Made by a program: the position numbers and the translations under genes
From: an uncultured Alphaproteobacteria bacterium
Lineage (GTDB): Bacteria; Pseudomonadota; Alphaproteobacteria; Rhizobiales; Aestuariivirgaceae
Reading direction: 5' to 3'
DNA length: 64,000 nt
Assembly (NCBI GenBank): GCA_963846785.1
Contig: CAWJXD010000014.1
Location: forward strand, 16,600 to 80,599
In this document: piece by piece, positions 1 to 64,000 of the stretch
How the letters are laid out: every line of letters begins with the position of its first letter
Numbering within the stretch: position 1 is the stretch's first letter
Notes under the pieces: generated by a model
Databases searched by the model: none
The model's input: the letters and a program-made list of their open reading frames with translations, nothing else
What the model was told of the DNA's origin: nothing

Positions 1-997
1 GGCGAAACAGGCTTTTGCACCGATGGACGCGATCCGCGAAGGCAACCACCTGGCGCGGTCTTTGGTCAATGAGCCATCAAACGTCCTATTCCCCGAGGAA
101 TTCGCCAAACGCGCCAAGGCACTCTCCAAAGCCGGAGTGAAAGTCGAAATCCTCACGCCACGTGAATTGAAACGTCTTGGCATGCACGCCTTGCTCGGCG
201 TGGCTCAAGGCTCACCATTCGAGGCCCGGGTCGTCGTCATGCGCTGGACTGGCGGCAAACGAAACGAGGCTCCAGTTGCCTTTGTGGGCAAAGGTGTGAC
301 CTTCGATACGGGCGGTATTTCGATCAAGCCTGCGGCAAGCATGGAAGACATGAAAGGTGATATGGCAGGTGCCGCCTGTGTCACGGGCCTGATGCTGGCC
401 CTTGCCAAGCGCAAGGCAAAAGTGAATGTCATTGGAGTCATTGGCCTGGTTGAAAACGCAGTTGACGGCAAAGCCCAGCGGCCCGGCGACGTGGTGAAGT
501 CCATGTCGGGCCAGACCATCGCCGTCCTCAATACCGATGCTGAAGGCCGCCTCGTTCTGGCCGACGTGCTGTGGTATGTTCAGAAGCGGTTCAAGCCGAA
601 ATTCATGGTCAACTTGGCAACGCTCACAGGTGCAATTCTGGTGGCACTCGGCAAGGAACACGCAGGATTGTTCTCCAACAACGATCAACTGGCTGAGCGG
701 CTCGCATCGTCGGGACTTGCCACGGGTGAAAAAGTATGGCGTCTGCCGTTGACCCCGGAATACGACAAGCTCATCGACCATGATGTTGCCGACATGAAAA
801 ACATTGGTGGCCGACTGGCCGGTTCCATTACCGCCGCGCAGTTCCTGCAGCGCTTCGTCAACAACGTGCCTTGGGCCCATCTCGATGTCGCTGGTACGGC
901 CATGGATTCAGTCAAGACGCCCATCAACCAGAGTTGGGCATCGGGATGGGGTGTGCGCCTGCTCAATCATCTCGTCGCTACTCATTACGAAAAATAA
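1..997 (+). CDS. pepA: Leucyl aminopeptidase (M17), 5'-truncated by window edge
   Basis: M17 metal-binding motifs [18 protein letters not shown] and NTDAEGRL; frame is open from the window start. Confidence 0.96.
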
Positions 998-1461
998 TGA
1001 CCGACATTTGGTTCTACCATCTCGAGCGCCAGCCGCTTGAAACTGTCTTGCCGCGCATTCTTGCGGCCATGTGTGCACGTGGCGACCGCATCAGTGTGCA
1101 TGCCACCACCAAGGCCGTGCTCGACGACGTATCGAAAAAGCTTTGGGCCATGGAAGACGTGGCATTCATTTCACACAGCTTTGCCACCGATCCCTATGCT
1201 GAGCGGCAGAATCTGCTCCTGTGCCTGGATCAGCAATCACCGAACCAGTCCAAACAAAAAATCTTCATCGACGATGCAGTGCCCGAACATACGGGTGGAG
1301 CAGAACGCGTGAGTATATTTTTCGACGGCACAAGTGAAACGGCAATCACGTCAGCCCGCGACCTGTGGAAACGGTTTCGCGCCGAAGGCCACGGCATAAA
1401 ATATTGGAAGCAATCCGACGTTGGCCGCTGGGAAGATCAGGCAGTCAGCAAAGCGGCCTAG
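997..1461 (+). CDS. holC: DNA polymerase III chi subunit
   Basis: [16 protein letters not shown]-terminus and YWKQSDVGRWE C-terminus; ATG overlaps the pepA stop (TAATG); pepA-holC synteny is conserved. Confidence 0.9.
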   Translation: MTDIWFYHLERQPLETVLPRILAAMCARGDRISVHATTKAVLDDVSKKLWAMEDVAFISHSFATDPYAERQNLLLCLDQQSPNQSKQKIFIDDAVPEHTGGAERVSIFFDGTSETAITSARDLWKRFRAEGHGIKYWKQSDVGRWEDQAVSKAA

Positions 1462-2768
1462 AAGCGTCCAGCGTTGATCAACAAATGCGCGCCAATGGCC
1501 GCGGCATAACCAAGAGCCACGGCCCAAGTCCACTTGAGGTGACTTGTGAAAGTGTATTTGCCTTGAGCTATTCCCAAGAGAGCAACGCCCGCAGCAGAAC
1601 CGATGGACAACAAGCTGCCACCAACTCCTGCCGTCAACGTAACCAGCAGCCACTGCCCATCAGACATCTGCGGATCCATGGTCAGCACCGCGAACATGAG
1701 TGGAATATTGTCAACAATGGCGGACAACACACCAATGATGATGTTTGCGGCCGTAGCCCCCCATTGGCCATAGAGAAACCCGTTCACCTGGTCGAGGTAA
1801 CCCAATACGCCAAGGCCGCCGACTGCGAAAATAATGCCGAAGAAAAACAACAGCGTGTCCCACTCGATGCGCGACATTTCCTGAAAGGAATTGAGGACCA
1901 TGTCGGTGTTGGCGGCGCGTTTTCCGCGTTGTTGCAGGAAGTAGGACCAGATCTGCAAGTATCCCAAGCCCAGCATCATGCCGAGTGCAGGCTGCAGTCC
2001 AAGATTGTTCTTGAACAACACGGCAGTAAAAATGGTGAGGGAAAACAACACGATGACACCGATTGCGCCGGGCTTGAGACGAACCTTTTCGTCTAATGGC
2101 GCTGGTTTCCCGGCAGGAACAGCGAAATGCATGATCATTGCGGGTACAAGCCAGTTGATCACCGACGGCACAAACAATGCAAAGAACTCAAAGAACTCGA
2201 GTTTGCCTTTCTGCCACACCATCAGCGTTGTGATATCGCCGAAAGGTGAAAACGCACCGCCAGCATTTGCCGCCACAACAATGCTGACACAGGACACGGT
2301 GACAAAGGCGAGACTGTCCCGGCCCAAGGCGAGCACAACCGCCCCCATGATCAACGCCGTCGTCAGGTTATCAAGCACGCCTGAAAGAAAGAACGCACTG
2401 ACGCCAGTTAACCAGAACAAATGCCGATAGGATAAACCACGCGCTGTCAGTCTGGCCCGTAGCACTTCAAACACACGTCGCTCTTCGAGTGTATTTACGT
2501 AAGTGATCGCGACCAACAAGAACAACAGCAACTCACCATATTCGTAGATCGTATGTTCAGCCGCGAGTTTGGCTGTTTCCGATTGACCCGCATCAGAATA
2601 CGCAATTCCGATCAATGCCCATATCAGCCCTGCGGCCAACAGCACGGGTTTTGATTTGCGCATCTGCGTCGTCTCTTCAAAGATCACAAACCCATAGGCC
2701 ACAAAAAATATGGCAAGTGCCAAGTAGCCATACCAACTCTGTGTGAGATGAAGCGAGGCTTCAGGCAT
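1458..2768 (-). CDS. nhaD: Na+/H+ antiporter, NhaD (IT superfamily)
   Basis: Highly hydrophobic; KSKPVLLAAGLIW, LDNLTTAL, ANAGGAFSPFGDITT and VDNIP motifs; start placed at MPEASL. Confidence 0.88.
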   Translation of the reverse strand: MPEASLHLTQSWYGYLALAIFFVAYGFVIFEETTQMRKSKPVLLAAGLIWALIGIAYSDAGQSETAKLAAEHTIYEYGELLLFLLVAITYVNTLEERRVFEVLRARLTARGLSYRHLFWLTGVSAFFLSGVLDNLTTALIMGAVVLALGRDSLAFVTVSCVSIVVAANAGGAFSPFGDITTLMVWQKGKLEFFEFFALFVPSVINWLVPAMIMHFAVPAGKPAPLDEKVRLKPGAIGVIVLFSLTIFTAVLFKNNLGLQPALGMMLGLGYLQIWSYFLQQRGKRAANTDMVLNSFQEMSRIEWDTLLFFFGIIFAVGGLGVLGYLDQVNGFLYGQWGATAANIIIGVLSAIVDNIPLMFAVLTMDPQMSDGQWLLVTLTAGVGGSLLSIGSAAGVALLGIAQGKYTFTSHLKWTWAVALGYAAAIGAHLLINAGRF

Positions 2769-4608
2769 AAGTGTTCTGGTCCTGCAACTCGAGCCATTGC
2801 GTTTCCAGCGCATCGAGATCGCCCACGAGCTTGCCCCTGAGCCTTGCAAAGTCCGCAGCTTTCTTGGGTTCTTCCGAATATATGGTGTGATCGGCAAGGG
2901 CCTGGTCAAGAAGTGCAATCTTGTCCCTGACGACAATCATCTGCCGATCAAGTTCGTATATTTTTTTCTGAACTTGAGGACCTGACATGCGCGGCTTTGG
3001 AGCTGCTGCCGTTACCGGCTTCTCGACGCGTGAGGGCGACTTCGCACGCCCCAGCACCAGATCTGTGTAATCTTCCATGTCGCCATCGAATGATGTGACC
3101 GTCCCGTCCTTTACCAGCCAAAGGCGGTCAACGCAGGTCTCTATGATGTGGCGATCATGGCTGATGAGTACCACAGCACCTTCGTAATCGTTGATGGCCA
3201 TGATCAAGGCTTCGCGGCTGTCAATGTCGAGATGGTTGGTTGGTTCATCAAGCACCAGAATATGGGGCGCATGAAACGTGGCGAGGAAGAACAACAGACG
3301 GGCCTTTTCGCCGCCCGACAGGATGGAACATTTTGAATCAGAAAGATGCGCACCAAAACCGACAGCGCCAAGTCGCGCGCGCCGTTGCGCCACCGGGCTG
3401 TCCGGCATCAATTCGCTGACGTATTCAAACGGCGTGCGGTCTTCAGCCAGTTCATCGAGTTGATGCTGCGCAAAATACCCAATCGACAAGCGTGATGGGT
3501 GTTTGAATTCGCCCGAAGCCGCCTTGAGCTTGCCACAGAGGAGTTTGGCAAAGGTCGATTTGCCATTGCCGTTGGACCCAAGCAACGCAACGCGGTCATC
3601 CGGATCCATGCGCAGCGTGACATTTCGCAATACCGGCGGGTTATTGCCGTAGCCGATTGAGACCTTTTCCCAACTCACCAGAGGTGGTGCAATTGCTTTT
3701 TCAGGATTGGGAAAAATAAATGGCGCAACCCGCGATTCCACCATGTCTGCGATGGGCTCAAGCTTTGCCAGTGCCTTTAAGCGGCTTTGTGCCTGCCGCG
3801 CCTTGGATGCTTTGAACCGGAAGCGGTCAATATAGGACATCATGTGTGCCCGTTGATCATCCTGCTTCTTCTTCATCTTTTGGTTCAGCGCCTGTTTCTC
3901 ACGGCGCTGGCGTTCAAAGTTATCGTAGTTACCTTGATAAAGCGTGAGCTTGCCTTGATCGAGGTGAAGGATGGCATCAACCGAGTCATTCAAAAGATCG
4001 CGGTCGTGACTGACGAGCAAGATCGTGTGGGGATAATCCCGCAGATAGCTTTTGAGCCAGATTGATCCTTCGAGATCGAGATAATTGGTGGGCTCGTCAA
4101 GAAGCAGAACATCAGGAGCACCAAACAGCGCTGCCGCAAGGGCCACGCGCATCCGCCAACCACCCGACAGCGCAGAGCAGGGGCCATTCTGGATCTCTTC
4201 TGTGAACCCAAGGCCCGCAAGGATCGTCGCAGCCCGCGCTTCCGCCGTATGTGAATTGATATCAGCCAGTCGCATTTGGATATCAGCAATGCGATGGGGA
4301 TCCGTGGCCGTTTCAGCTTCCGCCAGCAGTTCAGCGCGTTCCTTGTCACCAGCGAGAACGGTGGCCAAAAGTGTGTCAGATCCACCCGGTGCTTCCTGGG
4401 CAACGGCACCAATGCGTGCATTGCGTGGCACACTGGCCGTTCCTGCTTCTGTCGACAAATCCCCCATGATCAATTTGAGCAGGGTGGACTTGCCAGTACC
4501 ATTGCGACCGACAAGTCCGACCTTGTGGCCATCAGGCAATGCGGCTGAAGCCTCATCAAGAAGCAAGCGGGCACCAATGCGGTAAGTGAGGTTATTGATT
4601 TGAAGCAT
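2761..4608 (-). CDS. ABC-F family ATPase (YheS-like translation factor)
   Basis: Two ABC domains (GRNGTGKST/LSGGWRMR/LDEPTN and GSNGNGKST/LSGGEK/LDEPTNHLD), no TM segments, C-terminal coiled coil. Confidence 0.93.
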   Translation of the reverse strand: MLQINNLTYRIGARLLLDEASAALPDGHKVGLVGRNGTGKSTLLKLIMGDLSTEAGTASVPRNARIGAVAQEAPGGSDTLLATVLAGDKERAELLAEAETATDPHRIADIQMRLADINSHTAEARAATILAGLGFTEEIQNGPCSALSGGWRMRVALAAALFGAPDVLLLDEPTNYLDLEGSIWLKSYLRDYPHTILLVSHDRDLLNDSVDAILHLDQGKLTLYQGNYDNFERQRREKQALNQKMKKKQDDQRAHMMSYIDRFRFKASKARQAQSRLKALAKLEPIADMVESRVAPFIFPNPEKAIAPPLVSWEKVSIGYGNNPPVLRNVTLRMDPDDRVALLGSNGNGKSTFAKLLCGKLKAASGEFKHPSRLSIGYFAQHQLDELAEDRTPFEYVSELMPDSPVAQRRARLGAVGFGAHLSDSKCSILSGGEKARLLFFLATFHAPHILVLDEPTNHLDIDSREALIMAINDYEGAVVLISHDRHIIETCVDRLWLVKDGTVTSFDGDMEDYTDLVLGRAKSPSRVEKPVTAAAPKPRMSGPQVQKKIYELDRQMIVVRDKIALLDQALADHTIYSEEPKKAADFARLRGKLVGDLDALETQWLELQDQNTYA

Positions 4609-4691
4609 GGGCGCACATACCCGGAACCCGTCCAAACCGCAATTCCGCTCTGCCAAACCGCTTTGAACTAAACCATTGACTCGGTTCATGT

Positions 4692-4703
4692 TGCAATGCA
4701 CAA
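4692..4703. promoter_or_regulatory. Candidate PhaR/AniA-type operator upstream of ppc
   Basis: TGCAATGCACAA, just downstream of TTGACT (4676-4681); matches the TGCRNYGCASMA consensus as I recall it. Confidence 0.4.
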
Positions 4704-4735
4704 CGAATGACGTGCGCACATCAGAAGAGACGAAC

Positions 4736-7444
4736 GTGACTCAATCCAGCGGCATTATGCCTGAAGATACGACCTATATTGACGAAATTACCGCCATGTT
4801 GCGCGATCTACTGCGCCAGGTCATCCGCCACCGCGAACCCGACGTGCTGCCCATTCTCGACACACCAGAATCAGCAGCAGACATTCCTGAACACCTGATT
4901 GAACACGCGTTGCAGGCCATCGGTATTTGGCTGCAATTGATGCACATAGCCGAAGAAAATTCATCGATCCGCAACCGCCGCAATATGGAAAAGCAAAGCG
5001 GACCTGATGAGGTCATCGGCTCTTTTTCCAATGCGTTTTCGCAAGTCGCGGCGGCCAATGTCTCGCCGGCAACAGTGGCGCGCGTGCTGGCCCACACCGA
5101 TGTTGGTCCAACGATTACAGCGCACCCGACCGAAGCCAAGCGGGTCACTGTTCTGGAAATCCATCGCCGTATCTATCTCAAACTTTTTGAACTGGAGAGT
5201 CCGCGTTGGACACCGCGTGAACGGGCGGCTTTGTTGGCATCATTGAAGAATGAAATCGATTTGCTTTGGCTCACCGGTGAAATCCGCATCGAAAAACCGA
5301 CAGTCGAAAGCGAAATCGCTTGGGGTCTGCATTTCTTTCGCGAGACACTGTTTGATCGCACGGCAGCCCTGTGTGACTCGTTGCAGGCCGCCCTGATCCG
5401 TCACTATCCCGAGCTTCCCCTAGGCGTGAAACCCCCATTGCGATATTCAAGCTGGATTGGTGGCGACCGCGACGGCAATCCGTTTGTGACTGTCAACACC
5501 ACGCGGTTTGCGATTCTCGAAAACCGCAAAGCCGCCATTGATCGTCTCGACATGCGCTTGGGCGAACTCTCGCAGTTGATTTCAATCAGTGCCTATGAAG
5601 CGCCGTTCACCGACGAGTTCAATGGTGTGTTGGATGCGCAACTTGCGGCCTCTGGTGACAAGCTTGCGATCATCGCGCGCAATCCCACAGAGCCGTTCCG
5701 CCAGTTTTTCAGTGCGTTGCGAAAGCGCCTCGCAGTAACTGCAGGTGCAAACGCTGCTGCCAAGCCGTTTCGCAATGTCGACGAATTGACGAGTTTGCTG
5801 TCGGCTGCGGAAAAAGCATTGCAGGACATCAATGCGCAAGGTTTGGCGGCGGGATTGATCAGACCGGTGACCTGGGAAGTCGAAATCTTTGGCTTCCGCA
5901 CGGCGAGCTTGGACATTCGCCAGAACACAACCGTTGTAAATCGCGTGCTTGCCGAAATTTGGCACAAGTTGAATCCGGTTTCAGAAACCCCGGCACCTGC
6001 TATCGGGTCGCCTGATTGGACACAATGGATTGCAAGTGAACTAGCCAAGCCGCTGGGATTTTTGCCGCATTTCACCAATGTCAGCGAAGAAGCCCGCGAC
6101 CTTTTGGACCTCCTGATTTTGATCCGCGAGACCTTGGGTGGACCCGATGCAAAATCAATCGGGACATTTATCTTGTCGATGACGCAAGGTGCCGACGATG
6201 TTCTCGCCCTCTACCTTCTAGCGAAGTACTGTGGGCTTTTCATTGATCCCACAGCCCGCGAAGTCTGCGGACTGCGCATTGTACCGCTGTTTGAAACCAT
6301 CGAGGATTTGCGCGCCGGCCCCGGTATCATGACTGACCTATTGAAAGTGCCGCTGGTTCGCAATTCGGTGGCCCACAATGGTGGCACGCAGGAAATCATG
6401 TTGGGCTATTCTGACTCCAACAAGGACGGTGGATTCTTCGCCGCAAGCTTTGAACTGTTCGAAGCCCAGCGACGGCTGATCAAGGTGGCAAAAGAACAAG
6501 GCGTAGAGCTCAGCTTTTTCCATGGTCGAGGAGGTTCCGTATCACGCGGCGGTGCGCCCACCGGTCGTGCCATTGGCGCCCAACCAGCGGGCAGCATCAA
6601 CGGACGCATGCGTGTGACCGAGCAGGGCGAAGTCGTATCATTGAAATTCGCCAATCGCGGCACGGCTCAGAATAATCTCGAAGTGTTGACTGCAAGTGTT
6701 TTGCTGCACAGTCTGAAATCTGCCGAAGAACCAGCTTTGCGCGTCAATCCGGAACATCAAAAGTCCGTTGAGGAAATTGCGCGCTTGTCTTTCAAGGCCT
6801 ATCGTAAACTGGCGGAAGACCCAGCTCTCTTGAACTATTTCCAGGCTGCAAGTCCCGTTGAAGAATTGGCACTGCTGAAAATTGGTTCGCGGCCATCCCG
6901 CCGCTTCGGCGCAAAAGGCATTTCCGATTTGCGCGCAATTCCCTGGGTGTTCGCCTGGAGCCAAAACCGCCACCTCCTGACCGGTTGGTATGGCTTGGGC
7001 TATGCCTTGGATGATTACCTGTCGGCCCGTGGCGGCGATGGCATGAAACTCTTGCGCGACATGTTTGCCAAGTCACGCGGTTTCAGGCTGGCCGTGGATG
7101 AAGTCGAAAAATCATTGTTCCTCGCCGACATGTCCGTTGCTGAGCGATATGCCGAATTGGTGCCGAACCGAATAGAGGCTGAACGCCTGTTCGCATTGAT
7201 CCGCCACGAACATCGCCGCACCTCGAAAGTCATCCTCGATCTGACAGGTGAACAAGTTCTGTGCGAACGCTTTCAGGGCTTCCGCCGCCGATTTGACCGG
7301 ACCCGCGCCATGGTGGATCAAGCCAATATATGGCAAGTGGAACTCCTCAAGAAAACCCGCAGTGAAAAAGCCAACGACGCACTCAACATGCCATTGTTGA
7401 TGACAATGAACTGCGTGGCTGGTGGATTGGGTTGGACAGGATAA
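4736..7444 (+). CDS. ppc: Phosphoenolpyruvate carboxylase
   Basis: TAHPTE, SWIGGDRDGNP, QEIMLGYSDSNKDGG, FHGRGGSVSRGG and LRAIPWVFAWSQNR motifs; exact start uncertain (GTG 4736 or ATG 4757). Confidence 0.96.
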   Translation: MTQSSGIMPEDTTYIDEITAMLRDLLRQVIRHREPDVLPILDTPESAADIPEHLIEHALQAIGIWLQLMHIAEENSSIRNRRNMEKQSGPDEVIGSFSNAFSQVAAANVSPATVARVLAHTDVGPTITAHPTEAKRVTVLEIHRRIYLKLFELESPRWTPRERAALLASLKNEIDLLWLTGEIRIEKPTVESEIAWGLHFFRETLFDRTAALCDSLQAALIRHYPELPLGVKPPLRYSSWIGGDRDGNPFVTVNTTRFAILENRKAAIDRLDMRLGELSQLISISAYEAPFTDEFNGVLDAQLAASGDKLAIIARNPTEPFRQFFSALRKRLAVTAGANAAAKPFRNVDELTSLLSAAEKALQDINAQGLAAGLIRPVTWEVEIFGFRTASLDIRQNTTVVNRVLAEIWHKLNPVSETPAPAIGSPDWTQWIASELAKPLGFLPHFTNVSEEARDLLDLLILIRETLGGPDAKSIGTFILSMTQGADDVLALYLLAKYCGLFIDPTAREVCGLRIVPLFETIEDLRAGPGIMTDLLKVPLVRNSVAHNGGTQEIMLGYSDSNKDGGFFAASFELFEAQRRLIKVAKEQGVELSFFHGRGGSVSRGGAPTGRAIGAQPAGSINGRMRVTEQGEVVSLKFANRGTAQNNLEVLTASVLLHSLKSAEEPALRVNPEHQKSVEEIARLSFKAYRKLAEDPALLNYFQAASPVEELALLKIGSRPSRRFGAKGISDLRAIPWVFAWSQNRHLLTGWYGLGYALDDYLSARGGDGMKLLRDMFAKSRGFRLAVDEVEKSLFLADMSVAERYAELVPNRIEAERLFALIRHEHRRTSKVILDLTGEQVLCERFQGFRRRFDRTRAMVDQANIWQVELLKKTRSEKANDALNMPLLMTMNCVAGGLGWTG

Positions 7445-8353
7445 TCAGTCATCAGGTCCAAGATGCCGCCGCCCGGATTTCTGCGCCAGGACAAACTGCT
7501 TCTGCCGCTCGCGGTTGGATGACTTCTGGGCATCCGTCAGCACGTCCGCGCATTTGGCGCAGCAAACCCCATCTTCAAACTGCGGAAGCGCGCGTTCAGA
7601 GGATGTAACAGGCATCAAACAGCCATGGCAGATGCTGTGATCAGAAACCTCCAGGCCGTGTCCAACTGCAACCCGTTCGTCAAAAACAAAACAACTGCCT
7701 TGCCACAAACTGTCCTGTTCCGGAATGACTTCGAGGTACTTCAGAATTCCGCCCTTGAGATGAAAAACATTCTCAAAGCCCTCATGCTTCATGAAACTTG
7801 ACGCTTTTTCGCACCGAATGCCACCCGTGCAGAACATGGCGACCTTTGTTGTCTTGTCGATCTTGAGTGTGTCCCGCACAAATCCGGGAAACTCACCAAA
7901 ACGCTCCGTATGCGGATTAATGGCATTCCTGAATGTCCCGACACCAACTTCATAGTCGTTTCGGGTGTCAATCAGGACAACCTCCGGATCGCTGATCAGC
8001 GCGTTCCAATCTGTCGGATCCACATATGTACCCACCATCTCGTTCGGATTGGCAGCAACATCCCCAATCGTCACGATCTCTTTCTTCAATCGCACCTTCA
8101 TGCGCTTGAAGGGCATGGCCTCGGCGAACGACAATTTGTGATCAAGTTGTTCAAGCCCGGAAATGCGCCGGATGACGCCAAGAGCCCTCGTGAGGTCCTC
8201 CGGCCTTGCCGAAATGGTGCCATTAATGCCCTCTTCAGCAAGCAAAATTGACCCTTTGACATGCAGCTCCTTCATCTGCCGGAGCAGGGGCTCCTGCAGT
8301 TCGCGAAACTGTGTGAGGGGCGCAAACTGATAAAAGGCAGCGACGTGATACAA
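7445..8353 (-). CDS. trhO: Rhodanese-domain tRNA hydroxylation protein (TrhO/YceA)
   Basis: LAEEGINGTI, RLKKEIVT, DTRNDYE, MFCTGGIRCEKAS and FHLKGGILKYLE motifs; TTG start inferred. Confidence 0.9.
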   Translation of the reverse strand: MYHVAAFYQFAPLTQFRELQEPLLRQMKELHVKGSILLAEEGINGTISARPEDLTRALGVIRRISGLEQLDHKLSFAEAMPFKRMKVRLKKEIVTIGDVAANPNEMVGTYVDPTDWNALISDPEVVLIDTRNDYEVGVGTFRNAINPHTERFGEFPGFVRDTLKIDKTTKVAMFCTGGIRCEKASSFMKHEGFENVFHLKGGILKYLEVIPEQDSLWQGSCFVFDERVAVGHGLEVSDHSICHGCLMPVTSSERALPQFEDGVCCAKCADVLTDAQKSSNRERQKQFVLAQKSGRRHLGPDD

Positions 8354-8539
8354 GGCAAAACTCCAGGCCGTTCCATGCAACAACTCGAAATCTTGTTCAA
8401 CGTCAAACAGATGAACCCGTCATTCATGCCTTGTTCAGTCTTGAGGCTTTAACTCCCATTTTACCCATAGTTCTGCCGCAACTGTGCATTATATGGACAA
8501 CATCTGCGTCGGAAACAGGTCCGGCGCCGGGAGGCTCGA

Positions 8540-10244
8540 ATGAAGAAATTACTACTTGCTGTAAGCGTTGTTGCATTAATGGCGAGTTTTGGCCCGTCGC
8601 AGGTTCTGGCCCAGAACTCCAAGGATCTCAAACCGGCGATCGTTTATCCCGAAGAAATCCGCATTCTGTTGGCCGACGACCGCCCTCCGCAAGCCCTTTC
8701 GGTGGAAGAATTGATGGTGCGTCGCAAGACGGCGCGCCTGGCTTCAAATAACAAATCCTTTCCAGACAAGCTGCGCAAGCGTCTGAAAGCGATTGCTGTT
8801 GCTTCTCGCCTCGAACTTGAAGCCCGTGGCGCAATCGCCGTTGTCCAAAATCAAGACCAGAATGAAGAAGGCGATTCACCCCCACCAGCAAGACGTCAAC
8901 AGACGGCCGAAAACGATACAGCAGGCCAGGGCGAGGACGCCCCGCCTCCACCCCGCAAGCGTCAAAACCAGCAAGTTGACGAACAAGCCCAAGCTGAAGT
9001 TGACTGACGAACCAGCACCTCAAACCCGCCAAAAGCAGGTTGTTGAAGCTCCCGCTGTCGTGGAAGAAACGGACGAACCTGCTCCCAAAGCCCGTCGCCA
9101 GGTGCAAGTTGAACCCGAGCCCGCACCTGACGTCATCGAAGTGCCGCAACAACGTCGCCAGCAAACCGTGGTTGTTGAAGAAGGTCGTGGATCGGTTGAT
9201 CCGCGCGCAGAACGCGAAGCCCGCCGCCTCCTGAACAATGGTGGCGATATTGAACGCATGAGTGGCGATGAACTGCGCGGTCGACTTGAACAAATGCGCG
9301 GTCTCCTCGCCGATGGAAATCTCGAACCTCGCACGGCTCGTGAACTGCGCCGCCGCGTATTGGCAGAGCGCGATATCTTGCGCCAGAGCGTTGCTGTGGA
9401 AGATGCCCGCCAGGATGGTGAACTCGCACCACCACCGCGTCAGGCCAATGCCAACAATGAAATTCGCATCATCCTGGGCGATCGGCGCACGGGCGATGTC
9501 TTGTCCTTGGACGAGTTGAACCGGCGCATCCAGATCTATCGCGATATCGAGCAGGATCCTGTCTATGGTCAATACGCAACCGATGATCGCCTGCGCTGGC
9601 GTCGCTCGTTGCAGAGTGATCGTGATATCCTGCGTCGTCGCCTGTTGCAGGAACGCGCCGAACGGTCAAACGAACTCACAGTCGATTTGAGCCGCGGCAA
9701 AATCGATGTCGAAATTGGCATCAACGTTCCGCCGGTCAAGCGCCGAGATGTTTTTGTCGCTGAAGCAAATGACGAAGAGATTGAGGACATTCTCGTGTCT
9801 GCGCCAACGTCACGACCGAAGCGCAGGTATACCATCGAGGAGATCGTTGACGAACCGGAGGTTCGCAATACCTTGCCGCGTCTCGAAATCGATAATGTGC
9901 GCTTTGGTTTCAACGAAGCCTTTGTCCGAGAGGAAGAAGTGCGGGGCCTCGATCGCATCGCCGCGATCATGGAACGCATCTTGAAGCGCTACCCGCGCGA
10001 GATTTTCATGATTGAAGGTCACACCGACGCGGTGGGCTCGGATGTCTACAATCTGGGTCTGTCCCGGGAACGGGCAGAAGCCATCAAGCGCGCTCTGACA
10101 ACTTACTACGTGATACCACCACAAAACTTGCGGACAGTGGGTCTGGGTGAGCGTTACCTGAAAGTTCCGACACCGGAAGCCGAACCTGAAAATCGCCGCG
10201 TATCCATCAGTCGCGTGACGCAATTTCTGGGTTCAGCGCAATAG
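8540..10244 (+). CDS. OmpA C-terminal domain protein with signal peptide and long repetitive N-terminal region; one +1 frameshift near 9000
   Basis: Signal peptide [16 protein letters not shown] in ORF 8540-9007; OmpA domain ([26 protein letters not shown]) in ORF 8793-10244; removing one base gives a 567-aa protein. Confidence 0.8.
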
Positions 10245-10265
10245 CACCTTCTACTTGCCACTTTC

Positions 10266-10291
10266 ATGGGCCGCTGTTAAAGGCGGCCCAT
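10266..10291. other. Perfect 9-bp inverted repeat between the ompA-like gene and ndk (terminator or operator)
   Basis: ATGGGCCGC-tgttaaag-GCGGCCCAT. Confidence 0.45.
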
Positions 10292-10312
10292 TCCATTTTA
10301 ACGAGGACCAAC

Positions 10313-10735
10313 ATGGCCATTGAACGCACATTTTCTATCATCAAGCCCGACGCAACCAAGCGCAATCTCACCGGCGCCATCAACGCCAAGATCGAAGGTG
10401 CTGGTCTTCGCATTGTCGCGCAGAAGCGCGTGAAGTGGAAATTATCGGACGCCAAGAAGTTCTATGCCGTTCACGCCAAGCGCCCGTTTTTCAAGGACCT
10501 CGTGAAATTCATGGCGTCAGGACCTGTTGTCTTGCAGGTGCTTGAAGGCAATAGTGCAGTGAAAAAGTATCGCGACATCATGGGCGCAACCAACCCAAAG
10601 GACGCCGAAAAAGGGACGATCCGCGCAGAATTTGCGCAATCAATTGATGCCAATTCGGTGCACGGTTCTGACTCCCTTGAGAACGCCAAGAAGGAAATCA
10701 AGATGAACTTCAAGGCCAAAGAAATCGTCGGCTGA
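10313..10735 (+). CDS. ndk: Nucleoside diphosphate kinase
   Basis: [21 protein letters not shown] and NSVHGSDS active-site His motif; AGGA RBS. Confidence 0.97.
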
Positions 10736-11268
10736 TGAACAGGACTGCCCGTATAGCGTTGACGGTGGGAGCCTATGTGGCTTTCATCGTGCTGGTGAAC
10801 TTGCTCTTTGTGCCTGAGAACCTCATCGAAGGTATCACGCAGTGGAGCACAAACACGTGGATGGGTACGTTGTATCTTGCCAATGTGATTGTTGGGTTTG
10901 TGTTTGTGTTGCGTGACTACGCGCAACGCGAAATTGGCCACAAGGTTCTCCTGGCGACAGCACTTGCGGGCATTCCGGTTTGGTATTTTGCTGGTCCCGG
11001 CCTCGCCGCCGCGAGCCTGATTGCCTTTGCTCTGTCGGAAATGACAGACTGGGCTGTTTACAGTTTCACCAAACGACCGCTCCAAAACCGCATTCTTCTG
11101 TCGAGCCTGATCGCAGTTCCTGTGGATACGTTGGCATTTCAACATCTCGCCGGATACTTGACCCCTGCGGCCTTCGTCACGGAAGTTGTGAGCAAGGCAA
11201 TCGGCGTGGCGATTGTATGGTATTTGCTGCGGATGCGTTTTGGAAACACACCCGTTGAGGTTCACTAA
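10735..11268 (+). CDS. VUT family (DUF165/YhhQ-like) membrane transporter
   Basis: Hydrophobic; GFVFVLRDYAQREIG, FALSEMTDWAVYS and SSLIAVPVDT motifs; TGATG overlap with ndk. Confidence 0.75.
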   Translation: MNRTARIALTVGAYVAFIVLVNLLFVPENLIEGITQWSTNTWMGTLYLANVIVGFVFVLRDYAQREIGHKVLLATALAGIPVWYFAGPGLAAASLIAFALSEMTDWAVYSFTKRPLQNRILLSSLIAVPVDTLAFQHLAGYLTPAAFVTEVVSKAIGVAIVWYLLRMRFGNTPVEVH

Positions 11269-11846
11269 TGGGCAAAACCCGTCTCGAAGCATTTTCCGAC
11301 GGTGTCCTCGCCATCATCATCACGATCATGGTACTTGAACTGAAGGTGCCCCATGGCGCTGAACTCGAAAATCTTTTCGAGTTGGCTCCTGTCTTCCTGA
11401 GTTATGTCCTGAGTTTTATCTATATCGGTATCTACTGGAACAACCATCACCATCTGCTGCATACGGTGAAGCACGTGAGCGGCAGCATTCTTTGGTCCAA
11501 CTTGCATCTGTTGTTCTGGCTGTCGCTTGTCCCCTTCACGACGGGCTGGATGGGCGAAAATCACTTTGCCCAGTGGCCGGTGTTTCTGTTTGCCTTCAAT
11601 CTTTTTATGGCAGCCGTGGCCTACACCCTTCTCGTCGTCCGCATCAAGGCAGCGCAGGGCAACGAATCCCTTCTCGCTACGGCCATCGGAGCAGATTGGA
11701 AAGGCAAAGTATCAATCGCAACCTATATCGCGTCGATGACCTTGACGTTTTTCTCACCGAAAATCGCCATTGCGCTCACAGCCATTGTGGCCTTGATCTG
11801 GTTCATTCCCGATCGGCGCATCGAAAACGTGCTGAAGCACAGCTAA
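11268..11846 (+). CDS. TMEM175 family (DUF1211) K+ channel
   Basis: RLEAFSDGVLAIIITIMVLELKVP signature and IYWNNHHH; TAATG overlap with the upstream gene. Confidence 0.92.
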   Translation: MGKTRLEAFSDGVLAIIITIMVLELKVPHGAELENLFELAPVFLSYVLSFIYIGIYWNNHHHLLHTVKHVSGSILWSNLHLLFWLSLVPFTTGWMGENHFAQWPVFLFAFNLFMAAVAYTLLVVRIKAAQGNESLLATAIGADWKGKVSIATYIASMTLTFFSPKIAIALTAIVALIWFIPDRRIENVLKHS

Positions 11847-12737
11847 TTTCGAAGAAGAACTCCTTTTCTGGAGATGCTGTGTTCGCGCCATGAAATGTAA
11901 ATAGCGCTTGCAATCAGGATGCTGACACCAAGGAATGTCCAGCTATCCGGAAAGTCGCCAAAGAAATACCAGCCCGCGATGACGGCCATAATCATCTCTG
12001 CATAACCAATGGGCGCCAGCAAAGAGGCCTCGGCATACTGCATGGCTTTGACGGACAGGAAATTGCCAAGCGTCCCGATTGCTGCAAGCAAAACGAACAT
12101 TTGCACGTGGTGCCAACTTGGCGTCTGCCAAAATGAAACCACGGCAATACTGGCGACTGCAGCACCAAACAGGCTTGTGTAGAATGTGTTCGCCATGGCT
12201 CCGCCTTTTCCTGCCAGTTTGCGCGTCAGCAGCAGCGCCAATGCCAGAGGTAACACCTGCGCCAAAAGCAAGGAACATGCCGGGGTTCAGCGCCTGTATG
12301 CCGGGGCGAATGATAATCAGTACACCAACAAACCCCACAGCAACCGCAATCCAGCGACGCAACCCCACGTGCTCACGCAAAAACATGGGTGCAAGGGCCG
12401 TAACACAGAGCGGTTGAATGAAGTAAATGGCAAGTGTTTCTGCAATACCCTGATACCTGAGGGCACCAAAGAACATGAGGGTGCTGACCACAATCAGCGT
12501 ACCCCTGCACACATTGAGAGCGCTTTCAGAGGGAACGAGAGCCGCCATGCCATTTTGCCAAACAAGGATCGGCGCCGTGAGCAGCATGCCGAAAAACAGC
12601 CGTGCCCAAACAATCTCGATCACTGGCACACCTTGTTGTCCAAGAAACTTGGCCACGACATCGAGAAATGGAAAAATAATCATCGCTGCAAGCATCAAGG
12701 CGATGCCAAGCAACGGTCGATGAACGTGTCGTGTCAT
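11843..12737 (-). CDS. DMT/EamA family transporter; one +1 frameshift near 12245
   Basis: EamA pattern split between ORF 11943-12737 (N-half, GLRRWIAVAVGFVGVLIIIRPG) and ORF 11843-12271 (C-half, AEASLLAPIGYAEMI); removing one base gives 297 aa. Confidence 0.82.
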
Positions 12738-15139
12738 GCTCTGAGGCGCAGATTCTCCGGATCCCAGATCGAGTCTGGAATGATCCGTGCACGGCGCATC
12801 TCACCAAACATCATGATGTCGAGGTCCGTGCCAGTTGCAACGAGTTCTGGTGGCACATAGGCGAAAGCGAGCGACTTCATCACCGCATGACCATAAGCAC
12901 CAGATGTCGTGACGCCGACGACCTTGCCGTTGTGATAGACGGGTTCATTTCCGACACAATCAGAATCCGTGTTATCGACTTCGAGATAGACGAGTTTCAT
13001 CCGTTCTCCGCGCTGCTTTCGCGAAAGTGATGCGGTCTTGCCGATGAAGTCAGATTTATCTTCCCGGATAAAGCGGTTCATCGAGGCTTCGTACATATCG
13101 ATTTCTGCCGTGAGTTCCGAACCCCAACCGCGATAGGATTTCTCCATGCGCAATGAGTTCATCGCATATGTTCCAAAAAGCTGCATGCCATGTCCTCGAC
13201 CTGCCTCACGCAGCGCCTCATACACTTGAGGCAAGTGATTCATCGGACAGTGGATTTCCCAGCCCAGCTCACCCACATAGTTGACGCGCAGCAGCCTTAC
13301 ATCAACGCCAACAATTCTTGCATGTCGTCCGGTAAGCCATTTTCCGAGATCATCTTTGCAAATCGTCGCGAGTACATCGCGCGACTTCGGCCCGGCGAGC
13401 ACCAGCACGCCAAAGTCATCTGTGACATCGGAGATGGAAACGTCTTCGCCATTCTTGCGCCACGCCAATTGATCAAAGTCATGAACCTGCGCCACCGCCG
13501 CCGACAATACATAAAAGTGATCCGCCGCCAACCGCGTGACCGTGATTTCACTTTCGATGAAACCGTTGGCATTCAGCAAGTGGCCAAGAATGATACCGCC
13601 GTCTTTCAGCGGAATCTTGTTGGCGCAAATACCGTCCAGGAAAGCATGGGCATCCTTGCCTTTCACATCAAATTTGGAGAATGTCGAAAGATCCATCAGC
13701 CCGACGCGCTCGCGCACGGCGAGACATTCGGACTTCACCGCTTCCCACCAATTCGACCGTTTGAAAGAATAAACTTCGCCTGTGCCGCTTTTGTCGTACC
13801 AGCGCGCCCGCTCCCATCCGAAGATTTGCGCAAACTGCGCGCCCTCGTTTTTCAGCGTGTCGTACAGCGATGACTTGCGAAGTCCGCGACCAACCTGATG
13901 CTGCTCACCCGGTTTGTAACAGTAATACATGTGGTGATAATCGGCGACGGAAACTTCCGTAGTATAGTTCTTGGTAGCCCACGATCCAAACCGGCGCGGA
14001 TCAAACTCGCGCATGTTGATTTCGGCCTGGCCATGCACCATCCACTGCGCCAGATATTTGCCCGCACCACCACCCTGGCAAATGCCAATCGATGCTCCGC
14101 AATGCATCCAGTAATTCTTGGGACCGTGTGCCGGACCAGAGAGATAAACCCCATCTGGCGTATGCGTGATCGCACCTGAGATGATCGACTTCACACCGGT
14201 CTTTCCAAACAGCGGCAATCGCTCCGCTGCTTTTTCCAGCCACGGCATGATGCGGTCGAGCTCATTGGGTTCGAGTTCGCTTTCGTAATCCCAGCGGGGC
14301 GGTTCGCCATTCCAACACACATGCGCCGTTGCAGTTTCATAAGGACCGACAAGTACGCCGTTGGTTTCCTCGCGCAGGTATGCGTGCGAGTAGGGATCAC
14401 GCACCACCGGCAATTCCATCTTGAGGTCGATCAGTTCCTGCAGCGGTTCAGTGATGATGTATTGATGCAGCATGTTTGTGATAGGCACATTATGTCCGGT
14501 CCATGACCCCACAACATCGCAATAAGAACCAGCGGCATTCACCACATGCTCGCAGTCAATATTTCCATTTTCCGTAAACACGCGCCACTCGCCTTTCGGC
14601 AACAGTTTGATGTCGGTGACGCGCGTGCGCCGATAAATCTCGGCACCCAACTGACGCGCGCCCGCCGCCATGGCGTTGGTGATATCAGCGGGAGCGACGT
14701 GCCCGTCCGTCACCGTGCGAAACGCCGCCTTGATGCCGAAAGTCTCAAGGAACGGATGATACTGCTTGATCTCAGACGGCCCAATGATCTCGCCCTCGTA
14801 ACCTGCCAGTTTCGAAATGCCGTAAACATATTTCAGCCAGTTCACTTCCTCGTCGGTGGTGGCCAGGCGTAATCCGCCGCAGCCATGCCACGATACTGCT
14901 TGACCAGTGAGCTTCTCCAGCTTCGGATAAAGTTCGGTGCCGTAAACATGCACCTTCGTCATGTTGAGCGAGCCGTTGAAATGCGGGCATTGCCCCGCGG
15001 CATGCCATGTGGACCCGGACGTCAGCTCGCCTTTTTCAATCAGAACAATATCCGTCCAGCCTTCAAGTGCGAGGTGGTACAACAACCCCACGCCCATCAC
15101 GCCACCACCAACCACCACAACCCGCGCATGCGATTTCAT
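12734..15139 (-). CDS. GcvT-family FAD-dependent oxidoreductase (dimethylglycine/sarcosine dehydrogenase-like)
   Basis: VVVGGGVMG Rossmann motif, ELTSGSTWHAAG, THTPDG, and a C-terminal GcvT domain (DLSTFSKF, NSLRMEKSYRGW). Confidence 0.92.
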   Translation of the reverse strand: MKSHARVVVVGGGVMGVGLLYHLALEGWTDIVLIEKGELTSGSTWHAAGQCPHFNGSLNMTKVHVYGTELYPKLEKLTGQAVSWHGCGGLRLATTDEEVNWLKYVYGISKLAGYEGEIIGPSEIKQYHPFLETFGIKAAFRTVTDGHVAPADITNAMAAGARQLGAEIYRRTRVTDIKLLPKGEWRVFTENGNIDCEHVVNAAGSYCDVVGSWTGHNVPITNMLHQYIITEPLQELIDLKMELPVVRDPYSHAYLREETNGVLVGPYETATAHVCWNGEPPRWDYESELEPNELDRIMPWLEKAAERLPLFGKTGVKSIISGAITHTPDGVYLSGPAHGPKNYWMHCGASIGICQGGGAGKYLAQWMVHGQAEINMREFDPRRFGSWATKNYTTEVSVADYHHMYYCYKPGEQHQVGRGLRKSSLYDTLKNEGAQFAQIFGWERARWYDKSGTGEVYSFKRSNWWEAVKSECLAVRERVGLMDLSTFSKFDVKGKDAHAFLDGICANKIPLKDGGIILGHLLNANGFIESEITVTRLAADHFYVLSAAVAQVHDFDQLAWRKNGEDVSISDVTDDFGVLVLAGPKSRDVLATICKDDLGKWLTGRHARIVGVDVRLLRVNYVGELGWEIHCPMNHLPQVYEALREAGRGHGMQLFGTYAMNSLRMEKSYRGWGSELTAEIDMYEASMNRFIREDKSDFIGKTASLSRKQRGERMKLVYLEVDNTDSDCVGNEPVYHNGKVVGVTTSGAYGHAVMKSLAFAYVPPELVATGTDLDIMMFGEMRRARIIPDSIWDPENLRLRA

Positions 15140-15262
15140 CAGAAAACTCCAATTGCCCGATGTTTCCAACTGTTCGCGGGCGCTGACAAGGTTCAATCCA
15201 TTGGCGAATGGTGAGCCAGATCAACGATATAAGATAAAAATGCCCAAGAAGGAAAATAATGC

Positions 15263-15291
15263 TTGACACCGCACGGTGGGTGTGCTAGATC
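15263..15291 (+). promoter_or_regulatory. Sigma70-type promoter
   Basis: TTGACA (15263-15268), 17-nt spacer, TAGATC (15286-15291). Confidence 0.65.
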
Positions 15292-15339
15292 TGGATACAG
15301 TCGACAGAGGTGGGCGACCACCCGAACGACTTTCAAAAC

Positions 15340-15456
15340 ATGACGAACACGCTCCGCAGCGCTCCCGGTTGGGACATGGCAGGGGTTTCCAGACGATCAA
15401 ATACCCGGTTCAATCGGCAAATCGACGGCTCCTTCGGCTTCGGCGAGATTGCTTGA
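15340..15456 (+). CDS. Candidate 38-aa small or leader ORF (MTNTLRSAPGWDMAGVSRRSNTRFNRQIDGSFGFGEIA)
   Basis: Open frame just after a GNRA-capped hairpin downstream of the 15263 promoter; no clear RBS. Confidence 0.3.
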   Translation: MTNTLRSAPGWDMAGVSRRSNTRFNRQIDGSFGFGEIA

Positions 15457-15481
15457 TTCCGGCGCATATACAGTGTATATC
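15453..15481 (+). promoter_or_regulatory. TA operon promoter with overlapping palindromic operator
   Basis: TTGATT-N17-TATATC; inverted repeat ATATAC-agt-GTATAT at 15466-15480; ATG at 15488 lies at the expected TSS. Confidence 0.65.
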
Positions 15482-15487
15482 ACTTGC

Positions 15488-15811
15488 ATGACGACCCCTC
15501 GAACCAGTAAATTCAAAAAGCCACCTGCAAAGGATCAAACCTTTGTCGCAACGCAAATGCGTTTTGACCGGGCCGGGCTCTCGAAGATCGACCGTGCCGC
15601 CGAGCTGTCCGGCACCACCCGGTCGGAATTCGTGCGCCGCAGCGCGGTGGTGGAAGCCGAAAAAGTTTTGCTCGACCAAGTCTACTTTGGGGTCGATCGC
15701 GCAACGTTCGATTTCTTCTCCGATGTTGCGTCCAAACCGCTATCCGGCGAAGCCTTTGAACGACTGATGCGCGTCAAGTCCCCCTGGGACAAAACCGCAA
15801 TCGGGAAATGA
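15488..15811 (+). CDS. DUF1778 ribbon-helix-helix antitoxin (TacA/AtaR-like)
   Basis: MRFDRAGLSKIDRAAELSGTTRSEFVRRSAVVEAEKVLLDQ; ATGA overlap with the GNAT gene. Confidence 0.9.
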   Translation: MTTPRTSKFKKPPAKDQTFVATQMRFDRAGLSKIDRAAELSGTTRSEFVRRSAVVEAEKVLLDQVYFGVDRATFDFFSDVASKPLSGEAFERLMRVKSPWDKTAIGK

Positions 15812-16281
15812 AACCGCCGGAGCCATTGGCACTCCACCATGGCCTCGACAGTTTTGAAAGCGCGCGCCCCGTACTCAACATCTGGCTGAAAACCCGCGCA
15901 CGTATCAACGAAACTTACGGCGCATCGCGGACGTTCGTCGTATGTGCAGAGAAGGGCCATGATGTGATTGGCTACTACTGCCTGTCACAGGGTGCCATCG
16001 GCCACGAACAAGTCTCATCCAAGTTCCGCCGCAACATGCCCGATCCCATTCCGGTGACTCTGCTCGGGCGGTTGGCAGTGGACCAGCGCTTTGCCGGAAA
16101 GGGCCTCGGTGCCGCCCTCCTGAAAGACGCCGTTCTGCGCGCCAAACACGCCGCCACCATTGTGGCCTCACGCGGCATGATTGTGCATGCGCTGGATGAC
16201 GAGGCGGCTACCTTCTATGCACGGTACGGGTTTGTGGGAGCGCCAAAGATGCCGCTGTTGATGGTGTTGGGGTTTGGGTGA
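15808..16281 (+). CDS. GNAT acetyltransferase toxin (TacT/AtaT-like)
   Basis: LNIWLK, IGYYCL, NMPDPIPVTLLGRLAVD and acetyl-CoA loop AGKGLGAALLKDA; directly downstream of DUF1778. Confidence 0.92.
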   Translation: MKPPEPLALHHGLDSFESARPVLNIWLKTRARINETYGASRTFVVCAEKGHDVIGYYCLSQGAIGHEQVSSKFRRNMPDPIPVTLLGRLAVDQRFAGKGLGAALLKDAVLRAKHAATIVASRGMIVHALDDEAATFYARYGFVGAPKMPLLMVLGFG

Positions 16282-16324
16282 AGCTGCTTACAACTGACTT
16301 CGTAAAAGACAGATGGTGCAAGTC

Positions 16325-16972
16325 TCACTCTGCCGCAATCCTAAGTGCCGCAGAATTATGAGCGTAGGTCTTCCATGTCGGTGCATAGTCTTCGTTGGCT
16401 TGGTTGCCCCAGTAGGTCCAACCCGGCCTTGTGCCGCGCGCAAACAATTCGAGAAAAGGTCCGCGTGAGCAGGCCTCGATAAGGCCATATTGTTCGTCAG
16501 GCTTTCTGGAGTGCTCGCGTTTACGTGTCTCCATCATGTTCACTTGGCGGCGGCCGGGGGCCAGTGTTCTTGCACCTTTACCCCGTGTGCCAAAGAGCAG
16601 GACTTCGGTGACGTTGCGGAAATAGAAGCCAACGCCTCTGCCATCGGAGCCACCGTCTTTGCGGATTTTGTGCCAGATGATGTTGCTTTTGTAGTCAAAG
16701 CCCCAGGCTTTCATCACGGCAAGGCCTTCTGGCAGCAAGGCATTGGGCACCCACATGTATAAATGTGCCGGTTCCTTTGCGACATCGGCCACGGGTAGGG
16801 CGCATATGTCAGCCAGCGTCATGGTCTCGTAGCGGTTTAATCGCTTGTGCTCAGGTGCCATCTTGCCTGTGCGATTGGTGAAGCGCCAAGGCGGATCGGC
16901 CATGATGGTTTGGAATTTTCGCCCGCCGAGCGAGGAGGCAAGATCGATGATTGTTTTATTCAGTTGATCCAT
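16325..16972 (-). CDS. MT-A70 family adenine methyltransferase
   Basis: Catalytic ADPPW, HLYMWVPNALL, WGFDYKSNIIWHK, GFYFRNVTE, HSRKPDE and LELFARG motifs. Confidence 0.93.
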   Translation of the reverse strand: MDQLNKTIIDLASSLGGRKFQTIMADPPWRFTNRTGKMAPEHKRLNRYETMTLADICALPVADVAKEPAHLYMWVPNALLPEGLAVMKAWGFDYKSNIIWHKIRKDGGSDGRGVGFYFRNVTEVLLFGTRGKGARTLAPGRRQVNMMETRKREHSRKPDEQYGLIEACSRGPFLELFARGTRPGWTYWGNQANEDYAPTWKTYAHNSAALRIAAE

Positions 16973-17072
16973 CGTTCACATAAGCCTCTTTGCGGATTGC
17001 AATAACGACAACAGGGCAGCCGCCGCCACCGCCGCCCTCCAGTCTTGGAATGAGTTTGTCCAGGTGGGTGGT
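16956..17072 (-). pseudogene. C-terminal remnant of a BglII/BstYI-family type II restriction endonuclease
   Basis: Translates TTHLDKLIPRLEGGGGGGCPVVVIAIRKEAYVNDGSTE*, the characteristic C-terminus of the REases paired with MT-A70 MTases (recalled); overlaps the MTase start by 17 nt; no N-terminal part present. Confidence 0.75.
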
Positions 17073-17081
17073 CAGCCTGAC

Positions 17082-17231
17082 TTACTTGCCCTTGGCGGGC
17101 TTCTCTTGAGCCTTGGCCAAAGCCTTTAGCTTGGCGTCGAAGGCGGATTCGCTGTCATCAGTTTCAAGTTCTTTGGCCATGGCCTTGAATTTGGCGGCTT
17201 GAGGTTGGTTAGTTAAATGATTAGATTTCAT
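17082..17231 (-). CDS. 49-aa small protein of the type seen beside IS1595 transposases
   Basis: MKSNHLTNQPQAAKFKAMAKELETDDSESAFDAKLKALAKAQEKPAKGK with GAGGG RBS; below the ORF-track cutoff. Confidence 0.6.
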   Translation of the reverse strand: MKSNHLTNQPQAAKFKAMAKELETDDSESAFDAKLKALAKAQEKPAKGK

Positions 17232-17250
17232 TTTGACCCTCTAAAGCGAA

Positions 17251-18035
17251 CTAATGAAGAAAAGAGCTTGCCATTTTTTGGCGAACAGCAACACAATCTC
17301 CATCCATTGAGGCAAGGATAATTTCTGAGTTCATAACCCTCGATAAAGTGCGATCTTTTATTTCTTTGGGTTTGGCCTCTTTCAAAACAAGCATCGAACG
17401 AGTTTCGTCTACATGCTGTTCTTTTTGCTCTCTGTAGAACAACAGAGCTTCCAGTGCTTTAAGTTCGGATGTGCCAGCAAAAATAGCAAGCTTTTTACCG
17501 TCTGGATGTTCAACAATAATGTCAACCACGTAGTCATTCATCGACGCTTGCAATGGTTCGTCAATTCTGATTTTTGCCGATCCCGATTGAGCTTCAACCA
17601 ACTTAGCAACGGCTTCCTTTGACGTCCCAAGCGAAGCCAATGTATTGCTAGAAGCGCCTTGATAAACCACCATCCGGGGTTCATCAGGCTTACGAACGTG
17701 ACCGACTTGCTTACAATTTCTTTCATTGGCAAATAATCGGTATGTAGGAGCATCGCGTTTTCGTCAAATTGAGCGCAATGTTGATCAAGCTGACCGTTCA
17801 ATGCTTCAATGCGGCTATCAGTATCGAAATCAACCCCGTTTGATTCCAGATAAGCTAAAGTTTCACCGTCATCCTCTAACCTAAACAGAGCAGGGAAATT
17901 TGGGTTTCGCGTGATGTAGATTGCTATCGGGTCACCAACTTCTTCAAAGAAAGGTGTGAGTAAAACATAACGAATCGGCACTTCGGCAATATAGAGCTTT
18001 GAACAAAAAGCCTCACAGAAATCTTGCTTATTCAT
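17251..18035 (-). pseudogene. DUF1828-domain protein, split or garbled near 17620-17680
   Basis: N-half (LLTPFFEEVGDPIAIYI, FRLEDDGETLAYLESNGVD) in ORF 17538-18035; C-half (DIIVEHPDGKKLAIFAGTSELKALEA) in ORF 17251-17673. Confidence 0.65.
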
Positions 18036-18490
18036 AGCAAGTCACCTTGAGCTTTAAAACGAAATCTTTCTGCAGCTAATGTGAGAGCTGAAGCGGCGCT
18101 CACCGCAAAATGTTGTATACCATGAACGGCAACGGCTTTTGGCCATCGACGCAAATGAGATCGCGCAGCCCTGATGGAACGGCGATGTGGTCATCCAAAG
18201 TAGATGGCAGTGCCAACCTGGTCTGACGCATGAAACTGTATTGACAATGAACGCGCATATCTGAACCATCTTCAATCCCAAGTGTTGCTCTAAAAATCTG
18301 TTTGTTTTCATTCCGAACAATGAGAACTCGACGAACCTGATCTATGCATTGTATCTTGCAAGCGGCAACTTATCGACTGGGCCAAATTTGCAGCTTTTGA
18401 CCTGATGGCGACAAAGGAAACGACTTGGAGCAAAATGGCCGACTAGCCATGTGCCCTCATCAAGCGTGAGCTTGAAACGGCAAAACCTGC
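18032..18490 (-). pseudogene. Multiply frameshifted upstream partner of the DUF1828 gene
   Basis: Pieces in different frames: RRVLIVRNENKQIFRATLGIEDG, CQY(E)FHASD(P)GWHCH, LAAERFRFKAQGDLL*; its stop overlaps the DUF1828 ATG (ATGA). Confidence 0.5.
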
Positions 18491-18499
18491 CAGTGCAAT

Positions 18500-19110
18500 G
18501 CCCACAGATAATCCAAGGCAAACCACCTGCCACGTAGAACAAGATTGCCCACGGAAGCTGTTGAAGCATCCACGTCCGTTCCACAAATCGATAGAAAGGA
18601 TCGTTGGCTGTTGCCGGCTCAATAACAAAGCGGGGCGGATTCTGGAGGTCCACCACACAGTGCATTTGCCACCACGCGTCCACAAAAAATGAGCGGCGGT
18701 GTGCATAGAAGATCATGGCAATCCGTCTGCCGCTGAGCCCAGTCGCGAATGTCATGTGCAGCGATCATGCCGAAGCCGGCCATTCCAACAAGTGTTCCCA
18801 GATAGACAAGAAGGCGTTCAAGCCACTTTGGCGCAGCGAACGAACGATGGATGAGTAGTCGGTGCATTGCAAGGCGCAATAAGGTGGCAAGAAAACATGA
18901 GGTTTATAAGTGATTAAAAGGTGCGGTGCAGTTGATGGGAGGAGATGAACTTTTGCTGCTCCCACAGAGTGACCAGCGCAGATGGTGATAGCCGTGGTTA
19001 CAAGAAACAAGAGGAAAGCATCCAGCTGAAATGTCAGCAGGCGCACCAACAACAGCTATGATTGACATTGTGAGCACCCAAAAGGACTTGGCAGGAACCC
19101 AAAACAAACA
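18500..19110 (-). pseudogene. Fatty-acid (acyl-CoA) desaturase relic
   Basis: Fragments across frames: WVPAKSFW, ITICAGHSVG / MHRLLIHRSF (His box), HDIRDWAQRQ and FVERTWMLQQLPW; 3' half absent; 92-nt insert at 18868-18959. Confidence 0.7.
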
Positions 19111-19131
19111 TGACCGAGAGAAAGCACAACT

Positions 19132-19188
19132 TACATGATTAAAGGCTTTGGCTTCATTGTAAAAATACGGGTGGCTGAGAATAGACAT
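19132..19188 (-). pseudogene. N-terminal stub of an IS1595-family transposase
   Basis: MSILSHPYFYNEAKAFNHV resembles the MSxLSxPxFxxExxAF start of alphaproteobacterial IS1595 transposases; zinc ribbon and DDE domain are missing. Confidence 0.55.
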
Positions 19189-19266
19189 TGCTTAGCTATC
19201 CGAAATCAATCCGATCAGTGGAGATTGTCGGTTTAGGGTAATAGTGTAAGCCAGGTCAGCACAGGA

Positions 19267-19545
19267 TCACCCATCATCCTTGTGCACATGCAGAAACCGC
19301 GCAATCTTCTGTTTCAACTCAAACGACCGCGCCGGATCGCTCACCGAAGCGGCATCGTCAAACAACGCCCGCTGAAGGTCGGTAGGCAGGTCGTTCCACT
19401 GCATCATCACTGCAGCTCCAAGGGCGCGTAACACACGCTCGTCCGTTGCGGAAAACGTTTCGTGCGGATGCGCAGGGGCACCACCTTCGTCATCCCAGCG
19501 CGCCAATGCCTTGGCGAGATCGTTGAGGTTTTTCAGCTTGCTCAT
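19267..19545 (-). CDS. Hypothetical protein (92 aa)
   Basis: Coding-like ORF (ARWDDEGGA, VLRALGAAVMMQWNDLPTDLQRALF), divergent from the RibD-C gene. Confidence 0.65.
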   Translation of the reverse strand: MSKLKNLNDLAKALARWDDEGGAPAHPHETFSATDERVLRALGAAVMMQWNDLPTDLQRALFDDAASVSDPARSFELKQKIARFLHVHKDDG

Positions 19546-19639
19546 GTGACCGAGATTAAACCCGATCCGCGCCGAATGCCAGCACCCGCAGAGCAGTACA
19601 CCGATTGCCAACGACTTAGCATTTGGATACATTTATCAC

Positions 19640-20170
19640 ATGGCAAAACTTGTCTTCGGTATGAACCAGTCCCTCGACGGTTACGTCGATCACACGGGGT
19701 TTCGGCCAAGCCCAACGCTGTTTCGCCACTTCATCGCCGAGGCGCAAACGCAAGCGGGCAGCGTGTACGGTCGCTGCATGTATGAAATCATGCGTTATTG
19801 GGACGACGAGCGTCCTGAATGGGGCGCAGATGAAAAAGCTTTCGCTGTTGCGTGGCGGAACCAGCCGAAATGGGTCGTCTCGCGCACCTTGAAGTCGGTT
19901 GGGCCCAACGCAACGCTTGTTGAAGGCGATATCGAGGGCGCGATCCGCCAGCTGAAGGCTGAGCGCCAAGGGGAAATCGAAGTGGCTGGCCCCGACTTGG
20001 CCCGCAGCTTCACCGAACTTGGCTTGATCGATGAATATCGCATCTACTTGCATCCCGTCGTGCTTGGCCACGGCAAGCCCTATTTTGCCGGCCCCCGACC
20101 GCCGCTCCGCCTTGTGACCCATGATCGGATGGACGGGGATGTGGTCAGGTTGTCATACGTGCCTGCTTGA
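19640..20170 (+). CDS. Dihydrofolate reductase family / RibD C-terminal domain protein
   Basis: MNQSLDGYV, YGRCMYE, KWVVSRTL and GLIDEYRIYLHPVVLGHGKPYF motifs. Confidence 0.9.
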   Translation: MAKLVFGMNQSLDGYVDHTGFRPSPTLFRHFIAEAQTQAGSVYGRCMYEIMRYWDDERPEWGADEKAFAVAWRNQPKWVVSRTLKSVGPNATLVEGDIEGAIRQLKAERQGEIEVAGPDLARSFTELGLIDEYRIYLHPVVLGHGKPYFAGPRPPLRLVTHDRMDGDVVRLSYVPA

Positions 20171-20245
20171 TCGCCCCTCGGGTCAAACGCGAAATACCAA
20201 TCGAAGCCTCTACCCATTTTCACCAAACACGCCGATAATGCGTTA

Positions 20246-21151
20246 ATGGAATTCAAGGACTACTACAAAACCTTAGGCGTTGATCGCAAGGCATCCGCCG
20301 AGGACATCAAGAAGGCGTATCGCGCGCTGGCGCGCAAATTCCACCCCGATATCAATAAGGAAAAATCGGCCGAGGCCCGCTTCAAGGAAATCGGTGAAGC
20401 CAATGATGTATTGAGTGATGTGGAAAAGCGCAAAGCTTACGACGAACTAGGTTCCGGCTTTCAGCAGGGCCAACAGTTCCGGCCGCCACCGGGGTGGACT
20501 GAACAACATGAATTCCGGCAACAGCGCGGCAACACCTCCCATGCTGATTTCAGCGACTTCTTTGAGGAGTTGTTTGGGCGACAGGCGCGCCAGCAGCGGG
20601 GCCAATCGTCAGCCAATTTTCGCGCCCGTGGTGAAGACACGCACGCTCGCATCGCGGTGAGCCTGCGCGACAGCTTCAATGGGGCCACGCGGCAAATCAC
20701 CCTGCGCGGAAAAAGCCTGAATCTCAAAATCCCCAAGGGCCTCGTTACGGGTCAAGTCATTCGCTTGAAAGGCCAGGGCGAGCCGGGCCACGGCGGTGAA
20801 GCGGCGGGCGATCTCTATCTTGAAATCGAATTCGCAGAAGATAAACTTTATCGTGCGGAAGGCCGCGACCTGTTCATTGACCTGCCGGTAACACCGTGGG
20901 AGGCCGCCCTTGGAGCATCAGTGCAAACGCCAACGCCCTCTGGCAGCATCATGCTGAAAATTCCGCCAAACTCGGCGCATGGTCGCGAGTTGCGCGTCAA
21001 GGGCAAGGGCATTCCGGCGGCAGAACCCGGCGATTTGCGCGTGCGGCTCAACATCGTGTTGCCACGCGGCGATACAGCGAAGGCGAAAGAGATTTACGAA
21101 ACCATGGCGCGCGATCTGGCATTTGATCCGCGCAAGAACATGGAGGGCTAG
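20246..21151 (+). CDS. cbpA: DnaJ-class curved DNA-binding protein
   Basis: J-domain [12 protein letters not shown]...FHPDINK, no zinc finger, DnaJ C-terminal domain; followed by cbpM. Confidence 0.92.
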
Positions 21152-21153
21152 CA

Positions 21154-21459
21154 ATGGCCAAAAAACACACCACTGAAATCGAACCCGATATTCTGGATGC
21201 GAATACGCCATTGACCATCGAAGAACTGTGCCAGCTGTGCGAAGTGGATATCACCTGGATTGAATCACTCCAGGCCCATGGCGCGTTCTCCTCGGGATAT
21301 ACAGCCACGACCATGATCCGCGTGCGCAAGGCCAGACGTCTGGAACAGGATCTGGGCCTCAACGTGCCAAGCCTTGCGCTGGTGCTTGATCTGTTGGACC
21401 AGATTGATGCGCTGCAAGGCGAACTGGCGCGTTTCGCTCCCGAAGTTCGAAACAAGTAG
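21154..21459 (+). CDS. cbpM: Chaperone modulator CbpM
   Basis: MerR-like LTIEELCQLC and RLEQDLGLNVPSLALVLDLLDQI motifs; 2 nt after cbpA. Confidence 0.88.
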   Translation: MAKKHTTEIEPDILDANTPLTIEELCQLCEVDITWIESLQAHGAFSSGYTATTMIRVRKARRLEQDLGLNVPSLALVLDLLDQIDALQGELARFAPEVRNK

Positions 21460-21588
21460 GCTGTGACCTGGTTTAGGTCCAGTTCAAGTTGTTAACTTTA
21501 CACCGCAACATGGCCTCATTCTCCCCGCCTTCCTGCCGAAGTTGCAAGGCACATAGCGTGGCGGACGGCAGAACATGAGGATTAGAAA

Positions 21589-21813
21589 ATGCGGCTTGCT
21601 TTACGCGCCAGCGCTATCAAATGGAAATACGAGATCGCTCCTCAAGCACATATGGATCCAGAATGGGCGAAATCACTTGCGACAGCAGACGCACCGTCAG
21701 ATTCATTTGCGTTTGATCCGCACCACGAAACATTTCGGTTCGATCAATTGAATGATAAACAACCGGGTATTCAATTCAGGCTGGTAACAGCGATAGCGCC
21801 GCCGGGCGGATGA
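21589..21813 (+). CDS. Hypothetical 74-aa ORF
   Basis: ATG preceded by GAGG; fills the gap between cbpM and the TrmH gene; no recognisable motif. Confidence 0.3.
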   Translation: MRLALRASAIKWKYEIAPQAHMDPEWAKSLATADAPSDSFAFDPHHETFRFDQLNDKQPGIQFRLVTAIAPPGG

Positions 21814-21822
21814 TCCCATCTG

Positions 21823-22571
21823 TCAATGAATGGACGAGCGACCCACTTCGTACATCATCAACGCTGCCGCCGTTGCGATGTTGAGACTTTCAACGCCGGA
21901 CTTCATGGGTATGTTCACCAAGGTCTTGCAAGCTGATGAAACGACTCGCGAAAGGCCTTTGGCCTCTGAACCTAAAATGATGAGCGCAGGAGCTTCATAG
22001 TTGCGCCGGAAGGTTTTTTTGGCGTCGGCGGCGGTGCCAACAGTCTCACCCGGCCAACCCTTGATGAGATCGACCAGCTTTTCGACGGGGAGGCGCGTGA
22101 GCGATGACGCAAAGATCGAGCCCGTCGAAGCGCGCACACATTCCGGTGCGTAGGGGTCACAACAGTCTCCTGCCAATACCACACCAACAAAGTTGGCAGC
22201 ATCAGCGGTTCGCAAGATGGTTCCGAGATTGCCAGGATCGCGAATGTCTTCCAACACCAGCACGGGACCTGTTTTGGATGGCTGGGTATGCCAGCGCGGC
22301 TTGAACGTGGCCAAAACCTCATGCGGATTATTTTGCGCTGAAAGCTCCGACATGATCTTTTCGGAGACAATCAAGGGCTTCACGTCATCCCAGAGAAACA
22401 CAGGCTTGGTGGCAACAAGATGCTCTGGCCGCCAATCCAGCGCCATGGCTCTTTCCAGCATCGCCATGCCTTCGACAACAAACAATCCGTGTTCGCGCCG
22501 CTATTTCTTGTCAGCCAAGGGAGCGGATGAGTTTGATCGATGGGTTCTGCGGCGGATGTGATCGGCAACAT
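21823..22571 (-). CDS. TrmH/SpoU family RNA methyltransferase; 5' end damaged (two +1 shifts and a TAG)
   Basis: LEDIRDPGNLGTILRTADAA, LGSEAKGL and VESLNIATA motifs; the N-terminus reconstructs across frames as MLPITSAA-NPSIKLIRS-LADKK*RREHGLFVVEG. Confidence 0.82.
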
Positions 22572-22697
22572 GTGGAGCGGTTAGCGCAGAGTCCCTTGCT
22601 GCGCAACCGCACAAAGTATAGGCAAGCCTATTTCTGCATCAAAGCTTTTCAGATGGCAGAATCCATGCCAGCATTAGGGATCAACGGGGAGAACGCC

Positions 22698-24485
22698 ATG
22701 TCTGCATCGGAACACGCCAAGCAATGGCTCCGTCACTTTGATGTGGCGCTGGAAGCTGGGGATGTTGGTGCGGTGCTCGACCTCTTTGATGACGATTGTT
22801 ACTGGCGCGATCTCGTGTCCTTCACCTGGAACCTCAAGACCTTTCAGGGAAAAGACGAAATAGCTGACATGCTGCGAACGCGGCTGGCGGATGTACGGCC
22901 ACGCAACTGGCAACTGACGGAAGCCGCAAGCGGGGACAACACCGAAGCTGAAGCCTGGTTCAGTTTTGAAACGTCCGTGGCCCACGGCAAGGGCATCGTG
23001 CGCCTGAGAAATGGCAAGGCGTGGACGCTGCTGACCACCATGGACGACTTGAAAGGCCATGAGGAAAAAAAGGGTCCCCTCCGGATTCTCGGCACAGAGC
23101 ATGGTGTGTCCAAGAATCGCTCAACCTGGCTGGAACGCCGCCAGAAAGAGGAAAAGGAACTCGGTTTCAAGACCCAACCATATGTGCTGATCATTGGTGG
23201 CGGGCAGGGGGGCATTGGCCTTGGCGCAAGGTTGCGCAGACTGGGCGTGCCGACGATCATCATCGAGAAGAACAAGAAGCCGGGTGATTCATGGCGCAAC
23301 CGCTACAAAACCCTCTGCCTGCACGATCCGGTCTGGTACGACCACATGCCGTATTTGCCGTTCCCGGACGACTGGCCGATTTTTTCGCCCAAGGACAAGA
23401 TTGGTGACTGGCTGGAGATGTACACCAAGGTCATGGAACTCAATTATTGGACAGAGACCACCTGCCAGAACGCCAAGTTTGACGCGAAGAAACAGGAATG
23501 GGTGGTGAAGGTGAAGCGCGGCGGCAAGTCAATTACGCTGAGGCCCAAACAACTCGTGCTTGCAACCGGACTCTCTGCCGTGGCCAATGTGCCAAAATTC
23601 AAGGGTGCCAAAACATTCAAGGGCGAACAGCACCACTCTTCGAAGCATCCGGGGCCAGACAAATACAAGGGCAAGAAGTGCGTGGTCATCGGTTCCAATA
23701 ATTCCGCCCACGACATTTGCGCCGCCCTTTGGGAAGTGGGCGCCGATGTTACCATGGTCCAGCGCACGTCAACCCACGTCTGTCGCTCAGACACGCTCAT
23801 GGAACTGGAAGCAGGTCCACTCTATTCAGAAGCTGCTGTCGCTAAAGGCATCGACGTGAACCGGGCCGACATGTTGTATGCCGCAACGCCCTACAAGATC
23901 ATGGCGCAGAACCTGGCGGGTGTTTACAAAACCATCAAGGAACGCGACGCGGACTTCTACGCGCGCCTCGAAAAGTCAGGATTCATGCATGACTTCGGCG
24001 ATGATGGCTCTGGACTGCACATCAAGTATCTGCGCCGAGGGTCAGGATACTACATCGACGTCGGCGCTTCAGAACTGGTGTGCAATGGCAGTATCAAACT
24101 GAAAACCCGCGTGGAAGTCGCCGAGATCAAACCGCGCTCCGTCGTGTTCTCAGATGGCAGTGAGTTGAAAGCCGACCTCATCGTCTATGCCACGGGCTAT
24201 GGCTCCATGAATGGCTGGGCCGCACAATTGATTTCGCCAGATGTGGCCGACAAGGTTGGGAAATGCTGGGGTCTCGGGTCCAACACCACCAAAGACCCCG
24301 GCCCGTGGGAGGGTGAACTGCGCAACATGTGGAAACCAACGCACCAGGAAAACCTCTGGTTCCACGGCGGCAATCTGCATCAATCCAGATACTTCTCTAA
24401 ATACCTCTCGCTGCAATTGAAGGCACGCATGGAAGGCATCAACACGCCTGTATATGCGATACCGCCTGTGCACCATTTGTCATGA
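22698..24485 (+). CDS. Flavin-containing monooxygenase with N-terminal SnoaL-like extension (type II FMO-like)
   Basis: GGGQGG FAD motif, WRNRYKTLCLHDP, QHHSS, IGSNNSAHD and VYATGY; about 160-aa N-terminal extension (YWRDLVSFTWN). Confidence 0.88.
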   Translation: MSASEHAKQWLRHFDVALEAGDVGAVLDLFDDDCYWRDLVSFTWNLKTFQGKDEIADMLRTRLADVRPRNWQLTEAASGDNTEAEAWFSFETSVAHGKGIVRLRNGKAWTLLTTMDDLKGHEEKKGPLRILGTEHGVSKNRSTWLERRQKEEKELGFKTQPYVLIIGGGQGGIGLGARLRRLGVPTIIIEKNKKPGDSWRNRYKTLCLHDPVWYDHMPYLPFPDDWPIFSPKDKIGDWLEMYTKVMELNYWTETTCQNAKFDAKKQEWVVKVKRGGKSITLRPKQLVLATGLSAVANVPKFKGAKTFKGEQHHSSKHPGPDKYKGKKCVVIGSNNSAHDICAALWEVGADVTMVQRTSTHVCRSDTLMELEAGPLYSEAAVAKGIDVNRADMLYAATPYKIMAQNLAGVYKTIKERDADFYARLEKSGFMHDFGDDGSGLHIKYLRRGSGYYIDVGASELVCNGSIKLKTRVEVAEIKPRSVVFSDGSELKADLIVYATGYGSMNGWAAQLISPDVADKVGKCWGLGSNTTKDPGPWEGELRNMWKPTHQENLWFHGGNLHQSRYFSKYLSLQLKARMEGINTPVYAIPPVHHLS

Positions 24486-25093
24486 TGCAGTTCCTTCTTT
24501 CTTTCAGCACAGTGATTGATCGCATCAGTCGATTTTTCGGCGTGGCTGCCAATTGGATGGTGCTCATTGCAGCCTTGGTCTGCGCCCTCGATGCCATTCT
24601 GCGCTACGGCATCAGCAGTATCGTTTATTTGGCCAATGCCGGCGGCAGTGACGGCAGCGGACAGTGGCTGTTTGATCTCTATCGCACCAACTCCAACACC
24701 TTGCGTGATCTGCAATTGGTGCTATTCGCAGGCATGGTGATGCTGGGTGCGTCCTGGACATTGAAAGTCAACGAACATGTGCGCGTCGACTTGCTCTACA
24801 ATTCTGTAACGGACCGAACACGCGTGTGGATTGACCTCATTGGCTGTGTCTTGTTCCTGATACCATTCTGTATACTGATGATGTATTTCAGCTGGCCCTG
24901 GTTCATGTCCTCCTGGACCGGCAATGAACTCTCGCAAAACGCCGGTGGCATGCCGCGCTGGCCGTTGAAACTGTTTGTGCCTTTTGGGTTCGCATTGTTG
25001 CTGCTGCAAGGTGTATCAGAGCTGATCAAGTGCATCGCGGCACTCACCATCGGCTATCGCCGCGAACACGCCTATGAAAAGCCGCTGCAATGA
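24482..25093 (+). CDS. dctQ: TRAP transporter small permease
   Basis: Four TM segments; NEHVRVDLLY motif; ATGA overlaps at both ends. Confidence 0.9.
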   Translation: MMQFLLSFSTVIDRISRFFGVAANWMVLIAALVCALDAILRYGISSIVYLANAGGSDGSGQWLFDLYRTNSNTLRDLQLVLFAGMVMLGASWTLKVNEHVRVDLLYNSVTDRTRVWIDLIGCVLFLIPFCILMMYFSWPWFMSSWTGNELSQNAGGMPRWPLKLFVPFGFALLLLQGVSELIKCIAALTIGYRREHAYEKPLQ

Positions 25094-26529
25094 TTGAGTT
25101 CGTCACCCATAACATGGCCCCGCTGATGTTTGCGGGTCTCATCCTGTTCATGATTTTTGGATATCCGGCGGCGTTTTCGCTGGCCGCTGTGGGGCTTTTC
25201 TTTGGTTTCCTCGGTGTTGAATTGGGCCTGATCCAGCCGGATTTTCTCGGCAATCTTGTCTTCCAACTTGAATCCGTTTTGCGCAATGACTTGTTGCTCG
25301 CCATTCCCTTCTTCACCTTGATGGGTGCCATCCTCGAACGCTGCGGCCTTGCCGAAGATCTGCTTGAAGGTTTCGGGCAGCTGTTCGGTGGCGTGCGTGG
25401 TGGCCTCTCTTATGCTGTGATTTTGGTCGGCGCAGTATTGGGAGCGATCACCGGGACCGTTGCCGCCTCCGTCATCGCCATGGGTTTGATCTCACTGCCC
25501 ATCATGCTGAAATACGGTTACAACGTGCGCCATGCCACCGGCGTCGTCGCGGCCTCTGGCACGATCACCCAACTCATTCCGCCGTCGCTCGTTCTCGTCA
25601 TTTTAGCTGACCAATTGGGCAAACCCGTTGGTGAAATGTACAAAGGTGCCATGGGCGCATCTGTTGTGCAGGTGTTGCTGTTTATGGCCTGGGTATTCAT
25701 ACTTTCGTTGATCCGTCCGCAAGATGTGCCAGCCCTTCCGCCGGAAGCCCGCACCTTGCGCGGCTGGGCGCTGGCCAAGCGCTGTATTCGTGGCATGGTG
25801 CCTTCGCTGGCGCTCATCTTCATCGTTCTCGGCACAATCTTCATGGGCTTTGCTACGGCAACCGAAGCCGGTGCCATGGGCGTACTTGGGGCATTCTTCC
25901 TCGCCTGGTTCAATGGCCGCCTCACATGGGCACTCACCTATCAAGGCATGTCAACAACCATGCGCATCACCGCCATGGTGGTGATGATCCTGATCGGTGC
26001 CCGTGTGTTCAGCCTGGTGTTTCAGGGGGTGGGCGGCAAGGAATGGATCGAAAGTTTCCTCGTGGCCTTGCCCGGCGGTCAGGTCGGCTTCCTGATCTTC
26101 GTCAACGCTTTCGTTTTTATCATTGCTTTCTTTCTCGATTTCTTCGAGATCGCCTTCATCATCGTGCCACTGCTCGTGCCAGCGGCGGAAGCACTGGGAA
26201 TTAATCTAATTTGGTTCGGCGTGTTGCTGGGCGCCAACATGCAGACGAGCTTCATGCATCCGCCCTTTGGCTTCGCCCTGTTTTATCTGCGAGGTATCGC
26301 CCCCCCGTCCATCAAGAGCAGTGATATTTATTACGGCGCAATTCCGTGGGTCGTGTTGCAGGTGATGCTCGTCGCCATCCTTATCGCCTGGCCCGAACTG
26401 GTTACAGCTTTCCTCGATGCCGACATTGTCGTCGATCCCAATTTCGAAATGACAGTGCCTGATGCAGGGGGTGGGCTCGAACCCGGAGCACCTGCCATCG
26501 ACCTGAACACGGCACCGAAGATCGAGTAA
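25090..26529 (+). CDS. dctM: TRAP transporter large permease
   Basis: LLAIPFFTLMG, ASGTITQLIPPS and TSFMHPPFGFALFYLRG motifs. Confidence 0.93.
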   Translation: MIEFVTHNMAPLMFAGLILFMIFGYPAAFSLAAVGLFFGFLGVELGLIQPDFLGNLVFQLESVLRNDLLLAIPFFTLMGAILERCGLAEDLLEGFGQLFGGVRGGLSYAVILVGAVLGAITGTVAASVIAMGLISLPIMLKYGYNVRHATGVVAASGTITQLIPPSLVLVILADQLGKPVGEMYKGAMGASVVQVLLFMAWVFILSLIRPQDVPALPPEARTLRGWALAKRCIRGMVPSLALIFIVLGTIFMGFATATEAGAMGVLGAFFLAWFNGRLTWALTYQGMSTTMRITAMVVMILIGARVFSLVFQGVGGKEWIESFLVALPGGQVGFLIFVNAFVFIIAFFLDFFEIAFIIVPLLVPAAEALGINLIWFGVLLGANMQTSFMHPPFGFALFYLRGIAPPSIKSSDIYYGAIPWVVLQVMLVAILIAWPELVTAFLDADIVVDPNFEMTVPDAGGGLEPGAPAIDLNTAPKIE

Positions 26530-26533
26530 AAAA

Positions 26534-26557
26534 AGGGCCCCCGGTTAGTGGGGCCCT
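26534..26557. terminator. Intrinsic terminator between convergent dctM and dctP
   Basis: AGGGCCCC-cggttagt-GGGGCCCT preceded by an A-run (U-tail on the minus strand). Confidence 0.75.
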
Positions 26558-26579
26558 CTGCAATTCATTTTGTGCGTGA

Positions 26580-29851
<3,272 letters not shown>

Positions 29852-29908
29852 AACTTTATAGGTGTTCTTTCACACGTCTTGCATAGACATATTAGTCTAT
29901 CATGAGGG

Positions 29909-30625
29909 GTGGGAAAAATGGGGCTTAAATTTGGTTCGGGTGGCGAATTGCCACGTCAGTCTGTCAGCGCTGAAGACGATTCAGATGAAGGCGTAACGCC
30001 AGGATTTATTGCAACCCTTGCTGTGGCCGTGGTTGTTGGGTTCGGTGGTGCTTACTACTACTTGAGCCAGGAAGATGAGATGGCAACATTCGTCTCCAAG
30101 GCAGATCCCATATGTGCACAGTACTGGGTTTCGCCCGGCTGGAATGACGAAGCCATGATCTGTTACATGGTCGAGCAGGTCGACCGGCTTTGTGATCCGC
30201 GAGAGCGGCTGCATTTGGCTGCCAAGGTCCAATTGTATCGCACTGAATCCGAAAGACTGAAAGGCAAGGTTATCAGGGAAGCAGTGCTGAACCAGAAAGA
30301 CAGGTTTGCCGAGATAAAGGCGGAAGTTGATAACTTCGGCAAGAACACGTCCAAGCCTCGGAAAGTCGAGAAGAAGAAGCCGCGCAAGTATGGAAAGAAC
30401 TATACGGTTGAAGAGTCAGTTGCCATGTTTCAGCAAAAGGTCATGAACCCGGACGCACGCTATCAAAACACCGAGCTGTCGGATCACTTGCGAGTTATTT
30501 TCGCAAAGGGCTACATGAAGCCTTGGGAGTTTGGCACGATTAAGGATCGCATCGTTCGCGATGCCATGGACGGCGTAGAAAGCCCGGCAACATCACCCTG
30601 CGGCACCGACGTCGCTTCCAACTAG
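29909..30625 (+). CDS. Hypothetical protein with single N-terminal TM anchor
   Basis: Long ORF with GAGGGG RBS; one hydrophobic helix (FIATLAVAVVVGFGGAYYYL) followed by a Cys-containing soluble part. Confidence 0.7.
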   Translation: MGKMGLKFGSGGELPRQSVSAEDDSDEGVTPGFIATLAVAVVVGFGGAYYYLSQEDEMATFVSKADPICAQYWVSPGWNDEAMICYMVEQVDRLCDPRERLHLAAKVQLYRTESERLKGKVIREAVLNQKDRFAEIKAEVDNFGKNTSKPRKVEKKKPRKYGKNYTVEESVAMFQQKVMNPDARYQNTELSDHLRVIFAKGYMKPWEFGTIKDRIVRDAMDGVESPATSPCGTDVASN

Positions 30626-30724
30626 AGTTCTGCGCACTATTCAAGATTCAGGCACAATCCGGCCATGTGCCGGCCTGTTTGCCGGTGGATAACGCCACAT
30701 TGGCGCGGTGAATCTCTTCGCGTG

Positions 30725-30739
30725 TTAACGGCTCATTAA
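30725..30739. promoter_or_regulatory. CtrA-binding box
   Basis: TTAA-cggctca-TTAA; reads TTAA-N7-TTAAC on the minus strand, the full consensus. Confidence 0.6.
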
Positions 30740-30812
30740 GAAGTTTAGCACCGTGCAAGCTATTGAAAAGAATCATTTTCCCGACAAGCAGAATCGGCAC
30801 ATTCTGCCTCCC

Positions 30813-30914
30813 ATGACCGATAAGGAACGCGCCCGTACCCGTCAGATGATGCTCGCCATCGCCGCTGTGCTGGCTTTGGCAACTTTGGCACCAGTGGCCG
30901 TGCTTGCCGCCTAA
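30813..30914 (+). CDS. Candidate 33-aa small membrane protein (MTDKERARTRQMMLAIAAVLALATLAPVAVLAA)
   Basis: Charged N-terminus plus one hydrophobic helix; stop overlaps the convergent nucleoside hydrolase stop; below the ORF-track cutoff. Confidence 0.45.
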   Translation: MTDKERARTRQMMLAIAAVLALATLAPVAVLAA

Positions 30915-31855
30915 GGTAAAACCGCAAGTCGTTCCGTTAGCAGGCTGAAGAAAGCATCGGCATTGATGTTGCGGCATACAGTTGTGTTTTTCGGCCGGCC
31001 TGACACGCCCCACCAGTCAATGACTGTCATGCCCATCGTGAGTTCAGACTCGCACTCGATCTCAACATTGACCTTGCGCGATACAAACAAATCCGGCTTC
31101 AATAACCAGGCCATTACGCAAGGATCGTGGAGCGGCCCGCCGTCGGTACCGTATTTTTGTTCGTCAAACCGTTCAAAGAATTCCAGCAACGCGGCAACCG
31201 CTGGTCCTGTATTGTTCTTCATGGCGCGGAATTTCTCCACGCGGACCCGCGTCGTCAGCGCTTGATGCGTGCAATCGAGCGGAATGAGGGTGAGGGGAAT
31301 ACCGCTCTTGAGCACCAGTTGCGCCGCCTGCGGGTCCACATAAATATTAAACTCTGCGGCCACCGTGACATTGCCGCCCTCAAAAAAACCGCCACCCATG
31401 GCGACAATCTGCTTGATGCGCTGGGCGATGCGCGGTTCTTTCTGAAGGGCCAGCGCAATATTGGTCATCGGCCCCAGAACGCACAAAGTGACAGTGCCGG
31501 AAGCTTTTTTCATCAAAGTCTCAACGATGAAATCAACCGCGTTCTGTTTTTGCAACGGCATTTTAGGATCGGGCAGGTCTGGACCATCGAGCCCCGTGCG
31601 CCCGTGCACATGTTCGGCGGTAACGAGTGCGCGGTGCAGGGGTTTGTCCGCACCCGAGTATATTTTGATGTCGGGCCGACCACCCAGCTCACAAATCTTG
31701 CGCGCATTGATTTCTGTCAGCGCCAAAGGCACATTGCCCGCAACACACGAGATGCCAAGAACTTCAAATTCAGGCGAAGCCAGCGCCAGCAAAATAGCAA
31801 CAGCATCATCCTGTCCGGGGTCTGTATCGATAATAATGGGGAGCGGCATGGGCAA
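30911..31855 (-). CDS. Nucleoside hydrolase (IU-NH/Rih family)
   Basis: IDTDPGQDDA, GNVPL, AEFNIYVDP and PLHDPC motifs. Confidence 0.94.
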   Translation of the reverse strand: MPMPLPIIIDTDPGQDDAVAILLALASPEFEVLGISCVAGNVPLALTEINARKICELGGRPDIKIYSGADKPLHRALVTAEHVHGRTGLDGPDLPDPKMPLQKQNAVDFIVETLMKKASGTVTLCVLGPMTNIALALQKEPRIAQRIKQIVAMGGGFFEGGNVTVAAEFNIYVDPQAAQLVLKSGIPLTLIPLDCTHQALTTRVRVEKFRAMKNNTGPAVAALLEFFERFDEQKYGTDGGPLHDPCVMAWLLKPDLFVSRKVNVEIECESELTMGMTVIDWWGVSGRPKNTTVCRNINADAFFSLLTERLAVLP

Positions 31856-31916
31856 ACCTGCAAGTACAGGTTACGCCATAGTTTATTTTTATCAAACGGT
31901 CAAATTTGAAAAACAG

Positions 31917-32624
31917 TCAAACGGGAAATTCTTGAAAATACTGTGCCTGTATATTTCTCAAATACTCCATCAGCATATCATTGGAGCGTATGACTTCCAC
32001 GAGCGGATGCTTGAAATAGGTACACGCCGTGCTGGCCAGAAAGGCATAAATGGTTGCGTCAACTCCGGAAATGCGGGGACCCAGCAGATACCTGTTGGAG
32101 CCGAGCAGGGACGACACTGCGTCAATGTCGCCTTTTCCCAGTTCCACTCTCTCAGCTTCGGTATGTCGTCCCAAACCTTGCGCGCAAAGCATTTTACGAA
32201 CTTGTCGGCGGACAATGACGCGGACAACTGGACGGATCGGGACAGGTGCCATTTTGAAAAAATGTCGCGGACCTGCGTTGAAGTTGGCATCATCCATCCA
32301 CCTGTCCCAAACCAGCAGAAAATACAAATGTTCCTCCAGCATTCGCGCAACTGCCCAGCCCTTGGCGAGGTCCTGTTCCGAATAGCCGGCAGAAAGGTCC
32401 ACGCCATGTTTCCGTTCCAAGTGTTTCCCGATGAAATATGAGTCACCTAACAGCAGATCACCATCGCGGATGTAAGGAACCTTGCCTTTGGGCGCTTTGC
32501 TGAAGCTCATAGGTTGAGTTTCAAAAGGCACGCCACTCAACTTCAGAAGCATCATGGCTTTGACAACAAACGGACTTGGATCAGGTAGTCCGAAATAGGA
32601 ACCGGAGGTATACAGCTCGATCAT
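31917..32624 (-). CDS. Glutathione S-transferase family protein (metaxin-like)
   Basis: GLPDPSPFVVK, APKGKVPYI, DSYFI and YLLGPRISGVDATIYAFL motifs. Confidence 0.88.
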   Translation of the reverse strand: MIELYTSGSYFGLPDPSPFVVKAMMLLKLSGVPFETQPMSFSKAPKGKVPYIRDGDLLLGDSYFIGKHLERKHGVDLSAGYSEQDLAKGWAVARMLEEHLYFLLVWDRWMDDANFNAGPRHFFKMAPVPIRPVVRVIVRRQVRKMLCAQGLGRHTEAERVELGKGDIDAVSSLLGSNRYLLGPRISGVDATIYAFLASTACTYFKHPLVEVIRSNDMLMEYLRNIQAQYFQEFPV

Positions 32625-32650
32625 TTTGATCTCCTTGACTTGCCAGGCAC

Positions 32651-32698
32651 CCTACTGCCACACTGCTGACAACATGGTGTCAGCAGCTTTGCAGTAGG
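32651..32698. promoter_or_regulatory. 48-bp nested palindromic operator between the GST gene and the WYL regulator
   Basis: CCTACTGC-caca-CTGCTGACA-acatgg-TGTCAGCAG-cttt-GCAGTAGG, symmetric 8-4-9-6-9-4-8. Confidence 0.75.
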
Positions 32699-32706
32699 AA
32701 AAAATC

Positions 32707-33411
32707 ATGCGCCGCGCCGACCGCCTTCTTCGTGTCATACAAATTCTCCGCCGTCATCGCCGCCCGGTGATCGGGCAGGTGATAGCTGAAGAACTCGAAG
32801 TGTCGCTGCGCACAGTTTATCGCGACATCGCCGATCTCATCACCGATGGTGTACCCATCCGCGGTGAGGCAGGTGTTGGCTATGTGCTGGGCGAAGGTTA
32901 CGACCTGCCGCCTTTGATGTTCTCTGTTGATGAACTGGAAGCCATCATGTTGGGACTGCGCTGGGTGACGCGCCGGGGTGATAGTGATTTGTCACGAGCG
33001 GCGAGCGATGCGGTTGCCAAAGTAGGGACAGTGCTGCCTGCCAAACTCAAACCATTCCTGTTCGATTCGCCGCTGATTGCGCCACCATCTTTCAACCATA
33101 CAGTCGACAGCGTTGACACCGCCTCGATCCGCCATGCCATCCGCGAGCAATATCGCGTGACCATCGAATACACCGGTGAAAACCTGATCACCACCAATCG
33201 CACGATCTGGCCGCTGGCGATCTCCTATTTTGATGCGCAGCGCCTGGTTATCGCCTGGTGCGAACTGCGCCGCGATTACAGATTCTTCCGCACCGACCGC
33301 ATCAGCAAAGCCGAGATTCTCAAAGACAAATATGCCGGGCGACGCAAAGCGCTGCTCAAGGAATACCTGCAACACCGGTCCCACTATCCTGACGATGAAG
33401 TGATGGCTTAA
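32707..33411 (+). CDS. YafY-family HTH-WYL transcriptional regulator
   Basis: [21 protein letters not shown] (HTH_11), GEAGVGY, and WYL domain ([25 protein letters not shown]). Confidence 0.93.
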
Positions 33412-34487
33412 TCGATTGCGAGCGAACCCGAATAAGAAACCTGTGGCTCCTTGCCCTTGCGCTTGGCAATGAAGCCAAGTTCGACGACTCGCTCACCCGA
33501 TTTCTTCAGAACCGCCGCTATCTTCTTGGCCTGACTAGGTTTTACGACAACGATCATGCCCACACCACAATTGAATGTGCGCAACATTTCAGCTTCAGTG
33601 ACACCACCTGTTCGCGCCAGCCACCCAAACACCGGAAGCATCGGGACCGCATTAAGATTGATCTGGGCGACTGTTCCTTTGGGAAGGACGCGGGGGATAT
33701 TCTCCGTGAAACCGCCGCCCGTGATATGCGCCAACGCCTTGATACCCGGCACTTTCAGCGCCTTGAGGATCGCCTTCACGTAAATGCGAGTAGGGGTCAG
33801 AAGCACTTCGGCAACGGTGCCTTTCGCAAAAGGTGCTTTGTCGTCCAGTTTCAAACCGCTGACGTCCACAATCTTGCGGATCAGCGAATATCCGTTTGAA
33901 TGCGGACCACTTGAAGCAAGGCCCAGAATGACATCTCCAGCCTTCACATCTTTGGACGGCAGTATCTTCTGCCGCTCAACCGCACCCACGGCAAACCCGG
34001 CAAGATCATAGTCGCCACCATGATACATGCCCGGCATTTCGGCCGTTTCGCCACCAATCAATGCACAGCCCGCTTGCCTGCACCCGTCCGCGATTCCCGC
34101 AATCACATCGCGCGCCGCCTTGATGTCGAGCTTGCCCGTCGCATAGTAATCCAGAAAAAACAGCGGCTCCGCCCCTTGCACCACCAAATCGTTCACCGAC
34201 ATGGCGACGAGATCAATGCCCACACCGCGATGCATGCCACTGTCGATGGCGAGCTTGAGCTTGGTACCAACACCATCATTGGCGGCAACCAGAACGGGGT
34301 CTTTGAAGCCACAGCGCTTGAGATCGAACAGCCCGCCAAATCCGCCAAGGGCTGCGTCCGCCCCCTTGCGTCGTGTCGATTTCGCCAACGGCTTGATCAG
34401 CGTGACGAGGTCATTCCCCGCCGTAATGTCAACGCCGGCGTCGGCATATGTCAGGCCCTTTTGTTTTGCTTGTTTGCGCGCGACCAT
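33408..34487 (-). CDS. purM: Phosphoribosylformylglycinamidine cyclo-ligase
   Basis: [41 protein letters not shown] and RTFNCGVG motifs. Confidence 0.97.
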
Positions 34488-34575
34488 ACGGGTAGTTTGC
34501 CCCAACTTTGCAGAGTGCAGTTTGAAAGCAGGGTGTTAGCCCGAAGTGGCGGCAGGTAAAAGCCTGAAGAGGGGA

Positions 34576-35694
34576 ATGCGGATAACTTTTAGGATGCGGT
34601 TTTTGAGGGCTTTGGTGGGTTTGGCTGCAACACTTGTGTCGCTGGCGGCGAGTCATGCCGCTGGCCCGGTGGAAACCAGTGTTTTTGCTGTACAAGGTGT
34701 TGATATTGACATTACCGACACGGATGCCGCGACGGCCAAGGAAAAGGCCCTTGTGGATGTCCAACTCAAGGCTTTTAACATTCTGGCTGAGCGGCAGGAA
34801 AATCCCGGACTCATCGAAAGCGTGGCCAAACTAGAAACCAAGGACGTATTGCCATACCTGAAATCCCTTTCCATTGAAGAGGAAAGCATTAGCCCTGGCC
34901 GATACATTGGGAAGTTCACTGTTCGGTTCTTGCCCAAAAAAACCACCGCGCTGTACGAAAAATTCGGCATCAGTTTACCTGATGACCAGGGTCCGCCGCT
35001 GCTGGTCATACCCGTTTGGAAAGACACAGATGGTCCCAAACTTTGGGAAGAAAACTTGTGGCGTGCCGCTTGGTTGGCACTCAAGGCAGAGCAAACGGCA
35101 GTACCCATCATCGTTGCGTTGGGTGATGCAGATGATCAGAAAATCATTGGGTCACTGGATGTGGCGACGACGGACCCGGTTACGCTGGAAGCTTTGCGCC
35201 GCCGTTACGATGTGAAATACATGCTGTTGGCCGAAGCCTCACCTGCGCTGACGGGCGGTATCACTGTCAGGATTCAAGGTGAAAGTCCCGTGGGACAGGT
35301 CAGGATCGACAAGACATATACCGACGAAGCAGGGACGTTGCCAGGAGCCGCCACCGTTGCCGTAACCCGGTTCCATGAAATCATGGTCGCCAAGTACCGC
35401 AAGGACCAGGCCAAGGTGGCGGCCGCAGAAGCCGAAGAAGCAGCAGCTCGTGCCGGTCCGCAATCGATTCCGGCAGCAGTTCCATTTGCCAGTCCGTCGC
35501 AATGGAATGGTATCCGGTCCCGTATCCTCTCGGCACCGGGTGTGCTGGGTGTGGACGTGACTTCGCTTGGTGCTGATGGTGCAGTGATCAAGCTGTTGTA
35601 TCAAGGTCAAATCAAAACGCTCAGCGGATCGTTTGAGTCTGCCGGTTTGCAATTGTCCGAAATTGGGGGCACCTGGGTCATCCAGTCGTTGTAA
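34576..35694 (+). CDS. DUF2066 domain protein
   Basis: Signal peptide; VDIDITDTDAATAKEKA, RYIGKFTVRF and LWEENLWRAAW; conserved position divergent from purM. Confidence 0.75.
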   Translation: MRITFRMRFLRALVGLAATLVSLAASHAAGPVETSVFAVQGVDIDITDTDAATAKEKALVDVQLKAFNILAERQENPGLIESVAKLETKDVLPYLKSLSIEEESISPGRYIGKFTVRFLPKKTTALYEKFGISLPDDQGPPLLVIPVWKDTDGPKLWEENLWRAAWLALKAEQTAVPIIVALGDADDQKIIGSLDVATTDPVTLEALRRRYDVKYMLLAEASPALTGGITVRIQGESPVGQVRIDKTYTDEAGTLPGAATVAVTRFHEIMVAKYRKDQAKVAAAEAEEAAARAGPQSIPAAVPFASPSQWNGIRSRILSAPGVLGVDVTSLGADGAVIKLLYQGQIKTLSGSFESAGLQLSEIGGTWVIQSL

Positions 35695-35695
35695 C

Positions 35696-36247
35696 ATGCG
35701 AATTCCGGTCAATCTCCCCAATGTCATCACCATTTTGCGCATATTGCTTGTGCCTTTTACGGTTTGGCTGATGATATCTGGAGCATTTGGCGTCGCGTTC
35801 TTGTCCTTTGTTGTCGCGGGTATCAGCGATGCAATCGACGGCTACATTGCGCGCCGGTTTAATCTGCAAACCGATGTCGGTGCCTATCTCGATCCGTTGG
35901 CCGACAAGGCACTTCTAGTTTCCATTTTCGTGATGCTGGGTATTCTTCAAGTCATCCCGACGTGGTTGGTCATTCTGGTCGTGTCGCGCGACGTGTTGAT
36001 CATTGGTGGGGTCATGTTGGCCTGGATCATGGAAAAGCCCTTGGCAATGCTTCCGTCCCTCATCAGCAAAGTCAATACGACGATCCAGATCATCTTCGCT
36101 GGAACAATGTTGGCAATGCTGGGCACAAACCTTCAACTTGAAGGGCTGGTATTGGCCGGTATCGTGGCAGTCACAGTTTTGACCTTGGCCTCCGGCGCGT
36201 TGTATATGCGCGAGTGGATGCGCCACATGGCAGGCAAGGAACGCTGA
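35696..36247 (+). CDS. CDP-alcohol phosphatidyltransferase family protein
   Basis: NLPNVITILR and SDAIDGYIARRF...GAYLDPLADK motifs. Confidence 0.92.
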   Translation: MRIPVNLPNVITILRILLVPFTVWLMISGAFGVAFLSFVVAGISDAIDGYIARRFNLQTDVGAYLDPLADKALLVSIFVMLGILQVIPTWLVILVVSRDVLIIGGVMLAWIMEKPLAMLPSLISKVNTTIQIIFAGTMLAMLGTNLQLEGLVLAGIVAVTVLTLASGALYMREWMRHMAGKER

Positions 36248-37365
36248 TGACCACGCAGAAACAAGTGTCGATATGGCTGGGTGCCCTCGCAGTTTCAGTT
36301 TTGCTGCTGTGGTATCTGCAAGACATTCTGCTGCCTTTCATTGCCGGCTTTGTGCTGGCTTATTTTCTTGATCCCGTTGCCGATCGGCTTGAAGCCATGG
36401 GCGCGCGCCGCCTTGTTGCAACGCTGTTTATTTTGGCGGTCGCAGTGTTGGCAGTTGTCATGGCGGTACTGCTGTTGCTGCCGCTGTTCAACGACCAGTT
36501 ACTCAAACTCATGGGTGATTTGCCAGAGCTCATCAAATCATTGCTGACGCGCATTGATCAAATAGCACCTCAAAGCCTGAAGGATCTGTTGGCCCGAAGC
36601 GGCACCTCGGCATCTGGCTCCGTCGCAGACATCGCAACCAAGGCAACCGGTTGGCTTGCCACCATAGTTGGGTCGGTGTGGTCAGGCGGTATGGCGGTGG
36701 TCAACGTCCTGTCGCTCATGATCGTAACGCCCATTGTTGCCTTTTATCTTCTGTTGGACTGGGACCACATTGTTGCAAAAATAGACAGCCTGTTGCCGCG
36801 AGATCATCTTGAGGAAATTCGCGACATCGCACGCAACATTGACAACGCCATGGCTGGATTTATCCGCGGGCAGGGCACAGTTTGCCTCCTGCTCGGTGTG
36901 CTATACGCAACAGCCCTGTCGCTTGCTGGATTGAAATTTGGCCTGGCTATTGGCTTTGGCGCGGGCTTGTTGAGCTTCATTCCCTACGTCGGCGCATTGA
37001 TCGGAGGCGTCATGGCAATTGGCGTGGCGCTTGTGCAGTTTTGGCCTGACTTTACGTCAATAGCCATAATCGTTGCCATCTTTGCTGCTGGGCAATTTAT
37101 TGAGGGCAATTTCCTGTCGCCAAAACTGGTGGGCGGCTCCATTGGCCTGCACCCTGTCTGGTTGATGTTTGCACTCTTTGCCTTTGGCTACACCTTTGGC
37201 TTTGCAGGTCTGTTGCTGGCCGTACCGCTGGCAGCTGCTGCTGGTGTGTTGGTCCGCCATTCACTGGGGCGCTACCTCCGGTCCAAACTATACACGGGTG
37301 TACCGCAGCATGTGCCCGTCGCCACCACGACATTGCAAACCAGACGCGGCAAGCGCACCACGTGA
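36247..37365 (+). CDS. AI-2E family (PerM) transporter
   Basis: LLPFIAGFVLAYFLDP, GFIRGQ, SFIPYVG, EGNFLSPKLVG and GLHPVW motifs. Confidence 0.92.
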   Translation: MTTQKQVSIWLGALAVSVLLLWYLQDILLPFIAGFVLAYFLDPVADRLEAMGARRLVATLFILAVAVLAVVMAVLLLLPLFNDQLLKLMGDLPELIKSLLTRIDQIAPQSLKDLLARSGTSASGSVADIATKATGWLATIVGSVWSGGMAVVNVLSLMIVTPIVAFYLLLDWDHIVAKIDSLLPRDHLEEIRDIARNIDNAMAGFIRGQGTVCLLLGVLYATALSLAGLKFGLAIGFGAGLLSFIPYVGALIGGVMAIGVALVQFWPDFTSIAIIVAIFAAGQFIEGNFLSPKLVGGSIGLHPVWLMFALFAFGYTFGFAGLLLAVPLAAAAGVLVRHSLGRYLRSKLYTGVPQHVPVATTTLQTRRGKRTT

Positions 37366-38054
37366 CAGGGCAATTGATTTTTGATTTGGTCCTGCGTCCA
37401 GCACTGAGCCGCGAGGATTTTCTCGTCACAGAATCAAATGCGGCCGCAGTGGCTCTCGTCGATCAATGGCCGGTCTGGCCAAGTTATGCTGCAGCGATCA
37501 TCGGTCCGCCCGGCAGCGGTAAATCACATTTGGCTGAAGTGTTCCGTCAGCGCTCTCACGCCCAACGTATCACGGCTGACGAGTTGACCGTAGCTGACGT
37601 ACCTCACCTCACGGCGACAAAGTCACTCGTCATTGAAGACTGTGACGCCGCACCGTTTGATGAAACGGCTTTATTCCACACCTTCAACTTGGCCCGCCAG
37701 AATTCTTATCATCTCTTGCTGACGGCTGTCGTTGAACCCCGCAGCTGGAACATTTCGCTTCCGGACCTCGCATCCAGACTGAACGCAACACCCGTCGTCC
37801 CGATTCTTCTGCCGGATGATACCTTGCTGCGGGGTGCCATGATCAAACAGTTCAATGACAGACAGCTTGCTGTCACCGAGCCAGTAATTGCCTATTTGGT
37901 CCAGCGCATGCCGCGCAGCCTTGACGCCGTTCGGGCCATTGTGGATGAAATTGACCAACGCGCCATGGTTGAGCGGGCTGAGATAACCCGACCTTTCGTG
38001 GCCCGCATTCTCTCTCGGTTTACCAGTCCGGCGCTTTTCACGGACGATATATGA
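37362..38054 (+). CDS. hdaA: DnaA regulatory inactivator HdaA
   Basis: QLIFDL clamp-binding motif, SREDFLV, GPPGSGKSHLA and LPDLASRL. Confidence 0.88.
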   Translation: MTGQLIFDLVLRPALSREDFLVTESNAAAVALVDQWPVWPSYAAAIIGPPGSGKSHLAEVFRQRSHAQRITADELTVADVPHLTATKSLVIEDCDAAPFDETALFHTFNLARQNSYHLLLTAVVEPRSWNISLPDLASRLNATPVVPILLPDDTLLRGAMIKQFNDRQLAVTEPVIAYLVQRMPRSLDAVRAIVDEIDQRAMVERAEITRPFVARILSRFTSPALFTDDI

Positions 38055-38055
38055 A

Positions 38056-38110
38056 GTTTCACCAAACCTTCACAATGCCGCATTAAACTCTTAACATTCA
38101 TTAAGAGTTT
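38056..38110 (+). promoter_or_regulatory. Pho-box-like direct repeats plus perfect 10-bp inverted repeat upstream of ppk
   Basis: GTTTCAC/CCTTCAC at 11-bp spacing (38056, 38067); AAACTCTTAA-cattca-TTAAGAGTTT (38085-38110). Confidence 0.45.
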
Positions 38111-38113
38111 GCC

Positions 38114-40270
38114 ATGAATGATATGAGCCAGCAGCCAATAGCGATGGATAGCCCGTCACGATTTATCAACCGCGAACTGTCGTGGCTGGCCTTCAACATG
38201 CGTGTGTTGGAAGAGGCAAAGAATACCAACCACCCTCTCCTGGAGCGCCTCCGCTTCCTGTCCATCTCCGGCAACAATCTCGATGAATTCTTTATGGTTC
38301 GTGTGGCTGGTCTGGTCGAACAAGTGCGTGAACACGTAGACGAAATCAGTCAGGATGGTCTCAACGCCACGCAGCAATTGATGATGATCCGCAGCCAGGC
38401 GCAAGTGTTGATGGCCGAGCAGGATCATCGTTGGCTCGCATTGCAGGATGAGTTGAAAGCGGCAGGAATTGAAACTGTAACGTCGGACGCTTTGACGGAC
38501 AGTGAACGCCAATGGCTCGATACACGGTTTCTGGAATACATCCTTCCCGTCGTGACGCCAATTGCCATTGATCCGGCACATCCGTTTCCTTTCATTCTGA
38601 ATCGCGGATTTGTGCAGGCAGTGGAACTGAAACGGCGCGTCGATGGTTTTGCGATGCGCGCGCTATTGCCAATACCGCAACAGTTGGAACGCTTTATCCG
38701 GTTGCCCGGACCAGGAATTCGGTTCATCGCTATTGAAGAAATGCTGAGCAGTTACGTACCGCGATTGTTTCCTGGCTACGACGTTATCGGCAAGGGGCTC
38801 TTCCGTGTTCTGCGCGACAGCGATCTTGAAATTGAAGAAGAGGCCGAAGACCTTGTGCGCGTATTCGAAAGCGCCCTGAAGCGCCGTCGTCGAGGGTCTG
38901 TCATTCGCATGGAAGTCGATGCCGCAAGTCCGCTGCATTTGCGTCAATTCATTGCACAGGAACTCGAAGTCGATAACGAGGCAGTTGTCGTGAGTGCTGG
39001 CCTTGTGGGTTACGCAGATACTGCCACTCTGATTGTCGACGAACGCCCGGACCTCAAATTCAAACCCTACGTCCCACGCTTTCCCGAGCGCGTCCGTGAA
39101 AACGGCGGCGACATTTTCGCTGCCATACGCCAGAAGGACTTTGTCGTTCACCACCCCTATGAATCTTTTGACGTTGTGGTGGATTTCATTCGCCAAGCCG
39201 CAAGCGACCCGGATGTCATAGCCATCAAGCAAACCCTCTATCGGACATCTGCGAATTCGCCGATCATTGCCGCATTGGCCAAGGCTGCGGAAGCTGGAAA
39301 ATCAGTCATGGCATTGGTTGAGTTGAAGGCGCGGTTTGATGAAGAGGCCAACATCCAGTGGGCCAGGAATCTCGAACGCGCAGGCGTGCAGGTCGTATTT
39401 GGATTCATCGAACTGAAAACCCATGCCAAGGTTTCCATGGTTGTCCGCCGCGAAGGTGGCAACATGCGCACTTATGTGCATTTCGGCACCGGCAACTACC
39501 ACCCCGTCACGGCAAAGATATACACTGATCTCTCGTTCTTTACGGACACGCCTGCCTTGGTGCGCGATGCTGCGCGACTGTTCAATTATATTTCCGGATA
39601 CGCGCAACCCGCTGAACTGGAAAAAATTTCACTGTCACCACTTAATCTCAAAGATCGCCTGCTTGCGCATATTGAGGAAGAAATCGCCTTCGCCAAACAG
39701 GGCCGACCCGCGCAGATATGGGCCAAGCTCAATTCATTGGTCGACCCCGGCATTATTGACGCCTTGTATCGCGCCTCTCAAGCCGGCGTCAGCATCGACC
39801 TTGTCGTCAGGGGAATCTCCTGCTTGCGGCCCGGCGTGCCGGGCCTTTCCGAAAACATTCGGGTGAAATCCATTGTGGGCCGATTTCTTGAGCATTCCCG
39901 CATCGTTTGCTTTGGGAACGGCGATGCCTTGCCCCACCCCAACGCCAAGGTTTACATTGGCTCAGCCGACTGGATGCCGCGCAATTTGCATCGTCGCGTC
40001 GAAACGCTGATTCCCATCGAAAATCCGACCGTCCATGACCAGATCCTCGATCAAATCATGGTTGCAAACCTGCGCGACAATGAACAAAGCTGGGAGTTGC
40101 TGCCCGACGGCACCTCACGTCGCATCCAACCCGCAGCCGGTGAAGCACCGTTTAATGCGCATCAATATTTCATGGAAAACCCGTCTCTCTCTGGACGTGG
40201 CAGCTCACTCAAGGGTAACATCCCGCCTGCAATTGAAACAGGTCACAAGCGGACGGCGAAGAAAAAGTGA
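38114..40270 (+). CDS. ppk: Polyphosphate kinase 1
   Basis: [58 protein letters not shown] and SADWMPRN motifs. Confidence 0.97.
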
Positions 40271-41775
40271 GTTGGCATTCAGGTTTTAGGACGGCATCTC
40301 CCAAGTACCGGCCCGTCGCTGTGGTCGATATCGGCTCCAATTCTGTACGCCTCGTTGTCTATGACGGATTGCGCCGATCACCATCTCCAGTGTTCAACGA
40401 AAAAGTCTTGTGTGGTTTGGGCAAGGGCATAGCGCTGACCGGCAAACTGAATGAGAGTTCCATTGTACGCGCCTTGGCAGCACTACGCCGGTTTCGCGCG
40501 TTGATCCGCCAGATCGGCGTCAAGGAAACCTTCGTTGTTGCAACGGCCGCCGCGCGCGAGGCAAAAAACGGCAAGGAATTTGTCGATCGGGCGGAAGAAG
40601 CATTGGGCGCGCGTATTTCAGTTCTGACGGGTAAGGAAGAGGCACGTTTTGCGGCCCTTGGCGTGATTGCAGGCTGTCCAGAAGCGGATGGTGTGGTCGG
40701 TGATCTCGGTGGTGGTTCGTTGGAACTCATCGACATTCGAAAGGGTAAACTGTACGATGGCATAACGCTGCCGCTAGGTGCATTGAGGCTGATTGACATG
40801 TCCGGTGGCGATATGGATCGCGCGCGAAAAATTGTGGATGAAGCGTTGGGTCAAACAAAAGTTCTGGAAAGACTAAACGGTCGTACGTTTTATGCCGTGG
40901 GCGGCACGTGGCGAAATATTGCCCGCCTGCATATGGCGCATACTCAATACCCCCTGCATATCTTGCATCAATACGTCATGACCAGGCAACAGGCCGAAGG
41001 CATTTCTGAATTGGTTTCAGGCTTGTCGGCGACAGCACTAAAAGACATGAAAGACGTGTCCAAGAGCCGTGGTGACACACTTCCCTTTGGTGCAATGGTA
41101 CTCGAACGCCTGTTGCACAAGTCCCATGCCAAGGACGTCGTCAGTTCAGTTCTGGGTGTGCGAGAGGGGCTGCTCTACTCCAAATTGCCCAAGCGCAAGA
41201 TGCAGGCCGATGCACTCTTGTCGTCATGTTGGGATTTTGCCCGCCGCTATGCGCGCTCACCCGCCCACGAACTCGAGTTATGTGACTGGACTGATCAGCT
41301 GTTTCACAAAAAGGGCATACAGGAAACACCTGAGGAGCAACGCCTGCGTTACGCTGCTTGCTTATTGGCGGACATTGGTTGGCGCGCGCATCCCGATTAC
41401 CGTGCTGATCGCTCGCTGGGCATGATTTCGCAAGCAGCATTTGTGGGTGTGGATCACGCAGGCCGCGCATTTCTCGCTATGACTGTTTTCTATCGCTATG
41501 ATGGCGAAACACCTCAAGACGACCTCTCCAGGCTGATCACTGACACTGCAATGGAGCGGGCCCATTTGTTGAGTTCAATTTTTCGCCTGGCCTATATTTT
41601 GTCGGCCGCCATGCCTGGCATGTTGCCAAAGATCGGGATTGAAATCAAAGCTGACAGAACACTGGAGCTGCAGTTGCCGACGCGTCTTAAGGACCTGATG
41701 GGCGAACGCGTTGAAAAACGACTTTCGATTCTTGCGTTTGAACTTGGCTTAACACCCAAAGTCTCAATCAAGTAA
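40267..41775 (+). CDS. ppx: Exopolyphosphatase (Ppx/GppA)
   Basis: [32 protein letters not shown] and [11 protein letters not shown] motifs; follows ppk. Confidence 0.94.
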
Positions 41776-42949
41776 CCGTTTGCTTCAGGATTGCAGCCCG
41801 ACCCTTGGCCATGCCGATGACGGCGCGTCCATTTTTAAGATCAAGGGCAAGCGCTCCAAACACGTTGCGTCGCCACCCTTCCATGGCACCGACCTTGGCA
41901 TCATCACTGACCGCAATCGCATCTATGTCACTCGTTGTTGCCAACAGCTTGGGAGCGATGCCTTGAGACTCACTGACAATCTTGAGTGCGAGTTTGAGAA
42001 CCTCCGCGACGGCCTCTTGCGATGCTGACATTTCTTCGCCTCGTCCCTTTGGGGAAGGGATGAGGGCAGGGTCCATGGCTTGCGATTCAGCAACGGCCGC
42101 AAGCACACCTTTGCCAATCGGAGAATCTGCCGATCCGCGCGGCAGCAATCGCAACTGTTGCAGGGCTTCCCGCGTGGTAGGGACCTGAATTGCGATTTCA
42201 CCCACGGCTTCATCTTTGAGAATGCGCCCACGTGGAACATCCTTGTTTTGCGCTTCGCGTTCCCGCCACGCAGCAACCGCCATCAAAGCCGCCTGCTGCT
42301 TTTTTGTTTGAATACGAGCCTTGATCCGTCGCCAGCTGTCTTTCGGATCAACCCGATAGGTTTCTGCATCTGCCAAATCAGCAAGATCTTCTTCAAGCCA
42401 GGAATGTCGGCCTTTTTCGGTGATGTCCGCCATCAGTTTCGCATAAACAGTGCGCAGATGTGTTACGTCTGAAATCGCATAGGCCATTTGCTTTTGGGTC
42501 AGCGGTCGCCGCGCCCAATCGGTGAACTGTGATGATTTGTCGATTTGCGCACCGACAAGTTTTCGCACAATCGCTTCATAGCCCACCTGGTCGCCAAACC
42601 CGCACACCATGGCTGCAATCTGCGTGTCAAAAATCGGCTTCGGAACTTTACCATGCAACTTCAGAATGATTTCGATGTCCTGGCGCGCGGCATGAAAGAC
42701 CTTCATGATTTTTGTGTTGTCCATCAGCGCAAAAAACGGCGCGAGGTCAATATCTTCGGCCAGCGGATCAATCAGAGCCGCGTGTTCCTCGCCCGCGAGT
42801 TGAATAAGGCAGAGTTTTGGATAATAAGTTGTCTCGCGCAGAAACTCGGTATCCACCGTAATATAAGTCTCATGTGCCACACTTTCGCAAAATGAAGCGA
42901 GAGCTGCCGTGGTTTCGAGGACTGTGATGGGAAGCTGTTTTGAGGTCAT
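41768..42949 (-). CDS. rnd: Ribonuclease D
   Basis: VDTEFLRETTYYPKLCLIQ, FHAARQD, FDTQIAA, YAISDV and HRDC domains. Confidence 0.95.
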   Translation of the reverse strand: MTSKQLPITVLETTAALASFCESVAHETYITVDTEFLRETTYYPKLCLIQLAGEEHAALIDPLAEDIDLAPFFALMDNTKIMKVFHAARQDIEIILKLHGKVPKPIFDTQIAAMVCGFGDQVGYEAIVRKLVGAQIDKSSQFTDWARRPLTQKQMAYAISDVTHLRTVYAKLMADITEKGRHSWLEEDLADLADAETYRVDPKDSWRRIKARIQTKKQQAALMAVAAWREREAQNKDVPRGRILKDEAVGEIAIQVPTTREALQQLRLLPRGSADSPIGKGVLAAVAESQAMDPALIPSPKGRGEEMSASQEAVAEVLKLALKIVSESQGIAPKLLATTSDIDAIAVSDDAKVGAMEGWRRNVFGALALDLKNGRAVIGMAKGRAAILKQTVT

Positions 42950-42996
42950 TTTTCTTTATTTTTCAGCTTCTTGATACCACTATTAGAGTACAGTTC

Positions 42997-44304
42997 TCAA
43001 GTCCCCCCAAAAACCCGCCTGAAAATCGTGTCCACATGCTTGGTGTGGTACCCAAGATCGAAAAGACCTTCGAGCTCAGCAGTTGACAACTTGGCACTCA
43101 CATCCTTGTCCGCCTTGAGAAGGTCGAGAAACTGCCCTTCGCCTCGCCAAACAGGCATGGCGTTACGCTGCACGGCGGCATAGGACTCTTCCCGGCTCAT
43201 GCCCTTTTGGGTCAATGCCAACAGGATTCGCTGCGAATGCACCAAGCCCCCCAACCTGTCGAGATTGCGCTGCATATTGTCTGGGTAAACCACCAGCTTG
43301 CTGATCACGCCAGCCAATCGCTTCAAGGCAAAATCCAGATGCGCCGTGGCATCGGGCCCAATGCCGCGCTCAACGGAAGAATGAGAAATGTCTCGTTCAT
43401 GCCATAGCACCACGTTTTCGAGTGCGGGCACGACTGCGGAACGAACCAGTCGAGCAAGACCTGTAAGATTTTCCGTGAGAACAGGGTTGCGCTTGTGCGG
43501 CATGGCGCTGGACCCTTTTTGTCCGGGCGAGAAATACTCTTCCACCTCCAGCACTTCGGTCCGCTGCAGATGCCGGATTTCGGTGGCAACCCGTTCGACT
43601 GAGCTCGCAATGACGCCCAGGACGGAAAAGAACATGGCGTGTCGGTCACGCGGGATCACTTGCGTTGAAACCGGTTCAACAGCCAGTCCGAGCTTCCTGG
43701 CAACATGCGCCTCAACCGATGGATCAATGTTGGCAAACGTGCCAACTGCACCGGAAATGGCGCAGGTCGCGATGTCTTTCCGCGCAAACTCCAACCTTTC
43801 GCGGGCCCGGGAAAATTCGGCATAGGCATAGGCGAGTTTCAGGCCAAATGTCACAGGCTCCGCATGGATACCATGGCTCCGGCCAATACAGAGTGTGTCT
43901 TTGTGTTCATTGGCCCGTGTCTTCAGCGCATTCAAAACCTCATCAATATCTTCCAACAACAAGTCCGCCGCCCGCACCAGCTGCACGTTGAGGCAAGTAT
44001 CCAGAATGTCAGATGACGTCATGCCCTGGTGCACAAACCGTGCATCGGGTCCCACAATCTCTGCCAGATGTGTCAGAAACGCGATCACGTCATGCTTGGT
44101 TATAGCTTCAATCTCGTCAATACGTGCCACGTCAAAAACGGCATCACGACCCTTGTCCCAAATAGTCTCGGCTGCTGACTTCGGCACCACGCCCAATTCT
44201 GCCAACCTGTCAGTGGCATGAGCTTCAATCTCGAACCAGATGCGAAAGCGGGTTTGTGGGGCCCAAATATCGGCCATTTCTTTGCGGGTATAACGGGGGA
44301 TCAT
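42997..44304 (-). CDS. purB: Adenylosuccinate lyase
   Basis: MIPRYTR, HDVIAFL, GRSHGIHAEP and GSSAMPHKRNP motifs. Confidence 0.97.
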   Translation of the reverse strand: MIPRYTRKEMADIWAPQTRFRIWFEIEAHATDRLAELGVVPKSAAETIWDKGRDAVFDVARIDEIEAITKHDVIAFLTHLAEIVGPDARFVHQGMTSSDILDTCLNVQLVRAADLLLEDIDEVLNALKTRANEHKDTLCIGRSHGIHAEPVTFGLKLAYAYAEFSRARERLEFARKDIATCAISGAVGTFANIDPSVEAHVARKLGLAVEPVSTQVIPRDRHAMFFSVLGVIASSVERVATEIRHLQRTEVLEVEEYFSPGQKGSSAMPHKRNPVLTENLTGLARLVRSAVVPALENVVLWHERDISHSSVERGIGPDATAHLDFALKRLAGVISKLVVYPDNMQRNLDRLGGLVHSQRILLALTQKGMSREESYAAVQRNAMPVWRGEGQFLDLLKADKDVSAKLSTAELEGLFDLGYHTKHVDTIFRRVFGGT

Positions 44305-44314
44305 TATTAAACCT

Positions 44315-45406
44315 TCAGGGTCTGACGTTTCTTGAATATGTGCCTTGCGACCACTGATACCAGTCCAGGCGCGAGGGCGAAACATCCCCTTTGCTGTTGA
44401 AGCGCACAGCTGACAAGACGGTATCAAATTCCACACCGGACTTGAGGTAATCGGCCATGGCCCGCCCATCATTGACGGATTTGGCTTTGGCAGCCGCCGC
44501 AAATATTTGCACAGCTGCATAAGAGGGCAGGGCCGCCCCGTCCGTCGCTTTCCCGGTTGCCGCCATCGAAGCCAGGACCCGTTGCGCCTTGGGCGATGCG
44601 GCAGGGTCGGCAGCAAACGTCACCAAAGTGCCTTCACCCGTAGCGCCAGCCTGCTCCCAATAAGCGTCAACCAAAAGCGAATCCGCACCATAGATTGGCA
44701 CGCGCACAAGTGCATCCCGCAAGCCAGCAGTGACAATACCCGCCTCCTGCCCGGCACACGCCATGTAAACAGCGCCAATGCCACCTGCCGAAATGGCTGC
44801 AACAGCCTCGGGGAAAGACTTGTTGCCAGGCTTGATGACGATTTGCAAAGCTCCAGAGAACTTCGCGACCATGGCAGAAGTTCCGGGTGTACCGTCTGTC
44901 ACAACTGCGATCTTTGCATTCGGTAGATCTTTTGAAATGCGAGTAAAGGCGATATCAGCCTGCGCATCATCGCGCGTCGCGAGCCGTACAACGTTCCAGC
45001 GGTCATCATCCGTGAGACGTGGATTGCTGGCCGTTGGAGCGATCATGACAATATCGGCCTTGCCATAGACATCTGCCGCAGCGAGAGCCGCACCAGAACA
45101 AAAATGCCCGATAACAGCGCGCACATCTTTCGACACAAATTCCTGAGCAACACCAACAGCGCGGCGTGCATCACAACCATCGTCACCGGTAACAACTGCC
45201 AGTCGCTCACCATTTATGCCGCCCTCGGCATTGATGAGGTCAACGGCGGCCTGCGCTCCTGCCTTCATCTGTTCACCAAAGACCGCAGTTTGGCCGGTAA
45301 ACGGTCCAGCAACGCCAATGAGAATATCTGCAAATGCCGAAATTGCCAAAATAGGCAAAAGCGCAAGTGGCAGTACCAGGCCCCGAACTATCACACGAGT
45401 CTCCAT
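44315..45406 (-). CDS. Branched-chain amino acid ABC substrate-binding protein, divergent paralog
   Basis: GVAGPFTG, INAEGGING, DDGCD, GHFCSG and FNSKGD motifs; middle region diverged from LivK. Confidence 0.8.
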   Translation of the reverse strand: METRVIVRGLVLPLALLPILAISAFADILIGVAGPFTGQTAVFGEQMKAGAQAAVDLINAEGGINGERLAVVTGDDGCDARRAVGVAQEFVSKDVRAVIGHFCSGAALAAADVYGKADIVMIAPTASNPRLTDDDRWNVVRLATRDDAQADIAFTRISKDLPNAKIAVVTDGTPGTSAMVAKFSGALQIVIKPGNKSFPEAVAAISAGGIGAVYMACAGQEAGIVTAGLRDALVRVPIYGADSLLVDAYWEQAGATGEGTLVTFAADPAASPKAQRVLASMAATGKATDGAALPSYAAVQIFAAAAKAKSVNDGRAMADYLKSGVEFDTVLSAVRFNSKGDVSPSRLDWYQWSQGTYSRNVRP

Positions 45407-45478
45407 TGTGGGCGGCAAGTTACTTGGCGCATTCGCGCTGCACAAGTACAGCTTGGAAAAGAAACACGCAAAACAAAA

Positions 45479-45503
45479 CCGCCCGGAAACAGGTTCCGGG
45501 CGG
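45479..45503 (-). terminator. Intrinsic terminator after livK
   Basis: CCGCCCGGAA-acagg-TTCCGGGCGG with an adjacent A-rich run (U-tail on the minus strand). Confidence 0.75.
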
Positions 45504-45528
45504 CTCGTTATCAATTCAGAAGGAGAGA

Positions 45529-46647
45529 TCAGTTCTCAATGTAGGTGAAGCTGCCGTCGGCCTGCTTCTTCCATGTGTAGAGAACATAGTCTGGACGTGT
45601 GATGTCGCCCTTGGCATCGTAGCCAATCTCGCCGATGGCAGTGGCCCATGGGCCGTTGGCCTTCATGGCAGCTGCAACAGCCTGTGCATCATCGCTCTTG
45701 CCAACCTTGTTGGCGGCAGCGGCAATGATTTGCAGACCAGCATAGCTATACAGTGTGTAGGCTTCAGGTTCGAAACCGGCAGCGCGGAACTTCTCGACGA
45801 GGTCCTTTGCATTTGGGTTCTTGCGTGGATCTGGAGCAAACGTCATCAACGTGCCTTCAACTGCCGGACCAGCAATCGAAGCGAGTTCGTTCGACACAAT
45901 GCCATCGCCGGACATGAATGTTGCTGTCAGGCCAGCATCAGCTGCCTGACGCTTCAGCAAGCCGAATTCCGTGTGCAAGCCACCGAAGTATACGAACGAA
46001 ACGCCCGCGTCCTTCATCTTGGTGATCAGCGCAGAGAAATCCTTGTCGCCAACGTTGACGCCTTCATAGATTGCTTCGGTGACGCCAGCTGCAGCAGCAG
46101 CCTTCTTTGTTTCGTCGGCAAGACCTTGGCCATATGGTGTCTTGTCATGGATGACAGCAACCTTGGCATCCTTGAAGTTGGCGGCAATGTAGTTGCCAGC
46201 AACCGCACCCTGCTGGTCATCACGACCGCAAGTACGGAAGGTGTTCCACAGGCCACGCTCGGTGAGCTTTGGATTTGTCGCCGATGGGGTGATCACGAGC
46301 ACGCCGTTTTCAGCATAAACTTCCGATGCTGGAATCGTGACGCCTGAGTTGAAGTGACCGACTACATACTTGACGCCATCAGCAACAAATTTGTTGGCAA
46401 CGGAAACGCCCTGCTTGGCATCCGAAACGTCGTCGCCGAATACCAGCTTGATCTGTTCGCCGTTGATGCCACCAGCGGCATTGATGTCGGCAGCAGCTTG
46501 CTCAGCACCTTTTTGCAACTGAGCACCAAAAGCGGCGTTTGGACCTGTCAATGGTCCTGCAACGCCCACGAGGATGTCGGCCCAAGCAGCTGGGCTAAGG
46601 GCGATTGCAGCCAAAACGGCAATGCCTGACAAAAGTGATTTCTTCAT
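45529..46647 (-). CDS. livK: Branched-chain amino acid ABC substrate-binding protein
   Basis: Signal peptide; [22 protein letters not shown] and [11 protein letters not shown] motifs. Confidence 0.93.
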
Positions 46648-46749
46648 TCTGTTCTCCCTGAATGGAATTGGGTATGGATTACCCTCGCTTTGGCAAGGCC
46701 ATCGCTTGGGTTTGTTTTTGGCCGATTTTCAGGCCGGTGTCACCAGAAT

Positions 46750-47109
46750 TTAGTGGTTTGAAGCACCATTTTTGGCACGCCAACTGAAAGGCGACGCCTT
46801 TTCATAGAGCCAGTGATACTGCTGGGTCATCTGGTTCGTTCGCGTCATCTGGTATCCCACCCACGTCATGACGGCGATAGGAACCATGTCGATCAGATAA
46901 TGGAAAATTGACAGAAAAGACGCCTCGTAGAGGGCAAAGTGAAGAAACCGGGACCCAGCTCCCAACAACAAGGCATAGACGATCAAAAACACTGGGCTTT
47001 TCCACTCAGTGGCCACAGATCGTCCCGTCATCCAGGCGGCGGCAAGCGTCAGCAGGAGAAACACATATTCGCCCGGCAACGCATGTCCAAGGATGATATC
47101 GTACAGCAT
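46750..47109 (-). CDS. Small membrane protein within the liv operon (DUF6867-like)
   Basis: AAWMTGRSVA...RFLHFAL...QMTQQYHWLYE; lies between livF and livK as in rhizobial liv operons. Confidence 0.75.
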   Translation of the reverse strand: MLYDIILGHALPGEYVFLLLTLAAAWMTGRSVATEWKSPVFLIVYALLLGAGSRFLHFALYEASFLSIFHYLIDMVPIAVMTWVGYQMTRTNQMTQQYHWLYEKASPFSWRAKNGASNH

Positions 47110-47117
47110 GTCGTCTC

Positions 47118-47849
47118 CTAATGCCCACCTTCGAGGTAAGCCGCCCGGACGTCCGGATTGACAAGGAGTTCCGCACCCGTGCCACTCATGGTGATCTGGC
47201 CGTTGACCATCACATAACCCCGGTGCGCCAGCTTGAGGGCACCAAACGCGTTTTGTTCGACCAGAAATACCGTCAGGCCTTTGCTCTTGTTCAAGCTCCG
47301 GATGGCGTCGAAAATTTGTTTTACGATGATCGGTGCGAGCCCCAAGGATGGTTCGTCCAGCAACAGCAGTTCGGGCCGGGCCATGAGAGCCCGTCCGATG
47401 GACAGCATTTGTTGCTCACCGCCCGAAAGGGTGCCGCCACGCTGGTTGATGCGCTCTTTCAAGCGGGGAAACAGTTGAAACACCTGTTCAGCATCTTCAT
47501 CAAAATACTTCAGATTGTCGAGGCTGGCTCCCATTTGCAGATTTTCTTTCACCGTCATGCGCGCAAAGATGCGGCGGCCTTCGGGAGACTGTGAAACGCG
47601 CATGCGGGCAATGTCGTGCGTCGCGAGCCCAGTGATGTCTTTGCCATTGAACTCAATCGTTCCACGTCGGGCTTTGGGGCTGCCGCAAATTGTCATCATG
47701 GTTGTGGATTTGCCAGCACCATTGGCACCGATCATAGCAACGATTTCACCACGATGCACATCCATGTCAATGCCCCTGAGGGCTTGGATATTGCCGTAAA
47801 ACGTTTCGACGCCCCGGACTTTGAGCAATGCATCTCCTTGCCCAGTCAT
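47118..47849 (-). CDS. livF: BCAA ABC ATP-binding protein
   Basis: GANGAGKST, LSGGEQQML and LDEPSLGLAP motifs. Confidence 0.94.
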   Translation of the reverse strand: MTGQGDALLKVRGVETFYGNIQALRGIDMDVHRGEIVAMIGANGAGKSTTMMTICGSPKARRGTIEFNGKDITGLATHDIARMRVSQSPEGRRIFARMTVKENLQMGASLDNLKYFDEDAEQVFQLFPRLKERINQRGGTLSGGEQQMLSIGRALMARPELLLLDEPSLGLAPIIVKQIFDAIRSLNKSKGLTVFLVEQNAFGALKLAHRGYVMVNGQITMSGTGAELLVNPDVRAAYLEGGH

Positions 47850-48691
47850 GTCCGCGCTCCGGCCTTGGCGAGTGTTGCAGCAGCTTCATCTTCATCAACG
47901 CCCAGGTAAGCAGCAATAACCCGGGGATCAGACTTGACCTGTGATGGAGGGCCGTCGGCAATCTTGATGCCGTACTCCAGCACGACAACCTTGTCGGATA
48001 TTCCCATCACGACCGACATGTCATGCTCGATCAAGAGAATAGATGTACCGGTTTCATCGCGAATGCCGCGCAATAGAGAATTGAGTTCCAGTGACTCTTT
48101 CGGATTAAGTCCTGCGGCCGGTTCGTCCAGACACAAGAGCTCAGGTTCAGTGCACATGGCGCGGGCAATTTCAAGCCGCCGCTGTGCCCCATAGGGAAGA
48201 TCGCCAGCGGGTTGATCGGCTCGGTCTACAAGTCCGATGCGGGTCAGCCAGCGCCGAGCGTTATCTACTGATTGCGCTGACGCGTCCCGATACGACTTCG
48301 CCCCAAACATGCCAAGAATGGTAAAGCCCGACGCCTTCATGAGTTGATTGTGCTGCGCCACGAGGAGATTCTCGAGCAGGGTCAGTCCGGTGAACAACCT
48401 GATATTCTGAAATGTGCGCGCCACTTTTGCTTTGTGGTTCACATCGTGGTCCGCCATACGTTCCAACAAGAATTCCTGACCGTTCTCGCGGACCAGCGTC
48501 ATCATGCCATGGGTGGGCTTGTAAAAACCAGTGATGCAATTGAACACGGTCGTCTTGCCTGCACCATTCGGTCCGATCAAAGCGGTGATGTCGCCCCGTC
48601 GCGCTTCAAAGCTCAGGTCATTGATTGCCGTTAAACCGCCGAAAATCATCGACAGGTGATCGACTTTGAGAACGGCTTGAGATGACGCCAT
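47846..48691 (-). CDS. livG: BCAA ABC ATP-binding protein
   Basis: GPNGAGKTT, ARTFQNIRLF, LPYGAQRRLE, LDEPAAGLN and IEHDM motifs. Confidence 0.94.
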   Translation of the reverse strand: MASSQAVLKVDHLSMIFGGLTAINDLSFEARRGDITALIGPNGAGKTTVFNCITGFYKPTHGMMTLVRENGQEFLLERMADHDVNHKAKVARTFQNIRLFTGLTLLENLLVAQHNQLMKASGFTILGMFGAKSYRDASAQSVDNARRWLTRIGLVDRADQPAGDLPYGAQRRLEIARAMCTEPELLCLDEPAAGLNPKESLELNSLLRGIRDETGTSILLIEHDMSVVMGISDKVVVLEYGIKIADGPPSQVKSDPRVIAAYLGVDEDEAAATLAKAGART

Positions 48692-50073
48692 CAGCCGTGA
48701 CCCTCTTTGGAAAACTCACCGGAAATGCTCTTGTGGTCAGCATGAAGAAACGCTGTCGGTTCCCGCGTGCCTACAAAACCGCGCGGTTTGTAAAGCATGA
48801 CAACAACCATGGCCAAACCGAAAATCAACATCCGATAAAGTTCCGGTGTGAAATCCTTGCCGAATATTTCTTTCAGGAAGTCGAGCTGGCGCAGGAGTTC
48901 CGTTCCACCAATCATGACGATGGCCGCGATGGCGATGCCGGTGAGCGAACCCATGCCACCTAAAACCACGATGGCAAGAATGACAGCAGACTCGAGATAG
49001 ACAAAGCTTTCAGGCGAAACAAAGCCTTGCCGCACGGCAAAGAAAGCACCTGCAAATCCGCCAAACATGGCACCAATCGCGAACGCCGTCAGCTTTGTGG
49101 TGGTCGTATTGATACCCAACGATCGGCATGCAATTTCATCTTCGCGCAGCGCTTCCCACGCCCGGCCAATAGGCAGGCGCCGCAACCGGATCGTCACGTA
49201 GGCCGTCAACATCGCCAGTGCGAGAATGAGATAATACAGGAATATTTTATAATAGGCCGACGATGGTGGCAGCCCGTACATGGCGGCAAATCCATCTTTT
49301 GAGGCATTGAATTGAATGCCAAAGAGGGTAGCCTTGGCAATCCCGGAGATGCCAAATGTGCCTTGGGTGACCGCCGTCCAGTTGATCAGGACGAGACGAA
49401 TGATTTCACCAAACGCCAACGTGACAATGGCCAGATAATCACCACGCAGTCGCAACACTGGAAATCCAAGGATCAGACCCCAGAAGCCCGCAAGGATACC
49501 GGCCAGAGGCAGGAGAATCCAGAACGACAATCCGAAATGTGACGACAGCAACGCGTATGAGTAAGCACCAACAGCGTAGAACGCCACATATCCGAGATCC
49601 AAAAGGCCAGCGAGCCCCACAACGATGTTGAGACCCCATGCGAGCATAACATAGATCAGAATCTGGATCCCAAAATTATCGACCCATTTGAGCGAACCCT
49701 GGATGCCGAACAACAACAGAATGATCGGCGGATAAAGCAACAAGAAGGCCAAAGCGATGGCGTTGAAATGTGTTTTAAACCAGCTTTGTTCGGTGGACGC
49801 CAAAGTCTTGGTCGCTGCCTTTTGCGCCTTTCTGTCTGCAAGCCATGGATTGACAAAGGCCGACATCATGAACCGGGCCACCATTGTCACGCCTACGACG
49901 ATTGCCAACAGGCCCCAACGCTGCACAAGAATAAGTTCATTCCGAATGTTTTGGTCTGTTCTGATACCGATCAAGAGGACAAACATGCCGAAAGCGAGAA
50001 GTCCCGCAATAAGCGCGTCACGGAACGCATTGCTCATAATGGAAGGCGATTGATCAAGCCGCGGTGCAGACAT
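48691..50073 (-). CDS. livM: BCAA ABC permease
   Basis: [31 protein letters not shown] and [11 protein letters not shown] motifs. Confidence 0.94.
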
Positions 50074-50075
50074 GC

Positions 50076-50984
50076 CTATACCTTTTCAACTTCTGGCCGG
50101 CCAAGCAGACCTGATGGCATGAAGATCAAAACGACGGCAAGGATAGAGAAGGCCGCCACGTCTTTATAATCAATCGTGAAATAACCCGACCAGAAAGCTT
50201 CAATAAGTCCAATCAACAAACCACCTAAAACAGCTCCGGGCAGCGATCCGATTCCGCCAAGAACAGCTGCCGTGAAGGCTTTGACACCAGGGACAAACCC
50301 GTCAGAGAAAACAATGACGCCATAATATGTAAGATACAACGTTCCGGCGACGGCGGCGAGTGCGGCACCCATGATGAACGTAATCGAAATCGTGCGGTCG
50401 ACATCAATGCCAAGCAGGGCCGCCATTTTGCGGTCTTGCTCACAAGCTCTCTGCGCGCGACCCAAAGGAGTCTTGTTGACAATATACCAGAATATCGCGA
50501 GCAACGCCGCGGTCACTGTAAAAATCAGTAGCTGCTTATATGAAACAGTCACATCGAGTCCGAAGATTTCGAATGAGCCTGAAACCAGCGAAGGTATAGG
50601 CTTGTTGCGTGGCCCTTGGGCGACTTGCAGAAAATTCGACAGAATGATCGACATGCCAATCGCTGTGATCAGCGGCGCCAAGCGGAACGAACCACGCAAT
50701 GGCCGGTAAGCCACCCGTTCGATGACCCAGTTCCACAGACTTGTGCCAAGAATCGCCACCGCCATCATGACGCTGAGCGCGATCGCGGTTGGCATGCCCC
50801 CAAACCAGGATACCAAAATCAAATACACAATGAGCGCAAAGAACGCACCGACCGTGAACACATCGCCATGAGCGAAGTTGATCATCCCAATGATGCCGTA
50901 AACCATCGTGTAACCGATGGCGATAAGGCCGTAGATGGAGCCGAGTGTAAGGCCGTTAATGAGCTGCTGGAGAAAGTACTCCAA
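50076..50984 (-). CDS. livH: BCAA ABC permease
   Basis: [18 protein letters not shown] and [12 protein letters not shown] motifs. Confidence 0.94.
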
Positions 50985-51131
50985 AGCGCCCCCCTATTTT
51001 GAAGCGTTATTTTATGTCCCCGGTTCATGGCGCGACCGAAGTGAGCTCGTTCTAGGGGACTAACATGGTGAATACAAGTATAACAATCGGCCAAACGGGG
51101 GCTGTGAAGAAGCGTGATACAAGTATATGAA

Positions 51132-51192
51132 AATGAACGTTCATTCATTCCTCTTGACTCACTGGGGTTGAAATGAGAATGAACGTTTATTC
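51132..51192. promoter_or_regulatory. Two palindromic TetR-type operators
   Basis: AATGAACGTTCATT (perfect, 51132-51145) and GAATGAACGTTTATTC (near-perfect, 51177-51192), flanking TTGACT at 51154. Confidence 0.7.
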
Positions 51193-51200
51193 AATCCACC

Positions 51201-51876
51201 ATGGATGACGTAATGAAAAACGCCGCACTCTCCATCGATATCTCGCCCAAGACCGAAGCAAGGCGGGTCCATATCCTGGAGGCCGCCCAATCTGTGTTCA
51301 CAAAAAAAGGCTTCGAAGTCGCAACAATGCAGGATGTGGCGGCGGGCTGCAGCATGAGCGCCGGCAATCTCTATCGCTATTTCGATTCCAAAGCGGCCCT
51401 GGTGCAGGGTTTGGTTGAGCGTGACAGGGCTGAAATGGGTGCGCGATTTGAAGAACTTGCCCACGCACCGAACCAAATTGAAGGATTTCGAAAAACTGGG
51501 ACGCGAGTATCTTCGTAGTGAAGTTATTCGGAAGGCTCCGCTGACATTGGAAATCTGGGCCGCGTGCGCCAGGAGACCGGAACTGCATGGACCGTGTCTG
51601 GCAATGGAAAAAGCAGTGTCTGCAAACATGCTGGCTTTCGTAAAACGAGCTTCATCTGAGGCTGGAGTTGCTCCGAATGTCGATGCACAGCTGGTGACAC
51701 ATCTTGTCATGGTATTGGCGCAAAACATATTTCGTGACGCAGTTTTAAAACCTGATCACGACATCGACCGGGATTTGGATATCATGTTTGCGACTGTGCG
51801 CGCAGCCTTGGCAGGCCTGATACAGATCCCCATATCAACACCCGGCGGAAGTACCCAAATGGAGAGCGGATCATGA
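51201..51876 (+). CDS. TetR/AcrR family regulator; one +1 frameshift near 51488
   Basis: HTH (ILEAA...KGFEVATMQDVA...GNLYRYFDSK) in ORF 51201-51518, continuing in ORF 51415-51876; removing one T gives 224 aa; ATGA overlap with the MFP gene. Confidence 0.85.
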
Positions 51877-53066
51877 CACGTAATAATCTTCGTCGTTTCC
51901 TTGTAGCAGTTGCTGTGACCACAAGTCTCTCAGCGCCGCAAGTTGCTTGGTCCGCAGAATCGACCACAGATACCAAAACGACCCCCGCGCCGCCGTCCAT
52001 ATCGGTGCTGGTCGCGGAAAAAAAACCGATAGCGGAAAAGCTCACGGTGTCAGGCAGTTTTGCTGCCGGCGAACTCGTGCTCGTGACACCGGAAGTTGAA
52101 GGTTTTGCGGTGAATGAAATTCTCGCAGAAGAAGGTGATACCGTTGCATTAGGGCAGGTCTTGGCAAGGCTTTCGACGTCTCAGATAGACATCCAGATTG
52201 CCCAGACCAAAGCCAACATTGCGCGTAATGACGCCGCTATTGCACAAGCAAGAAATCAGATTGAACAGGCGGGCATCAGTGCAGAGAGAGCAATCTCGGA
52301 CTTGAACCGAACCAAGAAACTTCGGTCAAGCGGCGTCAGTTCCTTAGAGCAATTTGACCAACGCGAAGCGGCATACAATTTGGCGGCATCGCAACTCGAG
52401 GCAGCGAAACTCGCACTTGATGTCACCAAGGCAGATCGCATGGTCATCGACGCCCAAATGTCAGAACTCGACTTGCGCCGTGCCCGCACAGAAATCAAGG
52501 CTCCGGTCGCTGGTTACATCAGTCGGCGCACGGTGCAGATTGGCAGCATTGCGTCAGGCAGCCGGGATGCCATGTTCAACATCGTGGCAAATGGCACTGT
52601 GAAGCTCTTGGCGGAAGTACCTGAATCAGATTTGCCTAAAGTCAAGGTTGGCCAGATCGCAAACATCGTTGTGAACGGTTACGACAAACCTATCGAAGGT
52701 ACGGTTAAACTGATTTCTCCTGAAGTGAATGAAACCTCCCGCATCGGTTTTGCCCATATCCGCGTGGCCGACGGCGTTCGCATTCCGCTGGGCAGCTTTG
52801 GTCGCGCTGAAATAAATCTTGCCGCGTCTGACGGCGTGGCTTTGCCCTTGACGGCGGTCACATTCGGGGAAGATGGCCCCACAGTGCAACTCGTCGTCGC
52901 TGGAAAAATCGTTGAGCGCAAAGTCATTACAGGCCTCGTTGGCACCAACGACATTGAAATCACCAATGGTGTCAATCCAGGCGACCAGGTTGTCGCCCGT
53001 GCAGGCAGCTTTGTGCGCGACGGCGATGCCGTTTCTCCAATTGTCTTAACCAGTGCCAAGCAATGA
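51873..53066 (+). CDS. RND efflux periplasmic adaptor (MFP)
   Basis: Signal region, lipoyl-hairpin motifs (EEGDTVALGQVLARL, EIKAPVAG), C-terminal GVNPGDQVV. Confidence 0.92.
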   Translation: MTRNNLRRFLVAVAVTTSLSAPQVAWSAESTTDTKTTPAPPSISVLVAEKKPIAEKLTVSGSFAAGELVLVTPEVEGFAVNEILAEEGDTVALGQVLARLSTSQIDIQIAQTKANIARNDAAIAQARNQIEQAGISAERAISDLNRTKKLRSSGVSSLEQFDQREAAYNLAASQLEAAKLALDVTKADRMVIDAQMSELDLRRARTEIKAPVAGYISRRTVQIGSIASGSRDAMFNIVANGTVKLLAEVPESDLPKVKVGQIANIVVNGYDKPIEGTVKLISPEVNETSRIGFAHIRVADGVRIPLGSFGRAEINLAASDGVALPLTAVTFGEDGPTVQLVVAGKIVERKVITGLVGTNDIEITNGVNPGDQVVARAGSFVRDGDAVSPIVLTSAKQ

Positions 53067-53076
53067 GTAACCAAAA

Positions 53077-56000
53077 ATGAATTTCAATTTTTCAGCTTGG
53101 GCAATCAGGAACCCGGTTCCACCCATTTTGCTTTTCATAATACTGTGCCTTGTCGGCTTGATGAGTTTCTCTCGCCTGCCAATCACGCAGTTTCCCAACA
53201 TCGATATTCCGTTGGTCGCGGTGACTGTGAGCCAACAGGGCGCCGCACCCGCCGAACTCGAAAGCCAGGTGACGAAGCGTGTTGAAGACGCTGTCTCGGC
53301 CATTACGGGGGTTAAACACATCCAGTCGACAATGGCCGACGGCGTGTCAACAACAGCAATTGAATTTCGTCTCGAAGTACCAACAGACAAGGCATTGGAC
53401 GACGTCAAAGACGCTATTACCAAGATTCGTTCAGATCTTCCCAGTTCGGTCGATGAACCTATCGTCCAGCGCATAGATGTGGAAGGCCAGGCCATCCAGA
53501 CCTATGCTGTATCCTCACCTGGCATGACGCTCGAAGAATTGTCATGGCACGTCGACGATGTCGTGAAGCGTGAAATACTGACACTTCCTGGCATTGGCCG
53601 CGTCGAACGCTACGGCGGTGTGGATCGCGAGATTCGTGTGGAACTGTTGCCCGATCGACTTCAGTCATTGGGTGTGACAGCGGCCGACGTCAACCGTCAG
53701 CTCAATGCGACGAACACCGACGTTGGCGCAGGCCGAGGTCAAGTGGGTGGCCGCGAACAGGCTATTCGCACTCTTGCCGGCGCCCGCACACTCGAAGACT
53801 TGAAATCCACCAAAATCAATCTTCCCGGTGATCGCCAAGTCACGCTTAGCGACATCGCAAAGGTCACAGACAGCAACGAGGAACAGCGCTCATTTGCAAG
53901 GTTCAATGGCGACAGCGTTGTTACATTCTCCGTCTTCCGCTCGAAAGGGGCGAGTTCATACGACGTTGGGAATAGTGTTGCTACAAAAGTTGAGGCCATG
54001 AGCAAGGCCAATTCCAATGTAAGTTTCGCGCTGGTCGATGACACCGTCTACTTCATCTATGGCAACTACATCTCCGCCATGGAGAACTTGATTGAAGGCG
54101 CACTCCTTGCAGTTTTAGTGGTGTTGATCTTCCTGCGTGACTGGCGCGCTACGTTGATTGCTGCAATCGCACTCCCTTTGTCCGCGATACCGACATTCTG
54201 GGCCATGAGTGCACTAGGTTTTTCATTGAACCTGGTTTCGTTGCTTGGCATCACCCTTGCTACGGGTATTCTGGTTGACGACGCCATCGTTGAGATTGAA
54301 AATATTGCCCGCCACATCAAGATGGGCAAATCCGCTTATCGCGCGTCTCTCGAAGCAGCCGATGAAATTGGCCTGGCCGTGATTGCGATTTCGCTCACCA
54401 TCATCGCTGTCTTCACACCAGTCTCTTTCATGAGTGGCGTCGTCGGACAATATTTCAAGCAGTTTGGCATGACAGTCGCAGTTGCTGTTGCATTCTCGCT
54501 GTTGGTTGCACGTCTAATTACCCCGATGATGGCCGCTTACCTCATGCGCGACCACAAGCATATAGAGCCGAAGGAAGGTCTATTTCTGCGGGGCTACATG
54601 AGTTTGCTTCGCACGTTGAATTGGGGACCCGTGATCCACCGCAAGCCTCGCACCGACGCCAATGGCAACGCGGTTCAGCGCCACTGGCAGCCGCGCATTA
54701 TGAGCTATGTCACGGTGGCCCTCGCAGGCTTGATTTTTTATGGGTCGACTGTTCTCACAAGTTACCTGCCGACCGGGTTGTTCCCGAAAGGCGATAAATC
54801 GCGCTTCGTGCTGCAAGTAGAACTCCCACCTGGTTCGCTTCTGGATGACACACTGAAGACGACAGACCTTCTTGCGGCACAGATCAAAAAACATCCTGAA
54901 GTGGCAAGCGTATTTGTCCTTGGGGGATCTACGCCAACAGGCGCGCTGGAACCGCGTTACGGCTCTGTGTTTGTCAATCTCAAGCATCGCGATGTCGGGT
55001 TGCTCACGGGGATTTTCAACCCTGTGATCAACGTACTGAACACAAAGTTTGGCTTTTCAATTGAGCCACTTCAAGCAGAAGGGCGCGTCAAACCGCAGGC
55101 AGATATCGAGGCAGAAATTCTTCCGCAGATTTCCAGTCTGCCGGATGTGCGTTGGGCCAAACTGTCTGACCGGAACACGCGCGAGGTAGAGTTCAACATC
55201 CTTTCAAATGATCCCGTTGCCCTTGCTGATTCAATTGCCAAACTTGAATCCAAACTCCGCACCGATGACATCTTGCTTGGCGTCATGGCCCAAGGTGGAC
55301 TTGATCGTCCCGAAATCAAATTGTCACCCAAGAAAGACGAGGCGGCATCCCTTGGCATTACGGCACAGCAGATTTCAGAAGCTGTGCGTGTTGCGACAAT
55401 TGGTGACTTTGGACCGCTCCTTGCGAAGTTCAACGCCGGTGACCGCCTGATCCCGATCCGCGTGCAGTTGCCTGAATCAGCGCGGGCCTCCTGGAGTGAA
55501 ATCACGGGGATTAAGATTATTTCTCCCGTCACCGGTCAGGCCGTGCCTTTGTCGTCGGTTGCCGATGTCACATTTTCGCGCGGCCCCAGTTCCATCAAGC
55601 GCTATGATCGTCAGCGCATGGCCACAATCGGTGCCGACTTCGTTCAGGGTGTGGAATTGGGAGATGCAATCAAGCGCATCGAAGACACCGCTAAAGCCCT
55701 GAACTTTCCGCCATCAGTCAAACTGCAGGCTGGCGGCGATGCTGAAATCCAGGGCGAAATCATGAGCGAATTCGCAAAGGCCGCAGGCCTCGGCGTTGTG
55801 CTCATGCTGGCTGTTTTGGTGCTCTTGCTCGGCAACATTTTCATGCCCTTCGCAATTCTGCTGTCCTTGCCCTTGTCAATTGGCGGCGTGGTGCTTGCAC
55901 TTCTCGCAACCAACAAGTCATTCTCAATGCCAGTTGTGATTGGCATGTTGATGCTCATTGGCATTGTCGCAAAAAATGCGATCATGTTGATCGACTTTGC

Positions 56001-56463
56001 AGTTGAGCGTGTCAAACACGGTCTTGAGCGTCTGGATGCCATTGTTGACGCCGGACGCAAACGCGCCAGGCCCATCGTCATGACGACCATCGCCATGGTG
56101 GCTGGCATGATTCCTTCCGCATTCGGCATCGGTGAAGGCGGTTCGTTCCGTGCACCCATGGCCATTGCCGTGATTGGCGGACTGATAGCGTCAACCTTCC
56201 TCAGTCTCGTTTTTGTGCCGTCGTTCTACATCATCATGGACGATCTTGCCCGCCTTGTGCATTGGGTTTTCGCGCGCTTCATCGGCGCCACTGATGAACC
56301 TGTTGTGGTTGATGAACGGCTTGAAACTGTTAACGCCGAACTGGCCACCAATTCGTCAGCGATGGATGCGATGAATGAAAAGCTTGAAGGCATTGAGGCA
56401 AAGCTGGACGAAGTTGCCAGCAGGATGACAAAGAAATCTGCACTGAAAGTTGCGGCAGAATAA
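53077..56463 (+). CDS. RND efflux permease (AcrB/MdtC family)
   Basis: SAWAIRNP, FPNIDIP, GILVDDAIVEIENI, GIVAKNAIMLIDF and RARPIVMTT motifs. Confidence 0.95.
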   Translation: MNFNFSAWAIRNPVPPILLFIILCLVGLMSFSRLPITQFPNIDIPLVAVTVSQQGAAPAELESQVTKRVEDAVSAITGVKHIQSTMADGVSTTAIEFRLEVPTDKALDDVKDAITKIRSDLPSSVDEPIVQRIDVEGQAIQTYAVSSPGMTLEELSWHVDDVVKREILTLPGIGRVERYGGVDREIRVELLPDRLQSLGVTAADVNRQLNATNTDVGAGRGQVGGREQAIRTLAGARTLEDLKSTKINLPGDRQVTLSDIAKVTDSNEEQRSFARFNGDSVVTFSVFRSKGASSYDVGNSVATKVEAMSKANSNVSFALVDDTVYFIYGNYISAMENLIEGALLAVLVVLIFLRDWRATLIAAIALPLSAIPTFWAMSALGFSLNLVSLLGITLATGILVDDAIVEIENIARHIKMGKSAYRASLEAADEIGLAVIAISLTIIAVFTPVSFMSGVVGQYFKQFGMTVAVAVAFSLLVARLITPMMAAYLMRDHKHIEPKEGLFLRGYMSLLRTLNWGPVIHRKPRTDANGNAVQRHWQPRIMSYVTVALAGLIFYGSTVLTSYLPTGLFPKGDKSRFVLQVELPPGSLLDDTLKTTDLLAAQIKKHPEVASVFVLGGSTPTGALEPRYGSVFVNLKHRDVGLLTGIFNPVINVLNTKFGFSIEPLQAEGRVKPQADIEAEILPQISSLPDVRWAKLSDRNTREVEFNILSNDPVALADSIAKLESKLRTDDILLGVMAQGGLDRPEIKLSPKKDEAASLGITAQQISEAVRVATIGDFGPLLAKFNAGDRLIPIRVQLPESARASWSEITGIKIISPVTGQAVPLSSVADVTFSRGPSSIKRYDRQRMATIGADFVQGVELGDAIKRIEDTAKALNFPPSVKLQAGGDAEIQGEIMSEFAKAAGLGVVLMLAVLVLLLGNIFMPFAILLSLPLSIGGVVLALLATNKSFSMPVVIGMLMLIGIVAKNAIMLIDFAVERVKHGLERLDAIVDAGRKRARPIVMTTIAMVAGMIPSAFGIGEGGSFRAPMAIAVIGGLIASTFLSLVFVPSFYIIMDDLARLVHWVFARFIGATDEPVVVDERLETVNAELATNSSAMDAMNEKLEGIEAKLDEVASRMTKKSALKVAAE

Positions 56464-56499
56464 CATGATCAGGTCCGCGCCGTTTTGGCGGCGTGGACT

Positions 56500-56880
56500 T
56501 TAACGACGCTTGTATGCCGTTACCTCAATTTCAATTTTCATGCGCGGATCTGCAAGTCCTGCAACAAACATCGTTGCAGCAGGCCGGATGTTGCCGAAAT
56601 ATGTTCTCAACACAGGCCAACAAGGTTCAAAATCCTCTGCCTGCGTCAAAAGGTAGTGCACACGCACCACGTCAGTCATGGCAAACCCGCCTTGGACCAA
56701 CGCTGCCGAAATATTGCGAAGACATTGCTCTGCCTGCTCCACAACATCGTCGGAAATGGTCATCGCGGTGTAGTCAAAACCTGTGGTTCCAGAAACAAAC
56801 ATCCATTGGCCATCGACAACCGCTCGTGAATAGCCAATATCCTGTTCAAACGTCGAACCTGATGAAATAAGCTGTCTCAT
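56500..56880 (-). CDS. RidA/YjgF family protein
   Basis: ISSGSTFE..IGYSRAV, VSGTTG, RPAATM and IEIEVTA motifs. Confidence 0.92.
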   Translation of the reverse strand: MRQLISSGSTFEQDIGYSRAVVDGQWMFVSGTTGFDYTAMTISDDVVEQAEQCLRNISAALVQGGFAMTDVVRVHYLLTQAEDFEPCWPVLRTYFGNIRPAATMFVAGLADPRMKIEIEVTAYKRR

Positions 56881-57836
56881 AGTAAGTCCCTGGGAAGTGT
56901 GTCGCCCCATGCGATCTTGCGGACGCGTTTAAAAACGTTTGCATCGCGTTTCGTAAACATGCGGTCAAATACTTTTCCGTCACTGCAAAGACGAATCGCA
57001 ATTCCGGCCTTGGAGGGCTCCGAAGGAGCAATGACACGTGCACCAGCCAGGCGCGGCGGATCCCGAGCAACAGCAATAAACGTGAATGGCTCATCTTCAT
57101 AGGGAACCACAGCCGCCTTGGCATGCATGTGCGCACGCGACCTTGGCAATCGAATATTGAAATGACACCAGTCCTCGCCAATAATCGGACACTGCAAATC
57201 ATGTGTGCACGGTGCCACGACATGCGCACTGGCCTTGCTCAATGCAGCGCGAGCCCGTTTGATGCGATCAAATCCGGCAGGTGTTCCAGGTTCCACAATG
57301 AGCAGCAATTGACGCGTCGCTGCCCACATCCGCAGCGCCAATTGTGCGGCATGATCCGCTGGTCGCTCGGCAAATACATAAGATGCAACAACGACGTCTT
57401 TCTCGGGCAAGGAGGCATCACCAATTTCACCAGTTCTGAAATCGGCTCTTTCCAACGCCACATTCTCGCTTGCACTGCAAATGACACGCGCCATGTTCAA
57501 GAACCGTTCATCATTGTCGAGAAAACTAGCTGCTTCGAGGCTCGACCAGTGGTCCAAAGCGGCCCAGGTTGCGGAACCAGCGCCTGCACCTACATCAAGG
57601 ATGGAGCGAGGAGAAAAATCCGGTAATTGGTCCACGCACATCTCGATGGCTCGATGGACGGCAGAGAATGTCGCGGGCGCACGTGTTACAAGATACGACG
57701 CAATGTCGACCTCGCGCGAACTCTTGCCCCTCTGATACTGCGCGCGCATCGCTGCCGTACCATCCCGTAAAGGTCCACCACCGTGATCTCGTAACCACGC
57801 CGCGATTGACGCGCTGACAAAGGAAGGAAGTTGCAT
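56877..57836 (-). CDS. Rsm22/METTL17-like SAM-dependent methyltransferase
   Basis: YLVTRAPAT, LDVGAGAGSA, IVEPGTPAGF and APCTHDLQCP...WCHF motifs. Confidence 0.85.
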   Translation of the reverse strand: MQLPSFVSASIAAWLRDHGGGPLRDGTAAMRAQYQRGKSSREVDIASYLVTRAPATFSAVHRAIEMCVDQLPDFSPRSILDVGAGAGSATWAALDHWSSLEAASFLDNDERFLNMARVICSASENVALERADFRTGEIGDASLPEKDVVVASYVFAERPADHAAQLALRMWAATRQLLLIVEPGTPAGFDRIKRARAALSKASAHVVAPCTHDLQCPIIGEDWCHFNIRLPRSRAHMHAKAAVVPYEDEPFTFIAVARDPPRLAGARVIAPSEPSKAGIAIRLCSDGKVFDRMFTKRDANVFKRVRKIAWGDTLPRDLL

Positions 57837-57917
57837 AAGGACCTGAGTATCTGTGATTGCCGAAGCTTAAGCAATCCACATATTGTGAGAGTTGAAAAAT
57901 TTCAGTTCATTGGCACT

Positions 57918-57945
57918 TTGATTGACGCAGCGCGCGTCCTATAAC
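57918..57945 (+). promoter_or_regulatory. Promoter for dnaE, probably leaderless
   Basis: TTGATT-N16-TATAAC, with ATG 57952 six nt downstream and no RBS. Confidence 0.5.
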
Positions 57946-57951
57946 GCCGCC

Positions 57952-60900
57952 ATGTCCGAGTCCGTCCAGGCATCACCAAAGTTCATACATCTGCGCTGCC
58001 ATTCAGCATACTCGCTGGCAGAAGGTGCAATCACCATCAAACAAATGGCAAAATTGGCTCAAGCCAACGCCATGCCTGCCTTGGCGATTACAGACACGGG
58101 AAATCTGTTTGGTGCCCTCGAGTTTTCCGAAGCCATGACAGGTATGGGACTGCAGCCAATCATTGGCTGTTCACTCAAGACGGATTTCGGCCAGGATGGC
58201 AACACGAGCTTTGCATTGGTGTTCTTGGCAAAGAATGAAACAGGTTACCGCAACCTGATGAAGCTGGTCAGTGCGAGTTTCATTGAGACACCAAGTCATC
58301 TGGAGCCACGCATCACCTGGGCCATGTTGGAACAGCACGCAGCTGGTCTGATCTGCTTGACCGGTGGTCCAACGGGTCCCATCAATGACGCTGTCGTACA
58401 GGGTCAAATCTCTCTCGCAGAGGAACTGGTCGCCCGTCTCAAGACTCTCTTTGGTGATCGGCTTTACATTGAATTGCAACGCCACGGCATGGAAGCAGAA
58501 GCCGCCGCGGAGCCTCACCTCTTAAATATGGCTTACGCTCAAGACATTCCGTTGGTCGCCATAAACGAGCCATTCTTCGCAGCACCCCATGACTACACCG
58601 CACATGACGCTTTGATTTGTATTGCTGCGGGCGAAGTGGTGGCAGAAGAAAACCGTCGGCGCATGACGACAGAACACTGTTTCAAGTCCCAGTCCGAAAT
58701 GGCAGCACTGTTTGCTGACCTTCCTGAAGCCATCGAAAACACGGTCGAAATTGCAAGGCGCTGCGCATTCGCCGTGAAAGGTCTGAAACCGATTCTGCCG
58801 CGCTTCGGTGATGGAGATGAAGCCGAAGAATTGCGCACGCAAGCCATGGCTGGTCTGAACATGCGGCTTGCAACCAAAGGCCTTGCCGAAGGTTACACGC
58901 GCCAGGATTACGACGAGCGTCTTGCCTTTGAGCTCAGCGTCATCATCAACATGAAGTACCCGGGTTATTTCCTTATTGTTGCTGACTTCATCAAGTGGGC
59001 AAAAGCGCAGGAAATACCAGTAGGACCCGGTCGTGGTTCAGGCGCTGGTTCGCTCGTCGCCTATTGTTTGACGATCACAGATCTTGATCCCCTTCGCTTT
59101 CAATTGCTGTTTGAGCGCTTCCTCAATCCCGATCGCGTATCAATGCCCGACTTCGATATCGACTTCTGTCAGGATCGCCGTGACGAAGTCATAACATACG
59201 TGCAGGGGCGCTACGGCCAAGAGCGCGTGGCGCAGATCATCACGTTTGGAAAACTGCAGGCCCGCATGGTAACGCGTGACGTCGGTCGCGTCTTGCAGAT
59301 GCCTTACGGTCAAGTTGATCGTCTGTCGAAACTAATTCCCATGAATCCGGCCAATCCGGTCACCCTGCAACAAGCCATCGATACAGAACCTCGGCTGCAG
59401 GAAGCCCGCGACGGCGACGCGCTCGTGAACCAGCTCTTCACGATCGCACTCAAGCTCGAAGGCCTCTATCGCAACGCGTCAACCCACGCGGCAGGTATCG
59501 TCATTGGAGATCGCCCGCTGGATGAGCTGGTGCCTCTCTATCGCGACCAGCGATCCACCATCCCGGCCACTCAGTTCAACATGAAGTATGTTGAAAAGGC
59601 TGGACTCGTGAAGTTCGATTTCCTCGGACTGAAGACGCTTACGGTGATCGACAAGGCACAGAAGTTGATCCGCAAACGCGTTCCCGCTTTTGATGCCAGC
59701 CTCATTCCGCTGGACGATGCCAAGACCTACGCCATGTTGGCGCAAGGGGATACGATGGGTGTATTCCAGCTGGAAAGTGCTGGCATGCGCGATGCTGTAC
59801 GCCAAATGCATGCCGACCGGTTTGAAGATCTGATTGCACTCGTAGCCTTGTTCCGTCCCGGCCCCATGGCAAATATTCCGACATACTGCGCGCGCAAGCT
59901 GGGTAAGGAACCTGTTACCTATCTCCACCCGTTGCTCGAACCAATTCTGAAGAACACATTCGGTGTCATCACTTATCAGGAACAGGTGCAGCAAACGGCT
60001 AAGGACATGGCCGGTTACACCTTGGCCGAAGCTGATCTCTTGCGTCGTGCCATGGGTAAGAAAATCAAATCTGAAATGGACGCGCAACGCGAGCGCTTCG
60101 TCAATGGTGCCGTAGAGCGCGGTGTCAATCGCGATATCGCCCATGAAGTGTTTGATGCTTGCGCCAAGTTTGCGGAATACGGCTTCAACAAATCGCACTC
60201 GGCTCCCTATGCCTTTATCAGTTATCAAACCGCTTATCTCAAAGCGAATTACCCTGTGGAGTTGATCGCGGCATCGATGTCCCTCGACAGTGGTAACACC
60301 GACAAACTGTCTCTGTTGCGTCGAGAGGCAATGAAGTGTGGCGTAAAACTTGTCCCACCCTCGATCAATGAAAGTGAAGTCGATTTCGCGGTCAAGGATG
60401 GAACGATTATTTACTCTCTCGCAGCACTGAAAAATGTGGGAGCAGGGGCCATCGAACATCTGGTCGAAAGCCGGACAGAAAATGGGGCATTTAAATCGCT
60501 GGGCGATTTTGCCAAACGCATTGATCCCAAATTCATGAACCGCAGAGCGCTGGAAAGTCTTGTCAAGGCGGGCGCCTTTGACTCACTCAATCCCAACCGC
60601 GCCAAATTGTTTGAAGGCGTGGACATGATGATTGCCACAGCCAACCGCACGACGTCGGAACAACAGCAAGGTCAAAATGATCTTTTTGGAGGTGCCGCGG
60701 AAAAATCTGATCTGGCATTGCCGGAACGAGACGCCTGGTTACCCATGGACAAGCTCAACCATGAATTCGAGGCAGTGGGTTTCTATTTGTCCGGACATCC
60801 GCTCGATGACTACACCAAACCGCTGGCGCGTTTGAATGTCGACAGTTGGGCAGTCTTCCGCGAAAAAGTCCTGAAACGGGGTGCCTCTGCTGCAAAACTG

Positions 60901-61362
60901 GCTGGCACAGTGACCTACAAACAAGAGCGCCGTTCAAAACAAGGCAACAAGTTTGCATTCCTTGGGTTTTCTGATCCCACGGGGCAGTTTGAAGCGGTTT
61001 GTTTTTCCGACACGCTCAACGCCTCACGCGAATTGCTCGAGCCAGGAAAGGCCGTGATCTTGCGCGTGGAAGCAGAGCCCGATGGCGAGGAAGTAAAGCT
61101 TCGCGTGCAGAGTGTTGAGCCACTGGATAGCCTCGCTGCAAGCATGTCAACCGGCATGCGGATTTTCATCCAGAATGCTGTCCCGGTGGAATCAATCGCC
61201 AAACGCTTGACAAATGGCGGCAAGGCACCGGTACGGATTGTATTGATGCAGGACCAGGGTCGGGAAATCGAAATTGAACTTGGCAAGAAATTCACGGTGA
61301 CACCGCAGATCATGGCAGCCGTAAAGGCCGTTCAAGGGGTAGTGCATGTCGAGGAATTCTAG
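57952..61362 (+). CDS. dnaE: DNA polymerase III alpha subunit
   Basis: PHP domain HLRCHSAYSL, GPGRGSGAGS, RVSMPDFDIDF, KFDFLGLKTL, FNKSHS and OB-fold motifs; no intein evident. Confidence 0.98.
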   Translation: MSESVQASPKFIHLRCHSAYSLAEGAITIKQMAKLAQANAMPALAITDTGNLFGALEFSEAMTGMGLQPIIGCSLKTDFGQDGNTSFALVFLAKNETGYRNLMKLVSASFIETPSHLEPRITWAMLEQHAAGLICLTGGPTGPINDAVVQGQISLAEELVARLKTLFGDRLYIELQRHGMEAEAAAEPHLLNMAYAQDIPLVAINEPFFAAPHDYTAHDALICIAAGEVVAEENRRRMTTEHCFKSQSEMAALFADLPEAIENTVEIARRCAFAVKGLKPILPRFGDGDEAEELRTQAMAGLNMRLATKGLAEGYTRQDYDERLAFELSVIINMKYPGYFLIVADFIKWAKAQEIPVGPGRGSGAGSLVAYCLTITDLDPLRFQLLFERFLNPDRVSMPDFDIDFCQDRRDEVITYVQGRYGQERVAQIITFGKLQARMVTRDVGRVLQMPYGQVDRLSKLIPMNPANPVTLQQAIDTEPRLQEARDGDALVNQLFTIALKLEGLYRNASTHAAGIVIGDRPLDELVPLYRDQRSTIPATQFNMKYVEKAGLVKFDFLGLKTLTVIDKAQKLIRKRVPAFDASLIPLDDAKTYAMLAQGDTMGVFQLESAGMRDAVRQMHADRFEDLIALVALFRPGPMANIPTYCARKLGKEPVTYLHPLLEPILKNTFGVITYQEQVQQTAKDMAGYTLAEADLLRRAMGKKIKSEMDAQRERFVNGAVERGVNRDIAHEVFDACAKFAEYGFNKSHSAPYAFISYQTAYLKANYPVELIAASMSLDSGNTDKLSLLRREAMKCGVKLVPPSINESEVDFAVKDGTIIYSLAALKNVGAGAIEHLVESRTENGAFKSLGDFAKRIDPKFMNRRALESLVKAGAFDSLNPNRAKLFEGVDMMIATANRTTSEQQQGQNDLFGGAAEKSDLALPERDAWLPMDKLNHEFEAVGFYLSGHPLDDYTKPLARLNVDSWAVFREKVLKRGASAAKLAGTVTYKQERRSKQGNKFAFLGFSDPTGQFEAVCFSDTLNASRELLEPGKAVILRVEAEPDGEEVKLRVQSVEPLDSLAASMSTGMRIFIQNAVPVESIAKRLTNGGKAPVRIVLMQDQGREIEIELGKKFTVTPQIMAAVKAVQGVVHVEEF

Positions 61363-61373
61363 CTGAGCCAAGG

Positions 61374-62788
61374 TTAGAACAGGCTGGCGACAGCACCATT
61401 CAACGTTGCCGGCACTGATGTCCCGCTCATTTGAACCGAGCTGAATTTGCCCACAAAGGCATCGCGCCACAGTGTTCCGTCTGATTTCCCGAACAAGTTT
61501 CCGCGAGCCATGACCAACCCGGTTTCAAGATGCGCTTCCCGATAACTGCCGGTGCCAAGTGTGCGTAAGAAAACGCATTCGGCGGGATGACGTAATTCTC
61601 GCATATCGATGGAGTCAGCGACAATGTCGGTCTCTCCAGAGTCATTTCGCTTATAGATGCTGCTGGGCGGTACTTGCGTGATGAAGTCTATCCCGACGCC
61701 CTCATGTCGCATGACAAACATCGACGCCGTTGCATGGTCTGCCCACCGCTTGTGCCACGACCCAACATCGACTTCGCCAACGCAGTCTAAATGTGCCGCG
61801 ACATGGAGTAAATGCAACGGCAATCCGCCGTCGTTCGCAGTAATCTGATGCGTCAACTGCGATGAAGCTGAAAGCCGCGGGGTCACGCGTCGTAAAAATA
61901 CTTTTCCGGTGCCTGTTTCCACATAAAACGCGCAACTGAAGGCACCGATGAAGCCATTGCGCCACCAATTCGCTGCCGATCTTCTGGGTGGCTTTGGTCA
62001 GTCCTGATTGGATGTCACTGACGGCTTCGCAGTTTGCCAGACTTCCAACCATCCCCGGCGCTTTGAATGTTTGCAACACAGGGCCAACTGCAACGCCAGT
62101 TTGACAGGCAACACTTTCGACGCTGTAGTTCTGGTGCGATACAAATCGGCTTACCCTCAACTCCCGCGCGACAGCTGTGTCTGCGAGTTTCAACCAGTCT
62201 TTTTGTGAAGACACAAAGTGAGTGCGCGCAACGCCTGTGGCATCGATAAACTGTACAACAAAACTCGTGCCAAGTTTTGCCTTCTGTGCCGCTGCAGCCA
62301 GTTCCTCGTAACTTGTTACACTGGCAACAACAGCTGGGGACAAATGCCACGCCAGACTTTGCCAACAGGGCACGCAAGGTATCCGGCTGCATGATGCGCC
62401 GCCGCAGATCAGGTTTCGCAAGGATGATGGTCTGTCCCAATTCTTTGGCAAGAAAATATGTTTCCTCATCGGCATCCGCTGGCCATAAAAAACCTGTGCC
62501 ACGGCTGTTCAAGTGGGCCCTGACTTCGGCATGGCGAAGCAATTCATTGCATGAATCGGCTGCACTTGTGAAATGAGTGGGTCGGTCAGATTCTGGAGAA
62601 AACGCGCCGCGGTGCAATCCAGGCACACAATCGAGAGCGCTTATATACTCAAACTTCGAAATCCAACCGTCAAGTCCGAGGCAACCATAAGGAACGGCGC
62701 CAAGAAACGTAATCGGTTGGCTGTTGCCAACAAATCCATCTAAAAGTTCGCTTAGTCGCTTGACCGACTTGCGGGTAAATTTCGCCAT
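61374..62788 (-). CDS. Divergent ATP-grasp-like protein (family usually annotated biotin carboxylase); two +1 frameshifts
   Basis: Three overlapping ORFs (62015-62788, 61702-62502, 61374-61922) join into about 470 aa; LLRHAEVRAHL, DEETYFLAKELG, SYEELAAAAQKAKLG and GLPLHLLH segments match the family as recalled. Confidence 0.6.
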
Positions 62789-62873
62789 AATATCCCCTGT
62801 GCTGCCGCAGGGCTTTTAGTGGATCGGGACGAAAACTGAAAGAGGTCTTAAATCAGCGGTTTAGTGCCGCGCT

Positions 62874-63470
62874 TTACTGCGAGATGTGACTGACGAAGGC
62901 GACTGTGTCGAGTTGCTTGTGGAACTCAATAGCGACACCAGTCGGCAGATAGCGCACAACGCGTCCCTTCATCTTGCCCAGCATCACATAGGTTCCAACA
63001 CTGGGCATGACATCAGTTTTGATGGCAGCGCCTGACACGGAAATATCGACAACTTCGCAAGCATAGACTCTGCCATCGGGCAGAGTTATCTGCGATACCC
63101 TTTCACGCGGTTCATAACGTGGATGACGACGCTGGTCAGAATTGCCCGTGAGTTTCTGCTGCAGCCAGGCAATGCGTGAAGCCAAACGCTCCTTGCGGGC
63201 CCCTTCAGCCGTAAAATTGACTTTGAAGCCCCCTTGCACGGGGTCACTCGATAGTGCTTCCACCCGACCAAGTTCTTCAAGGTATGCTACGACTGCGAGA
63301 CCAGTGGCTGGCACAGTCGCAGTCAAAAAAGTTGCCCCATTTTCGGAAACATCTACGACCTGACAGGGATGTTCTGACATGTCTGGCAGCATGAATCGGC
63401 CAAACAGAACGCTGGCAAGGCCCTTCGCTTGAACAGTTTCGGAGGGATTGGTATTGGTTGAACCGCTCAC
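62874..63470 (-). CDS. Tandem PilZ-domain protein
   Basis: Two D-x-S-x-x-G motifs (VDVSENG, VDISVSG) and QRRHPR in the second domain. Confidence 0.9.
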   Translation of the reverse strand: MSGSTNTNPSETVQAKGLASVLFGRFMLPDMSEHPCQVVDVSENGATFLTATVPATGLAVVAYLEELGRVEALSSDPVQGGFKVNFTAEGARKERLASRIAWLQQKLTGNSDQRRHPRYEPRERVSQITLPDGRVYACEVVDISVSGAAIKTDVMPSVGTYVMLGKMKGRVVRYLPTGVAIEFHKQLDTVAFVSHISQ

Positions 63471-63600
63471 GATAAATCCTTCTTTGCCCTCAAACTCTTC
63501 CCCAGTTCGGCCTACCCTACTTTAGCAGAGTAAACTTGAATTTAGAGACGAGGCAGTAAAAGGACCGTTAACCAATTGGCAGCGATCAGATATAATTCTC

Positions 63601-64000
63601 TTAAAACGTGCGACCACCTTGAATTACACGCAAAGGTATGTTTGTGCGAGTAGAAGCGGTTTCCACGATCTCGGGACTATTAAAAAGGGCCTCAGTCCAG
63701 ATGATCCGTGCCGTGACGAGCTGCCGGTCCTTGATGGTACCAACGCCGACCATGTTGACTTCTGTAAAGGAGAACAAGCCACCCATTAACTCTACTCCGG
63801 TCTTGCCGCGCACCGGCAAGGCTAGCATTTCAGCCCCAATAACGTCTCCAAGCGAACTAAAGAGCCGCATGCGAATGAGCGCAGGCTGCAGTTTTTCATG
63901 GGCAACCCGAAGAGTGCGCAACATGACATCGCGTTCAAAATTGTCCCACCCTCCAAATACGTCTTCACCGGTCAAGTGTTTTGCCAAATAAGCGATCAAT
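63601..64000 (-). CDS. PAS-like (PAS_5/DUF1457-type) protein, 5'-truncated by window edge
   Basis: EMLALPVRG...LMGGL and C-terminal LRVIQGG motif; these genes commonly neighbour PilZ genes in rhizobia. Confidence 0.65.
   Translation of the reverse strand, partial: LIAYLAKHLTGEDVFGGWDNFERDVMLRTLRVAHEKLQPALIRMRLFSSLGDVIGAEMLALPVRGKTGVELMGGLFSFTEVNMVGVGTIKDRQLVTARIIWTEALFNSPEIVETASTRTNIPLRVIQGGRTF

Follow-up and report, generated by a model that had tools for sequence, protein, structure and literature searches.

A probable multi-copy promoter and 5' hairpin cassette, restricted to one uncultured Hyphomicrobiales genus, at the edge of an accessory-gene gap

The stretch of 64,000 nucleotides analysed here (the window) contains, at 15229–15331, a segment that is probably one copy of a genus-specific, multi-copy cassette, in which a strong promoter of the RpoD/sigma-70 type followed by a 5' hairpin would read into the genes of an adjoining variable gap. 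The analysis shows a repeat family that is restricted to a genus and conserved at orthologous positions, a hairpin with covariation, variable cargo, and no conserved open reading frame (ORF). An earlier sequence-only reading of the same DNA had described the promoter and its leader as a separate unit, perhaps a small RNA or a leader peptide, and had missed that this unit belongs to a genus-wide family of promoter-leader elements with 20 copies in this genome.

Read directly from the sequence, the promoter consists of TTGACA at 15263–15268, a 17-nt spacer at 15269–15285 and TAGATC at 15286–15291, exactly where the sequence-only reading had placed it. The accompanying description as near-consensus holds for the -35 hexamer and fails in part for the -10 hexamer by the E. 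coli standard; an E. coli-type promoter scan did not call the window promoter, because TAGATC lacks a T at position 6. The housekeeping consensus of the Caulobacter RpoD factor (sigma-73), as cited in PMC8144410, is TTGaCgS / GCtANAWC, and the window promoter fits it when read as TTGACAC (15263–15269)-N14-GCTAGATC, with the octamer at 15284–15291 matching GCtANAWC exactly, 14 nt past TTGACAC, at a distance that falls inside the -35/-10 gap window of 10–19 bp used in that paper. On the forward strand, the elements are an A/T-rich, UP-element-like upstream tract, GATAAAAATGCCCAAGAAGGAAAATAATG, at 15229–15261, recognised by comparison of 51 copies; a -35 element, CTTGACAC, at 15262–15269, which is identical in 20 of 20 copies in the genome and in seven of seven orthologues; a spacer box, CGCACGGTGG, at 15270–15279, near-invariant across copies and species; the -10 element at 15284–15291, in which GCTA is constant among copies and the remainder varies; and a transcription start predicted at 15297–15299 from -10 spacing only, 6–8 nt after the -10. 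The original Caulobacter RpoD consensus has a gap of 10–14 bp, which the 14-nt gap here also fits. Conservation in 20 copies and the match to the Caulobacter consensus together suggest that the promoter is real and, as had been claimed, strong-looking. The -10 region of the window copy also contains AGATCT, a BglII-type site, at 15287–15292, as do two other copies, which is possibly a coincidence.

A whole-genome search with the intergenic region revealed that window positions 15229–15320 recur across the genome (G000), a module of about 80 bp that includes the promoter and the 5' half of the stem being present in 20 copies. An nhmmer profile recovers exactly 20 copies at E <= 3e-11, with the next match at E = 0.014, and a core 15-mer gives 20 matches in G000 against 0 for its reversed control, so many that the promoter motif is evidently far beyond chance; in BLAST comparisons, at least 11 copies show 80–89% identity over 63–89 nt. 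The copies share the pattern RGAAAATAATG-CTTGACA(C/G)CG(T/C)ACGG(A/T)G-NN-TGTGCTAK-NNN-T-N5-A(T/C)AGTCGNCAG, in which CTTGACA, CG.ACGG and TGTGC.A are invariant in the G000 alignment and AGTCGNCAG, at the predicted transcript start, is conserved. The family consensus of the spacer box is CGTACGGTG, which together with the preceding CAC makes CACCGTACGGTG, a perfect 12-nt palindrome that spans the end of the -35 element and the spacer; the box is a candidate operator, and a search of the literature for the CCGTACGG box in promoters returned nothing relevant.

In a pool of 51 copies from at least nine species, information content is highest at the -35 element, the box and GCTA, and the 6–7 nt between the box and the -10 vary freely. 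The 30 nt before CTTGACA are 75–78% A+T in the same pool, against about 50% farther upstream, and 'GAAAATAAT' is conserved within this tract. Because conservation peaks on the promoter elements, we take the module for a selected promoter with an UP-like tract and not for the product of recent uniform copying; A/T richness is the sole trait common to the upstream flanks of the 20 copies.

Of 156 genomes of the genus, 69 contain the core 15-mer, CTTGACANCGYACGG, with up to 28 matches per genome and 0–1 for the reversed control; outside the genus, the 15-mer gives single matches in 8 of 294 genomes (from 128 genera of the order), which equals the control level; the module family is, by this measure, apparently restricted to the genus. 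One unpublished genome, G162, was counted in these distribution tallies only. Two genomes, G029 and G020, score zero on the core pattern yet yield many BLAST matches, and therefore carry diverged modules. Divergence of the relatives' versions likewise accounts for the finding that an exact 27-nt pattern, searched in contigs of one genome per species, matched in one other metagenome-assembled genome (MAG) only. Four module loci, those with a LysE exporter, a terminase, tRNA-Glu and one copy of an RNA that we call motif X, are orthologous between G000 and the MAG JAYVKC01, in which the flanking genes are 75–82% identical, and this orthology indicates that modules are long-lived at fixed sites.

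The first transcribed bases are at the same time genome-specific, being AGTCGNCAGAGGTGGG in G000, ATTCG(A/G)CAG in G173 and G140, and ACTCCACAAWTGGGT in G108. At the type IIG restriction-modification loci of G000 and JAYVKC01, module and leader are 76% identical and the enzymes only 27%. Taken together, the genome-specific starts and this difference between leader and enzyme point to homogenisation, or to repeated recruitment of the cassette, independently of the cargo.

The hairpin itself (15299–15331, forward strand), which we delimited by minimum-free-energy folding and covariation, is a 5'-terminal bulged structure, AGUCG / GGUGG-GCGA-CCACC / CGACU. Its parts are GTCG (15300–15303), acaga, GGTGG (15309–15313), the GCGA loop (15314–15317), CCACC (15318–15322), cgaa and CGAC (15327–15330), and the sequence-only reading had drawn this stem correctly, as it had its position right at the predicted transcript start. 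It is the minimum-free-energy fold, at -15.5 kcal/mol (z = -3.0 to -3.4, with 0–2 of 200 shuffles equally stable); the full 200-nt leader is not unusually stable (z = +1.1). The identical bulged hairpin is also the minimum-free-energy structure in five of five orthologues folded singly, namely the window copy and four others.

Covariation supports the same structure. In an alignment of orthologues from seven species, 94.8% of hairpin cells pair, against only 14–42% in slid controls in which the 3' partner was moved by 1–3 columns, and the structure is kept with compensatory changes in three pairs: an outer G-C to U-A, an inner U-A to C-G, and the apical pair. This covariation comes from three variable pairs in seven related sequences, and shuffles match the observed values in 3–4 of 500 cases, a frequency that is not a probability. 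The hairpin is weak in G086 and G093 (-7 kcal/mol, z about -1.2 to -1.7), and its inner stem is partly broken in G147. A GNRA loop is present in the window copy and G173 only, other orthologues differing (GCGA vs CCCAAAAU), and the tetraloop is incidental, since the loop is not conserved. The 5' strand of the G000 hairpin, AGTCG where others have ATTCG, is that genome's own family consensus, and the locus-specific 3' strand, CGACU where others have CGAAU, compensates for it. The evidence is modest, but the pattern in the orthologues fits selection that keeps the first bases of the transcript paired. In another class of module-driven RNA, group A, the 5' segment is likewise paired, there as a closing helix, P1, with covariation. 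We also considered an immediate 5' hairpin as a universal trait of the module and rejected it: when the first 50 nt of all 39 G000 and G108 copies were folded, z fell below -1.5 in only 15, and the partner strand often lies far away, as it does in group A.

Beyond the hairpin, the leader (15332–15452, forward strand) is unstructured and devoid of a terminator, as judged by folding and a terminator scan; the scan, over 15296–15490, found no intrinsic terminator on the forward strand. The nucleotides just past the hairpin, UUUC in the window and UUUCC or UUCCCC in orthologues, include only 2–3 U, short of a terminator. A block of the leader, 15356–15386, is held in common with G173, with 30 of 31 nt identical. 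Comparison with Rfam at gathering score over the 64-kb window gave no match, so that no known family was found for the leader; at E <= 10 the region 14900–15800 returned noise alone, and a tRNA scan of the window found none.

The fixed neighbour of the cassette is a divergent dimethylglycine/sarcosine-dehydrogenase-like gene (12734–15139, reverse strand; Pfam DAO, FAO_M and GCV_T), which is present in 137 of 151 genomes of the genus, in which homology mostly stops at its start codon. Module and hairpin face away from this gene in seven species (G000, G173, G086, G093, G011, G120 and G147), at the distance and in the orientation seen in the window in all six of the others. What follows the unit varies: in G000 the TacA1-like/GNAT toxin-antitoxin (TA) pair stands directly downstream; in G173 there is a deletion remnant of this pair; G086 has a UG17-like defence reverse transcriptase and two identical repeats of about 90 nt, G093 a 142-aa ORF, G120 about 1 kb of unannotated DNA and G147 an ORF with its own Shine-Dalgarno (SD) sequence, in each of these four before the TA pair. 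The contig of G011 ends before any downstream TA pair, which leaves six of the seven unit-bearing species comparable, and all six of these have the same TA pair, intact or as a remnant, behind the unit. Three further genomes, G114, G028 and G110, represent empty sites in which a cbpA/dnaJ-like gene directly follows the dehydrogenase-like gene, and neither the unit nor the TA pair is present in any of the three; as the cbpA/dnaJ-like gene lies at 20246 of the window, the interval from about 15.2 to 20.2 kb is a variable gap. The suggestion that the unit had been orphaned by insertion of an island does not survive this comparison, in which unit and TA pair are found together or are missing together. 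Syntenic with the TA pair, the unit apparently forms the unchanging outer boundary of a small gap for accessory genes. A search for an island attachment site, in which the hairpin region should recur as a direct repeat at the island's other end, gave only 13 matching nucleotides within a gene at 33098 (E = 0.16), which we judged to be due to chance.

Two of these gaps merit separate description. In G173 (L118, C22, reverse strand, first ~240 nt past the hairpin), module, hairpin, leader and TA operator are kept, and a deletion has removed everything between about codon 10 of the antitoxin and the middle of the GNAT toxin gene and has fused the two, which leaves a decayed TA pair. In G086, the UG17-like reverse transcriptase (PADLOC 4e-41; ORF at L119:850-2103) is preceded by the identical ~90-nt direct repeats (L082:2473-2560 and 2797-2885), which lie ~235 nt apart and are possibly the non-coding RNA or template of the reverse transcriptase.

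The TA pair of the window comprises a TacA1-like antitoxin (15488–15811; PF08681 at 1.2e-10) and a GNAT toxin (15808–16281; GNAT domains at 6e-10), both on the forward strand, behind a promoter of their own, TTGATT-N17-TATATC (15453–15481, forward strand), and an operator palindrome, ATATACA-G-TGTATAT (15466–15480). This promoter-operator, TTGATT...CATATAC-N3-GTATAT, is kept before the antitoxin in four species, G093, G086, G173 and G079, the last of which carries the TA pair with its own promoter-operator at another locus, free of the module. The sequence-only reading was thus right to hold the unit distinct from the TA pair. The start of the operon has a peculiarity of its own (window 15453–15490): 6 nt separate the end of the TA -10 from the ATG of the antitoxin (15488), which lacks an SD, so that this antitoxin gene would give a leaderless mRNA; its counterparts in G093 and G086 begin at an ATG farther downstream, preceded by an AAGGA SD, and G000 has no such ATG.

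Other copies of the module stand before a wide range of cargo. In G000 these include tRNA-Glu on C8 (138 nt downstream and co-oriented), a LysE exporter on C11 behind a terminator-like leader, a small ORF and large terminase at C16_191738, a type IIG restriction-modification enzyme at C7_84172 (where the module lies 30 nt after tRNA-Met), an FGGY kinase at C7_1158079, a DeoC-type aldolase at C16_82642 and a large DUF11 protein at C3_130860; seven copies have the group A RNA downstream and seven have motif X. The tRNA-Glu, LysE, FGGY kinase, DeoC aldolase, terminase-pair and type IIG units all run in the same direction as their modules, and none of the G000 copies has a recognisable transcription-factor gene behind it.

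Group A is a module-driven RNA of about 85 nt with a four-helix consensus fold in its seven copies (L029:3032-3125, L031:3032-3125, L034:3032-3114 and L036:3032-3114 on the plus strand; L037:2895-2970, L039:2887-2970 and L042:2876-2970 on the minus strand), with compensatory changes in 4 of 19 pairs, a closing helix UCGGC/GCCGA and conserved GUGGGUGAGAAC and UUCAAGAACUCC; it is also present in G173, G140 and G014 (L049, L050 and L052). A convergent gene lies downstream in five of the seven copies, which are for that reason free-standing RNAs and not mRNA leaders. Motif X has the form CAAC-AAYAG-[GUCUU..AAGAC hairpin]-GAC-GUUG(GG), often after a C-rich run, and is found behind 14 of 19 modules in G108 and 7 of 20 in G000 (among them L030:3066-3110, L033:3067-3111, L032:3075-3119, L035:3061-3105 and, on the minus strand, L043:2913-2957; also at the G108 loci L090-L108 and at L023, L024 and L025), with compensatory changes in 6 of 10 pairs over 21 copies from three species. 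An Rfam search of seven other module loci at E <= 1 found no RNA family for the module-driven RNAs, only a neighbouring tRNA being matched, and group A and motif X, both abundant in this uncultured genus of Hyphomicrobiales, are thus candidates for two structured RNA classes that Rfam lacks. The LysE module of G000 (C11, L046:3049-3090) carries a perfect G+C-rich hairpin and U run within ~15 nt (z = -5.0), followed by an SD and a start codon, that is, a terminator in a 5' UTR, which is kept in a second species (L026) and is a candidate attenuator by its layout. At L100 of G108, a 5' hairpin and then a canonical terminator come after the module, which would give an RNA of ~65 nt.

In the explanation that we favour, the A/T-rich UP-like tract, the perfect -35 element, the spacer box CGYACGGTG and the -10 element GCTAGATC would act together as a housekeeping promoter, whose transcript, beginning at about 15297–15299, would fold at once into a 33-nt bulged hairpin with no more than 2–3 unpaired 5' nucleotides. 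This hairpin may protect or insulate the 5' end, by analogy with the 5'-terminal stem-loop of the E. coli ompA 5' UTR, which stabilises its mRNA; the module hairpin would similarly lie within 2–3 nt of the transcript's 5' end, and unlike the ompA case it is weak in some orthologues. Given that no terminator follows the hairpin, transcription would most likely read on through the 120-nt unstructured leader into the tacA/tacT-like operon, for which the cassette would be an outer promoter, additional to the autoregulated inner promoter, and would likewise be the outer promoter of the whole gap at ~15.2–20.2 kb, where accessory and defence genes come and go. Such read-through would not be needed for TA expression, in view of the TA pair's own promoter and of the module-free copy in G079. 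Across the family, the short transcribed segment behind the promoter would always become base-paired.

Several other explanations have to be weighed against this one, and they differ in which part of the unit they take to be functional. The 38-codon ORF at 15340–15456 (forward strand), whose coordinates the sequence-only reading gave correctly (ATG at 15340; TGA at 15454–15456, inside the TTGATT at 15453–15458 that forms the TA -35), was proposed there as a possible leader peptide, and it, or a shorter upstream ORF from a conserved ATG, might regulate downstream expression by its translation. The ATG at 15340 does align with an ATG in all five sequences compared (G000, G173, G086, G093 and G011), and the opening codons MN(A/T)... 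recur in most of these orthologues, but the ORF is preceded by no SD sequence, its length runs to 6, 7, 21, 38 or ~70 codons in orthologues with differing frames and stops, the single substitution in the 31-nt block held in common with G173 is non-synonymous in its frame, and a six-frame search of 155 genomes of the genus found no homologue below E = 0.02. We accordingly judge that it is not a gene and should not be annotated, and the leader-peptide reading is barely credible. An RNA in its own right is the main alternative, albeit an unlikely one: the module would drive a short, abundant small RNA, made up of the hairpin and some tens of nucleotides, whose 3' end, short of the TA promoter, would be set by Rho or by processing, and which would act in trans like the family's other module-driven RNAs. 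Since five of seven group A copies make free-standing RNAs, the window copy could also do so, and the short terminated RNA predicted at L100 and the fact that only the module, the hairpin and ~30 nt are common to all seven orthologues lean the same way; against it, the window copy and the orthologues alike lack an intrinsic terminator, with 2–3 U after the hairpin, no conserved single-stranded seed is evident, and G147 and G093 have an ORF with an SD within 75–200 nt, as expected of an mRNA leader.

It is possible, if less probable than the favoured reading, that a repressor specific to the genus binds CACCGTACGGTG as its operator and so controls all module-driven units jointly, the window unit among them. 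Such a regulon would be compatible with the outer-promoter explanation and would make the promoter conditional instead of constitutive. The box is conserved like the -35 element across copies and species while the neighbouring 6–7 nt vary, the palindrome sits where a bound protein would block RNA polymerase, and it is kept at orthologous loci of species with ~80% coding identity; it is, however, altered in the window copy (CGCACGG) and in G173 (CGTACGC), no module precedes a recognisable transcription-factor gene, the driven genes have no obvious common theme, and the genome-specific transcribed starts of G000 and G108 imply concerted evolution or amplification and not only selection on an operator. 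We consider it very unlikely that the module merely resembles a promoter and is what remains of a mobile element, or one of its ends, whether MITE-like or mobilised by a single-strand transposase, with the window copy marking the edge of an inserted island. Near-identical dispersed copies before unrelated genes, the position of some copies at the edges of inserted DNA (30 nt after tRNA-Met; after tRNA-Leu in JAYVKC01), the absence of module and TA pair alike from the three empty dimethylglycine-dehydrogenase–cbpA sites, and the orientation of 18 of the 20 G000 copies, including all eight on the 1.2-Mb contig C7 (the others being on C3, C11, C14, C16 and C8), with their top strand on the C-rich, presumed lagging strand, would all suit an element of this kind. 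That orientation, which would be head-on to replication, is not reproduced in G108, where 9 of 19 modules lie on the C-rich strand (20-kb skew windows), and in five other genomes strand agreement of neighbouring pairs within contigs is moderate (23 concordant vs 10 discordant), so that single-strand transposition as its source was rejected. Moreover, inverted repeats in the module come to one pair, of 9 nt and 89% match, and neither the terminal inverted repeats nor the target-site duplications of a MITE- or Correia-like element were found; plasmid and phage collections contain no match to the module, positions are stable across species at five loci, and conservation is promoter-like instead of uniform.

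Among known systems, the closest likeness to the outer-promoter cassette is with the putative mobile promoters (PMPs) described by Matus-Garcia, Nijveen and van Passel in 2012 (PMC3575422), which are similar upstream sequences before non-paralogous genes of one genome and whose mechanism of mobilisation is unknown. PMPs are recognised by at least 80% identity over at least 50 nt before non-paralogues, and module copies show 80–89% over 63–89 nt before unrelated genes (76–94% over 32–89 nt before non-paralogous genes when all such matches are taken); some PMPs, too, carry RNA motifs along. Most PMP families are pairs, whereas the module family has 20 copies here and up to 28 in relatives and is genus-wide; it further differs from PMPs in its stable orthologous positions, its genome-specific transcribed starts (concerted evolution), the conserved palindrome of its spacer and the obligatory pairing of its 5' segment. 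The Brt family of Bartonella (PMC5387305), a genus-specific, nine-copy family of structured RNAs proposed to act as leader and small RNA, resembles the modules only as a genus-specific, multi-copy RNA or leader family in Hyphomicrobiales. Compared by description, Brt genes are clustered, measure 194–203 nt and each precede an HTH regulator gene of one kind, whereas modules are dispersed, share the promoter and ~20 nt, and serve several unrelated RNA classes and diverse cargo. Correia elements of Neisseria and other promoter-bearing MITEs, as outlined in PMC3575422, likewise equip neighbouring genes with promoters and RNA hairpins from short repeats scattered over the genome; Correia elements end in inverted repeats and are accompanied by target duplications, neither of which was found for the modules, whose positions are stable between species. 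Caulobacter-type RpoD promoters are alike in -35 (TTGACAC) and -10, but ordinary housekeeping promoters share neither the spacer nor the first 20 transcribed nucleotides, and the module family shares both.

Promoter reuse is known in outline, and the well-characterised large families are few and mostly linked to MITEs. The module family is a clean, genus-restricted case with ~20 copies per genome, promoter-type conservation and a palindromic spacer box, and combines genome-specific homogenisation of the first bases with locus-specific compensation that keeps them paired. It offers a natural system for asking how dispersed promoters stay alike, whether a single factor controls them, and whether a fixed hot-spot promoter aids the expression of newly acquired defence or TA genes. 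A bolder proposal, which we regard as speculative and rather improbable, is that the modules form a genus-wide, concertedly evolving 'plug-in' platform, in which one regulator at the palindromic box would switch 15–30 dispersed units (two structured RNA classes, a GTA- or phage-like packaging cluster, a tRNA, and defence and TA cargo) and the promoter-leader would serve as a homology anchor for the exchange of cargo. Such a platform would explain why different defence genes stand behind one cassette at the same site in different species, and, if real, would amount to an integron-like outcome without an integrase.

Three further loci illustrate the settings of the module. In G000, at C7 ~84.1 kb, the module and its motif X leader lie 30 nt after the tRNA-Met gene and before the type IIG enzyme (L033:2970-6000), and in JAYVKC01 a module and motif X leader adjoin a tRNA-Leu gene and are followed by a type IIG/ISP restriction-modification enzyme (L024:4575-5884). 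The module near 190 kb of C16 in G000 (L041:1168-2908, minus strand) heads the small ORF and terminase (Terminase_6N/6C) with which a packaging cluster of GTA-like or prophage type begins, and has an orthologue, L027, in a second species. At the tRNA-Glu locus of JAYVKC01 (L025:3213-5221), ~1.8 kb with a motif X RNA and genes separate the module from the tRNA, and the tRNA of the G000 locus (C8 50201–50415) lies only 138 nt after the module, a difference that amounts to turnover of cargo between the two species.

Follow-up and report, generated by a model that had tools for sequence, protein, structure and literature searches.

An MT-A70 methylase gene beside the truncated gene of a BglII/BstYI-family restriction endonuclease in an alphaproteobacterial genome

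That orphan methylases originate from the decay of restriction–modification (R-M) systems is a long-standing idea. The established solitary DNA adenine methylases with regulatory roles, Dam (alpha class) and CcrM (N6_N4_Mtase type), which can serve as epigenetic writers, are core, vertically inherited, and functionally integrated. Another kind of methylase, of the MT-A70 family, is found in Type IIP R-M cassettes, where it is paired with an endonuclease of the BglII/BstYI family (PF09195); examples are the cassettes of the Comamonas resistens plasmid pZM22-2 and the Roseomonas mucosa plasmid p5. This pairing is already known, since the methylases of BglII R-M systems have been placed within the prokaryotic radiation from which the eukaryotic MT-A70 enzymes derive (Iyer et al. 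2016; PMC4738411). A study of solitary methyltransferase genes concluded that in situ degradation of R-M systems is a rare source of such genes (Oliveira, Touchon, and Rocha 2014; PMC4176335).

Here, we analyze a stretch of 64,000 nucleotides from an uncultured alphaproteobacterium (hereafter, the window) that carries what is, with high probability, a wrecked type II R-M cassette of two genes in a compact arrangement: the gene for an endonuclease of the BglII/BstYI fold was cut by a deletion or rearrangement, and the MT-A70 methylase gene was left whole. The locus resembles the Type IIP cassettes of pZM22-2, p5, and a genome of the same genus (G003) in methylase clade (70–85 per cent amino-acid identity), gene order, strand, and short gene overlap, but differs from them in that about 81 per cent of the endonuclease gene, including the catalytic residues, and its promoter side are missing. 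It is a clear but ordinary case of R-M disarming, as events of this kind are known and no new mechanism is seen.

The remnant of the endonuclease gene (16956..17073, minus strand) consists of the last 38 codons (TTHL...GSTE) and the stop codon, and was identified using Pfam, tblastn, and alignments of relatives. It lies in a stop-to-stop frame of 41 codons (17081..16959, minus strand; stop codon at 16958–16956) that reads VRL-TTHLDKLIPRLEGGGGGGCPVVVIAIRKEAYVNDGSTE, overlaps the methylase ATG (16972) by 17 nt in a different frame, and is in register with the TAA that terminates a 49-aa ORF ahead of it (17082..17231). No ATG, GTG, or TTG start is present in this frame. The stub matches positions 136–163 of the 163 positions of the Pfam Endonuc-BglII model (PF09195; E = 0.0019; 18.4 bits), a score that misses the 26-bit cut-off for whole proteins, since the stub covers just 17 per cent of the domain. 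Three further comparisons agree with this assignment: tblastn aligns the stub with the C-terminal end of a Dyadobacter plasmid protein annotated as a BglII/BstYI enzyme, its identity to residues 161–198 of the intact G003 enzyme is 84 per cent (E = 1.3e-16), and all 35 of its 35 internal residues recur at the C-terminus of L067, which is the closest of the intact enzymes from metagenomes. Such homology greatly exceeds what chance would give. It also aligns with the conserved C-terminal block TT-x3-KL-x2-R-x5-8-CP-(hydrophobic). These matches bear out the sequence-only reading, which had recognized in this exact string the last ~38 codons of a BglII/BstYI-type endonuclease overlapping the methylase start; the homology to restriction enzymes on which that reading depended is present.

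Specifically, the stub corresponds to residues 163–199 of the G003 endonuclease, and the catalytic D99, E108, and E110 of that enzyme (D-X8-E-X-E in VDCYKNRVALEVEW) fall in the part that is missing, which comprises ~162 of roughly 200 codons (the first four fifths of the gene). The stub thus does not contain the PD-(D/E)XK catalytic core and, having neither a start codon nor the D...E-X-E residues, is unable to cut DNA. It is a gene remnant and not a member enzyme, and the locus does not combine the intact endonuclease and intact methylase of a functional type II R-M system. When the bacterium's own genome (98 per cent complete) was searched with the G003 enzyme, only residues 161–198 were found, and a PF09195 family search of the same genome gave no match. 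A search of solved structures with the stub returned only poly-glycine noise, and the full G003 endonuclease had no match among PDB sequences at E ≤ 0.01.

The neighboring gene (16325..16972, minus strand) encodes an intact MT-A70-family DNA methyltransferase of 215 aa, as seen in the ORF list and in its match to positions 1–172 of the 172 positions of the Pfam MT-A70 model (PF05063; E = 4.7e-28; 98.7 bits, with a cut-off of 23.9). Its best matches among solved structures are ciliate MT-A70 proteins (E = 7.6e-17) and METTL3 (8e-12), and its DPPW motif (residues 26–29) is aligned with the DPPW of the ciliate MT-A70 structure 7f4r. Because DPPW is present, we regard the protein as a putative N6-adenine methylase. 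NCBIfam models had no matches to the methylase, the endonuclease, or the neighboring genes. The window methylase shares its Pfam family and the DPPW motif with METTL3/METTL14 and with the ciliate MTA1-type DNA 6mA methylases; unlike these eukaryotic enzymes, it is bacterial and single-domain, comes from an R-M cassette, and has no partner subunit, and its substrate is presumably double-stranded DNA with a short specific site. Like Dam and CcrM, it appears to be a solitary adenine methylase, but it belongs to a different family, is accessory, and has been orphaned recently. No cognate of the BglII family is encoded within about 10 genes of it, the distance used to define solitary methyltransferases by Oliveira, Touchon, and Rocha (2014; PMC4176335), or elsewhere in the genome. 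A cognate endonuclease of another, non-homologous kind is conceivable, but the partner of every close relative of this methylase is a BglII-family endonuclease.

In relatives, the cassette is found whole. An intact 199-aa endonuclease in G003 (PF09195; E = 4.9e-45; 153.6 bits) overlaps by 14 nt a methylase that is 85 per cent identical to that of the window. The six closest metagenome methylases (96–98 per cent amino-acid identity) all have a PF09195 gene of 200–212 aa upstream, with the same 17-nt overlap as in the window. The closest plasmid homologs (from Comamonas, Roseomonas, Rhizobium, and Xanthomonas; 70–75 per cent identity) all adjoin annotated BglII/BstYI enzymes: on Comamonas pZM22-2 and Roseomonas p5 the endonuclease gene immediately precedes the methylase gene, on the same strand and overlapping it by 4 nt, and in the Rhizobium and Xanthomonas pairs the two genes are convergent. 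Given these intact pairs, and no other piece of the endonuclease in the genome, the proposal that an R-M system had been disarmed here, with its nuclease lost and its DPPW-containing methylase intact, holds.

Around these cassettes, toxin–antitoxin-type genes recur (loci L002–L005 and L014–L016, and positions 15449–16281 of the window). The neighbors are tacAT in the window, a DUF4258 pair in G003, and MazF in G001; on plasmids, they are VapC in Rhizobium, RelB/YafQ in Xanthomonas, and MqsA in Comamonas. In G021, another member of the genus, the neighbor is a VapC-like PIN gene with an AbrB-type partner, as read from the ORFs. At the G001 locus (L016, G001:C129; 4942–7124), a methylase with 71 per cent identity has as its neighbors a MazF/PemK toxin gene and a 365-aa protein that has no Pfam or NCBIfam match and could be an unrecognized alternative partner nuclease. 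At a locus of G018 (L013, G018:C159; 1500–2229), two methylase 3' ends (the last ~38 codons) flank a DUF4258 gene and its 75-aa partner. The same pair also follows the methylase in G003; the arrangement may reflect insertion of a cassette into the 3' end of the methylase gene, accompanied by a duplication.

The point at which the window departs from the intact cassettes is sharply defined. In blastn comparisons with seven intact references (L067, L068, L066, L069, L065, L062, and L014), homology ends at 17073 or 17072, and from this breakpoint (17073|17074) it is gapless to just past the methylase stop (16313–16345). Because the gapless match spans only the stub and the methylase, the cassette is a compact two-gene unit that was cut at 17073|17074. 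The deletion or rearrangement junction (17072..17076, as delimited by the blastn end points) lies in the middle of a 95-kb contig. No multi-copy repeat was found at the junction, and the only repeated pieces of the surrounding islet are a 44-nt fragment shared with contig C16 and a REP-like repeat at 15229–15320. Two exact-word scans of metagenome contigs recovered neither the junction nor the spacer between tacT and the methylase, and the pre-deletion allele was not found; the order of events (an IS insertion and then a deletion, or one deletion) is therefore one that we infer.

The truncation is also recent. Across 35 internal codons, the stub and L067 have about 8 synonymous and 0 amino-acid differences, compared to a neutral expectation of about 73 per cent non-synonymous changes in the stub. 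With only synonymous differences present, nearly all of the divergence must have arisen in a working endonuclease. Although they are contiguous, the stub (16959–17075) and the methylase (16325–16972) differ in their synonymous divergence from L067 (dS of 0.34 versus 1.45), a contrast that may be due to a mosaic history or to local constraint. Constraint on the stub at the nucleotide level, for example by an embedded promoter, was considered and is not claimed, as the endonuclease 3' end of intact pairs is only mildly lower (pS of 0.46 versus about 0.6).

In the intact cassette the endonuclease gene lies upstream of the methylase gene, on the same strand and with a 17-nt overlap, and a single deletion or rearrangement most probably took about 162 of the roughly 200 endonuclease codons together with the promoter region of the gene. 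The other end of this deletion lies inside the terminus of an adjoining, decaying cargo element derived from IS1595. Left behind were the last 38 endonuclease codons and the whole methylase gene, the latter as a solitary methylase. The nuclease would have been lost first, because any other order would kill the cell when the R-M pair is addictive; under R-M addiction (post-segregational killing), we know of no other viable order. A nuclease-first loss also fits the three lesions that we see, in the window, in G021, and in G027. The methylase may still be transcribed, either by read-through from the small-ORF operon upstream or from signals inside the stub, and would then still methylate its site, so that the genome would stay resistant to this endonuclease, of which intact copies circulate in the genus.

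It is also conceivable, if somewhat unlikely, that the whole cassette is dead, in which case the methylase would be intact merely through recency and, with its promoter lost, would be silent and bound to decay like its neighbors. Such neutral persistence predicts an intact methylase as well, and since the truncation is recent, the intactness of the gene is no proof of selection on a solitary methylase. The gene nevertheless carries no lesion and no sign of decay, as judged from its ORF and its invariant columns: it retains 102 of the 103 columns that are invariant across 11 endonuclease-paired homologs (the sole change is N133G), which falls inside the leave-one-out range of 0–5 changes for the paired homologs themselves. 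Its dN/dS relative to homologs is 0.018–0.057, and the enzyme is probably still catalytically competent. As for expression, the upstream region of the operon is gone, and loss of the operon promoter could have left the methylase silent. The promoter scan found no sigma-70-like site on the minus strand upstream of the methylase, a pattern that is uninformative for an alphaproteobacterium. On the other hand, the AAAGAGG-N12-ATG context of the methylase start (Shine–Dalgarno-like) is conserved with G003, and no terminator-like site was found between the upstream same-strand ORFs and the methylase, so that read-through into the gene, and hence its transcription, is possible. The surroundings are a graveyard, with a frameshifted DUF1828 gene, a desaturase pseudogene, and an IS relic, and broken methylases do occur in the clade (G151 has an internal TGA stop and no endonuclease; in G085 the gene is split in two). 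However, among 401 genomes of the order, about 11 methylases of this clade are intact and have neither a BglII-family gene nor a trace of one within 3 kb, and solitary copies can therefore persist. For the methylase left by a nuclease-first loss, present-day roles as a solitary epigenetic writer or in protection against related endonucleases, as the sequence-only reading had proposed, are plausible.

The same 401 genomes contain about 33 close methylase homologs, about 19 of which are located, by their coordinates, beside full-length endonucleases; PF09195 matches are present in 27 genomes. Within the genus, the methylase occurs in only 4 of about 30 sampled members, with 3' remnants in a fifth (G018). 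As read from their sequences, G021 and G027 have lost the endonuclease independently. In G021 (L015 = G021:C4, 3300–3560), an internal deletion joined endonuclease codons ~1–36 to the start of the methylase gene across an ATGG microhomology, which places the 5' region of the endonuclease gene immediately ahead of the intact methylase. In G027, a complete genome from another family (L017 = G027:C3, 6653–7455), a convergent BglII-family endonuclease gene reads as two overlapping ORFs, probably owing to a frameshift, and the 272-aa methylase beside it is intact. Partial endonuclease matches in G085, G287, and G258 were rejected as further stubs, as they represent contig ends. Two additional close homologs of the methylase (G365:C3:823754-824356 and G389:C15:237358-237945) lie inside open frames of 575–576 aa that possibly represent a methylase fused to another domain; no BglII-family gene is located near them.

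These losses raise the question of whether retention of the methylase is more than neutral. The 5' deletion in the window, the internal deletion in G021, and the frameshift in G027 of another family, with the methylase intact each time and intact endonucleases still present in the genus, are the grounds for a reading that we consider rather improbable: loss of the nuclease with retention of the methylase would be favored, the orphan being kept as a 'vaccination' against the circulating cassette or as an epigenetic regulator, with the stub serving as its 5' leader or promoter. If 'vaccination' were true, the lineage would exchange DNA with the circulating cassette and resist its post-segregational killing.

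In the window, the place of the 5' part of the endonuclease gene is occupied by a decayed low-GC segment (17076..19255) from an IS1595-type cargo element that is truncated at both ends, as indicated by its composition and by a transposase remnant. GC content drops from about 0.56 to 0.41–0.47 across 17076 to about 19255 in the composition profile, and the genome contains no second copy of the segment. All of its recognizable genes are on the minus strand. The last gene of the element, taken from the ORF list, is the 49-aa charged small ORF (17082..17231), whose relatives are found on two Hyphomicrobiales MAG contigs and, as a 44-nt fragment, in the bacterium's own genome (C16:270195-270238; 91 per cent identical to positions 17086–17129 of the window, with different flanks on both sides); no homologs were found on plasmids. 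It is preceded by a DUF1828-type gene (17251..18035) that is present as two overlapping ORFs (17538..18035 and 17251..17673), probably due to a frameshift, of which only the first matches Pfam DUF1828 (E = 3.7e-13). Next are fragments of an acyl-CoA desaturase pseudogene with broken frames (18340..18880; 67–68 per cent in blastn to annotated acyl-CoA desaturase genes), and then the first 21 codons (MSILSHPYFYNEAKAFNHV...) of an IS1595-family transposase gene (19126..19188). The transposase remnant was identified through tblastn matches to the IS1595 transposase of Sulfitobacter pSD118 and to a Mesorhizobium copy (E = 1.4e-4 within a 2.5-kb region) and through a DNA alignment that extends into the upstream region. 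On C16 (270195-270330; L028, ~1120–1330), the last 15 codons of the 49-aa ORF are followed by the IS1595-type subterminal motif and then by GAAC-N7-GAAC, which resembles an alphaproteobacterial SOS box; this relic is preceded by three AATACGGTGACA direct repeats.

The sequence-only reading had the stub stop abruptly at an IS-like inverted repeat. The abrupt stop is real, and an inverted 10-mer with 9/10 matches is indeed present exactly at both low-GC edges (CCTGACTTAC, 17076–17085, and CCTGGCTTAC, 19246–19255), each copy flanked by TCAG. With the N-terminal remnant of the IS1595 transposase 67 nt inside the right edge, these features could suggest a clean IS1595-type insertion into the endonuclease gene, in which CCTGACTTAC/CCTGGCTTAC would be the inverted repeats, TCAG the target duplication, and the 5' half of the gene would lie beyond the element. 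We consider such an insertion very unlikely. The left 10-mer holds the stop codon of the conserved 49-aa ORF. In 3/3 other places where the end of this ORF is found (the two MAG contigs and C16), the sequence extends for about 40 nt before it reaches the motif GGTTTGTCAAGTAT.TAATCGCC. In Sulfitobacter and Mesorhizobium, the reverse complement of this motif, GGCGATTAT..TTGACAAACC, precedes IS1595 transposase genes by 50–75 nt; the left end of the low-GC segment does not have this subterminal motif. On the right, the DNA from 19256 onward is an unrelated 121-aa ORF instead of the endonuclease, whose 5' part is nowhere in the genome. Because of the stop codon, the continuation in relatives, and the unrelated right flank, the 10-mers are probably not true IS termini, and the edge at which the stub stops is better seen as a deletion junction at the margin of a truncated IS1595-derived relic. 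Additionally, in the Sulfitobacter IS1595 element about 129 nt lie between the start of a candidate terminal arm and the transposase ATG downstream of it, compared to 67 nt here, and the duplication would be 4 nt long, whereas target duplications in the IS1595 family are usually 8 bp. A repeat scan found no longer terminal repeat on the segment, and the segment has no DDE domain (PF12762; the genome's single match is on C13). By these features, positions 17076–19255 are a relic and not a complete insertion sequence, which in this family consists of a PF12762 transposase between terminal repeats with a target duplication. As both the endonuclease gene and the low-GC element are truncated at the junction, the event bears the marks of a deletion or rearrangement and not of a simple insertion.

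An assembly artefact, in which a chimeric join at a repeat made a false truncation, is scarcely credible, as the one candidate repeat (the 44-nt, 91 per cent identical copy of 17086–17129 on C16) is short, imperfect, located 12 nt from the breakpoint, and flanked differently on both sides in C16, the junction is in the interior of a 95-kb contig, and the 98 per cent complete genome holds no other endonuclease fragment. The position of the junction and the lack of another piece likewise speak against a 5' part that is contiguous with the stub in the true assembly, the outcome that the sequence-only reading had itself named as fatal to it.

The R-M wreck is part of an accessory islet of ~5 kb (15197..20245), delimited by comparison with G006 of the same genus. 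The islet is bordered by two divergent core genes, a dimethylglycine-dehydrogenase-like gene (12734..15196, minus strand) and a DnaJ/CbpA-like gene (20246.., plus strand), which are 84 nt apart in G006 versus 5,049 nt in the window; their adjacency in G006 places the wreck in accessory DNA. Besides the wreck, the islet contains the low-GC relic, two further ORFs, and a tacA-tacT pair (15449..16281, plus strand) that encodes an antitoxin and a GNAT toxin (Pfam TacA1, E = 1.7e-10, and GNAT acetyltransferase domains) and is convergent with the methylase gene. Between the start of the dehydrogenase gene and tacA, positions 15229–15320 contain a 60–90-nt intergenic REP- or MITE-like repeat, of which at least 18 further copies (76–94 per cent identity) are found on seven contigs of the same genome.

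The locus is a well-resolved snapshot of R-M decay: from sequence one can tell what the ancestral state was, exactly where the break lies, that the catalytic core is gone, and that the event was recent. It bears on the debate about whether solitary methylases come from in situ degradation or arrive already solitary (Oliveira, Touchon, and Rocha 2014; PMC4176335). The window methylase is like the solitary methyltransferases of that study in being of the R-M type, in having no cognate endonuclease, and in residing in a non-core islet; it differs from the conclusion of the study in that degradation is directly visible as a stub, with other lesions in two relatives. The clade of MT-A70 methylases with BglII-family partners shows both patterns, as three lineages carry nuclease wrecks and about 11 members are apparently solitary without a vestige, the latter fitting the view of that study. 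As for the bacterium itself, its DNA may bear an m6A motif which would be credited, in annotation, to a 'system' that is no longer able to restrict.

What the first reader, a model, noticed from the sequence alone, without database searches (positions are those of the whole stretch)
17251..18490. DUF1828 two-gene cassette as candidate defence cargo
An AT-rich coupled pair (ATGA overlap at 18032-18035) consists of a small protein with a His-rich FHAxxxGWHCH motif and a DUF1828 protein whose C-half (D-I-I-V...LAIF) could be a PD-(D/E)xK-like fold. It sits in a mobile element next to R-M and TA genes, the usual context of anti-phage systems. Function is unknown to me and this copy is damaged. This is the best candidate here for an undescribed system.
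Basis: partly seen in the sequence, partly recalled or inferred. Interest (0 to 1): 0.7.

Follow-up and report, generated by a model that had tools for sequence, protein, structure and literature searches.

The report
Broken transposon cargo nuclease gene pair
This is a broken copy of a little-known gene module (a new histidine-cluster protein, a DUF1828 restriction-nuclease-like protein and a tiny charged protein) that elsewhere travels intact inside IS1595 jumping genes and temperate phages; it may be an anti-phage or exclusion system, but nobody has tested that.

Summary
On the minus strand, 18493-17251 carries two coupled genes with an ATGA overlap at 18032-18035. Gene A is a ~159-aa protein with the family signature E-(Y/F)-H-A-S-E-P-G-W-H-C-H. 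Gene B is a ~258-aa DUF1828 protein whose C-terminal half models as a PD-(D/E)xK nuclease fold.

Both main genes are dead here. A has lost its start codon and carries 9 deletions. B has one frameshift. A contig from a ~99% identical relative (L084) has the same locus intact: IS1595 transposase, A, B, C, MT-A70.

In 61 independent loci A is almost always followed by B. In nine complete elements A-B lies inside IS1595-family transposons, bounded by ~23-bp inverted repeats. Eight of the nine have perfect 8-bp target duplications. A-B also sits next to the repressor of Rhizobium phage RHph_N28_2 and in a second prophage-like contig.

Gene B matches PADLOC's untested candidate PDC-M24B over its N-terminal half only. 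Gene A has no known family and no structural neighbour. Neighbouring genes show no defence-island enrichment.

Verdict: a decayed relic of transposon and phage cargo. A defence role is plausible but unproven.

The parts
17082..17231 (-). Gene C. An intact 49-aa Lys/Ala/Glu-rich protein and the third gene of the module (consensus QSxRFIExARELGCDEDEAAFDxKLRxIAKAxPK).
   Evidence: ORF listed. It is 42% identical to the C gene of prophage-like contig L076. An 8-member alignment was made. The same position is occupied after B in L002, L005/6, L007, L008, L011, L016, L076 and L084. It is 98.7% identical to L084.
17251..18035 (-). Gene B pseudogene. N-terminal DUF1828 domain plus C-terminal PD-(D/E)xK nuclease-fold domain (~258 aa when intact). 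It is split into ORFs 18035-17538 and 17673-17251.
   Evidence: Pfam PF08861 E 2e-13. The read-through hits 45 homologues, most of them intact proteins of 256-265 aa, at 98-100% coverage. There is a single frameshift at about 17630. Against L084 there is a 2-nt insertion at about 17631 and a 6-nt insertion at about 17664, with 95.1% identity. The AF2 model and Foldseek give Can2, NucS/EndoMS and Kpn2I.
17480..17560 (-). Putative nuclease motif of B: NDYVVDIIVEHPDGKKLAIFAGTSELKALEA, i.e. D ... E-x-K. Coordinates are approximate.
   Evidence: Translation. D170 is invariant in 37/37 diverse homologues. ExK is kept in this clade and in the phage copies but replaced in the second clade.
18032..18493 (-). 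Gene A pseudogene (~159 aa when intact). A novel beta-sheet protein with an E-x-H ... E-P-G-W-H-C-H cluster.
   Evidence: tblastn and a frameshift-aware alignment to P0048 give 74.5% aa identity and at least 4-5 frameshifts. Against L084 the start ATG is CTG at 18493-18491, there are 9 deletions and 89.4% nt identity. Intact homologues are shown.
18032..18035 (-). ATGA stop/start overlap of A and B (translational coupling).
   Evidence: Sequence. The overlap is conserved in L001, L002, L003, L008, L074, L075 and L084.
18203..18240 (-). Signature motif FHAS(D)-PGWHCH of gene A, interrupted by 1-nt deletions at about 18238 and about 18222.
   Evidence: Three-frame translation. Deletion sites against L084. 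The motif is invariant in the family.
18498..18867 (-). Acyl-CoA desaturase-derived fragment (about residues 83-207 of a 325-aa desaturase). It sits where the 3' part of the transposase gene should be.
   Evidence: blastn to plasmid desaturase genes at 67-68%. tblastn E 2e-41. L084 has an intact transposase at this place.
18920..19188 (-). Remnants of the IS1595-family transposase gene. Codons 1-19 lie at 19188-19132 and codons about 93-112 at 18979-18920. The rest is decayed or replaced.
   Evidence: tblastn with the L084 transposase. DNA alignment to L084.

Best explanation
WHAT IT IS (confidence about 0.9). This is the decayed remnant of an IS1595-family 'transporter IS'. Its intact form, seen in a ~99% identical relative, reads: transposase > A > B > C, followed by MT-A70.

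State of each gene in this window:
- The transposase is reduced to two short remnants, and part of it is replaced by a fragment of an acyl-CoA desaturase gene.
- Gene A has lost its start codon and carries 9 small deletions.
- Gene B has one frameshift.
- Only C is intact.
- The cassette is therefore non-functional here.

WHAT THE INTACT MODULE DOES (confidence about 0.4; inferred). A-B(-C) is an autonomous accessory module. It rides on IS1595 transposons and temperate phages. It most likely acts as a nuclease-based exclusion or defence system against incoming DNA (phages or other mobile elements).
- B is the effector. An N-terminal DUF1828 domain carries invariant CxxxC, R-L-E-D-D-G, R75 and D91. 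A long helical linker joins it to a restriction-endonuclease-like core (D170 ... E189-x-K191 in this clade). The overall layout resembles NucS/EndoMS or Can2.
- A is translationally coupled to B and probably forms a complex with it. It is a new beta-sheet protein with a cluster of E91, H93, H100 and H102 on two adjacent strands of a predicted beta-hairpin; that they share one sheet face is inferred from strand register, not read from model coordinates. This looks like a metal or catalytic site. A may be a sensor/activator or a second catalytic subunit.
- C is a small charged protein, possibly a regulator.

Shown: gene linkage, carriers, folds and conserved residues. Inferred: A-B complex formation, nuclease activity, target and phenotype.
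For: Anatomy:
- L084 is colinear with the window. Flanks are 99.2% identical, MT-A70 99.2% and C 98.7%. It carries an intact transposase (313 aa), A (159), B (258) and C (49).
- Transposase remnants remain in the window.
- Frameshifts were mapped.

Cargo status:
- IS1595 transposases score 173-192 bits on NF033547 against a cut-off of 75.
- Conserved ~23-bp terminal inverted repeats enclose transposase plus A plus B in nine complete elements. Eight of these have perfect 8-bp target duplications.
- A transposase lies adjacent in 10 of 18 independent loci that have at least 1.3 kb of flank on both sides. Transposase and B identities co-vary, rho 0.54.

Autonomy of the module:
- A is followed by B in essentially all of 61 independent loci.
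- A-B lies downstream of the S24 repressor in Rhizobium phage RHph_N28_2.
- A-B-C lies between the replication and terminase genes of contig L076.
- It is solitary in Mesorhizobium.
- Six IMG/VR contigs carry it.

Nuclease:
- The AF2 model has pLDDT 88.8.
- Foldseek gives Can2 8bao at 2.6e-4, NucS 2vld at 4.8e-4 and EndoMS 5gke at 7.2e-4 (rmsd 3.7 over 112 columns). Weaker matches are Kpn2I (2.4e-3), Card1 (9.4e-3), and EcoT38I, McrC, MspJI and BamHI (E 0.02-0.22).
- D...ExK is conserved in this clade and in both phage copies.

Link to defence:
- B matches PADLOC PDC-M24B at E 1e-15 to 2e-18.
- PDC systems were predicted by embedding in BREX, DISARM and type I R-M loci.
Against: - No experiment exists for this pair or for PDC-M24.
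- The PDC-M24B match covers only the DUF1828 half, and A does not match PDC-M24A.
- Neighbours of 25 loci are mostly housekeeping. They include only 2 DNA methyltransferases and one Wadjet-like pair, so there is no defence-island enrichment.
- The ExK dyad is replaced by S-x-x-R...D/E in the second clade. Only D170, S188 and N234 are near-universal in the C-terminal domain. Catalysis is therefore not assured family-wide.
- A has no recognisable fold relative, so its role is a guess.
- No copy was found in 72,556 plasmids.
- The right end of the element could not be located in L084 or the window.
Confidence: 0.5

Rival explanations
1. Addiction (toxin-antitoxin-like) module. One of A or B is toxic and the other, or C, neutralises it. 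This would stabilise the IS or prophage that carries it rather than defend the host.
For: The layout is a small co-directional pair with a 4-bp overlap. The pair is carried by selfish elements. It is scattered among housekeeping genes rather than in defence islands. A is inactivated more often than the longer B: 7 loci have only A broken against 2 with only B broken. That pattern suggests A is costly. TA modules inside transposons are known for the Tn3 family (my own knowledge, not checked here).
Against: Both A-only-broken and B-only-broken loci persist, so neither gene looks like an indispensable antitoxin for the other. There is no match to any toxin or antitoxin family in Pfam, NCBIfam or PADLOC. 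C is absent from, or different in, the second clade and phage N28_2.
Confidence: 0.2
2. Transposition accessory. B would be a TnsA-like second-strand nuclease, with A as its partner, working with the DDE transposase of this IS1595 subgroup.
For: A-B is tightly linked to the transposase, with only 12-16 bp between the transposase and A in L005-L007. It lies inside the inverted repeats. Transposase and B identities co-vary. B has a restriction-endonuclease fold, as TnsA does (the TnsA comparison is from my own knowledge).
Against: A-B occurs without any transposase in two phage genomes, in Mesorhizobium, in Aestuariivirga and in 8 of 18 well-flanked loci. It occurs in two different orientations relative to the transposase. 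Element L008a, next to L008b, has the same kind of transposase and ends but no A-B.
Confidence: 0.08
3. The damage is an assembly artefact and the cassette is functional in this organism.
For: Differences from the near-identical L084 are confined to transposase, A and the 5' part of B, and they stop sharply at about 17530. They are rich in 1-nt deletions. Transversions outnumber transitions 64 to 29, and there is no third-codon-position bias. That pattern fits unpolished noisy-read consensus in a repeat. Metagenome contigs from runs X1/X2 match an allele with an extra base, as in L084, at the edge of one deletion site.
Against: The transposase gene is not just mutated. About 370 bp of desaturase-derived DNA replaces its 3' part. 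The left inverted repeat and 5' UTR are replaced by unrelated sequence. An 8-nt deletion and ATG->CTG remove the A start. Long genes elsewhere in the window are uninterrupted.
Confidence: 0.1
4. B is the restriction enzyme of a type II R-M system whose methyltransferase is the adjacent MT-A70 gene (16325-16972).
For: MT-A70 follows C by 109 bp on the same strand, both here and in L084. PADLOC scores it as a type II MTase at 4.7e-94. B resembles Kpn2I, EcoT38I and BamHI by fold.
Against: No methyltransferase lies inside the other complete elements or next to the phage and Mesorhizobium copies. The MTase has normal GC, while A-B is AT-rich. In this genome the MTase is conserved at 99.2% while A and B decay. 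That pattern fits an independent orphan MTase.
Confidence: 0.05

Closest known systems
PADLOC PDC-M24 (phage defence candidate, two genes FAM_00129>>FAM_00065; Payne et al. 2024, bioRxiv 10.1101/2024.01.29.577857)
   Same: Both are two-gene cassettes in which the second gene is a ~255-aa DUF1828-type protein. B homologues hit the PDC-M24B models at E 1e-15 to 2e-18.
   Different: The match covers only the N-terminal half (profile positions about 20-147 of 255). Partner A gives no hit to PDC-M24A or any other PADLOC model. PDC-M24 is itself an untested prediction. The cassette here has a third gene and rides on IS1595 elements.
IS1595-family insertion sequences that carry passenger genes ('tIS'; Siguier, Gagnevin & Chandler 2009, cited in PMC7986276)
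   Same: The transposase has the Zn-ribbon_IS1595 and DDE_Tnp_IS1595 domains and matches NF033547. The elements have short terminal inverted repeats, 8-bp target duplications and extra non-transposition genes between the ends. That tIS exist in several IS families is stated in PMC7986276. The 8-bp duplication as a family trait is from my own knowledge.
   Different: I could not check ISfinder, so I do not know whether this cargo (A-B-C) is already recorded there. In the window only fragments of the transposase survive and no inverted repeat remains.
NucS/EndoMS (PDB 2vld, 5gke) and the CRISPR ancillary nucleases Can2/Card1 (8bao, 6xl1)
   Same: All have a two-domain layout: an N-terminal binding or sensor domain, a linker, and a C-terminal PD-(D/E)xK nuclease. 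Foldseek probability is 0.99-1.0 for the NucS/EndoMS and Can2 chains and 0.85 for Card1. The nuclease domain superposes on EndoMS at rmsd 3.7 over 112 columns.
   Different: Sequence identity is 8-14% and whole-chain TM is only 0.28-0.35. The DUF1828 domain is not a CARF domain. There is no sequence-level PDB relative. Nothing links B to PCNA, mismatches or cyclic oligoadenylates.
Prophage exclusion genes expressed with the repressor (lambda cI-rexA-rexB type arrangement; my own knowledge)
   Same: In Rhizobium phage RHph_N28_2 the order is S24-family repressor > A > B on one strand. This is the position of lysogen-expressed exclusion genes.
   Different: There is no sequence or fold relation to RexA/RexB. 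Expression in the lysogen has not been shown. Only one phage has this exact arrangement.

Membership tests
DUF1828 (Pfam PF08861) | Match to the Pfam model above its gathering score | tested here: met
   The window N-terminal ORF scores 50.8 bits against a cut-off of 22, E 2e-13. Intact homologues score 51-56 bits.
PD-(D/E)xK nuclease superfamily (C-terminal half of B) | Restriction-endonuclease-like alpha/beta core fold | tested here: met
   The AF2 model has pLDDT 88.8. The five best Foldseek hits are PD-(D/E)xK nucleases: Can2, NucS and EndoMS at E 2.6e-4 to 7.2e-4, probability 0.99-1.0. Kpn2I follows at 2.4e-3 and Card1 at 9.4e-3.
PD-(D/E)xK nuclease superfamily (C-terminal half of B) | Conserved catalytic D ... 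(D/E)-x-K residues | tested here: inconclusive
   D170 is invariant (37/37). E189-x-K191 is present in the window's clade and in both phage copies. It is replaced by S-x-x-R...D/E in the second clade.
PD-(D/E)xK nuclease superfamily (C-terminal half of B) | Metal-dependent nuclease activity | not testable with these tools
   This needs purified protein.
PADLOC PDC-M24 candidate system | Second gene matches PDC-M24B | tested here: inconclusive
   The hits are significant (E 1e-15 to 2e-18) but cover only profile positions about 20-147 of 255.
PADLOC PDC-M24 candidate system | First gene matches PDC-M24A | tested here: not met
   Nine A-family proteins, including phage and distant members, gave no PADLOC hit: two at E<=0.1 and seven at E<=1.
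Anti-phage defence system (generic) | Enrichment next to known defence genes | tested here: not met
   144 neighbouring ORFs from 25 loci include only 2 DNA MTases, a few HTH proteins and one DUF2397/DUF2398 pair. The rest are housekeeping or phage genes. ORF calling was crude and no formal background was computed.
Anti-phage defence system (generic) | Protection against phage when expressed | not testable with these tools
   No report was found. 'DUF1828' occurs in 2 unrelated papers and 'PDC-M24' in none.
Passenger cargo of an IS1595-family transposon | IS1595 transposase in the same element | tested here: met
   NF033547 scores 173-192 bits against a cut-off of 75. Pfam Zn_ribbon_IS1595 and DDE_Tnp_IS1595 are present. 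In the window only remnants remain.
Passenger cargo of an IS1595-family transposon | Terminal inverted repeats enclosing transposase and cargo, flanked by a target-site duplication | tested here: met
   Nine complete A-B-carrying elements of 2.5-3.2 kb were found. Eight have perfect 8-bp duplications. This is not met in the window itself: no inverted repeat was found in 14.5-20.5 kb.
Type II toxin-antitoxin pair | One partner indispensable to neutralise the other | tested here: inconclusive
   Both A-only-broken loci (7) and B-only-broken loci (2) exist among 61 independent loci. Metagenome errors and hidden point mutations cannot be excluded.
Type II toxin-antitoxin pair | Match to a known toxin or antitoxin family | tested here: not met
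   No Pfam, NCBIfam or PADLOC toxin or antitoxin model hits A, B or C.
Type II restriction-modification system with MT-A70 | Methyltransferase conserved next to the nuclease across the family | tested here: not met
   MT-A70 follows C only here and in L084. It is absent from other complete elements and from the phage and Mesorhizobium loci.

The most novel reading that the evidence does not exclude
A-B-C is a previously undescribed immune or exclusion system. A DUF1828-nuclease effector would work with a partner of a new fold that carries a Glu/His3 metal or catalytic site. The system would spread mainly as cargo of small IS1595 transposons and as a lysogen-expressed gene pair of temperate phages. 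That would make ordinary insertion sequences vehicles for defence genes.
Probability: 0.35. Interest if true: 0.65.

Novelty: new variant of a known kind. Interest (0 to 1): 0.5.

Why it matters
If the intact module protects against phages or other mobile DNA, three things would follow.
- A new partner protein family, about 240 clusters at 50% identity among 1.84 billion representatives and with no known fold relative, would join the set of defence components.
- The DUF1828 proteins, including the untested PADLOC candidate PDC-M24, would gain a first functional anchor.
- Insertion sequences of only 2.5-3.2 kb would be shown to ferry immunity genes.

For this genome the result is ordinary: the cassette is a dead remnant and should be annotated as pseudogenes.

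The comparison with a ~99% identical relative also shows rapid and very local decay of the transposase, A and the 5' part of B. The adjacent genes stayed unchanged. This is either a mutational curiosity or a warning about the assembly.

Tried and rejected
- Pfam, NCBIfam, PADLOC and PHROGs scans of gene A and gene C found nothing.
- Foldseek of the gene A model against PDB and BFVD gave a best E of 0.34 and 0.078, so there was no usable match.
- Profile searches of A and B against PDB sequences found nothing below E 0.3.
- HUH-nuclease, His-Me finger and RNase T1/barnase-like readings of the gene A His cluster were considered. I did not adopt them because the topology is a plain five-strand meander and no structural hit supports them.
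- A tblastn of A against 72,556 plasmids gave no match. A scan of viral contigs with B patterns gave none, because the patterns were clade-specific. The A patterns found 6.
- I first read the upstream end of gene A as a deletion junction with a desaturase pseudogene at about 18475-18490. The alignment to L084 corrected this. Homology to A and its leader runs to 18516, and the desaturase piece replaces transposase sequence.
- A generic inverted-repeat search did not find the transposon ends. Aligning the regions upstream of the transposases did.
- The right end of the element in L084 and the window was not found. I searched by IRL similarity and by the 8-bp flank CTCATTTC. A weak match at 15250-15276 contains only a TTGACA-like core and was not accepted.
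- Public runs X1/X2 hold only short low-coverage contigs and could not settle the frameshifts.
- Rfam and tRNA scans of the region were empty.
- The window's own protein could not be traced to a source record.
- Literature searches for DUF1828, PDC-M24 and ISNwi1 gave nothing relevant. The DefensePredictor supplements are not held.
Full report
1. THE OBSERVATION

The finding lies on the minus strand. The tract from about 17100 to 18500 has 38-48% GC, against 52-63% on both sides. Window 18032-18035 reads TCAT. On the minus strand this is ATGA: the TGA of the upstream frame overlapping the ATG of the ORF at 18035-17538.

The N-terminal part of that ORF matches Pfam DUF1828 at E 2e-13, 50.8 bits against a cut-off of 22. 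The frame then breaks, and the rest of the protein continues in another frame down to 17251. A read-through of 262 aa finds 45 homologues. Most are intact proteins of 256-265 aa, matched at 98-100% coverage and 37-62% identity, with the best at E 6e-89. So 18035-17251 is one frameshifted gene, which I call B.

Upstream, 18493-18032 is shredded over three frames. Intact homologues of B are always preceded by a ~159-aa gene, which I call A, with the same 4-bp overlap. The window's fragments align to A at 74.5% amino-acid identity once frameshifts are allowed.

It is correct: E-(Y/F)-H-A-S-E-P-G-W-H-C-H is the invariant signature of the family.

A third gene was missed. C lies at 17231-17082 and encodes 49 aa. 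It is intact and conserved after B in many loci.

2. THE SAME LOCUS, INTACT, IN A CLOSE RELATIVE

Metagenome contig L084 (6043 bp) is colinear with the window. Its gene order is MerR, DnaJ, a RibD_C gene and a 121-aa ORF (a 284-aa ORF was called across this stretch in L084), then an IS1595-family transposase (313 aa), A (159 aa), B (258 aa), C (49 aa) and MT-A70 (215 aa).

Nucleotide identity to the window, segment by segment:

| Segment | Identity | Indels in the window |
|---|---|---|
| Flanks | 99.2% | (2 gap columns) |
| MT-A70 | 99.2% | none |
| C | 98.7% | none |
| Non-coding gaps | 100% | none |
| B | 95.1% | two insertions: 6 nt at about 17664; 2 nt at about 17631 (the frameshift) |
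| A | 89.4% | nine deletions |

- The start codon of A is CTG instead of ATG, at 18493-18491.
- The excess divergence stops sharply at about 17530.
- Transversions outnumber transitions 64 to 29, and there is no third-codon-position bias.
- Of the transposase gene, only codons 1-19 (19188-19132) and about 93-112 (18979-18920) can be recognised.
- In between, 18498-18867 derives from an acyl-CoA desaturase gene, about residues 83-207 of 325.
- The left inverted repeat present in L084 is replaced by unrelated sequence in the window.
- I could not find the right end in either sequence.

The cassette is therefore a dead relic here. One caveat applies. The pattern of clustered 1-nt deletions and transversions could also come from an unpolished repeat in the assembly. 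The structural changes argue against that, and public runs could not settle it.

3. THE FAMILY

Linkage. Sixty metagenome loci, five genome loci and six IMG/VR contigs were collected. After removing duplicates there are 61 independent groups, and A is followed by B wherever the contig allows. The counts are:
- both genes intact: 36
- only A broken: 7
- only B broken: 2
- both broken: 3

Gene A. The A family is small and nearly always stand-alone at about 160 aa. It has 242 clusters at 50% identity among 1.84 billion representatives. One member is fused to a NUMOD4 DNA-binding module of homing endonucleases. A has no Pfam, NCBIfam, PADLOC or PHROG family. Its AF2 model is confident (pLDDT 92.1, pTM 0.88): a five-strand antiparallel meander plus helices. 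The model has no significant neighbour in PDB or BFVD. E91 and H93 lie on one strand and H100 and H102 on the next. From the strand register I infer that they share one sheet face, which suggests a metal or catalytic site.

Gene B. The B model has pLDDT 88.8 and two domains.
- The five best PDB matches are Can2, NucS and EndoMS (E 2.6e-4 to 7.2e-4). Kpn2I (2.4e-3) and Card1 (9.4e-3) follow. EcoT38I, McrC, MspJI and BamHI appear lower, at E 0.02-0.22. The C-terminal half is therefore a PD-(D/E)xK nuclease fold.
- D170 is invariant.
- E189-x-K191 is kept in the window's clade and in the phage copies but is replaced in a second clade.
- The DUF1828 half holds most of the invariant residues: CxxxC, R-L-E-D-D-G, R75, D91, R120, D123 and D139.
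- B matches PADLOC PDC-M24B over this half only.
- B matches phrog_5059, of unknown function, over its full length.

4. THE CARRIERS

IS1595 transposons. In many loci an IS1595-family transposase lies next to the pair. It scores 173-192 bits on NF033547. Two arrangements occur:
- upstream on the same strand, with only 12-16 bp before A;
- in a more distant clade, downstream and convergent.

Aligning the regions upstream of the transposases revealed conserved ends:
- GGCGATTATGTAGTTGAC...
- GGCAATTATCACCTTGACATAGTA

Nine complete elements of 2.5-3.2 kb enclose transposase, A and B, plus C and sometimes a fourth ORF. Eight of them are flanked by perfect 8-bp direct repeats. A-B(-C) is therefore passenger cargo of IS1595-family transposons.

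Among 18 independent loci with at least 1.3 kb of flank on both sides, 10 have the transposase adjacent. Transposase and B identities co-vary, rho 0.54.

Other settings. The pair also exists without any transposase:
- In Rhizobium phage RHph_N28_2 the order is S24-family repressor, A, B.
- In contig L076, A-B-C lies between the DnaB/replication genes and the terminase/portal genes.
- In Mesorhizobium and Aestuariivirga it is solitary among metabolic genes.

5. THE WINDOW'S NEIGHBOURHOOD

- TacA/TacT lies at 15449-16281, and an orphan MT-A70 methyltransferase at 16325-16972.
- Beyond these are housekeeping genes: NDK, OmpA-like, a DAO-GcvT dehydrogenase, DnaJ/CbpA and SpoU.
- There is no tRNA, integrase or Rfam hit.
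- MT-A70 follows C only in this lineage.

6. FUNCTION

Shown:
- a tightly coupled A-B(-C) module;
- its carriers;
- a nuclease fold with D...ExK in this clade;
- a conserved Glu/His cluster in A.

Inferred:
- A and B form a complex;
- B cuts DNA;
- the module excludes incoming phages or other mobile DNA.

For defence or exclusion (my estimate about 0.4):
- the position next to a phage repressor;
- carriage as cargo by mobile elements;
- the nuclease effector;
- the relation to a candidate found embedded in BREX, DISARM and type I R-M loci.

Against:
- PDC-M24 is untested.
- A does not match PDC-M24A.
- 144 neighbouring ORFs of 25 loci show no defence-island enrichment.
- ExK is not universal in the family.

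Rivals:
- Addiction module, about 0.2. A is broken more often than the longer B, but both single-loss states exist.
- Transposition helper, about 0.08. This is contradicted by the copies that lack a transposase.
- R-M system with MT-A70, about 0.05.
- Assembly artefact, about 0.1.

These estimates are not mutually exclusive: the assembly-artefact rival concerns whether the window copy is really damaged, not what the module does. The remaining probability on function is 'something else'.

7. COMPARISON AND NOVELTY

The closest listed system is PADLOC PDC-M24. B meets the B-model over half its length, and A fails the A-model, so I do not file the pair as a member.

The carrier belongs to the known class of insertion sequences with passenger genes (PMC7986276). 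I could not check ISfinder for this cargo.

By fold, B works like NucS, Can2 or a restriction enzyme. A is new.

I rate the module a new variant of a known kind, and the copy in this window a pseudogene relic. Interest is 0.5.

Noticed in passing
window 17530-19260: Compared with the ~99% identical locus L084, divergence is extremely local. A differs at 10.6% of sites and has 9 deletions. The 5' part of B differs at about 5-11%. Identity then returns to about 99-100% from about 17530 onwards. Transversions outnumber transitions 64 to 29, and there is no codon-position bias. Possible causes are error-prone repair near a break, import of an older decayed copy, or an unpolished assembly repeat.
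   Followed up: partly
window 18498-18867: An internal fragment of an acyl-CoA desaturase gene (about residues 83-207 of 325) sits where the 3' part of the IS1595 transposase gene should be. It looks like filler DNA captured during a deletion. The junction falls at similar peptide strings (..AHRLRLAM / ..HRLLIHRSF). No intact desaturase is in the window.
   Followed up: partly
window 15449-16281: A TacA (DUF1778-type antitoxin, PF08681) and GNAT-toxin (TacT-like) pair with overlapping stop and start codons. It lies convergent with the MT-A70 gene.
   Followed up: no
window 16325-16972: An orphan MT-A70-family DNA methyltransferase (PADLOC MTase_II, E 4.7e-94) with no restriction gene nearby. 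It follows gene C by 109 bp both here and in L084, and stays 99.2% identical while A and B decay.
   Followed up: partly
window 19267-19632: A 121-aa ORF with no family match in Pfam or NCBIfam. It is conserved in L084 and ends just before the former left end of the IS.
   Followed up: no
L008 706-5930: Two IS1595-family elements lie 39 bp apart, each with its own 8-bp duplication. L008a (1981 bp) has other small ORFs instead of A-B. L008b (3205 bp) carries transposase, A, B, C and a fourth 163-aa ORF with a sub-threshold DUF6980 match.
   Followed up: partly
P0162 (208 aa, representative library): An A-like domain is fused behind a NUMOD4 module, at the place where phage homing endonucleases carry their HNH domain. 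This is a weak hint that A acts on DNA. It is a single case and could be a gene-calling artefact.
   Followed up: partly
L018 454-474 and 2119-2139: The A-B pair is flanked by two identical copies of a 21-bp palindrome (CATGTTCCCGCTCGGGAACAT). No transposase or IS1595 end is present.
   Followed up: no
L067 1055-3427: Two decayed A-B copies lie tail to tail (convergent) on one 4.4-kb contig.
   Followed up: no
L005 and L006, gene A codon 45: Gene A carries an in-frame stop at the same position in two assemblies, while transposase, B and C look intact. In L002/L012, A ends right after the HCH motif (105 aa).
   Followed up: no
L026 1546-1734: In the second clade, a different 62-aa Arg/Glu-rich ORF overlaps the stop of B by ATGA, at the place where C sits in the first clade.
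   Followed up: no
B family alignment, residues C7 and C11: A CxxxC pair in the first helix of B is nearly invariant (35-36 of 37), and A has an invariant H-C-H. This suggests a possible shared metal site at an A-B interface. It was not tested.
   Followed up: no
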